From IMG/VR virus record IMGVR_UViG_2698536647_000008: a stretch of DNA of 5,033 nucleotides; one strand, written 5' to 3'. The stretch comes from a virus (lineage: Duplodnaviria > Heunggongvirae > Uroviricota > Caudoviricetes). How positions within the stretch are numbered: the first letter of the stretch is position 1; the number at the start of each line of letters is the position of its first letter. Under the pieces are notes generated by a model, which was given only the letters and a program-made list of their open reading frames with translations, was not told the DNA's origin and searched no databases. Shown here in pieces: positions 1 through 5,033 of the stretch. The translations under genes were made by a program, and so were the position numbers.

Positions 1-432
1 TTAATTAAAGTCAATTCCTGACAAGTCTAATCCGAGTGAGCAGTTCAAAATTTTATCCATTGCATTACTGGATAATACTACCTTTAGCTTTGCAACTTTT
101 GCAGGTGAATCCAAGGTACTATTCTTAGTTATTAGTGTATAAAAATCAGAAACTGGTATACTTTCAATTGTATGATCATACCCTTTATATGCAGCATAAT
201 TGAATACAGTGTCACCATTCATATCGTAAGCATGTGATTCAAGATCAATAAAAAATTTATCAGAACTAGTTATTGCAACTGGCTTACCATCTTTATAGAT
301 TTTAACAGTACCTGCATGGCCCGATGCATTAATATTAACAGTGTACTTTTGCTCACAGGAATATGTTACAGATTTTGCCATAGTAGAAAAAGAAAGCAGC
401 ATAACAATACAAGGTACAAGAACCTTTATCAT
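1..432 (-). CDS. Hypothetical secreted (periplasmic) protein, 143 aa, with N-terminal Sec-type signal peptide
   Basis: Complete ORF: ATG at 432..430, TAA at 3..1. N-terminus MIKVLVPCIVMLLSFSTMA-KS has a hydrophobic core and an AXA-like cleavage motif; no C-terminal TM segment. GGAG sits 7 nt upstream of the ATG (minus-strand reading TAA-ACCTATTGGAGTACTTAC-ATG). Last gene of the minus-strand operon, 18 nt after the holin-like gene. No family recognised from memory. Confidence 0.55.
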   Translation of the reverse strand: MIKVLVPCIVMLLSFSTMAKSVTYSCEQKYTVNINASGHAGTVKIYKDGKPVAITSSDKFFIDLESHAYDMNGDTVFNYAAYKGYDHTIESIPVSDFYTLITKNSTLDSPAKVAKLKVVLSSNAMDKILNCSLGLDLSGIDFN

Positions 433-450
433 GTAAGTACTCCAATAGGT

Positions 451-741
451 TTAGCTCCCACCAATCAAGATTATCAGTACTTTCCATATTTCATCAAGTG
501 GAACAATGGGGAGTACCACACCACATAAGGCCAGTACTGGCACAATGACGTAGTTCCATAGAATGATGAACGTCAGTACCCATCCTAAGCCCTGTCGCCA
601 AGTGAAGCCCTTACGCGTTTCTTCAAGTGTGATCTGGTTCTGTTCATGGCTGTTCTGTGCGTCCAGCTCTTGCTTACTTTGTTCTTTCTTCTGGAAGAAA
701 CCTACTCCAGTTTTGATTAAATCAATTATCATTCCAATCAT
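451..741 (-). CDS. Putative phage holin, 3-TM type (resembles the 'holin of 3 TMs' family, PF11351-like)
   Basis: 96 aa. Hydrophilic N-terminal ~45 aa, then hydrophobic segments. The motifs TWRQGLGWV, LPIVPLDEIW and a C-terminal ILIGG match, from memory, the conserved WRPFxGWV / LPxLxxxEL / LLGLGG pattern of that holin family. ATG at 741..739 overlaps the upstream TGA (740..738) as ATGA. Family assignment is by recall, not by alignment. Confidence 0.6.
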   Translation of the reverse strand: MIGMIIDLIKTGVGFFQKKEQSKQELDAQNSHEQNQITLEETRKGFTWRQGLGWVLTFIILWNYVIVPVLALCGVVLPIVPLDEIWKVLIILIGGS

Positions 742-1049
742 TCAATGATCCCCACGCAATACACCCAAAAGTGTTTTCCCTTAACGAATAGTTTTTTATG
801 TTCGATTACGTACACATCCATCTGGTCACCTTGTAGTGACCATGTAAGTACTGAACCGTCCGTTATATTTTGTTTTTTCTCATAGCAAACATTCATAAAA
901 TGCTCGATATTAATCTGTTTACTCTTTAGTACCTTCTTGAACTTATTACCAAGAAAGCATTTATGAATTGGCATACTATTAGCCTCTGGTGTATTACCAT
1001 CGAGTTTAATCTCACTGGTTAGTTCACCATAATGTTCATCAAAATTCAT
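738..1049 (-). CDS. Hypothetical protein, 103 aa
   Basis: ORF with ATG at 1049..1047 overlapping the stop of the upstream gene (ATGA, 1049..1046), and its own stop overlapping the holin start. Called on coupling and operon context only; no motif recognised. Confidence 0.5.
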   Translation of the reverse strand: MNFDEHYGELTSEIKLDGNTPEANSMPIHKCFLGNKFKKVLKSKQINIEHFMNVCYEKKQNITDGSVLTWSLQGDQMDVYVIEHKKLFVKGKHFWVYCVGIIE

Positions 1050-1606
1050 CTTGTTACCTTGAATGTTCCCTGTATACCACTCATGACTAACATCACACCA
1101 TTATTCACTTCCTGATAGAAATCATAAATTAGTTTACGGCGTTTACTTTCCCGTAGGCCGATTACACGCTTTTGTTTTTTCTTTTGAGTAGTATCTATTA
1201 ATCGTTCTTTTCCGTTTTTACCTTTGACTATCTTGTAACGACCAGAGGCCAAATTTTTCTTTAGTCCACTAATGTTACCCTGCTTCGTTAGTCTTGCTTT
1301 CGAAGTAGGCACAAATTTATCAATGGCCTTTTGTTCAACCAGTACACCATATAAGTACTGTGCCTGAACATCTTTGACCATGATTGTAGCTGTGACCCCA
1401 CTACCCCGTTTTTTATAAAAGAATAGAATTGATCGTTGAGTGAAAGGTACTGCACCTTTGTCTACGGCATTGTTCATATCTGCCTGTACTTTCATAGATA
1501 ATACTCTTGAACGCTTAATAATTTCATCTTGGAACTGTTTACCTAACTTCGTTCCTGTTGTTTTTATATAGTTCGTGACATTATCTATACCCGTTATTCT
1601 TGTCAT
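1046..1606 (-). CDS. Hypothetical basic (Lys/Arg-rich) protein, 186 aa
   Basis: ATG at 1606..1604, 4 nt after the upstream TAA (1613..1611), with GAGGT about 6 nt upstream overlapping that stop. Very basic C-terminal half (KGKNGKERLIDTTQKKKQKRVIGLRESKRRK), which may mean nucleic-acid binding. No family recognised. Confidence 0.55.
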   Translation of the reverse strand: MTRITGIDNVTNYIKTTGTKLGKQFQDEIIKRSRVLSMKVQADMNNAVDKGAVPFTQRSILFFYKKRGSGVTATIMVKDVQAQYLYGVLVEQKAIDKFVPTSKARLTKQGNISGLKKNLASGRYKIVKGKNGKERLIDTTQKKKQKRVIGLRESKRRKLIYDFYQEVNNGVMLVMSGIQGTFKVTR

Positions 1607-1610
1607 ATAT

Positions 1611-2060
1611 TTACCTCACACCCAATAAATCAGTTAAATATTGCAGTACTTTAAATAAATCCAAACGGTTTTTTGGTAATCGTGCCTTACACATTATTGC
1701 CTTATTTAAACAGTCGGGATGTAAACCAAAGTAGCTAATCAATGCTGTTTCTAAAATCGTTGCCTCTGCGTCAGATTTAACACAGTACAAAATCTTTTTA
1801 GTGTATGGCATTCCGGCTTCAATCATTTCATTAACGCACTTACTACTACCGGTATAATCAGGCCAGTTCGATTCAACTGAAGTAGACTTTAAATTCTTTA
1901 TGTCGCGTACTTTTTTATAGATTTGCTTCTTACCGAAATAGTACTCGCCAGTCTCTGGAAACTGAATAATGTAGATAAACGAAACGTAATTCCCATCTGT
2001 TACTTCTGACATATTCCACATATTAATATCGAACATCTCCCATGCTTTATTAACTCTCAC
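1611..2060 (-). CDS. Hypothetical protein, 149 aa; possible degenerate GIY-YIG nuclease-like domain (speculative)
   Basis: First gene of the minus-strand operon. The ORF begins with GTG at 2060..2058, with AGGGA about 8 nt upstream; the first in-frame ATG (2036..2034) has no spacer to a GGGAG. Segment SFIYIIQFPETGEYYFGKK shows an IY...(about 10 aa)...YxFG spacing reminiscent of GIY-(10)-YIG, followed by Arg and Glu at roughly expected distances. The nuclease call is weak. Confidence 0.5.
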   Translation of the reverse strand: MRVNKAWEMFDINMWNMSEVTDGNYVSFIYIIQFPETGEYYFGKKQIYKKVRDIKNLKSTSVESNWPDYTGSSKCVNEMIEAGMPYTKKILYCVKSDAEATILETALISYFGLHPDCLNKAIMCKARLPKNRLDLFKVLQYLTDLLGVR

Positions 2061-2100
2061 AATAAATATCCCTATATAGATTTATTATAGGTATTTATTA
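2061..2100. promoter_or_regulatory. Divergent AT-rich intergenic region between the minus-strand operon and the plus-strand lysozyme gene
   Basis: 40 bp, almost entirely A/T (aataaatatccctatatagatttattataggtatttatta). The minus strand carries a consensus TATAAT (2089..2084) upstream of the GTG at 2060; the plus strand has AATAAATA (2061..2068), one mismatch from the T4 late-promoter box TATAAATA, and AGGT 8 nt before the ATG at 2101. No convincing -35. Low-complexity AT sequence makes chance matches likely. Confidence 0.3.
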
Positions 2101-2550
2101 ATGAGTAAACTAAAAGACAGATTAAAAGAATATGAAGGTACTATCGCTTATCAAACAAAATTGAAGTACTTTCACGATAACAAATTTTGGACATACAAAG
2201 ATTCACTAGAATTTGAAACCATCGGCTACGGTCATTTACTACATGTTGGTGAAAAGTATTCAGATGGTATTACTATTGAGCAAGCGGAAAGCCTACTAGA
2301 CCAAGATATATTAATTGCAGTGCATAACGTCGAAACACTCAATATCTGGCTACCTGACGAGTGGAAAGATTTTCTTGTGATAATGATGTTCCAGTTAGGT
2401 TTAGGCGGGGTACAGAAATTCAAAAAGATGTTAGTAGCCCTTAAAGCAAAAGATTACCCGGAAGCCATCAGACAGGCTAAAGATTCATTATGGTATAAAC
2501 AAACACCTAATCGTGTTGATGCAATGATTGCAGTACTAACCAACAAATAA
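2101..2550 (+). CDS. Phage endolysin, T4-lysozyme-like (glycoside hydrolase family 24 muramidase)
   Basis: 149 aa, ATG 2101, TAA 2548..2550. Recognisable matches to T4 lysozyme: LKEYEG (catalytic Glu region), YKDSLEFETIGYGHLL against YKDTEGYYTIGIGHLL (Asp/Thr catalytic region), MMFQLGLGGVQKF against MVFQMGETGVAGF, and WYKQTPNRVDAMI against WYNQTPNRAKRVI. No N-terminal TM or SAR segment, so it looks like a cytoplasmic, holin-dependent endolysin. Confidence 0.85.
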   Translation: MSKLKDRLKEYEGTIAYQTKLKYFHDNKFWTYKDSLEFETIGYGHLLHVGEKYSDGITIEQAESLLDQDILIAVHNVETLNIWLPDEWKDFLVIMMFQLGLGGVQKFKKMLVALKAKDYPEAIRQAKDSLWYKQTPNRVDAMIAVLTNK

Positions 2551-2553
2551 CAA

Positions 2554-2584
2554 AAAGGCGATAGCATTATGTACTATCGCCTTT
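2554..2584. terminator. Bidirectional rho-independent terminator candidate between convergent genes
   Basis: Perfect 11-bp inverted repeat AAAGGCGATAG (2554..2564) / CTATCGCCTTT (2574..2584) with a 9-nt loop. T-rich on the plus strand downstream (ctttcttcttattgttt) and A-rich upstream (caaaaa, giving a U-tract for the minus-strand transcript). It sits between the lysozyme stop (2550) and the stop of the minus-strand 88-aa gene (2589). Confidence 0.6.
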
Positions 2585-2588
2585 CTTC

Positions 2589-2855
2589 TTATTGTTTCTG
2601 TTCAAGAATGGTAATGATTTTTTCAATTTTCACATCCAGATCATGGATCTGGTTTTCAAGTTTAGTTAAAGCATCACGCATCTTATTCTGATCAGCTTCA
2701 ATACGCACCATACTACTTTCCTGTACTGCTTGTTTAGTTTCCAGTTCTGAAACACGTGTAAGTAGTCCATCAGTATCTTTTGTATTGTCGCGGAATACAG
2801 TGTACAGAAGTACACAGCCAGAAATAATAAGAGCTAATATTGTACCAATGTCCAT
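2589..2855 (-). CDS. Small membrane-anchored coiled-coil protein, 88 aa (i-spanin-like architecture; function unknown)
   Basis: ATG at 2855..2853, TAA at 2591..2589. One N-terminal hydrophobic segment (IGTILALIISGCVLLYTVF), then a charged, heptad-like region (ELETKQAVQESSMVRIEADQNKMRDALTKLENQIHDLDVKIEKII). No lipoprotein partner was found embedded in the one alternative frame I translated by hand. Confidence 0.5.
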   Translation of the reverse strand: MDIGTILALIISGCVLLYTVFRDNTKDTDGLLTRVSELETKQAVQESSMVRIEADQNKMRDALTKLENQIHDLDVKIEKIITILEQKQ

Positions 2856-2895
2856 ATTATCTCGCTTATTATTATTCTTATAATGATATTTATCG

Positions 2896-3552
2896 TTAAT
2901 ATCCGGTGAAAGTAGCTAAAGCGATTTGAAAACCATTGTTGCCCATTGCCTGACGATATGTTTTCTGGTTCTTTGAAACGTACTGCAAGCTGAATGAAGT
3001 ACTGCTATTACGTCGAATAACTATTCCCGAATAACCGATTGTTTCACCATCATCACTTAAGTTGCCCGGACATTGTGACCAACAAAACCAGGGATTAGCA
3101 ACAGGGCTTGTTACTGTGATTGCAGTACTCAAATCCGTAGCAGCAGGTACAGTTAAGAAACCTTGTATACGGGGCATGGTAGCCGCCGATGCAGCAGACC
3201 ATATCAAAGTACCGGAAGCATTGAACACATCGAGATAACCAGACGTAGGTGTTGCAGTGTGCGTACTCGTCATGAATCGCCCTATCCCCGGCTGGAACAA
3301 CTCAGCACCGGGAAAACACCAGCCACCATCTTTCTGTATCTGAAACCAGTACTGCGTAGTGTTCCTGTTCACGATAGTTGCAAGTGGCAAGAAGCCAAGA
3401 GCACCACCATTACCAAAAGCACACGTAAAGCCAGTGTAATACCCCTGATCCGTCAGTGTACCCATTGCCTTAACAGCACCTGTGAGAATTGACTTGTTAG
3501 TACTGTCAATCGTCAGAGCACCCGCAGAATTATAAACTTCAAAACCTGACAT
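2896..3552 (-). CDS. Hypothetical tail-fibre-associated protein, about 218 aa
   Basis: The tracked ORF (2896..3597) begins with TTG and would overlap the upstream gene by 44 nt. I prefer the ATG at 3552..3550, which lies 1 nt after the upstream TAA (3556..3554; minus strand reads TAATATG) and gives MSGFEVYNSAGALTID... Its N-terminus resembles that of the preceding 98-aa ORF, with a further internal copy (DVFNASGTLIW). Located directly downstream of the tail-fibre gene. Confidence 0.5.
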   Translation of the reverse strand: MSGFEVYNSAGALTIDSTNKSILTGAVKAMGTLTDQGYYTGFTCAFGNGGALGFLPLATIVNRNTTQYWFQIQKDGGWCFPGAELFQPGIGRFMTSTHTATPTSGYLDVFNASGTLIWSAASAATMPRIQGFLTVPAATDLSTAITVTSPVANPWFCWSQCPGNLSDDGETIGYSGIVIRRNSSTSFSLQYVSKNQKTYRQAMGNNGFQIALATFTGY

Positions 3553-3553
3553 A

Positions 3554-3850
3554 TTACACCGTCCACTTATATACGTTGAAACTATACGTACCAGCAAACG
3601 GTGATCCCGTTGGTAGATAAATGATAGTCATTGAACCATTATTACAAATAACAGACCACTCATTAAAAACATCCGTAGATGGTGCGTAATAGGCAATCCA
3701 CCCTGTTGTTTTCATTCCGGGCACAGTGACGGTATAACTTGATGCAGTAGTAGCAGTAATTGAGTAAGTACCCATGTACCGCATATTATAATCACCGAGA
3801 TCTACTACTAATACCCCTGCACTATTCCAGCATTGTAATCCTTGTGCCAT
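3554..3850 (-). CDS. Hypothetical tail-fibre-associated protein, 98 aa
   Basis: ATG at 3850..3848 with a good RBS (AAAGGATTTAAA-ATG), TAA at 3556..3554. N-terminus GLQCWNSAGVLVVD parallels GFEVYNSAGALTID of the next gene. Thr/Ser/Tyr-rich composition is typical of beta-rich fibre or adhesin proteins. Confidence 0.5.
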   Translation of the reverse strand: MAQGLQCWNSAGVLVVDLGDYNMRYMGTYSITATTASSYTVTVPGMKTTGWIAYYAPSTDVFNEWSVICNNGSMTIIYLPTGSPFAGTYSFNVYKWTV

Positions 3851-3869
3851 TTTAAATCCTTTAAGTTAT

Positions 3870-3886
3870 AGGGGAAGTCATCCCCT
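3870..3886. other. Short GC-rich hairpin in the intergenic region downstream of the tail-fibre gene
   Basis: AGGGGA (3870..3875) / TCCCCT (3881..3886), 6-bp stem with 5-nt loop. A T-rich run follows on the plus strand (tgttgtttatt), not on the minus (coding) strand, so it is not a convincing terminator for the tail-fibre transcript. It may be a stability or attenuation element, or an antisense terminator. Confidence 0.3.
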
Positions 3887-3895
3887 TGTTGTTTA

Positions 3896-4783
<888 letters not shown>

Positions 4784-4802
4784 TCAGTCAGAGGTGACTC
4801 AC

Positions 4803-5033
4803 ATGACAAAAACAGTATCAACCAGTAAAAAACCCCGTAAACAGCATTCGCCTGAATTTCGCAGTGAAGCCCTGAAGCTTGCTGAACGCATCGGTGTTAC
4901 TGCCGCAGCCCGTGAACTCAGCCTGTATGAATCACAGCTCTACAACTGGCGCAGTAAACAGCAAAATCAGCAGACGTCTTCTGAACGTGAACTGGAGATG
5001 TCTACCGAGATTGCACGTCTCAAACGCCAGCTG
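4803..5033 (+). CDS. insE: IS3 transposase OrfA (InsE), N-terminal 77 codons; truncated by the window edge
   Basis: ATG at 4803 preceded by GAGGTGA with a 5-nt spacer. Translation MTKTVSTSKKPRKQHSPEFRSEALKLAERIGVTAAARELSLYESQLYNWRSKQQNQQTSSERELEMSTEIARLKRQL matches the E. coli IS3 OrfA N-terminus as I recall it, including the helix-turn-helix region. No stop before the window ends. Confidence 0.93.
   Translation, partial: MTKTVSTSKKPRKQHSPEFRSEALKLAERIGVTAAARELSLYESQLYNWRSKQQNQQTSSERELEMSTEIARLKRQL

Follow-up and report, generated by a model that had tools for sequence, protein, structure and literature searches.

Candidate lysis, virion and nuclease genes at the distal late-operon end of an Enterobacterales prophage family

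Introduction

The locus studied here raises the question of whether five short genes, packed one behind the other on the minus strand of a 5,033-nt stretch of viral DNA (the whole of which is called the window), form one system, and of which kind. An earlier note had taken them for one five-gene unit, either an unusual lysis-control cassette or a membrane-disrupting toxin or abortive-infection module. We favour, with moderate confidence, the view that positions 1-2060 of the window are the composite distal end of a late block, in which virion and lysis genes lie together, and not one system.

Results

Organisation of the locus

The five open reading frames are g1 (1611-2060; 149 aa, GTG start), g2 (1046-1606; 186 aa), g3 (738-1049; 103 aa), g4 (451-741; 96 aa) and g5 (1-432; 143 aa), all on the minus strand, and their coordinates and junctions proved to be exactly as first described. 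The sequence of the g1/g2 junction (TAA, ATAT, ATG) gives a 4-nt gap with GAGG upstream, the g2/g3 and g3/g4 junctions are ATGA overlaps, and g4 and g5 are separated by an 18-nt gap with GGAG 7 nt ahead of the ATG. The block is presumably co-transcribed. Because g1-g4 exhibited purifying selection against diverged homologues (dN/dS 0.02-0.35) and recur in about 100 loci, they are real genes.

The prophage is inserted between yeaG and mipA of E. coli, with a serine recombinase beside yeaG, and is interrupted by several IS elements; the element that hosts the window is a defective, IS-riddled temperate siphovirus prophage. An intact relative of about 35 kb is found in ybhA of E. coli ESBLEC_MG48. 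Its annotation lists no further lysis genes. Between its capsid and tail-tube genes only two unassigned proteins of small size (99 and 145 aa) are encoded, and an OLD-type ATP-dependent nuclease is among its variable genes elsewhere. The nearest capsid among sequenced phages is 31% identical to that of the family, and a nucleotide search of the window against 50,697 phage genomes returned a single 120-bp match near the IS3 end and nothing else; this prophage family is without cultured representative. An Rfam search gave no RNA families.

Upstream of the block, on the minus strand, the window contains a C-terminal fragment of the tail-tip protein J (3896-4753; PF09327, E 2.1e-21), truncated by an IS3 insertion. 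The full protein has 1000-1350 aa in relatives, positions ~4719-5033 are 98% identical to IS3 ends, and in locus L001 an IS3 transposase gene is adjacent. Two tail-fibre accessory genes follow J on the same strand (2896-3850), one coding for a 98-aa protein (3554-3850) and the other for a DUF8377 protein that ends at 2896 and has 218 aa according to public assemblies. They matched phrog_7961 at 6.4e-16 and phrog_4524 at 1.8e-58, PF28254 is recorded in public gene calls for the region, and they are present in only ~57 of 99 loci.

Conserved gene set and its permutations

The HMM-based census covered 99 related Enterobacterales prophage loci, some of which are contig-end fragments. Downstream of J, the distal part of the late operon keeps six genes in one group: p88 (described below), a GH24 lysozyme gene, g1, g2, g3 and g4. 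All six co-occur, in variable order, in ~83 of the 99 loci, the remainder being mostly contig-end fragments or one gene short. The most frequent arrangement, A (~55 loci), reads p88, inverted lysozyme, g1, g2, g3, g4; arrangement B (~19 loci) differs from it in that the lysozyme gene is co-directional; arrangement C (12-14 loci) reads J, g2, g3, p88, inverted lysozyme, g1, g4, with an ATGA overlap between g1 and g4; and in arrangement D (4 loci) p88 is placed after the tail-fibre accessory genes. Hundreds of genomes from E. coli, Klebsiella, Serratia and Pectobacterium carry genes of the g4 type. Co-occurrence outside prophage lysis contexts, a point raised in the earlier note, was not seen over ~100 loci, in which g1-g4 never lay outside the late operon of one prophage family, the lysozyme gene was always present and the tail genes were adjacent.

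Lysozyme and intergenic elements

The divergent endolysin gene reported on the other strand corresponds to a soluble GH24 (T4 e-like) lysozyme gene (2101-2550, plus strand), whose product matched PF00959 at E 1.9e-10 (41.6 bits for a cut-off of 22.3) and is the probable endolysin. Since hydropathy analysis showed no N-terminal hydrophobic segment, the lysozyme is not a SAR endolysin. In ~19 loci, including those of Serratia and Pectobacterium relatives, the lysozyme gene is co-directional and 1-3 nt upstream of g1; from its orientation in these relatives, the inversion in the window is derived.

The 40 nt that separate the divergent genes g1 and lysozyme (2061-2100) form an inverted repeat of two mirrored ribosome-binding regions. 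This spacer is palindromic in nearly all loci with an inverted lysozyme, the arms differing among loci yet remaining complementary, and its RNA is predicted to fold into a hairpin of -13.5 kcal/mol covering the Shine-Dalgarno of g1. The convergent p88 and lysozyme genes are separated by a hairpin terminator (2552-2586) whose stem of 15 bp has a T-run behind it on the minus strand, and T residues flank it on the complementary strand too. A sigma-70 promoter scan gave 13 sites against 15.5 expected from shuffles and showed no enrichment. The top-scoring site (1831-1858, plus strand) is located within g1 and points at the lysozyme gene; conservation of this promoter-like site was considered and rejected, as it overlaps a protein motif and the flanking codons vary among relatives.

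The holin candidate g4

The description of g4 as holin-like is supported by profile searches. The window protein itself matched PF11351 (GTA_holin_3TM) at E 0.013 with 16.5 bits, under the cut-off of 24.8, and 15 of 21 diverse g4 homologues matched this family at E <= 0.5, the best at 3.7e-6; a match to phrog_2024 was obtained at 4.1e-11. The three transmembrane segments first assigned to it are a generous count: with a 19-residue window, hydropathy showed one strong stretch, residues 64-82, inside a hydrophobic C-terminal half of ~45 residues, and the N-terminus is amphipathic. g4 exhibited a dN/dS of 0.017 against locus L007, shares one terminal cluster with the lysozyme gene in ~95 loci, and is the last gene of the transcription unit in most relatives. 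At least 20 of 83 loci have an intrinsic terminator past the g4 stop codon, mostly at a distance of 0-4 nt. From its sequence, we predict that g4 is the holin of the phage, of a divergent GTA 3-TM type.

The holin-endolysin of the Rhodobacter capsulatus GTA resembles this pair in that a membrane protein of ~100 aa, amphipathic at its N-terminus and hydrophobic in its C-terminal half, is encoded with a muramidase; the window lysozyme also weakly matches a Bartonella GTA endolysin model. Unlike in the GTA, three genes stand between the holin and endolysin genes in the window, with the endolysin on the opposite strand, and the element integrates as a prophage and has a serine recombinase. The lambda S-R-Rz/Rz1 cassette likewise combines, in a late block, a soluble muramidase and a small membrane protein, the putative holin in the window. 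However, the window genes follow the tail genes and close the late block, whereas the lambda type opens it; neither a spanin pair nor a unimolecular spanin could be detected in the window family; and the non-lysis genes g1-g3 are interleaved, together with an extra membrane-tethered coiled-coil protein. In the search for spanins, a heuristic lipobox scan rather than a dedicated spanin finder, the window, the intact relative (L012/L013), L024 and L094 gave only antisense ORFs and no candidates.

The membrane-tethered protein p88

The coiled-coil protein is p88 (2589-2855, minus strand; 88 aa), which has a single N-terminal TM helix (residues 3-21) and a cytoplasmic coiled coil, and whose gene adjoins the lysozyme gene in most loci. 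Among 32 members of its family, 14 matched DUF2730 and 15 matched XhlA, all below threshold; the best DUF2730 match had an E of 0.0015, under the 24.9-bit cut-off, and hhalign against Mu gp25 gave a probability of 41%. Membership of p88 in DUF2730 or XhlA was rejected, the matches being no better than coiled-coil noise. In architecture, p88 resembles the 'releasin' gp25 of phage Mu (DUF2730; PMC9239132) by its size, its N-out TM helix, its acidic cytoplasmic helical domain and its position beside the endolysin gene. It differs from Mu gp25 in that its matches are sub-threshold and equalled by those of unrelated coiled-coil families, in that its partner lysozyme is without a SAR domain, and in that the window phage is not Mu-like. 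p88 is probably an accessory lysis factor with a Mu gp25/DUF2730-like or XhlA-like architecture. The g4 holin would permeabilise the inner membrane and let the adjacent soluble GH24 lysozyme reach the cell wall, and p88, tethered to the membrane, might assist lysis.

The GIY-YIG protein g1

The first three gene products of the block had been described as unassignable. This does not hold for g1, which clearly carries a GIY-YIG domain: it matched PF19835 (SegE-like GIY-YIG) at E 4.3e-15 (56.5 bits, cut-off 25) and phrog_7363, annotated 'homing endonuclease', at 3.2e-9. Residues Y30, Y41, G43, E104 and N119 do not vary among 28 diverse homologues, and the canonical GIY-YIG arginine position is occupied by K in most members and by R in the window protein. 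A second, DNA-binding or targeting domain was not found in the 149 residues by Pfam, PHROGs or NCBIfam. We predict a nuclease activity for g1, either as a persistent free-standing homing-type endonuclease or as a late accessory nuclease. It resembles T4 SegE in matching the SegE GIY-YIG model above threshold and in being free-standing between conserved genes and occasionally lost or pseudogenised, and it differs from the T4 Seg proteins by its restriction to the catalytic domain, its near-universal presence in the family and the K/R at the Arg position.

A functional late nuclease, acting in DNA resolution or trimming for packaging or in host DNA degradation at lysis and not as a selfish element, is a possible but rather doubtful reading of g1. 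It would agree with the presence of g1 in 93 of 99 loci, the invariant Y, YxG, E and N residues and a dN/dS of 0.13-0.29, with the lack of a targeting domain of the homing-enzyme kind, and with the start/stop coupling to g4 in arrangement C. Against it, g1 is missing from two loci (L046 and L054) and split in another (L088) while the other five genes there are intact ORFs, its identity pattern is mosaic relative to the neighbouring genes, which fits an independently moving gene, and the canonical catalytic arginine is K or R. An unrelated endonuclease VII (PF02945, 5.7e-14) occupies the slot of g1 on the siphophage contig of phage record DCP80; this substitution is consistent with a late nuclease, but fits a homing-endonuclease insertion hotspot as well. 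A purely selfish homing endonuclease would be expected to occur sporadically, unlike g1 with its 93 of 99 loci. Judged from titles and abstracts, the literature gave no GIY-YIG genes inside lysis cassettes.

The g2-g3 pair

For g2 and g3 the earlier statement stands in part, since Pfam and NCBIfam, as well as PADLOC, gave no usable matches for these proteins or for g5. PDB sequence searches with the sequences or profiles of g1, g2, g3 and g4 returned nothing significant, and the BFVD structure search gave only one significant match, which carries no name. The predicted fold of g2 is nearest to the HK97-gp10/lambda-Z tail-completion proteins, with a moderate match. None of 49 g2 homologues matched PF04883, PF06763 or phrog_27 (HK97-gp10_like/Minor_tail_Z); they matched only phrog_1924, at best 6.3e-5, to which gpZ is also a weak match. 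Alignment of the g2 family by hhalign with single lambda gpZ or HK97 gp10-family sequences was not significant, single-sequence targets making this a weak test. The predicted fold of g3 is a small beta-barrel with many matches to phage neck, hub and tube proteins; the barrel is generic, as PilZ and flavin-reductase domains were also matched.

g3 is always directly downstream of g2, and in the 12-14 loci of arrangement C the pair is located directly after J, apart from the lysozyme gene, g1 and g4. The pair resembles lambda gpZ-gpU in the length of g2 (186 aa, and 192 aa for lambda Z), its HK97 gp10-like predicted fold and the weak shared PHROG, and the order of g2 followed by a small beta-barrel protein is that of Z then U, or of an HK97 gp10-family protein then the terminator. 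It is unlike lambda Z-U in lying after the tail-tip and fibre genes and in having no significant direct sequence or profile match, and g3, unlike lambda U, has no specific match to an annotated tail terminator. From the modelled folds, g2 is probably a tail-completion protein of the lambda gpZ/HK97 gp10 type and g3 possibly a neck, terminator or tube-like virion protein; both would be incorporated into the virion, which g2 would complete at the tail and g3 as a neck, terminator or tube-like barrel.

In all loci g2 is located after J and not between head-closure and tail-tube genes. A place past the tail fibre and within a lysis cluster is unusual for virion-completion genes. Homologues of g2 were restricted to this prophage lineage. 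Among phage genomes, tblastn of g2 gave one record, DCP80, in whose siphophage part homologues of g2, g3 and the lysozyme are found together. The idea of a T4-like myovirus carrying g2-g3 was dropped because this record joins a siphophage and a T4-like phage in one chimeric assembly.

Discussion

The composite reading of the block has to be weighed against an elaborated lysis system made of all six conserved genes, in which g1-g3 would replace the missing spanins or regulate the holin and endolysin. What speaks for such a system is that ~83 of 99 loci have the six genes grouped where the late operon ends, and that in arrangement B they form one co-directional block behind the terminator that follows p88. 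The lack of a spanin-like lipoprotein or embedded gene in our scan, the in-frame reading of lysozyme and g1 as one ORF of 300 aa in a single Pectobacterium assembly, the very basic character of g2 (pI 10.5) and the DCP80 record, whose siphophage part groups homologues of g2, g3 and the lysozyme, point the same way. However, g2-g3 join the tail-tip gene, away from the lysozyme gene, g1 and g4, in the loci of arrangement C, their best fold matches are virion proteins, g1-g3 exhibited no signal peptide or TM segment for placement in the envelope, and g1 can be lost from an otherwise complete set. We regard a single lysis system as unlikely. The lysis-linked block that had been proposed is tightly coupled, co-directional and tied to the lysozyme gene, which stands in line with it in Serratia and Pectobacterium; its unity of function is not supported, given the separation of g2-g3.

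As no spanin candidate was found, outer-membrane disruption could fall to g1-g3 or p88. That one or more of these proteins are new lysis components, providing a spanin-independent outer-membrane breach or a control of endolysin release, seems to us quite improbable. In such a scheme g1, coupled to the holin gene in some members and fused in frame to the lysozyme in one, would act with the basic g2 and the barrel g3. If g2-g3 are not virion proteins, the family would be a place to seek new outer-membrane-disruption or lysis-control proteins; if they are neck or tail-completion proteins, they would help to annotate the 'missing' neck genes of the lineage.

A prophage-borne abortive-infection, toxin or defence module with a holin-like effector and a nuclease is highly improbable: although the block sits at the edge of a prophage, a region in which morons and defence genes accumulate, combines a nuclease domain with a small membrane protein, belongs to a family whose intact relative carries the OLD-type nuclease, and is followed by g5 or, in other loci, by lipoprotein genes downstream of g4 that resemble exclusion-type morons, the sole PADLOC match was that of g1 to a generic homing-endonuclease model (E 4e-4), with none for g2-g5, the lysozyme or p88, g1-g4 are never apart from lysozyme and tail genes, have the orientation of the tail operon and are part of it in arrangement C, g2 homologues are confined to this lineage, and the annotated genes of the phage include neither a second holin nor a second endolysin. 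Our reading takes the block off the list of candidate defence or toxin systems and thereby removes a false lead.

In the composite reading that we favour, the lysis genes of the family are scattered among a nuclease gene, which keeps its place beside those for lysozyme and holin, and two genes for probable tail-completion proteins. A modest interest is left in a widespread uncultured Enterobacterales family with no recognisable spanins and an endolysin gene inverted around a palindrome of mirrored ribosome-binding sites.

The fifth gene also speaks against a discrete five-gene system, being present in only 3 of ~99 loci and inserted ahead of the terminator. The signal peptide attributed to its product is plausible as a Sec signal (MIK, then a hydrophobic core of 16 residues, then TMA|K), and g5 matched only 10 cluster representatives among 1.8 billion proteins. 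In locus L008 a terminator with a 14-bp stem lies 15 nt past the g5 stop codon, and a near-identical terminator sequence is found 31 nt after g4 in L010, which is without g5. g5 is best described as a lineage-specific moron, predicted to be secreted, whose gene is inserted between g4 and the operon terminator. A weak promoter-like site is located near g5, at 497-470.

Five minus-strand genes and their proposed role

The ORF listing of the window returned exactly the five minus-strand genes described in the earlier note, g1 (1611-2060, 149 aa, GTG start), g2 (1046-1606, 186 aa), g3 (738-1049, 103 aa), g4 (451-741, 96 aa) and g5 (1-432, 143 aa). Their tight packing was borne out by the junctions read directly from the window sequence, with a 4-nt gap preceded by GAGG between g1 and g2 (TAA-ATAT-ATG), an ATGA overlap at both g2/g3 and g3/g4, and an 18-nt gap with GGAG inside between g4 and g5. 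These are real genes, and g1-g4 exhibited dN/dS values of 0.02-0.35 against diverged homologues. The lysozyme gene, of the GH24 family (2101-2550; PF00959 match, E 1.9e-10), is indeed divergent from them.

We consider it probable that g1-g5 close the late gene block of a siphophage. What was observed is synteny, permuted gene order, matches to domains and folds, and purifying selection; the activities are all predicted. The holin candidate g4 would permeabilise the inner membrane and the GH24 lysozyme would next degrade the cell wall, with the coiled-coil membrane protein p88 assisting; g2 and g3 would cap or finish the tail, g1 would be a nuclease gene lodged next to the lysozyme gene, and g5 a passenger.

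Prophage setting

The g2 gene is present on hundreds of E. coli contigs, always in a prophage remnant located between mipA and a serine-recombinase gene adjoining yeaG, and broken by IS3, IS5 and other elements. In the window, only the last 285 codons of the tail-tip gene J (3896-4753) remain, cut off by an IS3 end (~4719-5033) that shares 98% identity with IS3 copies throughout E. coli, and the prophage is therefore defective. Sister genomes carry additional IS3, IS5 and ISSen4 insertions within the same prophage. The minus-strand order is the J fragment, two fibre-accessory genes, p88 (2589-2855, minus strand, 88 aa, with a TM helix and a coiled coil), a hairpin terminator, the inverted lysozyme and g1 to g5, followed beyond the window edge by a strong terminator, a methyltransferase gene, a DUF2188 gene and mipA.

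An apparently intact relative of ~35 kb, located in ybhA of E. coli ESBLEC_MG48, encodes terminase, portal, a protease-capsid fusion, tail genes and the same terminal cluster as the window, and no further holin, endolysin or spanin is annotated outside this cluster. Comparison of the whole window with 50,697 phage genomes matched nothing except the IS-proximal piece, and the best capsid match was 31% identical; this is a prophage family without a cultured close relative. The intact relative also has two tail-tube-like proteins (L012:32958-34649 and 29609-30082), one of 563 aa in which a tube domain at the N-terminus is joined to a C-terminus resembling a tail fibre, the other a normal major tail protein of 157 aa, and a 940-aa 'tail protein' is encoded between their genes.

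Gene order across the family

Loci were gathered by looking up identical proteins and by one scan each of genomes and viral contigs, and all their ORFs were classified with iteratively built HMMs. All 99 loci had g2, and g3 was recognised in 97 of them, the lysozyme in 96, g4 in 95, p88 in 94 and g1 in 93; g5 turned up in just 3. Four arrangements recur. Arrangement A (~55 loci, including the window) is p88, inverted lysozyme, g1, g2, g3, g4, and B (~19 loci, including Serratia and Pectobacterium) differs from it only in the lysozyme, which is co-directional and lies 1-3 nt upstream of g1. Arrangement C (12-14 loci) is J, g2, g3, p88, inverted lysozyme, g1, g4, with ~10 nt from J to g2, ~160 nt from g3 to p88 and an ATGA overlap of g1 and g4; in D (4 loci) the lysozyme-to-g4 block precedes the fibre-accessory genes and p88. 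The 'divergent' lysozyme is thus a derived inversion of a gene belonging to the same block, which is composed of separable sub-modules: g2-g3 goes with the tail genes, while lysozyme, g1 and g4 are together in all four arrangements, joined by p88 except in D. Given this permutation and the rarity of g5, which places it outside the block, the discrete five-gene unit proposed earlier does not hold.

The g2-g3 pair

The order g2 then g3 parallels that of lambda Z then U, and of the HK97 gp10-family protein then terminator. In the intact relative, the capsid-to-tail-tube interval contains only a 99-aa weakly FII-like protein and a 145-aa unassigned protein, so that tail-completion functions may be missing at their usual place. 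The Scandinavium orthologue of g3 is labelled 'TCTP domain-containing protein' in UniRef; the searches run on g3 gave no support for a TCTP relationship, and the label appears to be an artefact of automatic annotation.

The nuclease-domain protein g1

The earlier note could assign no function to g1, but the protein matched the SegE GIY-YIG nuclease domain (E 4.3e-15), well over the Pfam cut-off. All of 28 diverse homologues share Y30, Y41, G43, E104 and N119; where the canonical arginine would be they have K or R, and no DNA-binding domain was found in g1. Two loci lack the gene and one has it split, the other five genes still being intact ORFs there, and its identity to the window copy is out of step with those of the neighbouring genes.

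GenBank PQ671644.1, 'Escherichia phage DCP80' (L029, 1-50000), is apparently a chimeric assembly, its first ~28 kb being a siphophage with the architecture of this prophage family and the remainder T4-like sequence with two inverted copies of rIIA and neighbours, and its Gaprivervirus classification is therefore not applicable to the first 28 kb. In the siphophage part, an endonuclease VII (PF02945) occupies the slot ahead of g2, followed by a 57-aa g4-like ORF, g2 and g3 homologues, an opposite-strand secreted protein and an endolysin. That two unrelated nucleases occur in this slot is as compatible with a hotspot for homing endonucleases as with a real requirement for a late nuclease.

Proposed lysis functions and alternative readings

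The window g4 matched PF11351 (GTA_holin_3TM) weakly (E 0.013), and 15 of 21 diverse family members matched it, the best at 3.7e-6. Of the earlier description as '3-TM holin-like', the holin likeness stands; three TM segments is generous for a protein whose N-terminus is amphipathic and whose C-terminal half is a single long hydrophobic stretch. The family is common across Enterobacterales and annotated 'hypothetical' throughout. The lysozyme is of the soluble type and has no SAR-type hydrophobic N-terminus; given its presence in the neighbourhood and the lack of an alternative candidate, g4 is most likely the holin. The g4 stop is followed by an intrinsic terminator in at least 20 of 83 loci, mostly 0-4 nt downstream. 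p88 resembles Mu gp25/DUF2730 in its TM helix, then cytoplasmic helical domain, and in its gene lying beside the endolysin (PMC9239132), with sequence evidence for DUF2730 not distinguishable from coiled-coil noise.

The 36-42 nt spacer between the divergent g1 and lysozyme start codons (window 2061-2100) is a near-perfect inverted repeat in almost all inverted-lysozyme loci. Each arm consists of start codon, AT-rich spacer and Shine-Dalgarno sequence, and the arms vary among loci yet remain complementary. As RNA, the spacer folds into a hairpin of -13.5 kcal/mol covering the g1 ribosome-binding site; it may mark the inversion junction, contain promoters or leaders arranged back to back, or control translation. 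The hairpin terminator between convergent p88 and lysozyme (2552-2586, 15-bp stem) probably serves both. Co-directional relatives also have a terminator after p88, and a conserved CATAAATAG motif upstream of the lysozyme gene, which suggests that the genes from the lysozyme to g4 are transcribed as a separate unit. The top sigma-70-like site in the window (1831-1858, + strand, within g1; TTAACG, 16 nt, TATAAT; 10/12 matches) is oriented towards the lysozyme gene and coincides in part with the g1 codons of the invariant W..Y..SS motif; its conservation as a promoter is doubtful because flanking codons differ among relatives.

The main alternative, that g1-g3 are themselves lysis factors, seems unlikely to us; in its favour, a lipobox scan found no spanin candidate, and in one Pectobacterium assembly (L027:6190-7092, Logan DRR379837) the lysozyme stop is changed to a sense codon and lysozyme and GIY-YIG protein form a single in-frame 300-aa ORF, the genes being separate and 3 nt apart in the sister assembly L026. 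The toxin or abortive-infection module suggested in the earlier note is very improbable, since PADLOC gave no match beyond a generic homing-endonuclease model for g1, g1-g4 were never seen apart from lysozyme and tail genes, and the intact relative has no other annotated lysis genes.

The late block can be likened to a holin-endolysin cassette of the GTA-holin type, to which a tail-completion pair of the Z/U kind and a nuclease gene of the Seg kind are joined; this membership is demonstrable only in part. It differs from usual cassettes in that three genes separate holin from endolysin, the endolysin is inverted about a palindrome of mirrored ribosome-binding sites, the probable tail-completion genes lie downstream of fibre genes, spanins are not recognisable and the family is wholly uncultured. 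It is a variation on known phage late-region modules, not a novel type of system.

g5 and the slot after g4

A Sec signal peptide is plausible for g5, in agreement with its description as secreted. In L010, a locus of the family, a terminator lies 31 nt past g4 with nearly the same sequence as the one 15 nt past g5 in the window's lineage, indicating that g5 entered the operon after g4, ahead of the terminator. Only 10 cluster representatives matched the protein in a search of 1.8 billion, which makes it close to an orphan. Among its few distant homologues, P0325 and P0326 included, are proteins of 851-1758 aa in which 6-9 separate stretches match the N-terminal part of g5, and g5 may be one copy of a repeat domain known from large surface proteins. 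The region downstream of g4 is a variable moron slot, filled by g5 in the window; three other loci (L046, L054 and L062) carry different opposite-strand cargo there, examples being an 82-aa lipoprotein (lipobox LTGC) and a 163-aa membrane protein.

What the first reader, a model, noticed from the sequence alone, without database searches (positions are those of the whole stretch)
1..432. Secreted protein encoded immediately downstream of the holin-like gene
A periplasm-targeted protein co-transcribed just after a holin gene matches the genetic logic of periplasmic holin regulators such as T4 RI antiholin. It is equally compatible with a superinfection-exclusion or envelope-modifying protein. 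It has two cysteines in the mature part, no lipobox and no C-terminal TM segment, so it is not an o-spanin or u-spanin.
Basis: inference. Interest (0 to 1): 0.45.

Follow-up and report, generated by a model that had tools for sequence, protein, structure and literature searches.

The report
Prophage cargo gene for periplasmic barrel protein
The gene is real and very probably makes a small exported beta-barrel protein, but it is an optional, swappable prophage cargo gene found in several unrelated prophages, not a dedicated partner of the neighbouring holin-like gene, and its function is unknown.

Summary
Window 1-432 (minus strand) is a real 143-aa gene under purifying selection (dN/dS 0.11-0.33). 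It has a conserved Sec-type signal peptide, by a rule-based check, with cleavage predicted after the invariant Ala19. Two cysteines are invariant in the mature part. There is no lipobox and no C-terminal membrane segment. AlphaFold2 gives a confident up-and-down beta-barrel (pLDDT 91) with no close structural or sequence relative.

The T4 RI-like antiholin reading does not:
- Of 10 loci sampled with the identical holin-like protein, 5 carry this gene and 5 an unrelated opposite-strand cassette. The breakpoints fall at the holin-like stop and the next gene's start.
- Serratia and Pectobacterium relatives of the prophage lack it.
- Homologues sit in the P2 gpQ-gpA hotspot, beside the integrase of SU10-like prophages, and intact in a decayed remnant.
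- The cassette has 32% GC against 43-44% flanks, and its own terminator.

Best reading: a moron encoding a periplasmic binding or inhibitor protein, most likely for superinfection exclusion; that function is inferred. A tested MliC/PliC lysozyme-inhibitor link was not statistically supported.

The parts
1..432 (-). Coding sequence of the 143-aa exported protein (identical to WP_000598728.1 / P0136), stop codon at 3-1
   Evidence: Purifying selection, dN/dS 0.11-0.33. Family alignments A1-A3.
376..432 (-). Codons 1-19: predicted Sec signal peptide MIKVLVPCIVMLLSFSTMA, with cleavage predicted after the invariant Ala19
   Evidence: Rule-based analysis of 10 members: basic n-region, hydrophobic core, small residues at -3/-1. 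Ala19 is invariant. SignalP was not run.
4..375 (-). Mature 124-aa domain: predicted up-and-down beta-barrel of nine modelled strands. Invariant Cys at codons 357-355 and 42-40 lie in the first and last strands
440..443 (-). Shine-Dalgarno GGAG, 7 nt upstream of the ATG
   Evidence: Read directly from the sequence.
1..454 (-). Window part of the swappable cassette. It continues about 48 nt beyond the left edge of the window, to 4 nt before the methyltransferase start. That extension holds a 14-bp-stem intrinsic terminator
   Evidence: blastn of L021 (with the gene) against L019 (alternative cassette): homology stops 4 nt before the end of the holin-like gene and resumes 4 nt before the methyltransferase ATG. 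Terminator at L001 11986-11955. GC 32.4% against 43.0% and 43.9% in the flanking genes.
451..741 (-). Upstream 96-aa membrane protein ('holin-like'). It is context, not part of the cassette
   Evidence: PF11351 GTA_holin_3TM weak hit, 16.5 bits here and up to 24.5 bits in homologues, cut-off 24.8. phrog_2024, unknown function. Hydropathy: hydrophobic 1-16, 51-82 and 86-96, polar 17-50.
470..497 (-). Weak sigma-70-like site (TTGATG-16-GATAAT, 9 of 12) inside the 3' end of the holin-like gene. A possible but unproven own promoter
   Evidence: L001 12497-12470. Fewer such sites were found in the region than in shuffled sequence, so this is not evidence of function.

Best explanation
The gene is a prophage accessory cassette (a 'moron'), not a component of the lysis machinery.

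Proposed mechanism:
- Its product is made with a Sec signal peptide, which signal peptidase I cuts after Ala19.
- The 124-aa mature protein folds in the periplasm into a closed beta-barrel. A disulfide formed in the oxidising periplasm (in E. coli normally by DsbA, from general knowledge) probably locks the barrel by joining the two invariant cysteines in its first and last strands.
- It then acts as a soluble periplasmic binding or inhibitor protein for the benefit of the lysogen.
- The most likely role is to interfere with cell-envelope penetration or DNA entry of superinfecting phages, i.e. superinfection exclusion.

Shown here: a real, conserved gene; signal-peptide features; the barrel fold; cassette behaviour; independence from the holin-like gene; residence in accessory or defence slots of several unrelated prophage types.

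Inferred: periplasmic location, the disulfide, expression in lysogens, and the exclusion function.
For: 1. Presence/absence polymorphism. Ten loci with a 100% identical holin-like protein at the same mipA site split 5:5 between this gene and an unrelated opposite-strand cassette (235/182-aa membrane protein, with a 69-aa gene called in 4 of the 5). The breakpoints lie 4 nt inside the holin-like gene's end and 4 nt before the next gene's start. E. coli 14EC007 also carries the alternative cassette.
2. Same-family prophages in Serratia and Pectobacterium end their conserved late block with the holin-like gene and have no homologue of this gene. The holin-like family has at least 147 clusters, this family 12. 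An exhaustive HMMER scan of 1.84 billion representatives gave 7 hits, one of them a repetitive 851-aa protein that I did not treat as a relative.
3. Homologues sit in other accessory slots:
   - between portal gpQ and gpA of a P2-like Buttiauxella prophage, next to PIN and GAPS4-type genes. This is the documented P2 anti-phage hotspot (PMC9122126);
   - right after the integrase of SU10-like prophages, beside an unrelated lipoprotein gene in two of them;
   - in a further, unidentified element beside another lipoprotein gene.
4. Moron hallmarks (PMC3594210): GC 32.4% against 43-44% flanks, and its own strong terminator inside the cassette. A terminator also follows the distant homologue in L016.
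5. The gene stays intact under purifying selection in decayed prophages. The window's tail-tip gene is cut by IS3. In the Enterobacter ludwigii remnant there is no lysozyme or tail gene and the holin-like gene is truncated, yet the homologue is full length. dN/dS between the remnant and intact-prophage copies is 0.19.
6. Neighbouring genes at this prophage end include DUF2188, which matches PADLOC candidate PDC-S16 (E 5e-42), and a methyltransferase.
7. Export and fold.
Against: No experiment or homology links the protein to phage exclusion, and it matches no PADLOC, PHROG, Pfam or NCBIfam model.

The only promoter-like site is weak. The 18-nt same-strand spacing with no intervening terminator means the gene could simply be read through from the late operon during lytic growth.

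In two prophage lineages the pair has co-diverged: holin-like 45% identity and this protein 52-53%. The adjacency is therefore old there, and some functional link cannot be excluded.

No terminator-like site follows the gene on its own strand in L005 or L010.

The barrel fold is equally typical of small-ligand binders.
Confidence: 0.45

Rival explanations
1. Periplasmic antiholin in the manner of T4 RI. The exported protein binds the neighbouring holin-like protein from the periplasmic side and delays hole formation.
For: Same strand, 18 nt downstream, no terminator between the genes. The protein is exported and carries a cysteine pair, as RI does (PMC8385771, PMC11413866). The adjacency is kept in two lineages that have diverged to 45-53% identity, and in a remnant.
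Against: - It is optional behind an identical holin-like protein.
- It is absent from the Serratia and Pectobacterium relatives of the prophage.
- It is present without any holin neighbour in P2-like and SU10-like prophages.
- It is retained intact where the holin-like gene is truncated and the lysis genes are gone.
- It has no sequence similarity to RI.
- It is a beta-barrel, and the 96-aa protein has no soluble periplasmic domain to be bound.
- The holin assignment of the neighbour is itself sub-threshold.
Confidence: 0.06
2. Divergent MliC/PliC-type periplasmic lysozyme inhibitor. It would block the tail or virion lysozyme of incoming phages, or restrain the prophage's own GH24 lysozyme. 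This is functionally analogous to T4 Spackle but uses the bacterial inhibitor fold.
Against: - BLASTP finds nothing.
- No PF09864 hit for any of the 12 members, even at E up to 10.
- hhalign probability is 0.2-7%. The local score is 14.6 against 10.7 +/- 1.9 for column-shuffled controls (1 of 60 reach it); the global score is 6.1 against 2.9 +/- 2.2 (5 of 60).
- The SxSGAxY motif is absent.
Confidence: 0.08
3. Calycin-like periplasmic binder of a small hydrophobic or signalling molecule (lipid, bile acid, haem, siderophore or nucleotide). It would raise host fitness by lysogenic conversion unrelated to phages.
Against: All structural matches are generic (Foldseek E of 0.012 or more, TM 0.55 or less). 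No ligand-binding motif was identified. Residence in the P2 anti-phage hotspot and beside integrases with envelope lipoproteins fits phage-related cargo better.
Confidence: 0.2
4. Periplasmic immunity protein against an envelope-acting toxin, such as a type VI secretion effector, a colicin or a bacteriocin.
Against: No cognate toxin gene is adjacent in any of the contexts examined. The structural match is no better than to dozens of other barrels.
Confidence: 0.07

Closest known systems
Phage morons, e.g. HK97 gp15 (PMC3594210)
   Same: It is inserted in some but not all otherwise near-identical prophages. Its GC content is clearly lower than that of its flanks. It has its own terminator. It is carried by unrelated phage backbones, and its product is targeted to the envelope.
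   Different: HK97 gp15 is an inner-membrane protein inside the tail operon, and there is no sequence or fold relation. An own promoter and expression from the repressed prophage have not been shown here.
T4 Spackle (gp61.3), periplasmic superinfection-exclusion protein (PMC7677548)
   Same: A small phage-encoded protein with a cleaved export signal and one disulfide, acting as a soluble periplasmic inhibitor.
   Different: Spackle is a 75-aa alpha-helical bundle from a lytic phage and is a proven inhibitor of gp5 lysozyme. This protein is a 124-aa beta-barrel from temperate phages with no known target.
T4 RI antiholin (PMC8385771, PMC11413866)
   Same: An exported periplasmic protein with conserved cysteines. 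In some prophages it is encoded next to a holin-like gene.
   Different: There is no sequence similarity. It is a beta-barrel rather than the RI fold. Its neighbour lacks a periplasmic domain. It is not tied to the holin-like gene across genomes.
MliC/PliC lysozyme inhibitors (Pfam PF09864; E. coli MliC, Salmonella PliC 3oe3, Brucella PliC 4mir)
   Different: HMM and profile-profile tests are not significant. The SxSGAxY motif is missing. The chain is about 30 residues longer, with extra strands. It is soluble rather than a lipoprotein (E. coli MliC has a lipobox).
P1 Sim and the Cor/Llp exclusion proteins (from my own knowledge, not tested here)
   Same: Prophage-encoded, exported envelope proteins that block superinfection at the entry step.
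   Different: Cor and Llp are outer-membrane lipoproteins that inactivate FhuA. Sim is larger. No similarity to any of them was detected in the PHROG or Pfam searches.

Membership tests
T4 RI-type periplasmic antiholin | Sequence or profile similarity to RI | tested here: not met
   No Pfam, PHROG or NCBIfam hit. No match in any of 50,697 phage records by tblastn.
T4 RI-type periplasmic antiholin | N-terminal export signal that places the protein in the periplasm | tested here: met
   Conserved n-, h- and c-regions with an invariant Ala at -1. This is rule-based; no SignalP and no experiment.
T4 RI-type periplasmic antiholin | Binds a folded periplasmic domain of its cognate holin (PMC11413866) | tested here: not met
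   The 96-aa neighbour has only hydrophobic segments (1-16, 51-82, 86-96) and a 34-residue polar linker flanked by basic residues, so no periplasmic domain. Binding itself could not be tested.
T4 RI-type periplasmic antiholin | Consistent co-occurrence with the holin across genomes | tested here: not met
   Present in 5 of 10 loci with the identical holin-like protein. Absent in Serratia and Pectobacterium relatives. Homologues occur without a holin neighbour.
T4 RI-type periplasmic antiholin | Delays lysis (lysis inhibition) | not testable with these tools
   Needs lysis curves with and without the gene.
Phage moron (PMC3594210) | Extra DNA present in some but not other closely related phage genomes | tested here: met
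   an exact cassette swap between 96-99% identical flanks.
Phage moron (PMC3594210) | Base composition differs from the surrounding genes | tested here: met
   GC 32.4% against 43.0% (holin-like) and 43.9% (methyltransferase).
Phage moron (PMC3594210) | Own terminator | tested here: met
   A 14-bp stem plus T-run starts 15 nt after the stop, inside the cassette (L001 11986-11955). It lies outside the window.
Phage moron (PMC3594210) | Own promoter and expression from the repressed prophage | tested here: inconclusive
   Only a 9-of-12 sigma-70-like site at window 497-470, and such sites are not enriched over shuffles. Expression could not be tested.
MliC/PliC lysozyme inhibitor (PF09864) | Match to the family HMM or profile | tested here: not met
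   No PF09864 hit in 12 members at E up to 10. hhalign probability 0.2-7% and scores within about 2 sd of shuffled controls.
MliC/PliC lysozyme inhibitor (PF09864) | Small beta-barrel with a cysteine near each end of the mature chain | tested here: inconclusive
MliC/PliC lysozyme inhibitor (PF09864) | Conserved SxSGAxY and YxxxT/SKG loops. Both are seen in the MliC alignment A4; their role in inserting into the lysozyme active site is from my own knowledge | tested here: not met
   First motif absent. Of the second, only Lys-Gly is invariant.
MliC/PliC lysozyme inhibitor (PF09864) | Inhibits lysozyme | not testable with these tools
   Needs an enzyme assay.
Spanins (o-spanin, u-spanin) | Lipobox with a conserved Cys, and a C-terminal membrane segment for u-spanins | tested here: not met
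   C8 is preceded by Pro and is not conserved. Maximum 19-residue hydropathy of the mature part is below 1.0.
Cargo of the P2 gpQ-gpA anti-phage hotspot (PMC9122126) | Located between portal gpQ and replication gene gpA of a P2-like prophage | tested here: met
   True for homologue P0004 (59% identity) in Buttiauxella, next to PIN and PDDEXK_GAPS4 genes. It is not the location of the window copy.
Known anti-phage defence proteins (PADLOC-DB 2.0) | Match to a defence-system model | tested here: not met
   No hit for the protein. The neighbouring DUF2188 gene matches candidate PDC-S16.

The most novel reading that the evidence does not exclude
The family is a new single-gene, periplasm-acting anti-phage (entry-blocking) protein with a beta-barrel fold. 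It would shuttle between the accessory or defence slots of at least three unrelated temperate-phage types in Enterobacteriaceae. It might act as a very divergent MliC/PliC-like inhibitor of phage tail lysozymes.
Probability: 0.3. Interest if true: 0.55.

Novelty: new member of a known kind. Interest (0 to 1): 0.3.

Why it matters
The practical value is a correction. Adjacency to a holin-like gene would mislead annotation into calling this protein a lysis regulator, whereas comparative genomics shows a mobile cargo gene.

If the protein does protect lysogens, it would add a soluble periplasmic beta-barrel to the short list of exclusion proteins that act before DNA entry. It would also mark the slot behind the last late gene of this prophage family as a small exchange point for envelope-targeted cargo, and it gives a compact candidate that is easy to test.

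As it stands it is one more conserved hypothetical prophage protein, with a tiny family (12 clusters, Enterobacteriaceae only).

Tried and rejected
- Database searches of the protein found nothing meaningful. These covered Pfam, PHROGs, NCBIfam, PADLOC and PDB sequences. PBP5_C at E 0.019 is below its cut-off and was seen in only 2 of 12 members.
- tblastn against 50,697 phage records gave no match for the protein or for the holin-like protein.
- The first AlphaFold2 run, with 8 sequences and the signal peptide included, was poor (pLDDT 52.7). It was replaced by the run on the mature part with 12 sequences.
- Foldseek against PDB and BFVD gave no hit below E 0.01. The afdb50 library was unavailable.
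- The MliC/PliC hypothesis was pursued with the real E. coli MliC sequence, 72 distinct enterobacterial MliC sequences and three PDB fragments. It is not significant.
- The lipoprotein neighbours of two distant homologues are unrelated to each other, so there is no conserved two-gene module.
- Promoter scans in four contexts gave nothing above chance.
- Model coordinates could not be read, so the Cys-Cys distance was not measured.

Full report
WHAT IS THERE

The window is the right-hand end of a defective prophage integrated between mipA and yeaG in Escherichia coli. Bases 1-2809 are 99.9% identical to E. coli AREA_C483. All the genes below are on the minus strand unless stated.
- Tail-tip gene, cut by an IS3 element at about 4740-4760.
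- Two small ORFs; the larger matches DUF8377.
- An 88-aa ORF with a membrane anchor and a coiled coil.
- A GH24 lysozyme, on the plus strand.
- A SegE-like GIY-YIG endonuclease.
- ORFs of 186 and 103 aa.
- A 96-aa membrane protein at 451-741.
- The finding itself at 1-432.
Beyond the left edge follow a methyltransferase, a DUF2188 gene and then host mipA.

The ORF is 143 aa, with GGAG 7 nt before its ATG, and it starts 18 nt after the stop of the 96-aa gene.

Its first 19 residues have the layout of a Sec signal peptide, with T-M-A before the predicted cut. The Ala at -1 is invariant in the family, and the basic n-region and hydrophobic core recur in every member scored.

The mature part has two cysteines, invariant in all 12 members. 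The cysteine at position 8 is inside the signal peptide, is preceded by Pro and is not conserved, so it is not a lipobox. There is no second hydrophobic segment.

The gene is real. dN/dS between orthologues is 0.11-0.33, and the identical protein is on record from 699 contigs, always as 'hypothetical protein'.

THE FAMILY AND THE FOLD

The family is tiny. There are 12 clusters at 90% identity among 5.8 billion proteins. A filter-only HMMER scan of 1.84 billion representatives gave 7 hits, one of them a repetitive 851-aa protein that I did not treat as a relative. Every member that carries an organism name is from Enterobacteriaceae (Escherichia, Enterobacter, Buttiauxella, Scandinavium, Klebsiella aerogenes).

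Nothing in Pfam, PHROGs, NCBIfam, PADLOC or the PDB sequences matches it.

AlphaFold2 on the mature part with the 12-sequence alignment gives pLDDT 91.4 and pTM 0.84, and all five models score 89.7 or more. The model is an up-and-down beta-barrel of nine strands with two short helices. The two invariant cysteines lie in the first and last strands. That fits a barrel-closing disulfide, but this is an inference because coordinates could not be measured.

Structural neighbours are generic:
- Then come Cap15 (7.2), avidins, haemophores and fatty-acid-binding proteins.
- PliC/PhiA lysozyme inhibitors score 5.2-5.9.
- Foldseek finds nothing below E 0.01 in PDB or BFVD.

IS THE NEIGHBOUR A HOLIN?

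Only weakly. PF11351 (GTA_holin_3TM) is present in all 10 diverse homologues tested and is the top hit in 9 of them. It never reaches the gathering score: the best is 24.5 bits against 24.8, and the window copy scores 16.5 bits. All sources call the protein hypothetical.

It has hydrophobic stretches at 1-16, 51-82 and 86-96 and a 34-residue polar linker. It has no soluble domain that could face the periplasm.

THE DECISIVE EVIDENCE IS COMPARATIVE

1. Ten loci carry a 100% identical 96-aa protein at the same chromosomal site. Five have the 143-aa gene. Five have an unrelated cassette on the opposite strand: a 235- or 182-aa membrane protein, with a 69-aa gene called in four of the five.
2. Aligning one locus of each kind shows 96-99% identical flanks. 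The difference begins 4 nt before the end of the holin-like gene and ends 4 nt before the methyltransferase start. E. coli 14EC007 has the alternative cassette too.
3. The cassette has 32.4% GC against 43.0% and 43.9% in the two flanking genes. It ends with a 14-bp-stem terminator that starts 15 nt after the stop codon. These are the textbook marks of a moron (PMC3594210). An own promoter is not established.
4. In Serratia and Pectobacterium prophages of the same family, the conserved late block also ends with the holin-like gene. What follows is a different reverse gene, or directly DUF2188 and host DNA. The holin-like family has at least 147 clusters across many genera, so most copies have no partner of this kind.
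5. Homologues occur in quite different elements:
   - The 59%-identical Buttiauxella protein lies between portal gpQ and replication gene gpA of a P2-like prophage, next to PIN and GAPS4-type genes. Rousset et al. showed this locus to be a hotspot of anti-phage systems (PMC9122126).
   - The 35-40%-identical proteins of Scandinavium, Klebsiella aerogenes and a metagenome lie directly after the integrase of a prophage. The two loci with enough downstream sequence (L015, L016) show podovirus-type structural genes, with SU10 portal and adaptor hits in L016. In two of the loci a lipoprotein gene lies alongside.
   - A further relative sits in an unidentified element beside another, unrelated lipoprotein gene.
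6. In Enterobacter ludwigii the homologue is full length and under purifying selection in a roughly 7-kb remnant. That remnant has lost its lysozyme and tail genes, and its holin-like gene is truncated.

Together these observations say that the protein does its job without the holin-like protein and without a working lysis cassette.

WHAT SPEAKS FOR SOME LINK

In two prophage lineages, at the mipA site and the bssR site, the pair has stayed adjacent. Over that time the holin-like protein diverged to 45% identity and this protein to 52-53%. The 18-nt spacing also allows read-through from the late operon. A residual probability is therefore kept for a lysis-related role.

MECHANISM

The best-supported reading is a prophage cargo gene whose product is exported, oxidised and acts as a soluble periplasmic binder or inhibitor.

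Given where its homologues sit (the P2 defence hotspot, integrase-proximal slots shared with envelope lipoproteins, and a prophage end that also carries the PADLOC candidate PDC-S16), protection of the lysogen against incoming phages at the envelope or DNA-entry step is the most likely function. T4 Spackle is the closest functional precedent: a small exported, disulfide-bonded periplasmic inhibitor of a tail lysozyme. It is an alpha-helical bundle, however (PMC7677548). The exclusion function here is an inference, not a result.

A LEAD THAT WAS TESTED

By eye the protein resembles MliC/PliC lysozyme inhibitors:
- YSCEQKYTVNIN against YQCDEKPLTVKLN;
- an invariant Lys-Gly;
- ILNCSL against LNNCQL.

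Using the real E. coli MliC sequence, PDB fragments and 72 distinct enterobacterial sequences, the results were:
- BLASTP found nothing.
- Pfam found nothing.
- hhalign gave a probability of 0.2-7%.
- The local hhalign score was about 2 sd above column-shuffled controls, and 1 of 60 controls reached it.
- In global mode 5 of 60 controls reached the score.

The idea is not excluded, but it is not supported. It is kept as a low-probability rival with a simple enzymatic test.

VERDICT

This is a new, very small family of a known kind of element: a prophage moron that encodes an exported protein. Interest is modest.

Noticed in passing
window 3896-5033: The tail-tip (J-like) gene is truncated to 285 aa by an IS3-family element. 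The element's end lies near 4736-4760 and its orfA starts at 4803. Intact relatives encode 1,007-1,483 aa. The prophage is therefore defective, and in AREA_C483 it carries further IS3 and IS5 insertions and a group II intron.
   Followed up: partly
L019 4274-5234 (same slot as window 1-454); also L002 11054-12014: An alternative cassette occupies exactly the same slot in half of the sampled loci. It has a 235-aa (or 182-aa) protein with N-terminal membrane segments, plus a 69-aa protein in most of these loci, both on the opposite strand, with GC 30-37%. There is no family match apart from a faint PADLOC NsnC hit (E 0.007). It may be another envelope-acting cargo.
   Followed up: partly
L001 10926-11147 (outside the window, 2 genes to the left): The DUF2188 gene that ends this prophage family in E. 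coli, Enterobacter and Pectobacterium matches the PADLOC phage-defence candidate PDC-S16 (E 5e-42). The adjacent methyltransferase weakly matches mad2 of the MADS system (E 1e-10).
   Followed up: no
window 2101-2550 (+) against L110 1715-2167 and L114 1690-2148: The GH24 lysozyme gene is on the opposite strand to the late genes in the E. coli and Enterobacter prophages, but on the same strand in the Serratia and Pectobacterium relatives. This suggests a local inversion. Its best PHROG match is to tail/baseplate lysozymes (phrog_13211, E 2e-37) rather than to endolysins.
   Followed up: no
window 2589-2855 (-): An 88-aa protein with an N-terminal membrane segment and a coiled coil lies next to the lysozyme gene in every relative (85-91 aa). 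It could be the real holin or another lysis or entry factor of this prophage family. No canonical spanin pair was seen.
   Followed up: no
window 1611-2060 (-): A SegE-like GIY-YIG homing endonuclease (PF19835, E 4e-15) sits between the lysozyme gene and the following late genes. It is conserved in position across the prophage family.
   Followed up: no
L015 8519-8944 and L018 6479-6982: Distant homologues of the protein are each flanked by a lipoprotein gene (lipoboxes LAGC and LSGC), but the two lipoproteins are unrelated to each other. The slots appear to collect envelope-targeted cargo.
   Followed up: yes
L010 8443-8808 (-): In the bssR-site prophage, the homologue is followed by a convergent 121-aa multi-pass membrane protein that is absent from the window's lineage.
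   Followed up: no

Follow-up and report, generated by a model that had tools for sequence, protein, structure and literature searches.

A predicted stand-alone GIY-YIG nuclease of the SegE/I-TevII type encoded beside the lysozyme gene of Enterobacterales prophages

The stretch of DNA considered here (5,033 bp, hereafter the window) is the end of a decayed Escherichia coli prophage containing many IS elements. Its bases 1-2809 share 99.9% identity with a region located between mipA and yeaG in strain AREA_C483, and at the chromosomal site of the AREA_C483 copy a second strain carries a version with 75% identity. Read from right to left, the minus strand presents the remnant of a tail tip fibre gene, two small genes, a gene for an 88-aa protein and a terminator-like hairpin. 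Beyond the hairpin lie a GH24 lysozyme gene on the plus strand and then a tight minus-strand array of five genes, headed by an ORF for a 149-aa protein (Table 1). This hairpin is the only terminator-like site within positions 1-3000 of the window, and it separates the tail operon from the operon that begins with the 149-aa ORF. The first-pass annotation had made this ORF the first gene of an operon, in agreement with the four minus-strand ORFs found downstream and the oppositely oriented lysozyme gene found upstream. A scan for sigma-70 promoters returned 10 sites against a shuffled expectation of 12.8 +/- 4.4, which is not above chance.

Orthologues of the 88-aa protein have PF10805 (DUF2730) on record. 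The 103-aa protein encoded within the array matches no Pfam or PHROG family, and its gene is overlapped by 4 nt by that of the 96-aa membrane protein, a holin candidate. Megablast searches of cultured phage genomes and of plasmids matched nothing apart from the IS3 end, and tblastn of the 186-aa and 96-aa neighbour proteins against cultured phage genomes was essentially empty, so that no studied phage can be used as a guide to the locus.

Table 1. Features of the window, with positions counted from its first base.
Feature	Position	Strand	Basis or remark
Last ORF of the five-gene array	432..1	minus	ORF listing
96-aa membrane protein, holin candidate	451..741	minus	phrog_2024 4e-11; weak PF11351 GTA_holin_3TM, E 0.013
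103-aa protein	738..1049	minus	ORF; start overlaps stop of 186-aa gene by 4 nt
186-aa basic protein	1046..1606	minus	ORF, 4-nt gap after GIY-YIG gene; only weak minor-tail PHROG match
149-aa predicted stand-alone SegE/I-TevII-type GIY-YIG nuclease gene	1611..2060	minus	GTG start at 2060, TAA stop 1611-1613
N119 (AAT), within conserved LNK motif	1704..1706	minus	codons read
E104 (GAA), presumed metal-binding Glu	1749..1751	minus	codons read; model helix 97-111
R52 (CGC), candidate catalytic-Arg counterpart	1905..1907	minus	codons read
"YIG" strand Y41-F42-G43, then invariant K45	1932..1940	minus	codons read; model strand 39-46
"GIY" strand F28-I29-Y30	1971..1979	minus	codons read; model strand 27-34
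40-bp near-perfect palindromic spacer, possible regulatory hairpin	2061..2100		between divergent lysozyme and GIY-YIG starts
GH24 phage lysozyme	2101..2550	plus	PF00959 E 1.9e-10; phrog_13211 2e-37
Terminator-like hairpin and T run	2552..2586	minus	between 88-aa and lysozyme genes
88-aa protein	2589..2855	minus	N-terminal transmembrane segment and coiled coil; last gene before lysozyme
Lambda-J-like tail tip fibre gene, C-terminal remnant		minus	cut by IS3 end at ~4720-4738

In the 99.9% identical E. coli locus, RefSeq lists the same 149-aa CDS as WP_001446069.1, a "hypothetical protein." The translation includes ...VSFIYIIQFPETGEYYFGKKQIYKKVRD... and the protein is mildly basic, with a pI of 8.6 (family median 7.7). 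A GIY-YIG motif had been proposed from the letters alone, and its elements are indeed present: FIY (residues 28-30), YFG (41-43), R52, E104 and N119. Eleven residues separate Y30 from Y41, the same spacing as between Y6 and Y17 of I-TevI, in which we take R27, E75 and N90 to be the counterparts of R52 (a candidate only), E104 and N119, respectively. The description of this motif as degenerate did not hold, since the motif of this subfamily normally reads [FV][VI]Y ... Y[IF]G.

The protein matches the Pfam family PF19835 (SegE_GIY-YIG) with an E-value of 4.3e-15 and 56.5 bits, with residues 19-107 aligned to profile positions 10-100 of 123; the gathering cut-off of this family is 25 bits. The search that had been named beforehand, against the canonical GIY-YIG family PF01541 (gathering threshold 22.6 bits), was negative, with no match of the 149-aa protein at E<=1; the match is to its sister family, PF19835. 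PF19835 is the sole domain found, and no NUMOD, HTH or Zn-finger DNA-binding domain accompanies it. Homing-endonuclease families of PHROG also match the protein, and the NCBIfam scan gave nothing. The best PHROG match, phrog_447, bears the label "NAD synthetase," which is likely an annotation error and finds no support in fold or motif.

A search of PDB sequences, with the single protein and with a 13-sequence profile, gave no meaningful match, and a comparison at the level of the fold was therefore needed. The AlphaFold2 model, built from an alignment of 82 full-length family members, has a mean pLDDT of 92.7 and a pTM of 0.88 and is compact, including its N- and C-terminal extensions. It displays the three-stranded sheet with flanking helices that is a feature of the GIY-YIG alpha/beta core, outside of which nothing is predicted but a short extension at the N terminus and a single C-terminal helix. 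Foldseek comparison of the model with the PDB also speaks for this fold, although the E-values of the top-ranked proteins are weak. Among the predicted viral structures of BFVD there are 52 matches at E<=1e-3, and those that carry a name are nearly all homing endonucleases of SegE-like, Seg or other GIY-YIG type. The top match superposes with a TM-score of 0.72 across 148 columns, a coverage by which the N-terminal extension and the C-terminal helix belong to the nuclease module in the longer enzymes too. Empty profile searches together with an unrelated fold were to have spoken against the first-pass motif call; the PF19835 match and the GIY-YIG fold model clearly point the other way. Profile and model thus confirm that the gene encodes a GIY-YIG nuclease domain of the SegE/I-TevII type.

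Twelve columns are invariant among the 82 members, whose alignment reaches down to 33% identity: F28, Y41, G43, K45, W66, Y69, S72, S73, L91, E104, I108 and N119. Y30, the presumed general-base tyrosine, is present in 81 of the 82. Position 52 is always basic, being lysine in 66 members and arginine in 16, the window protein among the latter. In canonical GIY-YIG enzymes the catalytic arginine (R27 in I-TevI, R39 in UvrC) is located in helix alpha1. The corresponding segment of the model, residues 47-73, is largely non-helical, R52 lies 11 residues past Y41, and MAFFT places I-TevI R27 nearer to K58. Comparison of the family with T4 I-TevII by hhalign yields a probability of 97.6 and an E-value of 3.7e-12 over 88 columns; E104 and N119 align with the HEE glutamate and the LNK of I-TevII, and the column aligned with position 52 holds a lysine in that enzyme. 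A published listing gives I-TevII as an active GIY-YIG endonuclease (PMC2988022). The profile match with it, in which every conserved residue is common to the family and I-TevII, is the strongest argument for catalytic competence. The corresponding hhalign comparisons with I-TevI, SegG and SegE gave short or weak alignments, and with I-TevI and SegG the beta-hairpin alone was aligned, without significance.

A word-indexed search collected 91 clusters of this family, all of them from Enterobacterales (Escherichia, Klebsiella, Cronobacter, Enterobacter, Pantoea, Erwinia, Yersinia, Edwardsiella and others). Full-length proteins of 137-153 aa make up 81 of the 91, and the precomputed PF19835 domain is present in every cluster except two short fragments. 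The median dN/dS is 0.095, with a maximum of 0.37, over 90 unsaturated pairs. Two loci, L106 and L112, carry instead a 49-aa ORF composed of about 14 N-terminal and about 35 C-terminal residues, from which the catalytic core has been deleted in frame; the gene is thus dispensable at least for maintenance of the prophage. An HMM search of 1.84 billion representative proteins extends the group to 1,126 relatives at E<=1e-3. The best 150 of these are mostly 125-175 aa long, and the annotation of a jumbo Ochrobactrum phage includes a stand-alone example of 157 aa. Among the nearest relatives, then, short proteins that stand alone are common and do not represent a truncation. Relatives with added domains of a targeting type are I-TevII, P0109 and P0099 (DUF723). 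Descent from a homing endonuclease, or the gain of targeting domains by some members, is plausible.

The 80 IMG/VR loci collected by a search with the protein itself all have the GIY-YIG gene adjoining that of the lysozyme, in the order tail tip fibre, small genes, 88-aa gene, lysozyme, GIY-YIG, 186-aa gene, (103-aa gene) and 96-aa membrane protein, in a block located 1.5-3.5 kb or less from the prophage end. The identical order is present in chromosomal prophages at other insertion sites. Approached through the 186-aa neighbour, 76 of 80 loci carry the GIY-YIG gene, and the four exceptions consist of two cut-off contigs and the two internal deletions described above. The adjacency of lysozyme and GIY-YIG genes holds in 156 of 160 IMG/VR loci, and the GIY-YIG gene is present in 156 of the 158 that are informative. 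In a variant arrangement (e.g., L153-L159 and L164-L170) the 186- and 103-aa genes directly follow the tail tip gene, and the GIY-YIG gene still has the lysozyme gene on one side and the 96-aa holin-like gene on the other. As its position is kept in this variant, the constant partners of the gene are those of the lysis type. Of two distant homologues, one (137 aa) is encoded three genes downstream of a lysozyme gene and the other is not.

In the window and in many other loci, the lysozyme and GIY-YIG genes run in opposite directions; in others they are co-directional. Where the two are co-directional, the GIY-YIG start lies 2-3 nt past the lysozyme stop, and in some loci the genes are translationally coupled; this spacing would assign the nuclease to a transcription unit that is late and linked to lysis. 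In one prophage the slot of the gene is occupied by a 300-aa protein in which a Zn-ribbon-like DUF723 domain precedes the same nuclease module, an arrangement that argues for a DNA-directed function. A fusion of lysozyme and nuclease had been considered for the 300-aa relatives and was discarded, because their N-terminal half is this DUF723 domain and not a lysozyme.

In the window, the divergent starts of the lysozyme and GIY-YIG genes are separated by the palindromic spacer CAT-TAAT-AAATACCTATA...TATAGGGATATTT-ATT-GTG, which holds the ribosome-binding sites of both. As RNA, the window copy of the palindrome folds with -15.3 kcal/mol (z -1.81), only moderately better than shuffled sequences. 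Its outer arms are invariant and its inner arms covary in 18-24 distinct loci, with compensatory changes in 4 of the 12 predicted pairs. By analogy with T4, which hides the ribosome-binding sites of its lysozyme gene e and of I-TevI (PMC2988022), the hairpin could mask a ribosome-binding site on read-through transcripts. The palindrome could also be the scar of an inversion of the lysozyme gene. More speculatively, cleavage of the palindrome by the nuclease might be what turns the lysozyme gene around between lineages.

Taken together, the sequence, the model and the analogy with characterized enzymes lead us to lean towards a stand-alone GIY-YIG enzyme that is intact and competent for catalysis, most likely an active, Mg-dependent DNA endonuclease of low or structure-based specificity that is made late, with the lysis proteins. 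I-TevI, UvrC, Eco29kI and Hpy188I are models for phosphodiester cleavage with a single metal. By analogy, a single divalent metal would be held by E104, together with N119, for the cutting of the phosphodiester; Y30 would serve as the general base, and Y41, K45 and the basic residue at position 52 (arginine here) would stabilize the scissile phosphate. As the protein has no domain for reading a DNA sequence, nicking or cutting of low specificity, or directed at DNA structure, is to be expected. The conserved, Trp-containing N-terminal extension and the C-terminal helix might allow the protein to oligomerize. The gene is a fixed component of a siphovirus-like Enterobacterales prophage lineage of about 30-36 kb. 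It immediately follows the lysozyme gene where the tail operon ends and precedes the holin-like gene, a place that makes expression late and with the lysis proteins the most likely timing. Its role might be the breakdown of host or competitor DNA, or the processing of DNA late in infection, as in the case of T4 endonuclease II.

Other explanations of the same gene have to be weighed. The first-pass annotation offered two, a minimal nuclease and a decayed homing-endonuclease gene, and the former agrees with the GIY-YIG domain recognized by profile, predicted fold and catalytic-residue conservation, in a protein that lacks a DNA-binding domain. A functionless remnant still in decay might have been suspected from the shortness of the protein, as Seg and I-Tev proteins have 205-359 aa, and from the state of the prophage in the window, itself decayed and full of IS elements. 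Such a remnant is extremely improbable, however, given the low median dN/dS, the constant length and 12 invariant columns across 82 divergent sequences, and the confident, compact model that includes both extensions. The alignment is not made of frameshifted pseudogenes, and genuine decay, as seen in L106 and L112, has a different appearance; selection and conservation together refute this idea. A free-standing or recently domesticated homing endonuclease, cutting related phage genomes without the gene or with another allele and so spreading itself or the DNA beside it, is conceivable on several grounds and still unlikely. The closest characterized relatives, I-TevII and the Seg-like proteins, are homing endonucleases, the two-domain DUF723 version occurs at the same slot in another prophage, and the gene is located where gene order and lysozyme orientation differ between lineages. 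One pair of loci, L107 and L108, also records a precise cassette swap, with 91-92% DNA identity in both flanks and unrelated DNA exactly across the ORF. Against homing stand the absence of NUMOD, HTH and Zn-finger domains, the strong purifying selection across the lineage and the presence of the gene in nearly every informative locus, which is not a sporadic distribution. With the lysozyme and 186-aa proteins as the flanking pair, the nuclease is at least 85% identical in 150 of the 155 locus pairs in which both flanking proteins are at least 85% identical, and the correlation of its identity with that of either neighbour (0.61 and 0.53) is not below the one between the two neighbours (0.52). 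Apart from the L107/L108 swap, these pairwise identities speak against an unusually mobile gene.

A nuclease of the prophage for defence, superinfection exclusion or abortive infection, expressed in the lysogen and cutting incoming phage or host DNA, would suit a cassette at the prophage end, where cargo sits, and one that the terminator-like hairpin sets apart from the tail operon in the window; in two loci (L008 and L009) an AbiGi gene lies 2.5 kb downstream. The abortive-infection effector suggested in the first-pass annotation nevertheless fared poorly. PADLOC-DB 2.0 gave the protein only a weak generic match (PDLC03702 "HEase," E 4e-4) and none of the eight neighbouring proteins any defence-model match, the similarity to PD-T4-3 is confined to the common nuclease fold, and the gene is fixed rather than variable and in many loci is co-directional and translationally coupled with lysozyme inside a late operon; we regard a defence role as quite improbable. 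Somewhat more remote still is a catalytically inactive GIY-YIG fold re-used for DNA or RNA binding or for regulation, for example by binding the palindrome upstream of its own gene. The non-canonical Arg-bearing helix, the lysine in place of arginine in most members and the conserved palindrome immediately upstream would be in keeping with it, and I-TevI, an autorepressor that represses its own promoter, provides a precedent (PMC2988022). However, the metal-binding glutamate, the asparagine and both tyrosines are invariant or nearly so, which is unexpected in a fold that only binds; active I-TevII has a lysine in the same column, and the covarying inner arms fit a hairpin better than a protein operator. 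A bolder version of the preferred reading, that of a competent endonuclease made late, would make the nuclease a working part of the lysis module, produced with the endolysin and acting at the end of infection, for instance to destroy the nucleoid of the host, unpackaged DNA or the DNA of competitors as the cell lyses. The hairpin over both ribosome-binding sites might control its translation, as in T4 with lysozyme and homing endonucleases. We consider this version doubtful; if it is true, the protein would be the first GIY-YIG nuclease dedicated to a task within a lysis cassette.

The domain family is already present in Pfam and some members are annotated as GIY-YIG nucleases, so that the window protein is a new, uncharacterized member of a covered family and the gain is incremental. 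Searches of the literature on PF19835 or "SegE-like" proteins, and on GIY-YIG together with lysis genes, found no paper about the family. The association with lysis genes is consistent and mildly unusual. The analysis provides a name and a testable activity for a family of "hypothetical proteins" that is widespread in prophages of E. coli, Klebsiella, Cronobacter, Pantoea, Yersinia and other Enterobacterales, and shows that, among the nearest relatives of the SegE/I-TevII domain, the short stand-alone form of about 125-175 aa is the commonest and the longer homing-endonuclease form is rarer. A minimal GIY-YIG nuclease, free of targeting domains and encoded beside an endolysin, also poses a concrete question about the use that phages make of a nuclease late in infection.

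Among known systems, the N-terminal domain of I-TevII, the homing endonuclease of the nrdD intron, belongs to the same sequence subfamily as the window protein. I-TevII and the family share F, Y, Y-I-G-x-K, N-W-x-x-Y-x-S-S-S-K, E and L-N-K, although I-TevII scores 21.6 bits against PF19835, just below the cut-off that the window protein exceeds. I-TevII is a site-specific, intron-encoded protein of 258 aa with C-terminal NUMOD1 and NUMOD3 domains, whereas the window protein has 149 aa, no DNA-binding domain and a stretch from the YIG to the NW motif that is longer by about 10 residues, and its gene is not intron-borne and is fixed in the prophage. The Seg-like free-standing enzymes of T4-like phages, such as the 359-aa protein of Cronobacter phage leE and the SegE-like protein of phage Bp7, are 31-35% identical to it over residues 9-125, and the whole 149-aa module superposes on their N-terminal part in the comparison given above. 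They continue for 100-200 further DNA-binding residues, and their genes occur sporadically between conserved genes, unlike the gene in the window.

With the catalytic domain of I-TevI (PDB 1LN0 and 1MK0), the likeness in sequence is limited to the GIY-YIG hairpin, and the helix that bears Arg27 has no clear counterpart in the model. PD-T4-3, a GIY-YIG defence nuclease that acts against 5hmC DNA (PDB 9U75), is larger (248 aa), has an extra domain and does not share the genomic context; no PD-T4-3 model is among the PADLOC matches of the window protein. Host DNA is the target of T4 endonuclease II (DenA), a GIY-YIG enzyme that is small and stands alone (PMC1564403). Its sequence family is another one, PF01541, which is matched by both I-TevI and endonuclease II, and no similarity to the window protein was detected at the sequence level. 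The DenA gene is an early one, and the phage that carries it is virulent and has modified DNA of its own; the gene described here, by contrast, lies in the late region of a temperate phage. By its small, stand-alone form, T4 endonuclease II would nevertheless be the closest functional analogue of the window protein.

The GIY-YIG gene lies at a slot after the lysozyme gene that is occupied differently in a few related prophages. Between the loci L107 (3545-3978) and L108 (3527-3978) the DNA is unrelated exactly over the GIY-YIG ORF, with both flanks 91-92% identical, and the two alleles share 37% protein identity; this difference is a precise cassette replacement. In two other prophages, L106 and L112, the slot carries a 49-aa ORF, which retains roughly the first 14 and the last 35 residues of the family, meaning that an in-frame deletion has removed the entire catalytic core. 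In L180, the slot is filled by a longer protein, P0099 (see also P0095), in which a Cys/His-rich DUF723-like repeat makes up the N-terminal half and the same GIY-YIG nuclease module the C-terminal half.

The direction of the neighboring lysozyme gene also varies by lineage (window 2101-2550 compared with L043, L047, L059, L070, and L179). In the window and many other loci, it runs against the surrounding genes; elsewhere, it is co-directional with them, and its stop codon lies 2-3 nt upstream of the GIY-YIG start codon. In the window, the spacer between the two divergent start codons is a near-perfect palindrome, within which the ribosome-binding sites of both genes are located. An equivalent palindromic spacer is present in about 24 IMG/VR loci (e.g., L017, L021, L048, and L089), where the outer arms never vary (TAAATA/TATTTA) and covariation between lineages is seen in the inner arms. 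The palindrome could be a hairpin that masks a ribosome-binding site, a divergent promoter/operator, or the scar of an inversion.

Features at and around the nuclease slot (window coordinates unless a locus is named)
Feature	Coordinates	Strand	Remarks
143-aa protein with signal peptide	1-432	minus	last gene of the array
96-aa protein (holin candidate)	451-741	minus
186-aa protein	1046-1606	minus
Near-perfect palindrome	2061-2100		spacer between divergent lysozyme and GIY-YIG start codons
Hairpin, 15 pairs, then T run	2552-2586	minus	directly 3' of the 88-aa gene, before the lysozyme 3' end
233-aa ORF	2896-3597	minus	match to phrog_2427
98-aa protein gene	3554-3850	minus	match to phrog_2427
285-aa 'ORF'	3896-4753
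IS3 element, left end and orfA start	~4720-5033		matches thousands of E. coli copies at 98-100% identity
49-aa ORF	L106 3841-3990		in place of the GIY-YIG gene
300-aa protein P0099	L180 4001-4903		GIY-YIG slot after the lysozyme gene

On the far side of the lysozyme gene, the hairpin that follows the 88-aa gene could act bidirectionally; window 1-3000 contains no other terminator-like site. The N-termini of the 98-aa and 233-aa proteins resemble each other (MAQGLQCWNSAGVLVVDL and MSGFEVYNSAGALTIDS). The true start of the 233-aa ORF is probably the ATG at 3552, 1 nt past the point where the 98-aa gene stops, and not the listed TTG at 3597. Further along, the tail tip fibre gene is truncated by the IS3 end. 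The 285-aa 'ORF' is only the C-terminal remnant of this gene, with a Phage_Tail_Tip domain; the TTG given as its start is artefactual.

Base composition differs between positions 1-3000 and 3000-5033, with a G+C content of 33-40% over the lysozyme, nuclease, and downstream genes, compared with 45-48% in the IS3 end and parts of the tail-fibre region. At the other end of the window, the 143-aa protein is found among the 160 related IMG/VR loci examined only in the near-identical copy L015, and seems to be cargo specific to this strain, carried at the end of the prophage.

Among 50,697 deposited phage genomes, the 186-aa protein has one partial match, the 96-aa protein has none, and the prophage lineage has no cultured representative. 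The best PHROG match of the 149-aa GIY-YIG protein is phrog_447 (148 positions, E 1.9e-13), which is labelled 'NAD synthetase.' The matched region is the GIY-YIG nuclease domain, and 'NAD synthetase' looks like a misannotation of this PHROG family.

Follow-up and report, generated by a model that had tools for sequence, protein, structure and literature searches.

Why should a prophage carry one gene that faces against all of its neighbours, and how is such a gene expressed? The question is raised by a 5,033-nucleotide stretch of DNA (hereafter the window) that makes up the right-hand end of a defective prophage. The gene concerned (positions 2101..2550, plus strand, 149 aa) codes for a predicted soluble T4-type GH24 muramidase, the presumed endolysin, and is the only phage gene on the plus strand of the window. 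On this point our ORF survey agrees with the preliminary description of the locus: all other credible phage ORFs are on the minus strand, and the other plus-strand gene, an IS3 transposase from position 4803, is not a phage gene.

To the left of the lysozyme gene lies a divergent unit on the minus strand. It starts with giy (1611..2060), a GIY-YIG (SegE-like) gene with a GTG start that matches PF19835 at E 4e-15, and runs through p186 (1046..1606; weak 'minor tail protein' match only) and p103 (738..1049; matching no family and unassigned in function) to p96 (451..741), the last gene of the unit, which encodes a holin-like membrane protein of 96 aa. The gene for p143, a secreted protein, follows (1-432, minus strand). 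This unit had been described as a holin operon; it does contain the holin-like p96, but it carries giy, p186 and p103 as well. To the right, p88 (2589..2855, minus strand), encoding an 88-aa protein with an N-terminal transmembrane helix and then a coiled coil, converges on the lysozyme gene, and beyond it are genes for two small proteins (2896-3552 and 3554-3850) and the remnant of J, a lambda-J-like tail-tip gene (3896-4737), all on the minus strand. The lysozyme gene was originally portrayed as bracketed by an AT-rich divergent region and a bidirectional hairpin, and both are present: the 40-bp spacer between giy and the lysozyme gene (2061-2100) has ~17% G+C, and the segment 2552..2586 folds on both strands, forming a bidirectional intrinsic terminator common to the lysozyme gene (plus strand) and p88 (minus strand). 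A terminator scan of the minus strand finds here a hairpin of 15 pairs followed by a T-run, T-runs being present on both sides, and the folding is strong (z of -5.5 on the plus and -7.5 on the minus strand, with 0/200 shuffles as good).

The closest E. coli copy is in strain AREA_C483, where a prophage remnant located between mipA and yeaG is 99.9% identical to bases 1-2809 of the window; a ~75% identical copy occupies the same integration site (mipA/yeaG) in E. coli 14EC007. The module is rare in E. coli, occurring in 27 of 5,426 complete genomes. In the window the tail-tip gene is truncated at 4737/4738, with similarity to intact J genes ending at 4737-4739 and IS3 running from 4738 onward; in AREA_C483 the tail genes have been lost to IS elements. 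An apparently intact relative of ~35 kb is inserted in ybhA of E. coli ESBLEC_MG48, at about 3.123-3.158 Mb of NZ_CM132639. It encodes a large serine recombinase, a terminase of the GpA type, a tail tip resembling lambda J, and DUF2163 and DUF6950 proteins. Among those of its early-region proteins that were scanned, the only functionally informative Pfam or PHROG matches are to an OLD-type nuclease and a T5orf172-type domain; the early proteins left without annotation include those of 187, 202, 208 and 650 aa. A DNA search for isolated phages of the family matched nothing outside the IS3 part, and comparison of p186 with isolated phages gave a single weak protein match (33.7% identity over half the length, E 4e-8). 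The host family consists of ~35-kb temperate siphovirus-like elements of Enterobacterales, of which the window contains a defective copy with IS3 in its tail-tip gene. The T-even-like ancestry that had been suggested for the element is not supported, as the gene content of the intact relative is not T4-like and both the core genes and the synteny of T4 are absent. The T-even link is confined to two levels, namely the closest phage homologs of the protein, which are in Rak2-like phages, and a likeness of the lysozyme leader to that of T4 gene e.

The encoded protein is readily recognized as a T4-type lysozyme, as had been proposed. It matches PF00959 (Phage_lysozyme) at E 1.9e-10 and 41.6 bits, above the cutoff of 22.3, is ~35% identical to T4 lysozyme (T4L), and keeps the catalytic residues, E12, D34 and T40 aligning with T4L E11, D20 and T26. 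Across 61 relatives E12 and T40 never vary, and D34 is retained in at least 90%. One automatic alignment (A3) shifted the T4L N-terminus so that E11 was paired with residue 26; this position is not conserved as an acid, and so the E12 assignment stands. The insertion of about 13 residues reported earlier measures exactly 13 by alignment, corresponding to 13 gap columns in T4L between the EG of the catalytic motif LKEYEG and the YKD strand. It is present in 61/61 aligned family members, with Y17 and Q18 within it invariant. Overlooked in the earlier work was a 15-residue deletion relative to T4L, which removes helix B (~residues 37-51). An AlphaFold model (pLDDT 91.8) places the insertion after E12 with confidence (pLDDT >90), where a short helix at residues 15-20 leads into strands, and predicts the two-lobe T4L fold with a remodelled N-terminal lobe. 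The gene is under purifying selection (dN/dS 0.06-0.25, the value against the Scandinavium copy being 0.24). NCBIfam returned only a far-below-cutoff match to a GTA endolysin, and we found neither a solved structure of the insertion-bearing subfamily nor a characterised member in the literature searched.

The opposite-strand holin-like gene, p96, had been put about 1.4 kb away, and the measured distance to the lysozyme gene is 1,360 bp. The p96 protein is hydrophobic in its C-terminal half (~residues 52-95), and its designation as holin-like is upheld by matches of 14/19 orthologs to PF11351 (GTA_holin_3TM) at E <= 0.01, and two orthologs pass the 24.8-bit cutoff, with the window copy at 16.5 bits falling below it. 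No spanin was found by a combined lipobox and transmembrane search, the Cys of p88 being inside its transmembrane helix. The lysozyme has a hydrophilic N-terminus, MSKLKDRLKEYEG, and a segment scan detected no hydrophobic, transmembrane or signal segment. We could accordingly reject a SAR endolysin of the P1 Lyz, R21 or Mu gp22 type, whose N-terminal signal-arrest-release transmembrane domain is absent here. A faint match of a p88 ortholog to DUF2730, which we take to be the family of the phage Mu 'releasin', was not reproduced by a direct Pfam scan (generic coiled-coil only), and the releasin idea is in any case irrelevant because the lysozyme is without a SAR domain.

Since no second lysozyme or holin is annotated in the intact 35-kb relative, p96 is holin-like, and an environmental phage group carries a related lysozyme with a PF11351-type holin immediately after it, we read the lysozyme as the endolysin, and as an ordinary one within a distinct GH24 subfamily. 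PF11351 holin-endolysin pairs are adjacent in that group, whereas here three genes and a strand switch lie between the two partners. Endolysin and holin are also non-adjacent in phages with scattered lysis genes, such as T4 (e and t) and Mu. T4 lysozyme is a soluble, holin-dependent enzyme, and its holin gene is separate from gene e as in the window. In contrast to the T4 and Mu scattering, however, the window pair stays together in a single 2.4-kb cluster by the attachment site, at the end of the prophage. With no export signal, the enzyme would build up in the cytoplasm and reach the cell wall only through the holes opened when p96 permeabilises the membrane.

The insertion that marks this subfamily is found in 75 of 50,697 phage records. 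Nearly all of these are Rak2-like jumbo myoviruses, each of which has two or three paralogs. Their stand-alone lysozymes (RaK2 ORF073, 121Q gp586, CBB_239 and phAPEC6 gp242) are, at 43-47% identity, the closest phage homologs of the window protein; they have the same insertion and the same deletion but ~10 extra N-terminal residues. Their genes are co-directional with their neighbours in the baseplate cluster, between the gp5-like hub and a gp25-like gene, and the hub protein itself carries a lysozyme of this type as its C-terminal domain. One of the 75 records is that of the T5-like Erwinia phage KEY, whose lysozyme belongs to the same subfamily (41% identity) and directly follows a holin; unlike in the window, the two genes form an adjacent, co-directional, overlapping pair, and the KEY holin (220 aa) is unrelated to p96. 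In a Pseudomonas prophage an insertion-bearing lysozyme gene is located just before the terminase genes.

The genomic setting in the Rak2-like phages brings up the main rival to the endolysin reading, that the lysozyme is a virion-associated (tail or baseplate) protein aiding DNA entry. This would suit the baseplate location of the closest homologs, the occurrence of the same lysozyme type at the end of the Rak2-like hub protein, and the position of the prophage gene next to tail-fibre genes; moreover, a different protein is the predicted endolysin of the Rak2-like phages (PMC5259590). The window protein is nevertheless a free-standing catalytic domain of 149 aa with no virion anchor, not fused to OB-fold or beta-helix domains as in a T4 gp5-type hub, and in either orientation a terminator divides the lysozyme gene from p88 and the tail genes. 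Mass spectrometry of jumbo-phage virions detected the hub lysozyme, and the stand-alone homologs are not among the proteins detected, although this is weak negative evidence (PMC7247149, PMC5259590). Given also that no other endolysin candidate is annotated in the intact element and that holin-adjacent homologs exist, we judge a virion role to be quite improbable. The state of the prophage itself invites another view, in which the gene is in this genome a functionless relic: the tail-tip gene is cut by IS3, the AREA_C483 copy has no tail genes, and in the 14EC007 copy the catalytic Glu is replaced by Lys. In the window, however, the ORF, catalytic residues, promoter-like box, Shine-Dalgarno sequence and terminator are all intact, and the dN/dS against the Scandinavium copy is that of a gene under constraint. 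We think it rather unlikely that the window gene is a relic, and if it were, the identity and working of the gene in intact relatives would be unchanged.

Is the reversed orientation peculiar to this prophage? A one-genome-per-species scan found the gene string J-p98-p218-p88-lys-giy-p186-p103-p96, where lys is the lysozyme gene, in 16 Enterobacterales species. The lysozyme gene alone is inverted in 12 of these and co-directional with its neighbours in four (Mangrovibacter, Serratia, Yersinia and Rouxiella). Five more loci, obtained from E. coli, Klebsiella and Enterobacter by other means, are inverted, and 80 viral contigs contributed another 47 inverted loci (two without detectable giy) and 10 co-directional ones. 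In all, 21 genomes and 57 viral contigs keep this gene set around the lysozyme gene. They do so in two gene orders, that of the string above (type A) and a type B order, revealed by the viral contigs, J-p186-p103-p88-lys-giy-p96, again with lys inverted. Almost every family locus has giy next to the lysozyme gene, and p88 is conserved beside that gene across the family. In type B, p186 and p103 are found together beside the tail genes. These two are therefore probably not lysis genes, which leaves p88, lys, giy and p96 as the core cluster. The hairpin downstream of the lysozyme gene is found at the same place in related loci, and in co-directional loci after p88; in the latter loci giy overlaps the lysozyme stop codon and is translationally coupled.

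A neighbour-joining tree of lys+giy+p96 from 65 dereplicated loci resolves three groups, one co-directional (CO, bootstrap 91) and two inverted (INV-A, 97; INV-B, 100). The lysozyme and flank trees are discordant in places, indicating that the module is mosaic. With inverted loci in two supported clades and co-directional loci in one, a single inversion event, placed on the co-directional branch, suffices to explain the distribution. Our first guess, that the co-linear order was ancestral, was reversed by the larger sample, in which two of the three clades are inverted; the inverted state is in the majority and, except with a root on the co-directional branch, probably ancestral. Judged from these sequence comparisons, the reversed orientation is a conserved trait of an uncharacterised prophage family and not a local peculiarity.

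The 40-bp spacer (2061..2100) is a putative divergent control region, a quasi-palindrome composed of two facing boxes and two ribosome-binding sites. On the plus strand, a promoter-like box AATAAATA (2061..2068) includes the 7-mer ATAAATA (2062-2068). The first base of this 7-mer is 39 nt upstream of the lysozyme ATG, and the box also makes up the 5' arm of a leader hairpin. The mirror box (2092..2099, minus strand; ATAAATA at 2098-2092) lies 38 nt before the giy GTG and 30 bp from the lysozyme box, and on the plus strand constitutes the spacer between the lysozyme Shine-Dalgarno sequence (AGG, 2089-2091) and the ATG. A third ATAAATA box (2887..2893, minus strand) is found 38 nt before the p88 ATG. 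There are only these three copies in the window, counting both strands, and each precedes a start codon on its own strand by 38-39 nt; against an expectation of 2.0, their window-wide number is not above chance.

The placement of the box is maintained across the family. Within the span searched, 15-60 nt before the lysozyme start, it is present in 57/64 dereplicated loci (37/41 in INV-A, 11/12 in CO and 9/11 in INV-B) as opposed to ~1% of background 46-nt windows. The two type B misses reflect mis-called start codons, the box being visible by eye in the one inspected. The distance from box to start codon is 36-43 nt across the family, the base preceding ATAAATA varies (T, C, G or A), and the spacer measures 32-44 bp in 15/15 INV-A loci checked. 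A box also precedes giy in 33/41 INV-A and 11/11 INV-B loci but in 0/12 CO loci, p88 in 30/38 INV-A and 5/6 CO loci, and p103 in 7/7 loci of type B. It never precedes the internal genes p186, p103, p96 and p218 in the type A order. In co-directional loci the box comes right after the p88 terminator, and in type B loci it is upstream of the Shine-Dalgarno sequence rather than between this sequence and the ATG. This distribution suggests that the box marks the starts of transcription units, which in inverted loci would be p88, lys and giy-p186-p103-p96, and in co-directional loci p88 and a unit extending from lys and giy to p96. On this basis p88 appears to be its own unit, and the lysozyme gene very probably forms a monocistronic one, consisting of the box, a ~25-nt leader with the Shine-Dalgarno sequence, the coding sequence and the bidirectional terminator.

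In 2061-2100 no sigma-70 promoter was detected by a consensus scan, and the box is without the conserved final T of a -10 hexamer. We considered as a lysozyme promoter a sigma-70-like site with 10/12 matches at 1831-1858 (plus strand) and rejected it; the site is the antisense of a conserved GIY-YIG peptide (YTGSSKxVN) and scores equally in loci where giy is downstream of the lysozyme gene, and hence is not its promoter. The spacer of the window folds as a hairpin with a z of -2.9 on each strand, and z ranges from -2.3 to -7.2 across inverted loci, compared with a weak leader hairpin (-0.5 to -2.7) in CO loci. The fold arises because the translation-initiation regions of giy and lys are mirror images of each other, with the consensus AGGTATTTAT-ATG. 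The two arms are more alike within the same locus than between different loci (8.8 versus 7.7 of 14 matches; permutation p ~0.006, the loci not being independent). This is a modest effect, and most of the symmetry is a family-wide consensus, so that we do not regard the arms as strongly covarying.

The arrangement at the lysozyme start resembles a control element of T4. The late promoter of T4 gene e is part of the 5' strand of a hairpin in which the ribosome-binding site is concealed, with the result that only late, promoter-proximal transcripts are translated (PMC3014915). The family box matches the consensus of T4 late promoters, TATAAATA (PMC3014915). The gene e leader, in full TTTTATAAATACCTTCTATAAATACTTAGGAGGTATTATG, has the form TATAAATACC...AGGAGGTATTATG and, for its hairpin, reads TATAAATACC...GGAGGTATTATG; the family leader has the form TATAAATACC...AAGGTATTTAT..ATG (in full CATATAAATACCCTATGATAATTGTTATAAGGTATTTATTTAATG at locus L005). 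The two leaders agree in the box, in the ACC/GGT pairing and in the placement with respect to the ATG. Among the Rak2-like homologs, RaK2 ORF073 has TATAAATA 44 nt before its ATG. Unlike in T4 gene e, the family box is duplicated as a mirror image for the divergent operon, and unlike T4 the carrier is a small temperate prophage of siphovirus-like type, without a detectable homolog of the late sigma factor gp55. The best tblastn match to T4 gp55 in the intact element has an E of 3.4, and the early-region proteins scanned match neither the gp55 PHROG nor sigma Pfam families, a search that distant homologs could escape. From these leader comparisons the likeness would be functional and architectural, and the boxes are at most candidates for the T4 late-promoter class. 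Were the family leader to work in the T4 manner, the box, as the 5' arm of a hairpin covering the ribosome-binding site, would allow only box-initiated transcripts to be well translated, and the hairpin would silence read-through transcripts.

How far can these elements be read in other ways? The boxes and palindrome might not be promoters at all but a by-product of similar AT-rich ribosome-binding regions, or the operator of a dimeric regulator, with the lysozyme gene transcribed from elsewhere. In divergent loci each box, read on the opposite strand, is the neighbouring gene's Shine-Dalgarno sequence and spacer, which could explain part of its conservation, and the AT-richness of the region, the near-chance copy number, the lack of a sigma-70 consensus in the spacer and the failure to find a gp55-like factor all point the same way. 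Yet the box is retained where there is no divergent gene, before all but one of the CO lysozyme genes and immediately after a terminator, as well as before p88 and type B p103; it is missing before internal genes of type A loci and keeps a fixed distance from start codons; and its position upstream of the Shine-Dalgarno sequence in type B means that it is not merely a ribosome-binding spacer. We regard this explanation as unlikely, whilst giving it some weight. The opposite extreme is that the boxes are true T4-type late promoters, in which the TATAAATA box stands about 7 nt upstream of the transcript start, and that they drive the lysis genes without a recognisable gp55, being served by an unrecognised late sigma factor or activator among the unannotated early genes, or by a superinfecting gp55-encoding phage (T4-, rV5-, ViI- or Rak2-like). 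This is a speculative and rather improbable proposal; if true, T4 gene e control would recur here in compact bidirectional form, as a mirrored module of box and hairpin with translation limited to box-initiated transcripts. The existence of both orientations in the family might also suggest that the lysozyme gene is actively switched by an invertible DNA segment, in the manner of phase variation. No convincing inverted repeats flank the gene, however, there is no invertase nearby (the sole recombinase is the large serine integrase ~30 kb off), orientation strictly tracks phylogeny, with the co-directional loci forming one clade, and the flanks differ by state, giy being boxed only when divergent and coupled to the lysozyme gene when co-directional. 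Phase variation is accordingly extremely improbable.

Our preferred reading, which we consider reasonably probable as a whole, is that the lysozyme is the endolysin of this ~35-kb family and is separately transcribed, that the boxes constitute one promoter class, and that a leader hairpin gates expression. As promoters of one class, the boxes would cause the lysozyme gene, p88 and the giy-to-holin unit to be expressed together and late despite their orientations. The earlier notion that the lysozyme gene is independently regulated would then hold for its transcription, for which it has its own box and terminator, but probably not for its regulation, in which it would be tied to the neighbouring units by the same box. 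We propose that, because boxes of one class would fire their units whatever the orientation, a flip of the lysozyme gene once in the history of the family was harmless.

It is the control region, as far as can be read from these comparisons, and not the enzyme that is the interesting part of the locus. The enzyme adds little as a further GH24 endolysin, save for representing a subfamily with a remodelled N-terminal lobe. Within a 40-bp module, by contrast, one box seems to serve at once as a promoter element, as the ribosome-binding spacer of the opposite gene and as a hairpin arm, and this module is conserved in dozens of prophages whose early genes lack known relatives. Should the boxes prove to be promoters, they would provide a handle for finding the late regulator of this phage group, and the strategy of T4 gene e, in which only the late transcript is translated, would reach beyond the T4 superfamily. 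The family as a whole constitutes a natural experiment in which a single gene has been flipped in place and the operon structure rewired to suit.

The gene beside the lysozyme gene (window 1611-2060, minus strand) is short and encodes a SegE-like GIY-YIG protein. It adjoins the lysozyme gene in almost all loci of the family, where its products are 126-149 aa long and lack an obvious DNA-binding domain, and it has diverged at about the same rate as the neighbouring genes. This constancy of place and neighbour-like divergence set it apart from homing endonucleases of sporadic occurrence. A divergent GIY-YIG gene (L030:5468-5848, a locus fetched for comparison) also occurs in an Aeromonas prophage, beside a different lysozyme that is without the insertion. 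Of all sites in the window, TTAACG-16-TATAAT at 1831-1858 on the plus strand comes closest to a sigma-70 promoter, but it was rejected: the minus strand there codes for the conserved GIY-YIG motif YTGSSKxVN, and the match is a by-product of that coding.

The lysozyme of E. coli 14EC007 (L002:21659-22102, in another comparison locus) has its catalytic Glu replaced by Lys (KEYKGT), and a near-identical Buttiauxella lysozyme retains the Glu. The change is probably an inactivating mutation of a decaying prophage. The RefSeq start call for the GIY-YIG gene neighbouring the 14EC007 lysozyme seems to lie 24 nt too far downstream.

At the right-hand end of the window lies an IS3 element (4738-5033, transposase orfA from 4803), which cuts the lambda-J-like tail-tip gene to a remnant at 3896-4737; this truncation renders the prophage defective. 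Homology to J ends at 4737-4739, slightly past the point at which matches to the IS3 copies of other E. coli genomes start (4719-4726). The product encoded at the opposite end of the window (1-432, minus strand) is 143 aa long, bears a signal peptide and matches no family. This protein is not kept at that position in relatives, which have DUF3800 or other genes there instead, and its gene has the look of cargo carried at the end of the prophage.

In E. coli ESBLEC_MG48, ybhA harbours a related element of about 35 kb that appears to be intact (NZ_CM132639, ~3,123,400-3,158,000; comparison loci L031 and L032). Its genes include a complete set for head and tail, one for a large serine recombinase and one for an OLD-type nuclease, and most of the early-region proteins scanned had no Pfam or PHROG match. 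The promoter-like ATAAATA box also occurs in this element at two intergenic positions on the minus strand (L031 26464 and 30142), in each case ahead of a tail gene and with a hairpin after it. No isolated phage of this family was present in a collection of 50,697 records.

In most family loci the lysozyme gene is also adjoined by the p88 gene (window 2589-2855, minus strand), which has a box and terminator of its own. Its product, p88, consists of a transmembrane helix at the N-terminus and a coiled coil of ~65 residues, and a Pfam search with this protein returned nothing beyond generic coiled-coil matches. It may act in lysis, as an antiholin, as a spanin-like protein or in some other way. 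The holin-like p96 (window 451-741; alignment A4) exists in two allelic types, clearly distinct from each other, whose distribution departs from the lysozyme tree, and the tree of the flanking genes is likewise incongruent with that of the lysozyme. The gene cluster is therefore mosaic.

Follow-up and report, generated by a model that had tools for sequence, protein, structure and literature searches.

Bacillus subtilis PBSX needs a membrane protein, XhlA, alongside its holin XhlB and its endolysin XlyA (PMC5589764, PMC6834076). Phage Mu gp25, known as releasin, is the prototype of the DUF2730 proteins, which are membrane-tethered and cytoplasmic (Chamblee et al., 2022, PMC9239132). The partner of Mu releasin is a SAR endolysin, while some DUF2730 proteins are paired with non-SAR endolysins, and their role where the endolysin has no SAR domain is a question left by Chamblee et al. 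(PMC9239132). Among isolated phages, DUF2730 proteins have been reported from transposable phages only (PMC9239132). In the i-spanins, periplasmic Cys residues for intermolecular disulfides have been proposed to be near-universal, and the periplasmic domains of spanins, taken together, may span as few as 62 residues, so that length alone does not exclude an i-spanin (PMC6139136).

The window analyzed here, a stretch of 5,033 nucleotides from IMG/VR record IMGVR_UViG_2698536647_000008 (Caudoviricetes), represents a decaying, site-specifically integrated siphophage prophage of Escherichia coli. Two strains carry the prophage at a shared site, mipA-yeaG, and it has a serine recombinase and a gpA-type terminase. 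Within the window lies an ATG-started open reading frame of 88 codons, with the coordinates and length in the ORF list that an earlier sequence-only reading had claimed for it. The gene and the parts of its product are as follows.

2589..2855, minus strand: gene for a membrane-anchored coiled-coil protein (ORF list; homologue clusters; 409 public contigs)
2793..2849, minus strand: single transmembrane helix, codons 3-21 (hydropathy, flank charges, family alignments)
2775..2792, minus strand: conserved juxtamembrane motif RDNTKD, codons 22-27 (family alignment)
2598..2768, minus strand: unbroken heptad coiled coil, codons 30-86 (heptad analysis, AlphaFold2, family alignment)

This is a real, conserved coding gene that counts among the core late genes of a siphophage prophage lineage integrating site-specifically in Enterobacteriaceae. 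The identical 88-residue protein was found on 409 public contigs, and its homologues form 79 close and about 45 distant clusters, with 109 distinct full-length homologues of 79-97 aa that share the conserved motifs. Public entries name the family members either "hypothetical protein" or by coiled-coil mis-annotations. A search of 50,697 isolated phage genomes by nucleotide comparison and tblastn, with the window, the protein, and two distant homologues as queries, gave nothing useful, and the family is known from prophages and metagenomes only. The most distant subgroup had no match in IMG/VR or JGI metagenome contigs; the loci of distant relatives were obtained through exact protein look-up.

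The N-terminal transmembrane helix and charged coiled coil described by the sequence-only reading are borne out by hydropathy, heptad analysis, and structure prediction. The hydrophobic core (residues 3-21) has a mean Kyte-Doolittle value of 2.34 and carries a small-xxx-small pair, A8 and S12, that is conserved in the family alignments. Before it stand only codons 1-2, Met-Asp, an acidic flank without Lys or Arg, and after it R22 and D27 are each found in at least 90% of the family. That reading had also proposed topology and coiled-coil prediction as checks; the latter places residues 30-86 in one heptad register, with Leu, Ile, Val, or Met at 81% of the a and d positions vs. 15% elsewhere. 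The coiled coil ends in a conserved K-I-E-K/R-I-(I/L)-T-I-L-E motif, residues 22-88 are net acidic (11 Lys/Arg vs. 14 Asp/Glu), and hydropathy finds no C-terminal hydrophobic segment. Pro occurs in only 16 of the 109 homologues, and AlphaFold2, given a 36-sequence alignment, models a single continuous helix over residues 3-87 (mean pLDDT 90.9). A Foldseek search of this model against BFVD returned 0 matches; a lone long helix holds no fold information. A lipobox-like stretch, ISGC at residues 11-14, is a detail that the sequence-only reading overlooked. It lies inside the transmembrane helix and has no basic n-region, and its Cys is not kept, being Leu, Ser, Ile, or Asp in homologues, so it is not a lipoprotein signal. 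A u-spanin resembling T1 gp11 was rejected on the same variable Cys and missing n-region, together with the lack of a C-terminal transmembrane helix.

The charges around the helix bear on which way the protein faces. Lys and Arg are absent before the transmembrane helix in 107 of the 109 distinct homologues and Asp or Glu stands there in 88, while all 109 have at least two Lys or Arg within 15 residues after the helix. The N-terminal flank of Mu gp25 is likewise acidic and free of Lys and Arg; the Vibrio and Pseudomonas DUF2730 proteins have acidic residues before the helix, but also one Lys or Arg. An acidic flank without Lys or Arg predicts an N-out/C-in topology, in which the coiled coil would be cytoplasmic. 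This is opposite to the N-in/C-out topology that an i-spanin needs, and eight sampled i-spanins (three judged by eye) all have Lys or Arg, and no acidic residue, before the helix.

The resemblance to i-spanins that the sequence-only reading had pointed out is not sustained, failing on partner, flank charge, helix layout, and Cys content. Rz-type i-spanins and the 88-residue protein do have in common an N-terminal transmembrane helix followed by a coiled coil, a small size, and a late gene near that of the endolysin, and a juxtamembrane "RDN" is found in lambda-type Rz too. The Rz-like family phrog_739 is matched by 10 of 36 members (best E 3.8e-6), with weak matches to phrog_89, phrog_7686, and phrog_214 as well, and the module of this lineage is without any recognizable spanin, the window and 58 related loci having been scanned for lipobox ORFs. 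It could therefore be supposed that the protein is a minimal i-spanin with a periplasmic coiled coil, whose outer-membrane partner is missing, unrecognizable, or host-encoded. However, the Rz type has an o-spanin partner, a basic N-terminal flank, a CC1-linker-CC2 arrangement (lambda Rz being the prototype), and periplasmic Cys. The soluble domain of the 88-residue protein is one unbroken helix with neither a linker nor a second coiled-coil segment, Cys occurs in that domain in only 5 of 109 members and not in the window protein, and the family HMM scores about 10 bits lower on i-spanins than on DUF2730 proteins. A helix of 57-66 residues would measure about 8.5-10 nm, probably too short to cross the periplasm without a partner.

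The observation that no lipoprotein partner is visible held up on wider search. An all-frame scan of the window found no lipobox ORF embedded in, overlapping, or adjoining the gene; a further minus-strand ORF that the gene encloses (2666..2815, 49 aa, starting with GTG) is without a lipobox. The same scan over -4.5 to +3.2 kb in 58 related loci revealed no conserved lipobox ORF, only 9 sporadic ones in 7 loci at no conserved position. The sole window ORF with both a lipobox and a basic n-region, a 43-aa frame at 1440..1571 on the plus strand, was rejected since it lies antisense inside a conserved gene and no lipobox ORF recurs at that position in the 58 loci. On this evidence, a minimal i-spanin is very improbable.

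The genes around the 88-residue protein gene describe its setting more fully.

2101..2550, plus strand: GH24 (T4-type) lysozyme gene, the convergent neighbor (Pfam PF00959, E=1.9e-10; PHROG endolysin and tail-lysozyme families)
1611-2060, minus strand: SegE-like GIY-YIG gene, in all related loci
1046-1606, minus strand: gene for a 186-aa protein, in all related loci
738-1049, minus strand: gene for a 103-aa protein, detected in only about half of the related loci
451..741, minus strand: gene for a 96-aa probable holin, distantly GTA_holin_3TM-like (Pfam PF11351, block position)

In about 60 related prophage loci, the block runs from the tail tip gene through the genes for the 88-residue protein, the lysozyme, the SegE-like protein, a protein of about 190-200 aa, and, in some, one of about 105 aa to that of a protein with three transmembrane segments. 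In all of these loci the lysozyme gene immediately adjoins the 88-residue protein gene. The latter directly follows the J-like tail tip gene or the two ORFs accessory to it, and in the relatives found the endolysin gene is always at most one gene away. Distant relatives (24-32% identity) carry a co-directional lysozyme gene that begins about 65-70 bp downstream. The N-terminus of the lysozyme, MSKLKDRLKEYEGTIAYQTKLKYF, is hydrophilic, as in homologues, and there is no SAR domain; lacking an N-terminal hydrophobic segment, the enzyme is taken to be a soluble endolysin. In the 96-aa protein, two hydrophobic helices stand out clearly at the C-terminal end, and the N-terminus has a short hydrophobic stretch. 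PF11351 ranks first or is the sole Pfam match in 5 of 5 diverse homologues of it, at 16.5-21 bits against a cut-off of 24.8, and its gene closes the block in related loci, making it the probable holin of the module. A role in lysis is favored because the 88-residue protein gene never lies more than one gene from the endolysin gene, which in distant relatives is directly downstream and co-directional. Of the three alternatives that the sequence-only reading had offered (a minimal spanin component, a lysis regulator, or an unrelated membrane protein), endolysin adjacency thus favors the second, whereas the predicted topology and the lack of a partner count against the first.

Transcription signals place the gene at the end of one unit rather than at the start of another.

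2552..2586, both strands: hairpin terminator between the convergent stop codons (terminator scan)
2885..2893, minus strand: ATAAATATC, putative promoter element 30 nt upstream of the start codon (pattern search)
2062..2098, both strands: two further, divergent ATAAATAYC motifs (pattern search)

As the sequence-only reading had it, the gene is the last before a bidirectional terminator: the hairpin at 2552-2586 has 15 pairs and a T-rich tail on both strands and is common to the 88-residue protein gene and the lysozyme gene. The three co-directional relatives examined likewise have an equivalent hairpin behind the 88-residue protein gene. Since the hairpin parts this gene from the lysozyme gene, the former closes the tail operon and opens no lysis operon, a point against a role in lysis. 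The ATAAATAYC pattern has 3 matches in the window vs. 0.23 expected, the other two lying before the lysozyme gene (2062-2070, plus strand) and before the SegE-like gene (2090-2098, minus strand). Most related loci have an (A/T)TAAATA box upstream of the 88-residue protein gene, and a minority of them have the 9-mer in the same lysozyme/SegE-like intergenic region.

The slot directly before the endolysin gene is the usual position of holin-class genes, and it is the one occupied by the 88-residue protein gene in co-directional relatives. The protein could accordingly be the holin itself, of a class III-like type with one transmembrane domain, or an antiholin, leaving the 96-aa protein as a partner or with another role. 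An 88-residue protein with one transmembrane domain and a highly charged C-terminal domain, encoded next to an endolysin gene, fits such a description, though these criteria are permissive and insufficient. The conserved small-xxx-small face of the helix would suit oligomerization, the UniRef entry of one homologue is named "Holin," and the PHROG holin family phrog_1296 is matched by 2 of 36 members (E 2.2e-5). About 10 loci have an in-frame ATG four codons upstream that would add an N-terminal Arg (MR[YQ]xM) in the manner of a dual start; this ATG overlaps the Shine-Dalgarno sequence, is absent from the window, and is not conserved, and its position within the Shine-Dalgarno sequence led to its being set aside as incidental. 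No significant match to curated holin families was found, the hairpin sets the endolysin gene apart, and the block contains a better candidate in the GTA_holin_3TM-like protein. Identity as a holin or antiholin is therefore rather unlikely.

A late or prophage-expressed function outside lysis, such as superinfection exclusion, a block to DNA entry, or a factor linked to the tail tip, has the position of the gene in its favor, as it is the last of the tail operon, after the tail tip gene or its two accessory ORFs, and is flanked by an AT-rich promoter-like box and a terminator in a moron-like layout. Moreover, because the family was found in just one phage lineage with fixed synteny, co-occurrence cannot tell a part in lysis from one in the tail or in another late process. 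The divergence of the gene tracks that of the 233-aa gene upstream (rho 0.54) no less than that of the lysozyme gene (0.55), with lower values for the holin-like gene (0.23) and a rho of 0.80 for the 103-aa gene that comes from a biased subset; these pairwise correlations are confounded by linkage and phylogeny, give no clear signal, and are left out of the argument. However, the gene is a core gene with a fixed place in all of the approximately 60 loci, unlike typical morons, and the ATAAATAYC box also stands before the lysozyme and SegE-like genes. The predicted periplasmic exposure of about two residues would be poor for blocking an incoming phage at the envelope, and no similarity to known exclusion proteins was seen. 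A role outside lysis is thus also rather unlikely.

Among described lysis proteins, XhlA offers a parallel in setting. It too is a membrane-anchored coiled-coil protein of about 89 aa, its gene opens the lysis block directly behind the tail genes, and it is needed alongside the multi-TM holin XhlB and the soluble XlyA endolysin. The membrane anchor of XhlA is C-terminal, whereas that of the 88-residue protein is N-terminal, and the XhlA host is Gram-positive. The Pfam XhlA family (PF10779) is matched by 19 of 36 members, at best with 29.2 bits against a cut-off of 34.7, and the matches cover the coiled coil only (profile positions 1-48 of 67). The 88-residue family is not a member of XhlA, and the resemblance is functional and architectural.

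The best sequence similarity, weak and sub-threshold, is to DUF2730, where it stands above 8 sampled i-spanin sequences and shuffled decoys. In common with the 88-residue family, Mu gp25 and its relatives have about 90-100 aa, an N-terminal Met-Asp/Glu passing at once into a transmembrane helix, one or more basic residues at the membrane-cytoplasm junction, a predicted N-out/C-in topology, and a net-acidic, helical C-terminal domain with a leucine-rich (I/L)L(T/L)(I/L)LE-type end. They are encoded, as here, by a late gene a few genes from the endolysin gene, and their profiles show weak collinear similarity to the family. Aligned against the DUF2730 alignment, the family alignment gives an hhalign probability of 69-76% (E about 2-5e-5), and phrog_736, the PHROG that contains Mu gp25 and the Vibrio and Pseudomonas DUF2730 proteins, is matched collinearly over the full length by 10 of 36 members (best E 1.8e-7). 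The Pfam DUF2730 model (PF10805) is matched at E<1 by 9 of 36 members, the best of which, P0117, spans profile positions 9-89 of 102 with 23.8 bits, below the gathering score of 24.9; at E<0.1 the window protein goes unmatched, and a newer model, PF10805.15, is flagged for many close homologues in precomputed data. The family HMM gives 15-18 bits on 17 DUF2730 proteins, a median of 5.3 on i-spanins, and at most 4.8 on coil-shuffled decoys. Discrimination comes from these profile-level tests only, as single-sequence hhalign (8% for Mu gp25, 0.3-31% for i-spanins) does not discriminate.

The DUF2730 matches are all sub-threshold and stand amid many generic coiled-coil matches. Pfam scans with 22 and 36 members brought up dozens of unrelated coiled-coil families, among which single weak matches to Nsp1_C, CLZ, SlyX, and FlaC were disregarded, and an NCBIfam scan gave sub-threshold coiled-coil noise only. 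The most frequent PHROG match is phrog_1009 (17 of 36 members, best E 3.3e-7, nearly full length), which is also the best match of the window protein (E 0.0013); it is without annotation and adds no functional information. Since PHROG spanin profiles score almost as high as those of DUF2730, membership in DUF2730 is not established.

Several features also set the two families apart. The junction is RR or RK in DUF2730 (PMC9239132) vs. a single Arg followed by Asp in the 88-residue family, and the three DUF2730 sequences inspected (from Mu, Vibrio, and Pseudomonas) have a central loop with Pro that is absent from the unbroken helix of this family. Among isolated phages, DUF2730 proteins are reported from transposable ones, with the gene downstream of the endolysin gene, whereas the present gene belongs to a site-specifically integrating, non-transposable siphophage and is upstream of the endolysin gene or convergent with it. 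In place of the SAR endolysin that is the partner of Mu releasin, the module has a soluble endolysin and a holin candidate, and because this endolysin has no SAR domain, the literal Mu mechanism of SAR-endolysin release cannot apply. It is doubtful, but conceivable, that the family is a genuine and highly diverged DUF2730/releasin branch in non-transposable siphophages whose endolysin is soluble and whose holin is a canonical multi-TM one. In that case, DUF2730-type proteins would originally have served not SAR-endolysin release but a more general step at the inner membrane, for example one in which holin lesions are nucleated or triggered from the cytoplasmic face, and Mu "releasin" would be a special case.

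The preferred reading, held tentatively and at somewhat below an even chance, is that the 88-residue protein is a cytoplasm-facing, membrane-tethered lysis accessory that works with a holin and a soluble endolysin, like XhlA or releasin. It would be a bitopic inner-membrane protein with a two-residue N-terminus facing the periplasm and, in the cytoplasm, a net-acidic, single-helix coiled coil of about 65 residues that is probably homo-oligomeric. The lysis block would then consist of this protein, the soluble GH24 endolysin, and the 3-TM holin-like protein. Acting at the inner membrane, the 88-residue protein may aid or time holin-dependent release of the endolysin, in parallel with XhlA and its holin XhlB in Bacillus PBSX and with the DUF2730 releasin gp25 and the Mu endolysin. 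Unlike a spanin, it would not bridge the periplasm. The architecture, conservation, synteny, lack of a lipoprotein partner, charge asymmetry, and weak DUF2730 similarity were observed, while the topology, oligomerization, and any lysis role proposed here are predictions from sequence and gene context.

A transmembrane helix plus a coiled coil next to a lysozyme should not be equated with an i-spanin unless partner and topology have been checked. A widespread lineage of enterobacterial prophages has an unannotated, releasin-like protein fixed beside a soluble endolysin and a holin-like gene, which bears on the question of Chamblee et al. regarding what DUF2730 proteins do with non-SAR endolysins. 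E. coli, Enterobacter, or Cronobacter would offer a genetically tractable system in which to ask whether lysis control at the inner membrane generally has a third component in the form of cytoplasmic coiled coils tethered to the membrane.

The gene under study closes the tail operon transcriptionally. It and the hairpin that follows it are placed as follows:

2589-2855, (-) strand: ORF with an ATG start, 88 aa, MDIGTILALIISGCVLLYTVFRDNTKDTDGLLTRVSELETKQAVQESSMVRIEADQNKMRDALTKLENQIHDLDVKIEKIITILEQKQ
2552-2586: hairpin of 15 pairs between the stop codon of this gene and that of the convergent lysozyme gene (2101-2550)

In the encoded protein, residues 3-21 form a hydrophobic core of 19 residues, and a single heptad register spans residues 30-86, with Leu, Ile, Val, or Met at 81% of the a/d positions versus 15% elsewhere. 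In the AlphaFold2 model, built from a 36-sequence alignment, a single unbroken helix covers residues 3-87 (mean pLDDT 90.9). The sequence-only reading had described a transmembrane (TM) helix followed by a coiled coil, encoded by the last gene of the tail transcription unit and ending at a terminator, and each of these points holds.

A word-indexed search returned 79 close homologues (58-97% identity), all of 85-96 aa, from Escherichia, Enterobacter, Cronobacter, Klebsiella, Lelliottia, and Phytobacter, and a profile search run exhaustively over 1.84 billion representative proteins added only ~45 full-length clusters of 79-97 aa. The common plan begins with Met-Asp/Gly/Glu and a TM helix in which residues 8 and 12 are small, continues through a juxtamembrane R-D-(K/N/R)-x-x-D into an uninterrupted coiled coil, and ends in K-I/V-E-R/K-I-L-T-I-L-E. 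The family is unannotated: its members are labelled "hypothetical protein", in one case "Holin", or else EnvC, CwlO-like, and PspA, which are obvious coiled-coil mis-annotations.

The window is a decaying E. coli prophage. Its J-like tail tip gene is cut near 4720-4740 by an IS3 element (~4720-5033; transposase OrfA N-terminus MTKTVSTSKKPRKQHSPEF...), and since only a C-terminal remnant of this gene is left, the 285-aa ORF at 3896-4753, the prophage is defective. Related copies occupy the interval between mipA and yeaG of two complete E. coli genomes and carry a serine recombinase at their far end, and an intact relative in E. coli ESBLEC_MG48 encodes small and gpA-type large terminases, portal, capsid, and tape measure proteins, DUF2163, DUF6950, and a tail tip protein of 1,178 aa, followed by the module with the gene under study. 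From these copies, the recombinase, and this gene set it follows that the element is a siphophage that integrates site-specifically and is not a transposable phage of the Mu type. Among 50,697 genomes of isolated phages, none matched at the DNA or protein level. One of the two complete genomes, E. coli AREA_C483 (locus L001), is the sole complete genome with a 99.9% identical copy; there, ISSen4 (IS3 family; 22589-23959) truncates the gene at about window position 2809, leaving a 40-aa remnant annotated by PGAP. The variable prophage end carries a 143-aa protein with a signal-peptide-like N-terminus in the window (1-432, (-) strand; MIKVLVPCIVMLLSFSTMAKS) and unrelated cargo in other loci, including a true lipoprotein in one (L014).

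Gene order was compared across ~60 related loci, drawn from IMG/VR contigs, assemblies, and genomes. It is fixed, running from the tail tip gene through two optional ORFs (~98 aa and ~220-233 aa) to the coiled-coil gene and the lysozyme gene, then to a SegE-like GIY-YIG gene, a gene for 186-202 aa, one for 103-114 aa (found in about half of the loci and elsewhere absent or too diverged for detection), and one for a 92-100-aa protein with hydrophobic helices, before the prophage end. The lysozyme gene is inverted and convergent with the coiled-coil gene in the window and most relatives (~60 loci; L002-L062) and co-directional in three distant relatives (24-32% identity; L069, L072, L074), in which it starts ~65-70 bp past the coiled-coil gene, again with a hairpin terminator between the two. 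Because both orientations keep them adjacent, the coiled-coil gene always sits directly next to the endolysin gene among related loci. Within the lineage the switch affects the lysozyme gene alone; the hairpin and a ATAAATAC box before the next transcription unit are retained in both orientations, and the flip resembles the inversion of one gene between short inverted promoter boxes. The SegE-like protein (1611-2060, (-) strand, 149 aa; PF19835, E 4e-15) has no obvious DNA-binding extension and, unlike a mobile homing endonuclease, holds a fixed position in all ~60 loci, and a C-terminal stretch of the 186-202-aa protein (KKKQKR...SKRRK) is very basic.

The 9-mer ATAAATAYC, which may be the late promoter element of the phage, occurs exactly three times in the window versus 0.23 expected (at least three copies in 0 of 200 shuffles):

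2062-2070, (+) strand: ATAAATAYC ~30 nt upstream of the lysozyme start codon
2090-2098, (-) strand: ATAAATAYC ~30 nt upstream of the SegE-like start codon
2885-2893, (-) strand: ATAAATAYC ~30 nt upstream of the coiled-coil gene start codon

Among related loci, the box is found between the lysozyme and SegE-like genes in a minority, a looser (A/T)TAAATA precedes the coiled-coil gene in most, and in some a copy of the ATAAATAYC type also lies 5-6 kb upstream, in the tail genes. The moron-like layout of promoter, gene, and terminator, together with the position at the tail operon end, lends some support to the reading that the product could be a late membrane protein outside lysis, acting for example in exclusion.

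The sequence-only reading had likened the protein to an i-spanin with no visible lipoprotein partner. The missing partner is confirmed: no ORF with a lipobox was found within the gene or next to it, and none is conserved between 4.5 kb upstream and 3.2 kb downstream of it in 58 related loci, seven of which contain nine sporadic candidates, none at a conserved position. The protein's own ISGC (residues 11-14) was rejected as a lipobox, as it lies within the TM helix without a basic n-region and its Cys is Leu, Ser, Ile, or Asp in homologues. A 43-codon GTG-start ORF (1440-1571, (+) strand; MKGTAPLSTALFISAC...) with a textbook lipobox and basic n-region is antisense within the 186-aa gene; no lipobox ORF recurs at the equivalent position in the 58 loci scanned, and it is probably a chance ORF. 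Nor was a two-component or unimolecular spanin candidate found in the conserved block (window 1-2900; loci L004-L075).

The likeness itself fares less well. Lys/Arg is absent before the TM helix in 107 of 109 distinct homologues (the other two look like over-extended start calls) and Asp/Glu present there in 88, whereas all eight sampled i-spanins (seven from SpaninDB Table S1, PMC6139136, plus Mu gp23; helix boundary set by eye for three) have Lys/Arg and no acidic residue at this position. An acidic Met-Asp/Glu N-terminus is also found in Mu gp25 and two other DUF2730 proteins. At least two Lys/Arg follow within 15 residues of the helix in all 109 homologues. The flanking charges predict an N-out/C-in topology, opposite to that of a class II i-spanin; this stays a prediction, since i-spanins too carry Lys/Arg after the helix. 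The soluble domain is a single helix without a linker, in contrast to the two linker-joined coiled-coil segments of Rz (PMC6139136), and contains Cys in just five of 109 members. The small size noted earlier is correct but not decisive by itself, given that combined spanin periplasmic domains reach down to 62 residues (PMC6139136). With no partner, the opposite predicted topology, no linker, and rare Cys, an orphan i-spanin is considered the least likely identity.

Neither Pfam nor NCBIfam gave a significant match for the window protein, and single weak matches mean little because family members match many unrelated coiled-coil models. The Pfam, PHROG, and profile lines nevertheless point weakly but consistently to DUF2730 (PF10805), to which the Mu releasin gp25 belongs. 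Precomputed PF10805 flags are found on many close homologues, and nine of 36 members scanned match it (best 23.8 bits, cut-off 24.9), the best match being collinear across the whole length, TM helix included. Ten of the 36 match phrog_736 (best E 1.8e-7), verified to contain Mu gp25 and Vibrio and Pseudomonas DUF2730 proteins, and hhalign gives 69-76% probability for family versus DUF2730. Reciprocally, the family HMM gives each of the 17 DUF2730 sequences 15-18 bits, versus a median of 5.3 bits for i-spanins and at most 4.8 bits for decoys with the TM helix preserved and the coil shuffled. A closer resemblance to DUF2730 than to the sampled i-spanins is thus weakly supported. However, DUF2730 membership is not established, because the Rz-like spanin family phrog_739 is matched by equally many members (10/36; best E 3.8e-6), the commonest PHROG match is phrog_1009, a family without assigned function, and the family lacks the Pro-containing central loop present in the three examined DUF2730 proteins.

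In the window as in relatives, the N-terminus of the neighbouring lysozyme is hydrophilic, indicating a soluble endolysin in need of a holin. The best candidate, and the probable holin gene of the element, is the last gene (451-741, (-) strand), whose 96-aa product combines a short hydrophobic N-terminus, a charged segment of ~30 residues, and two C-terminal TM helices; GTA_holin_3TM (PF11351) was the top or only Pfam match in all five diverse homologues tested, with scores of 16.5-21 bits that fall below the cut-off of 24.8. Other features recall gene transfer agents (GTAs) alongside this top or only match of the holin-like protein: a DUF2163 tail protein beside DUF6950 in a related locus (L008, 24263-24907 and neighbours) and the weak best NCBIfam match of the window lysozyme, the Bartonella GTA endolysin BgtA.

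It is proposed that the coiled-coil protein is an inner-membrane lysis accessory, since two precedents fit its predicted topology and its context. DUF2730 proteins are membrane-tethered and cytoplasmic, and Mu gp25 is required for endolysin release, and other DUF2730 types pair with non-SAR endolysins (PMC9239132). The small membrane protein XhlA, whose gene in PBSX directly follows the tail genes, is required along with the endolysin XlyA and the holin XhlB (PMC5589764, PMC6834076). The coiled-coil protein is made late, from a gene fixed beside that of a soluble endolysin in a block ending in a holin-like gene. Probably almost none of it is exposed to the periplasm and its net-acidic coiled coil, ~10 nm long, lies on the cytoplasmic side, and with the 3-TM holin it may permit or time endolysin release, all functional steps being inferred. 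The literal Mu mechanism cannot apply, as the endolysin has no SAR domain to release. Alternatively, the protein could itself be a holin or antiholin. Ten loci (L032, L035, L041-L043, L049, L050, L055, L057, L061) have an in-frame ATG four codons upstream, giving MR(Y/Q)xM-D/E... with an extra N-terminal Arg, comparable to holin/antiholin dual starts, but the window lacks this ATG, which overlaps the Shine-Dalgarno sequence where it does occur. Comparative genomics cannot separate the lysis accessory from its rivals because the family occurs in only one phage lineage, and with rigid synteny.

The family is best described as a membrane-tethered coiled-coil lysis accessory of the releasin/XhlA kind, present in a non-transposable siphophage with a soluble endolysin. 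As such, it bears on what DUF2730-type proteins do without a SAR endolysin, and its lineage on how the outer membrane is breached without a recognisable spanin.

What the first reader, a model, noticed from the sequence alone, without database searches (positions are those of the whole stretch)
2896..3850. Two adjacent ORFs downstream of the tail-fibre gene share a repeated N-terminal motif
The 98-aa product (GLQCWNSAGVLVVD) and the ~218-aa product (GFEVYNSAGALTID) start with clearly related sequences, and the larger protein has a third internal copy (DVFNASGTLIW). Neither looks like the tail-fibre assembly chaperones I can recall (lambda Tfa, T4 gp38). A duplicated module directly after a receptor-binding gene suggests a tip adhesin or fibre chaperone family that has diversified by duplication, which is relevant to host range.
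Basis: seen in the sequence. Interest (0 to 1): 0.5.

Follow-up and report, generated by a model that had tools for sequence, protein, structure and literature searches.

The report
Tail-tip adaptor and receptor-binding protein pair
The two small genes after the tail-tip fibre gene of this E. coli prophage most likely encode the adaptor and the receptor-binding protein that cap the fibre and decide which bacteria the phage can infect. This gene trio is already known from other phages, but the short motif the two proteins share had not been described in the papers I read.

Summary
ORF-A (98 aa, 3554-3850, minus) and ORF-B (218 aa, 2896-3552, minus) share a 14-residue N-terminal motif, G-h-x-h-[WYF]-[ND]-x-x-G-x-L-x-h-D. 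ORF-B has a weaker internal copy at residues 106-119. Sequence similarity does not extend beyond the motif.

In 78 of 80 viral contigs the order is J-like fibre, ORF-A homologue, ORF-B homologue. N4-like podoviruses carry the same trio. In phage DEV it was shown to be a fibre trimer, an adaptor (gp55) and a receptor-binding protein (gp54).

The three motif copies and the last 10 residues of J are the best conserved blocks of the module, from E. coli to Acinetobacter phages. I conclude that this is a new member of a known module.

The new idea is that the motif is the constant docking element, with three hairpins for three J chains. This is inferred, not shown.

In this genome IS3 splits the J gene, so the module is probably inactive.

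The parts
3896..4739 (-). 3' fragment (about 281 codons) of a J-like central tail-fibre / tail-tip gene. The upstream part of the gene is cut off by IS3.
   Evidence: Pfam Phage_Tail_Tip E 2e-21 and PHROG tail-fibre families. The window is 99.7% identical over 1-4739 to L010, where the gene is an intact 1067 codons.
3899..3952 (-). C-terminal 18 residues of [19 protein letters not shown]. This is the proposed docking hairpin of the fibre tip.
   Evidence: The last 10 residues are the most conserved block of the J tip in 57 distinct J-A-B triples (0.90). Acinetobacter phages Presley and XC38 end in the same YDDNN-x-LRVRMGLW. Its resemblance to the A/B motif ranks top but is not significant (P 0.12).
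3870..3886 (.). 6-bp inverted repeat (AGGGGA-5 nt-TCCCCT) in the 45-nt spacer between J and ORF-A.
   Evidence: The T-run lies on the plus strand only, so the repeat is not a classical terminator for the minus-strand operon.
3554..3850 (-). ORF-A, 98 aa. Predicted small adaptor subunit of the tail tip. No Pfam family; PHROG 7961.
3800..3841 (-). Motif copy 1: ORF-A residues 4-17, GLQCWNSAGVLVVD.
   Evidence: Residues 1-8 are invariant or nearly so in the family. The ORF-B-derived matrix scores 30.9 here with 0 of 20,000 shuffles reaching it. Predicted beta-hairpin, E6-8 and E14-17.
2896..3552 (-). ORF-B, 218 aa. Predicted receptor-binding protein. Pfam DUF8377 (PF28254); PHROG 4524.
3505..3546 (-). 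Motif copy 2: ORF-B residues 3-16, GFEVYNSAGALTID.
   Evidence: hhalign against the ORF-A family gives P 3e-5. Most conserved block of ORF-B (0.83). Predicted hairpin, E5-7 and E13-16.
3196..3237 (-). Motif copy 3: ORF-B residues 106-119, YLDVFNASGTLIWS. It heads the second half of the protein.
   Evidence: The block 101-120 is highly conserved (0.79). The equivalent position is found in VL1_57 (115), phCDa_91 (101) and P0216 (202).
2589..2855 (-). 88-aa gene with an N-terminal membrane helix and a coiled coil, downstream on the same strand with no terminator-like site in between, so probably co-transcribed. Function unknown.
   Evidence: A homologue lies directly downstream of the ORF-B homologue in 43 of 80 loci; 44 of 80 loci have a homologue. 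It is absent from HK639, Drexlerviridae and Schitoviridae versions.
2552..2586 (-). Terminator-like hairpin that would end the J / ORF-A / ORF-B / 88-aa transcription unit.
   Evidence: 15-bp stem followed by a T-run.
4740..5033 (.). End of an IS3-family insertion sequence that interrupts the J gene.
   Evidence: 98-99% identity to IS3 copies in thousands of E. coli genomes. The breakpoint was placed by comparison with L010. The transposase lies between the two J fragments in L006 and L008.

Best explanation
ORF-A and ORF-B are the two distal subunits of the central tail fibre of a siphovirus-type prophage. After assembly, the trimeric C-terminal tip of the J-like protein is capped by ORF-A and ORF-B, probably one copy of each as modelled for the phage DEV module. 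ORF-A is a 98-aa adaptor. ORF-B is a 218-aa member of Pfam DUF8377.

ORF-B carries the variable surface that binds an outer-membrane protein of the host. By family membership this is most plausibly the TonB-dependent transporter YncD. ORF-A holds ORF-B on the fibre and may contribute to receptor contact.

It is a beta-hairpin at the start of ORF-A, at the start of ORF-B and at the start of the second half of ORF-B. I propose that these three hairpins are the docking elements that engage the conserved C-terminal hairpins of the three J chains.

Shown here:
- family membership of ORF-B;
- conserved gene order;
- fold similarity to a solved phage receptor-binding protein;
- conservation pattern of the motif blocks.

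Taken from the literature:
- virion location, essentiality, 3:1:1 model and receptor-binding role of the equivalent proteins of phage DEV;
- YncD dependence of IsaakIselin and IME347.

Inferred:
- the roles of ORF-A and ORF-B in this prophage;
- the receptor;
- the hairpin-docking mechanism.

In this genome IS3 splits the J gene, so the module is probably not expressed as a working tail tip.
For: **Family and receptor link**
- A protein identical to ORF-B, and its homologues, carry PF28254 / DUF8377.
- ORF-B is 39.3% identical over 100% of its length to bas10_0025 of IsaakIselin and to the IME347 protein.
- Both phages need YncD, and their receptor specificity maps to the locus next to gpJ (PMC8594841; preprint 10.64898/2026.04.02.716166).

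**Fold**

**Gene order**
- 78 of 80 IMG/VR loci have the order J C-terminal domain, ORF-A homologue, ORF-B homologue on one strand.
- The genes are tightly packed: 1 nt between ORF-A and ORF-B here and overlapping in HK639.

**Experimental precedent**
- Litunavirus VL1 has a 429-aa J-like fibre followed by overlapping 99-aa and 223-aa genes.
- In DEV these are gp56, gp55 and gp54. All three are essential.
- gp54 is a virion protein, and mutations in it suppress an LptD loop deletion.
- AlphaFold3 places one gp55 and one gp54 on the gp56 trimer tip (PMC12892993).

**Sequence link to Schitoviridae**
- ORF-B hits Acinetobacter phages XC38 (E 3e-8) and Presley (E 2e-5) by tblastn.
- Both have the same three-gene order.
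- Foldseek hits the phCDa 220-aa protein (E 8e-6) and a 237-aa protein of Pseudomonas phage vB_Pae_AM.P2 (E 1.6e-5).

**Motif as the constant interface**
- The most conserved 10-residue windows in 57 distinct triples are J's last 10 residues (0.90), ORF-A 1-10 (0.82), ORF-B 1-10 (0.83) and ORF-B 101-120 (0.79).
- Most other windows score 0.40-0.65; ORF-B 151-170 also reaches 0.72-0.76.
- These four blocks are close to identical in Presley, although the ORF-B homologue is only about 26% identical overall.
- A motif matrix trained only on the enterobacterial families finds VL1_58 position 4 and VL1_57 position 115 with P<1/3000.

**No export signals**
- Neither protein has a signal peptide, lipobox or membrane helix (sequence). 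This fits virion proteins made in the cytoplasm.
Against: - No experiment exists on this prophage or on any DUF8377 protein.
- The YncD link rests on two phages whose proteins are 39% identical to ORF-B. The variable loops differ, so the receptor could be another outer-membrane protein.
- I did not verify which gene of the YncD locus the preprint treats as the receptor-binding protein.
- Profile comparison of ORF-A and ORF-B with the Litunavirus proteins is only marginal (P 0.005-0.03). With Rtp44 it is not significant. The link to DEV and to the LptD-type proteins therefore rests on fold, gene order and the motif.
- The resemblance of the J C-terminal hairpin to the motif is not significant (P 0.12).
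- No complex model could be made, so the docking role of the hairpins is untested.
- In phage PJNS034 the pair lies among replication genes, with no J C-terminal domain within 5 kb.
- In Drexlerviridae the pair is convergent with J rather than co-directional.
Confidence: 0.7

Rival explanations
1. The two proteins are assembly chaperones for the J-like fibre, like lambda Tfa or T4 gp38/gp57. They would help the fibre tip fold and then leave, or only ORF-A would do so.
For: - They lie directly after a fibre gene, which is where chaperones are usually encoded.
- ORF-A is small, and for DEV gp55 the evidence that it is a structural protein was called uncertain.
Against: - No match to Caudo_TAP, gp38 or other chaperone families in Pfam, PHROGs or NCBIfam.
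- DEV gp54 was found in virions, and LIT1 orthologues of gp54 and gp55 are reported as structural proteins.
- The ORF-B fold matches a protein that binds its receptor directly.
- The variable/constant pattern fits a surface-exposed binder.
Confidence: 0.08
2. The motif is a case of convergence, not duplication. ORF-A and the two halves of ORF-B are unrelated domains that each evolved the same short hairpin because they bind equivalent sites on a threefold-symmetric partner.
For: - Sequence similarity stops at 11-14 residues.
- The ORF-A profile finds no DUF8377 protein among 1.8 billion representatives.
Against: - All three segments are beta-rich units of about 100 residues that begin with the hairpin.
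- hhalign repeatedly pairs one module with a different module of a relative, over 47-63 columns. Examples are ORF-A with My1_129 215-277 (P 0.0015) and ORF-B N-terminus with VL1_57 115-161.
- Single-chain proteins of about 310 residues carry copies about 100 residues apart.
Confidence: 0.25
3. The roles are the other way round or shared. ORF-A is the main receptor contact and ORF-B is the scaffold, or both contact the receptor.
For: - After its first 27 residues, ORF-A is the more variable of the two proteins (0.40-0.47 in most windows).
- The DEV study suggests that gp55 may touch LptD loop 9.
Against: - DEV suppressor mutations all map to gp54, none to gp55.
- ORF-B, not ORF-A, aligns with most of the LptD-binding protein (134 residues).
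- The preprint defines the YncD-associated family by full-length identity above 30%. ORF-B meets this at 39%. ORF-A meets it only marginally, at 28-32% to the IME347 and related proteins.
Confidence: 0.1
4. They are accessory lysogen genes: superinfection exclusion proteins or other cargo placed after the tail genes, like lambda lom or cor.
For: - Receptor loci next to gpJ often also carry an exclusion gene, such as Rtp45.
- The third gene of IsaakIselin, bas10_0024, has a signal peptide.
Against: - Neither ORF-A nor ORF-B has a signal peptide, lipobox or membrane segment.
- The pair is equally conserved in strictly lytic phages (Drexlerviridae, Schitoviridae).
- In DEV both genes are essential for plaque formation.
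Confidence: 0.03

Closest known systems
Receptor-binding fibre of Pseudomonas phage DEV (Litunavirus): gp56 fibre, gp55 adaptor, gp54 receptor-binding protein (mBio 2026, PMC12892993)
   Same: - A J-like fibre whose C-terminus ends in the same type of hairpin (TIKVFDQAGKLRVHIG in VL1).
- It is followed by tightly coupled genes of about 100 and about 220 codons.
- The motif is present at the start of the small protein and at position 115 of the large one.
- Foldseek matches ORF-B to the phCDa 220-aa protein, which occupies the gp54 position, and to a 237-aa protein of Pseudomonas phage vB_Pae_AM.P2.
   Different: - The host phage is a podovirus, and the fibre is only 429 aa and sits beside a tail plug.
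- The receptor is LptD.
- Profile-level sequence similarity to ORF-A and ORF-B is marginal.
- The Litunavirus proteins carry no DUF8377 annotation.
YncD-associated receptor locus of Drexlerviridae (IsaakIselin bas10_0026 / 0025 / 0024; IME347)
   Same: - ORF-B is 39% identical over its full length, and ORF-A is 28-32% identical to the small proteins of IME347 and related Drexlerviridae.
- The same two-protein layout and the same motifs are present.
- The locus is linked to gpJ and correlates with receptor use.
   Different: - In Drexlerviridae the pair is convergent with J and is followed by a secreted 110-aa protein.
- Here the pair is co-directional with J and is followed by an 88-aa membrane / coiled-coil protein.
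- No experiment assigns the individual proteins' roles.
LptD-binding single-chain proteins Rtp44 / Oekolampad RBP (PDB 9RPT; annotated DUF6453 in one record)
   Same: - It is encoded next to gpJ.
- It has three conserved blocks about 100 residues apart (1-20, about 121-140, about 211-240).
- Those blocks coincide with the segments lacking cryo-EM density in the free protein (1-25, 113-142, 206-234).
   Different: - It is one chain of 311-321 residues instead of 98 + 218.
- There is no significant sequence similarity.
- The motif scan is only marginal (position 210, P 0.015).
- The receptor is different.
- The preprint calls the LptD and YncD families unrelated.
T5 pb4 / pb5
   Same: A monomeric receptor-binding protein sits on the tip of a trimeric central fibre. 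The T5-like phage My1 has a pb4 with the same C-terminal domain (57% identity to the window's J tip), followed by a 314-aa protein that Foldseek links to ORF-B.
   Different: T5 pb5 is a 640-aa protein of a different family. No adaptor is known.

Membership tests
Pfam PF28254 (DUF8377) | Match to the family model over the whole protein | tested here: met
   The protein identical to ORF-B (P0025) and all 120 listed homologues carry PF28254 in the precomputed tables. The family is named DUF8377. It could not be re-run because the local Pfam copy lacks the model.
PHROG 4524 (ORF-B) and PHROG 7961 (ORF-A) | Profile match | tested here: met
   E 1.3e-58 over 1-217 for ORF-B and E 6.4e-16 over 1-87 for ORF-A. 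Both families are of unknown function.
YncD-associated receptor-binding family of Drexlerviridae and relatives | [quoted passage not shown] | tested here: met
   39.3% identity over residues 1-218 to IsaakIselin and IME347.
YncD-associated receptor-binding family of Drexlerviridae and relatives | Encoded at the variable locus next to gpJ | tested here: met
   Directly downstream of the J-like gene. This holds in 78 of 80 related loci.
YncD-associated receptor-binding family of Drexlerviridae and relatives | Infection depends on YncD | not testable with these tools
   Needs plating on a yncD mutant with a phage that carries this cassette.
DEV-type receptor-binding fibre module (gp56-gp55-gp54) | J-like fibre followed by translationally coupled genes of about 100 and about 220 codons | tested here: met
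   45-nt and 1-nt spacers here. The same layout is seen in VL1, phCDa, Presley and XC38.
DEV-type receptor-binding fibre module (gp56-gp55-gp54) | Homology of the large subunit to gp54 and of the small subunit to gp55 | tested here: inconclusive
   - Foldseek E 8e-6 (phCDa) and 1.6e-5 (vB_Pae_AM.P2).
- tblastn to Schitoviridae XC38 (3e-8) and Presley (2e-5).
- The motif is found at the equivalent positions.
- However, hhalign against the Litunavirus proteins gives only P 0.005-0.03.
DEV-type receptor-binding fibre module (gp56-gp55-gp54) | Both proteins present in the virion on the fibre tip, 3:1:1 | not testable with these tools
There are no proteomic data for this prophage.
LptD-type single-chain receptor-binding proteins (Rtp44 / Oekolampad; DUF6453) | Sequence homology to the family | tested here: not met
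   hhalign of the ORF-A and ORF-B families against Rtp44 gives P 0.02-0.19 with short alignments only. There is no PDB sequence hit.
LptD-type single-chain receptor-binding proteins (Rtp44 / Oekolampad; DUF6453) | Same fold | tested here: inconclusive
   [not shown]
Tail-fibre assembly chaperones (lambda Tfa / Caudo_TAP, T4 gp38) | Match to the family models | tested here: not met
   No such family appears in Pfam, PHROGs or NCBIfam at E up to 1.
Cor / Llp / Rtp45-type superinfection exclusion proteins | Signal peptide with lipobox, small exported protein | tested here: not met
   ORF-A starts MAQGLQCWNSAG and ORF-B starts MSGFEVYNSAG. There is no hydrophobic leader and no lipobox cysteine. 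Compare Rtp45, [20 protein letters not shown].

The most novel reading that the evidence does not exclude
The three conserved hairpins are three equivalent pegs that each engage the C-terminal hairpin of one chain of the J trimer. One is on ORF-A and two are on ORF-B.

On this reading, a 1:1 ORF-A/ORF-B heterodimer is a pseudo-trimer that resolves the three-to-one symmetry mismatch between a trimeric fibre and a single receptor-binding surface.

The single-chain proteins of about 310 residues at the same locus would be the fused form of the same three-module design. These include the LptD type (Rtp44 and the Oekolampad RBP), My1 gp129 and the metagenomic P0216.

Receptor-binding families now called unrelated would then share one docking code with the J tip. 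That code could be used to move receptor specificities between siphoviruses and N4-like podoviruses.
Probability: 0.35. Interest if true: 0.65.

Novelty: new member of a known kind. Interest (0 to 1): 0.42.

Why it matters
The variable locus next to gpJ decides which outer-membrane protein small siphoviruses, and some N4-like podoviruses, use as their terminal receptor. It is a prime target for predicting and engineering host range.

This window adds a temperate, E. coli-resident version of the two-protein form. It also links three things that the papers I read treat separately:
- the YncD-type locus of T1-like phages;
- Pfam DUF8377;
- the gp55/gp54 pair of phage DEV.

The repeated hairpin gives a concrete, testable candidate for the constant interface between fibre and receptor-binding proteins. 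If it is the docking element, it marks where a chimeric junction should be placed when swapping receptor-binding proteins. It would also explain how one or two asymmetric proteins sit on a trimer.

Tried and rejected
- **Cassette swap at window 2809.** E. coli AREA_C483 matches the window only up to 2809. This turned out to be an ISSen4 insertion in that strain.
- **hmmsearch with a 17-column motif model.** It gave unusable domain scores. I replaced it with position-matrix scans and shuffles.
- **J C-terminal hairpin as a fourth copy of the motif.** It ranks first or second of up to 1054 positions, but P is 0.12-0.3. I kept it only as a lead.
- **Sequence link to LptD-type proteins.** hhalign against Rtp44 was negative. 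P0216 has no match in PDB sequences or in phage genomes.
- **Deeper profile for Litunavirus gp54.** The search found only one cluster, so no profile-profile test was possible.
- **T5 pb4 "hairpin legs" contacting pb5.** I recalled this from memory. The paper shows that the legs belong to pb3, so I dropped it.
- **Bulb-type lectin (three-repeat beta-prism).** One Foldseek hit carries that name. The QxDxNxVxY signature is absent and the models are sandwiches, so I did not pursue it.
- **Long repetitive proteins in the ORF-A profile search** (P0165, P0223, P0225). These are unrelated repeat proteins.
Full report
**What is in the window.**
- All relevant genes are on the minus strand.
- From 4739 down to 3896 runs the 3' part of a J-like central tail-fibre gene (Pfam Phage_Tail_Tip, E 2e-21; PHROG tail-fibre families).
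- Bases 4740-5033 are the end of an IS3 element.
- The window is 100% identical to two E. coli assemblies in which an IS3 transposase separates a 793-codon J fragment from this 285-codon ORF. It is 99.7% identical over 1-4739 to an assembly with an intact 1067-codon J.
- After a 45-nt spacer comes ORF-A (3554-3850, 98 aa). One base after its stop comes ORF-B (2896-3552, 218 aa).
- The longer TTG form of ORF-B is not supported by the family, which uniformly starts at MSGFEV.
- An 88-aa membrane / coiled-coil gene follows (2589-2855). A terminator-like hairpin lies at 2552-2586.
- The prophage sits next to mipA/yeaE.

**Checking the observation.**
- BLASTP of the two proteins aligns only the N-termini (E 0.028). 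The two halves of ORF-B do not align.
- With family alignments (22 ORF-A homologues, 117 ORF-B homologues), hhalign gave the following:
  - ORF-A 4-17 against ORF-B 3-16: P 3e-5.
  - ORF-A 5-15 against ORF-B 107-117: P 0.011.
  - ORF-B 4-14 against ORF-B 107-117: P 0.003.
- A position matrix from the ORF-B N-terminal motif scores 30.9 at ORF-A position 4. None of 20,000 shuffles reached this.
- The ORF-A matrix puts its two best hits in ORF-B at positions 106 and 3 (P 0.01 and 0.03). In the 117 family members the best and second-best hits are almost always the N-terminus and position 102-106.
- So the motif is real and lies in three places, with the third copy weaker.
- It is only a motif. An ORF-A profile searched against 1.8 billion representative proteins returned 115 hits, nearly all 90-105 residues long, and no ORF-B-type protein.

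**What the proteins are.**
- ORF-B is a member of Pfam DUF8377 and PHROG 4524. ORF-A has no Pfam family and falls in PHROG 7961. Neither matches NCBIfam nor any PDB sequence.
- In phage genomes, ORF-B has full-length homologues (34-45% identity) in 59 records. These include lambdoid HK639, many Drexlerviridae of Escherichia and Klebsiella, Cronobacter phages and Acinetobacter phages. ORF-A homologues are found beside them.
- In HK639 the order is host-specificity protein, gp24 (100 aa), gp25 (213 aa), with overlapping stops and starts.
- In IsaakIselin the pair, plus a secreted 110-aa protein, lies convergent with the J-like gene.
- IsaakIselin and IME347 depend on YncD. The BASEL study matched alleles of this locus to receptor use (PMC8594841).
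[quoted passage not shown] ORF-B meets this criterion at 39.3% identity and 100% coverage.

**Structure.**
- AlphaFold2 with the family alignments gave confident all-beta models: ORF-A pLDDT 83.8, and ORF-B pLDDT 89.1 with pTM 0.83.
- In each model the motif is a hairpin: strands 6-8 / 14-17 in ORF-A, and 5-7 / 13-16 and 109-110 / 116-118 in ORF-B. Each hairpin heads a beta-rich unit of about 100 residues. The N-terminal 20-30 residues have the lowest confidence.
- Foldseek against predicted viral structures found uncharacterised proteins of 218-286 residues from Acinetobacter and Pseudomonas phages, and a 314-residue protein of the T5-like phage My1.

**The link to a characterised module.**
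- The last 120 residues of J match 716 phage records. These include lambdoid and T1-like siphoviruses, My1 pb4, and the short fibres of N4-like podoviruses.
- Downstream gene layouts are:
  - Litunavirus VL1: a 429-aa fibre followed by overlapping 99-aa and 223-aa genes.
  - phCDa: 107 and 220 aa.
  - Presley: 106 and 224 aa. XC38: 134 and 218 aa.
  - My1: a single 314-aa gene.
- The Litunavirus trio is the gp56-gp55-gp54 operon of phage DEV (PMC12892993).
  - All three genes are essential.
  - gp54 is a virion protein, and mutations in it restore growth on an LptD loop mutant.
  - AlphaFold3 (ipTM 0.8), docked into an 8.5 Å map, places one gp55 and one gp54 on the C-terminal tip of the gp56 trimer.
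  - The authors call gp55 an adaptor and gp54 the receptor-binding protein.
- VL1_57 has V85 and N186, two of the four DEV gp54 residues named in that study. This fits orthology.
- ORF-B hits the XC38 and Presley proteins directly by tblastn (E 3e-8 and 2e-5).
- Profile comparison with the Litunavirus proteins is only marginal. No deeper profile could be built.

**Gene order in numbers.**
- Of 80 IMG/VR loci that encode an ORF-B relative (43-99% identity), 78 have an ORF-A family member immediately upstream.
- The same 78 have the J C-terminal domain on the same strand. The median distance from J end to ORF-B start is 309 nt, which is the length of ORF-A.
- One exception among isolated phages is PJNS034. 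There the pair lies among replication genes with no J tip within 5 kb.

**What the motif is for.**
- In 57 distinct J-A-B triples, the most conserved 10-residue windows are J's last ten residues [10 protein letters not shown] (0.90), ORF-A 1-10 (0.82), ORF-B 1-10 (0.83) and ORF-B 101-120 (0.79).
- ORF-B 151-170 is also well conserved (0.72-0.76). Most other windows score 0.40-0.65.
- The same blocks survive between this E. coli prophage and the Acinetobacter podovirus Presley, although the ORF-B homologue is only about 26% identical overall:
  - J tip: ...[14 protein letters not shown]
  - small protein: MSQGLQCFDENGKSVVD
  - large protein: MSGFEVRN... and SGYLDVYDEQGELLWSANSA
- A motif matrix trained only on the enterobacterial families gave the following:
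  - Litunavirus small protein (VL1_58), position 4: P<1/3000.
  - Litunavirus large protein (VL1_57), position 115: P<1/3000.
  - phCDa_91, position 101: P 0.004.
  - Metagenomic 313-aa protein P0216, positions 4 and 202: P<1/3000.
- The constant parts of the system are therefore the fibre's C-terminal hairpin and the three hairpins of the cap. The rest varies, as expected for a receptor-binding surface.
- I infer that the hairpins form the assembly interface. This is not shown.

**A wider pattern, less secure.**
- I aligned eight LptD-type single-chain proteins: Rtp44, OzMSK, slur05, ESh4, Tin1, CY1, Bas86_16 and MLP3. Their best conserved blocks lie at 1-20, about 121-140 and about 211-240.
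- Each block has a G-h-x-h-x-[DN] start, and the blocks are spaced about 100 residues apart.
- The methods of the 9RPT paper state that residues 1-25, 113-142 and 206-234 had to be modelled because they were missing from the map. These are three segments at the same spacing, and they are disordered when the protein is free of the tail.
- Black et al. also noted that the invariant residues map to the base of the protein, away from LptD.
- This fits a three-peg docking design, fused in one chain there and split 1 + 2 here.
- Against this, sequence comparison of the ORF-A and ORF-B families with Rtp44 is not significant, and the motif scan is marginal (position 210, P 0.015).
- None of the papers I read mentions a repeated hairpin or a pseudo-trimer.

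**Rivals.**
- *Chaperones.* No chaperone family is matched, and the DEV and LIT1 data point to virion proteins.
- *Exclusion proteins.* Neither protein has an export signal, and the pair is conserved in lytic phages.
- *Swapped or shared receptor contact.* This remains possible, since ORF-A is variable after residue 27.
- *Duplication or convergence.* Whether the three modules arose by duplication or converged on one docking site is open. The cross-module hhalign pairings over 47-63 columns lean towards duplication.

**Verdict.**
- The reading as a tip adhesin relevant to host range is supported. The chaperone reading is not.
- The pair is a new, temperate member of a known module: fibre tip, adaptor and receptor-binding protein. 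The module is catalogued as DUF8377 and PHROGs 4524 / 7961 and is tied to YncD use in T1-like phages.
- The shared hairpin is a detail I did not find described. It gives a testable model for how the cap docks on the trimer.
- In this particular genome IS3 has split J, so the module is most likely a remnant.

Noticed in passing
window 4740-5033 (and L006 7886-9048): An IS3-family element is inserted in the J-like gene. It splits the gene into a 793-codon and a 285-codon piece. The TTG-started 285-aa ORF at 3896-4753 is therefore an artefact of the junction. Related strains carry further IS copies in the same prophage (ISSen4, IS5), so this is a decaying prophage next to mipA.
   Followed up: yes
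window 2589-2855 (minus) and 2552-2586: An 88-aa protein with one N-terminal membrane helix and a long coiled coil lies downstream of ORF-B, with no terminator-like site between them, and is followed by a strong terminator-like hairpin. A homologue lies directly downstream of the ORF-B homologue in 43 of 80 related loci (44 loci have a homologue) but not in HK639, T1-like or N4-like phages. It has weak holin / spanin-like PHROG hits only. It could be a lysis or an exclusion protein.
   Followed up: partly
window 1611-2060 (minus) and 2101-2550 (plus): A GIY-YIG SegE-like gene (PF19835 in the precomputed tables) lies back to back with a phage lysozyme gene. This is a possible homing endonuclease inside the prophage's late region.
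   Followed up: no
L003 9071-9377 (E. coli 14EC007, NZ_CP024131.1): RefSeq annotates no gene between the tail-tip gene and the DUF8377 gene. An intact ORF-A homologue (MAQGLQCWDASGRLIVD...) is encoded there, so the small subunit is missed by the annotation.
   Followed up: partly
window 3870-3886: A perfect 6-bp inverted repeat sits in the J / ORF-A spacer. Presley has an annotated terminator at the same place between its tail protein and the small gene. An attenuator here could lower the amount of cap proteins relative to the fibre.
   Followed up: no
P0216 (313 aa, metagenome) and P0185 (242 aa): P0216 starts like ORF-A (hhalign P 6e-9) and has a second strong motif copy at 202, so it looks like a single-chain form of the cap. 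P0185 is a J C-terminus read through into an ORF-A-like sequence. It is either a natural fusion or a frameshift in a short contig.
   Followed up: partly
L005 4995-5947 (Escherichia phage PJNS034): A 96-aa plus 221-aa pair with the same motifs lies between DNA polymerase and exonuclease genes. A non-coding stretch of about 900 bp lies upstream, and no J tip domain is found within 5 kb. This is an exception to the usual gene order.
   Followed up: partly
L015 6753-7688 (Rtp44) and L098-L104: The three best conserved blocks of LptD-type receptor-binding proteins coincide with the three segments that lack density in the 9RPT cryo-EM structure. The same family also occurs as 343-344-aa proteins directly after the fibre gene in 76-kb E. 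coli podoviruses (Bas86, MLP3).
   Followed up: partly
L002 5729-6061 (IsaakIselin bas10_0024): The third gene of the YncD-type locus encodes a 110-aa protein with a cleavable-looking signal peptide. It is a candidate superinfection exclusion factor acting on YncD from the periplasm, by analogy with Rtp45 and Llp.
   Followed up: no
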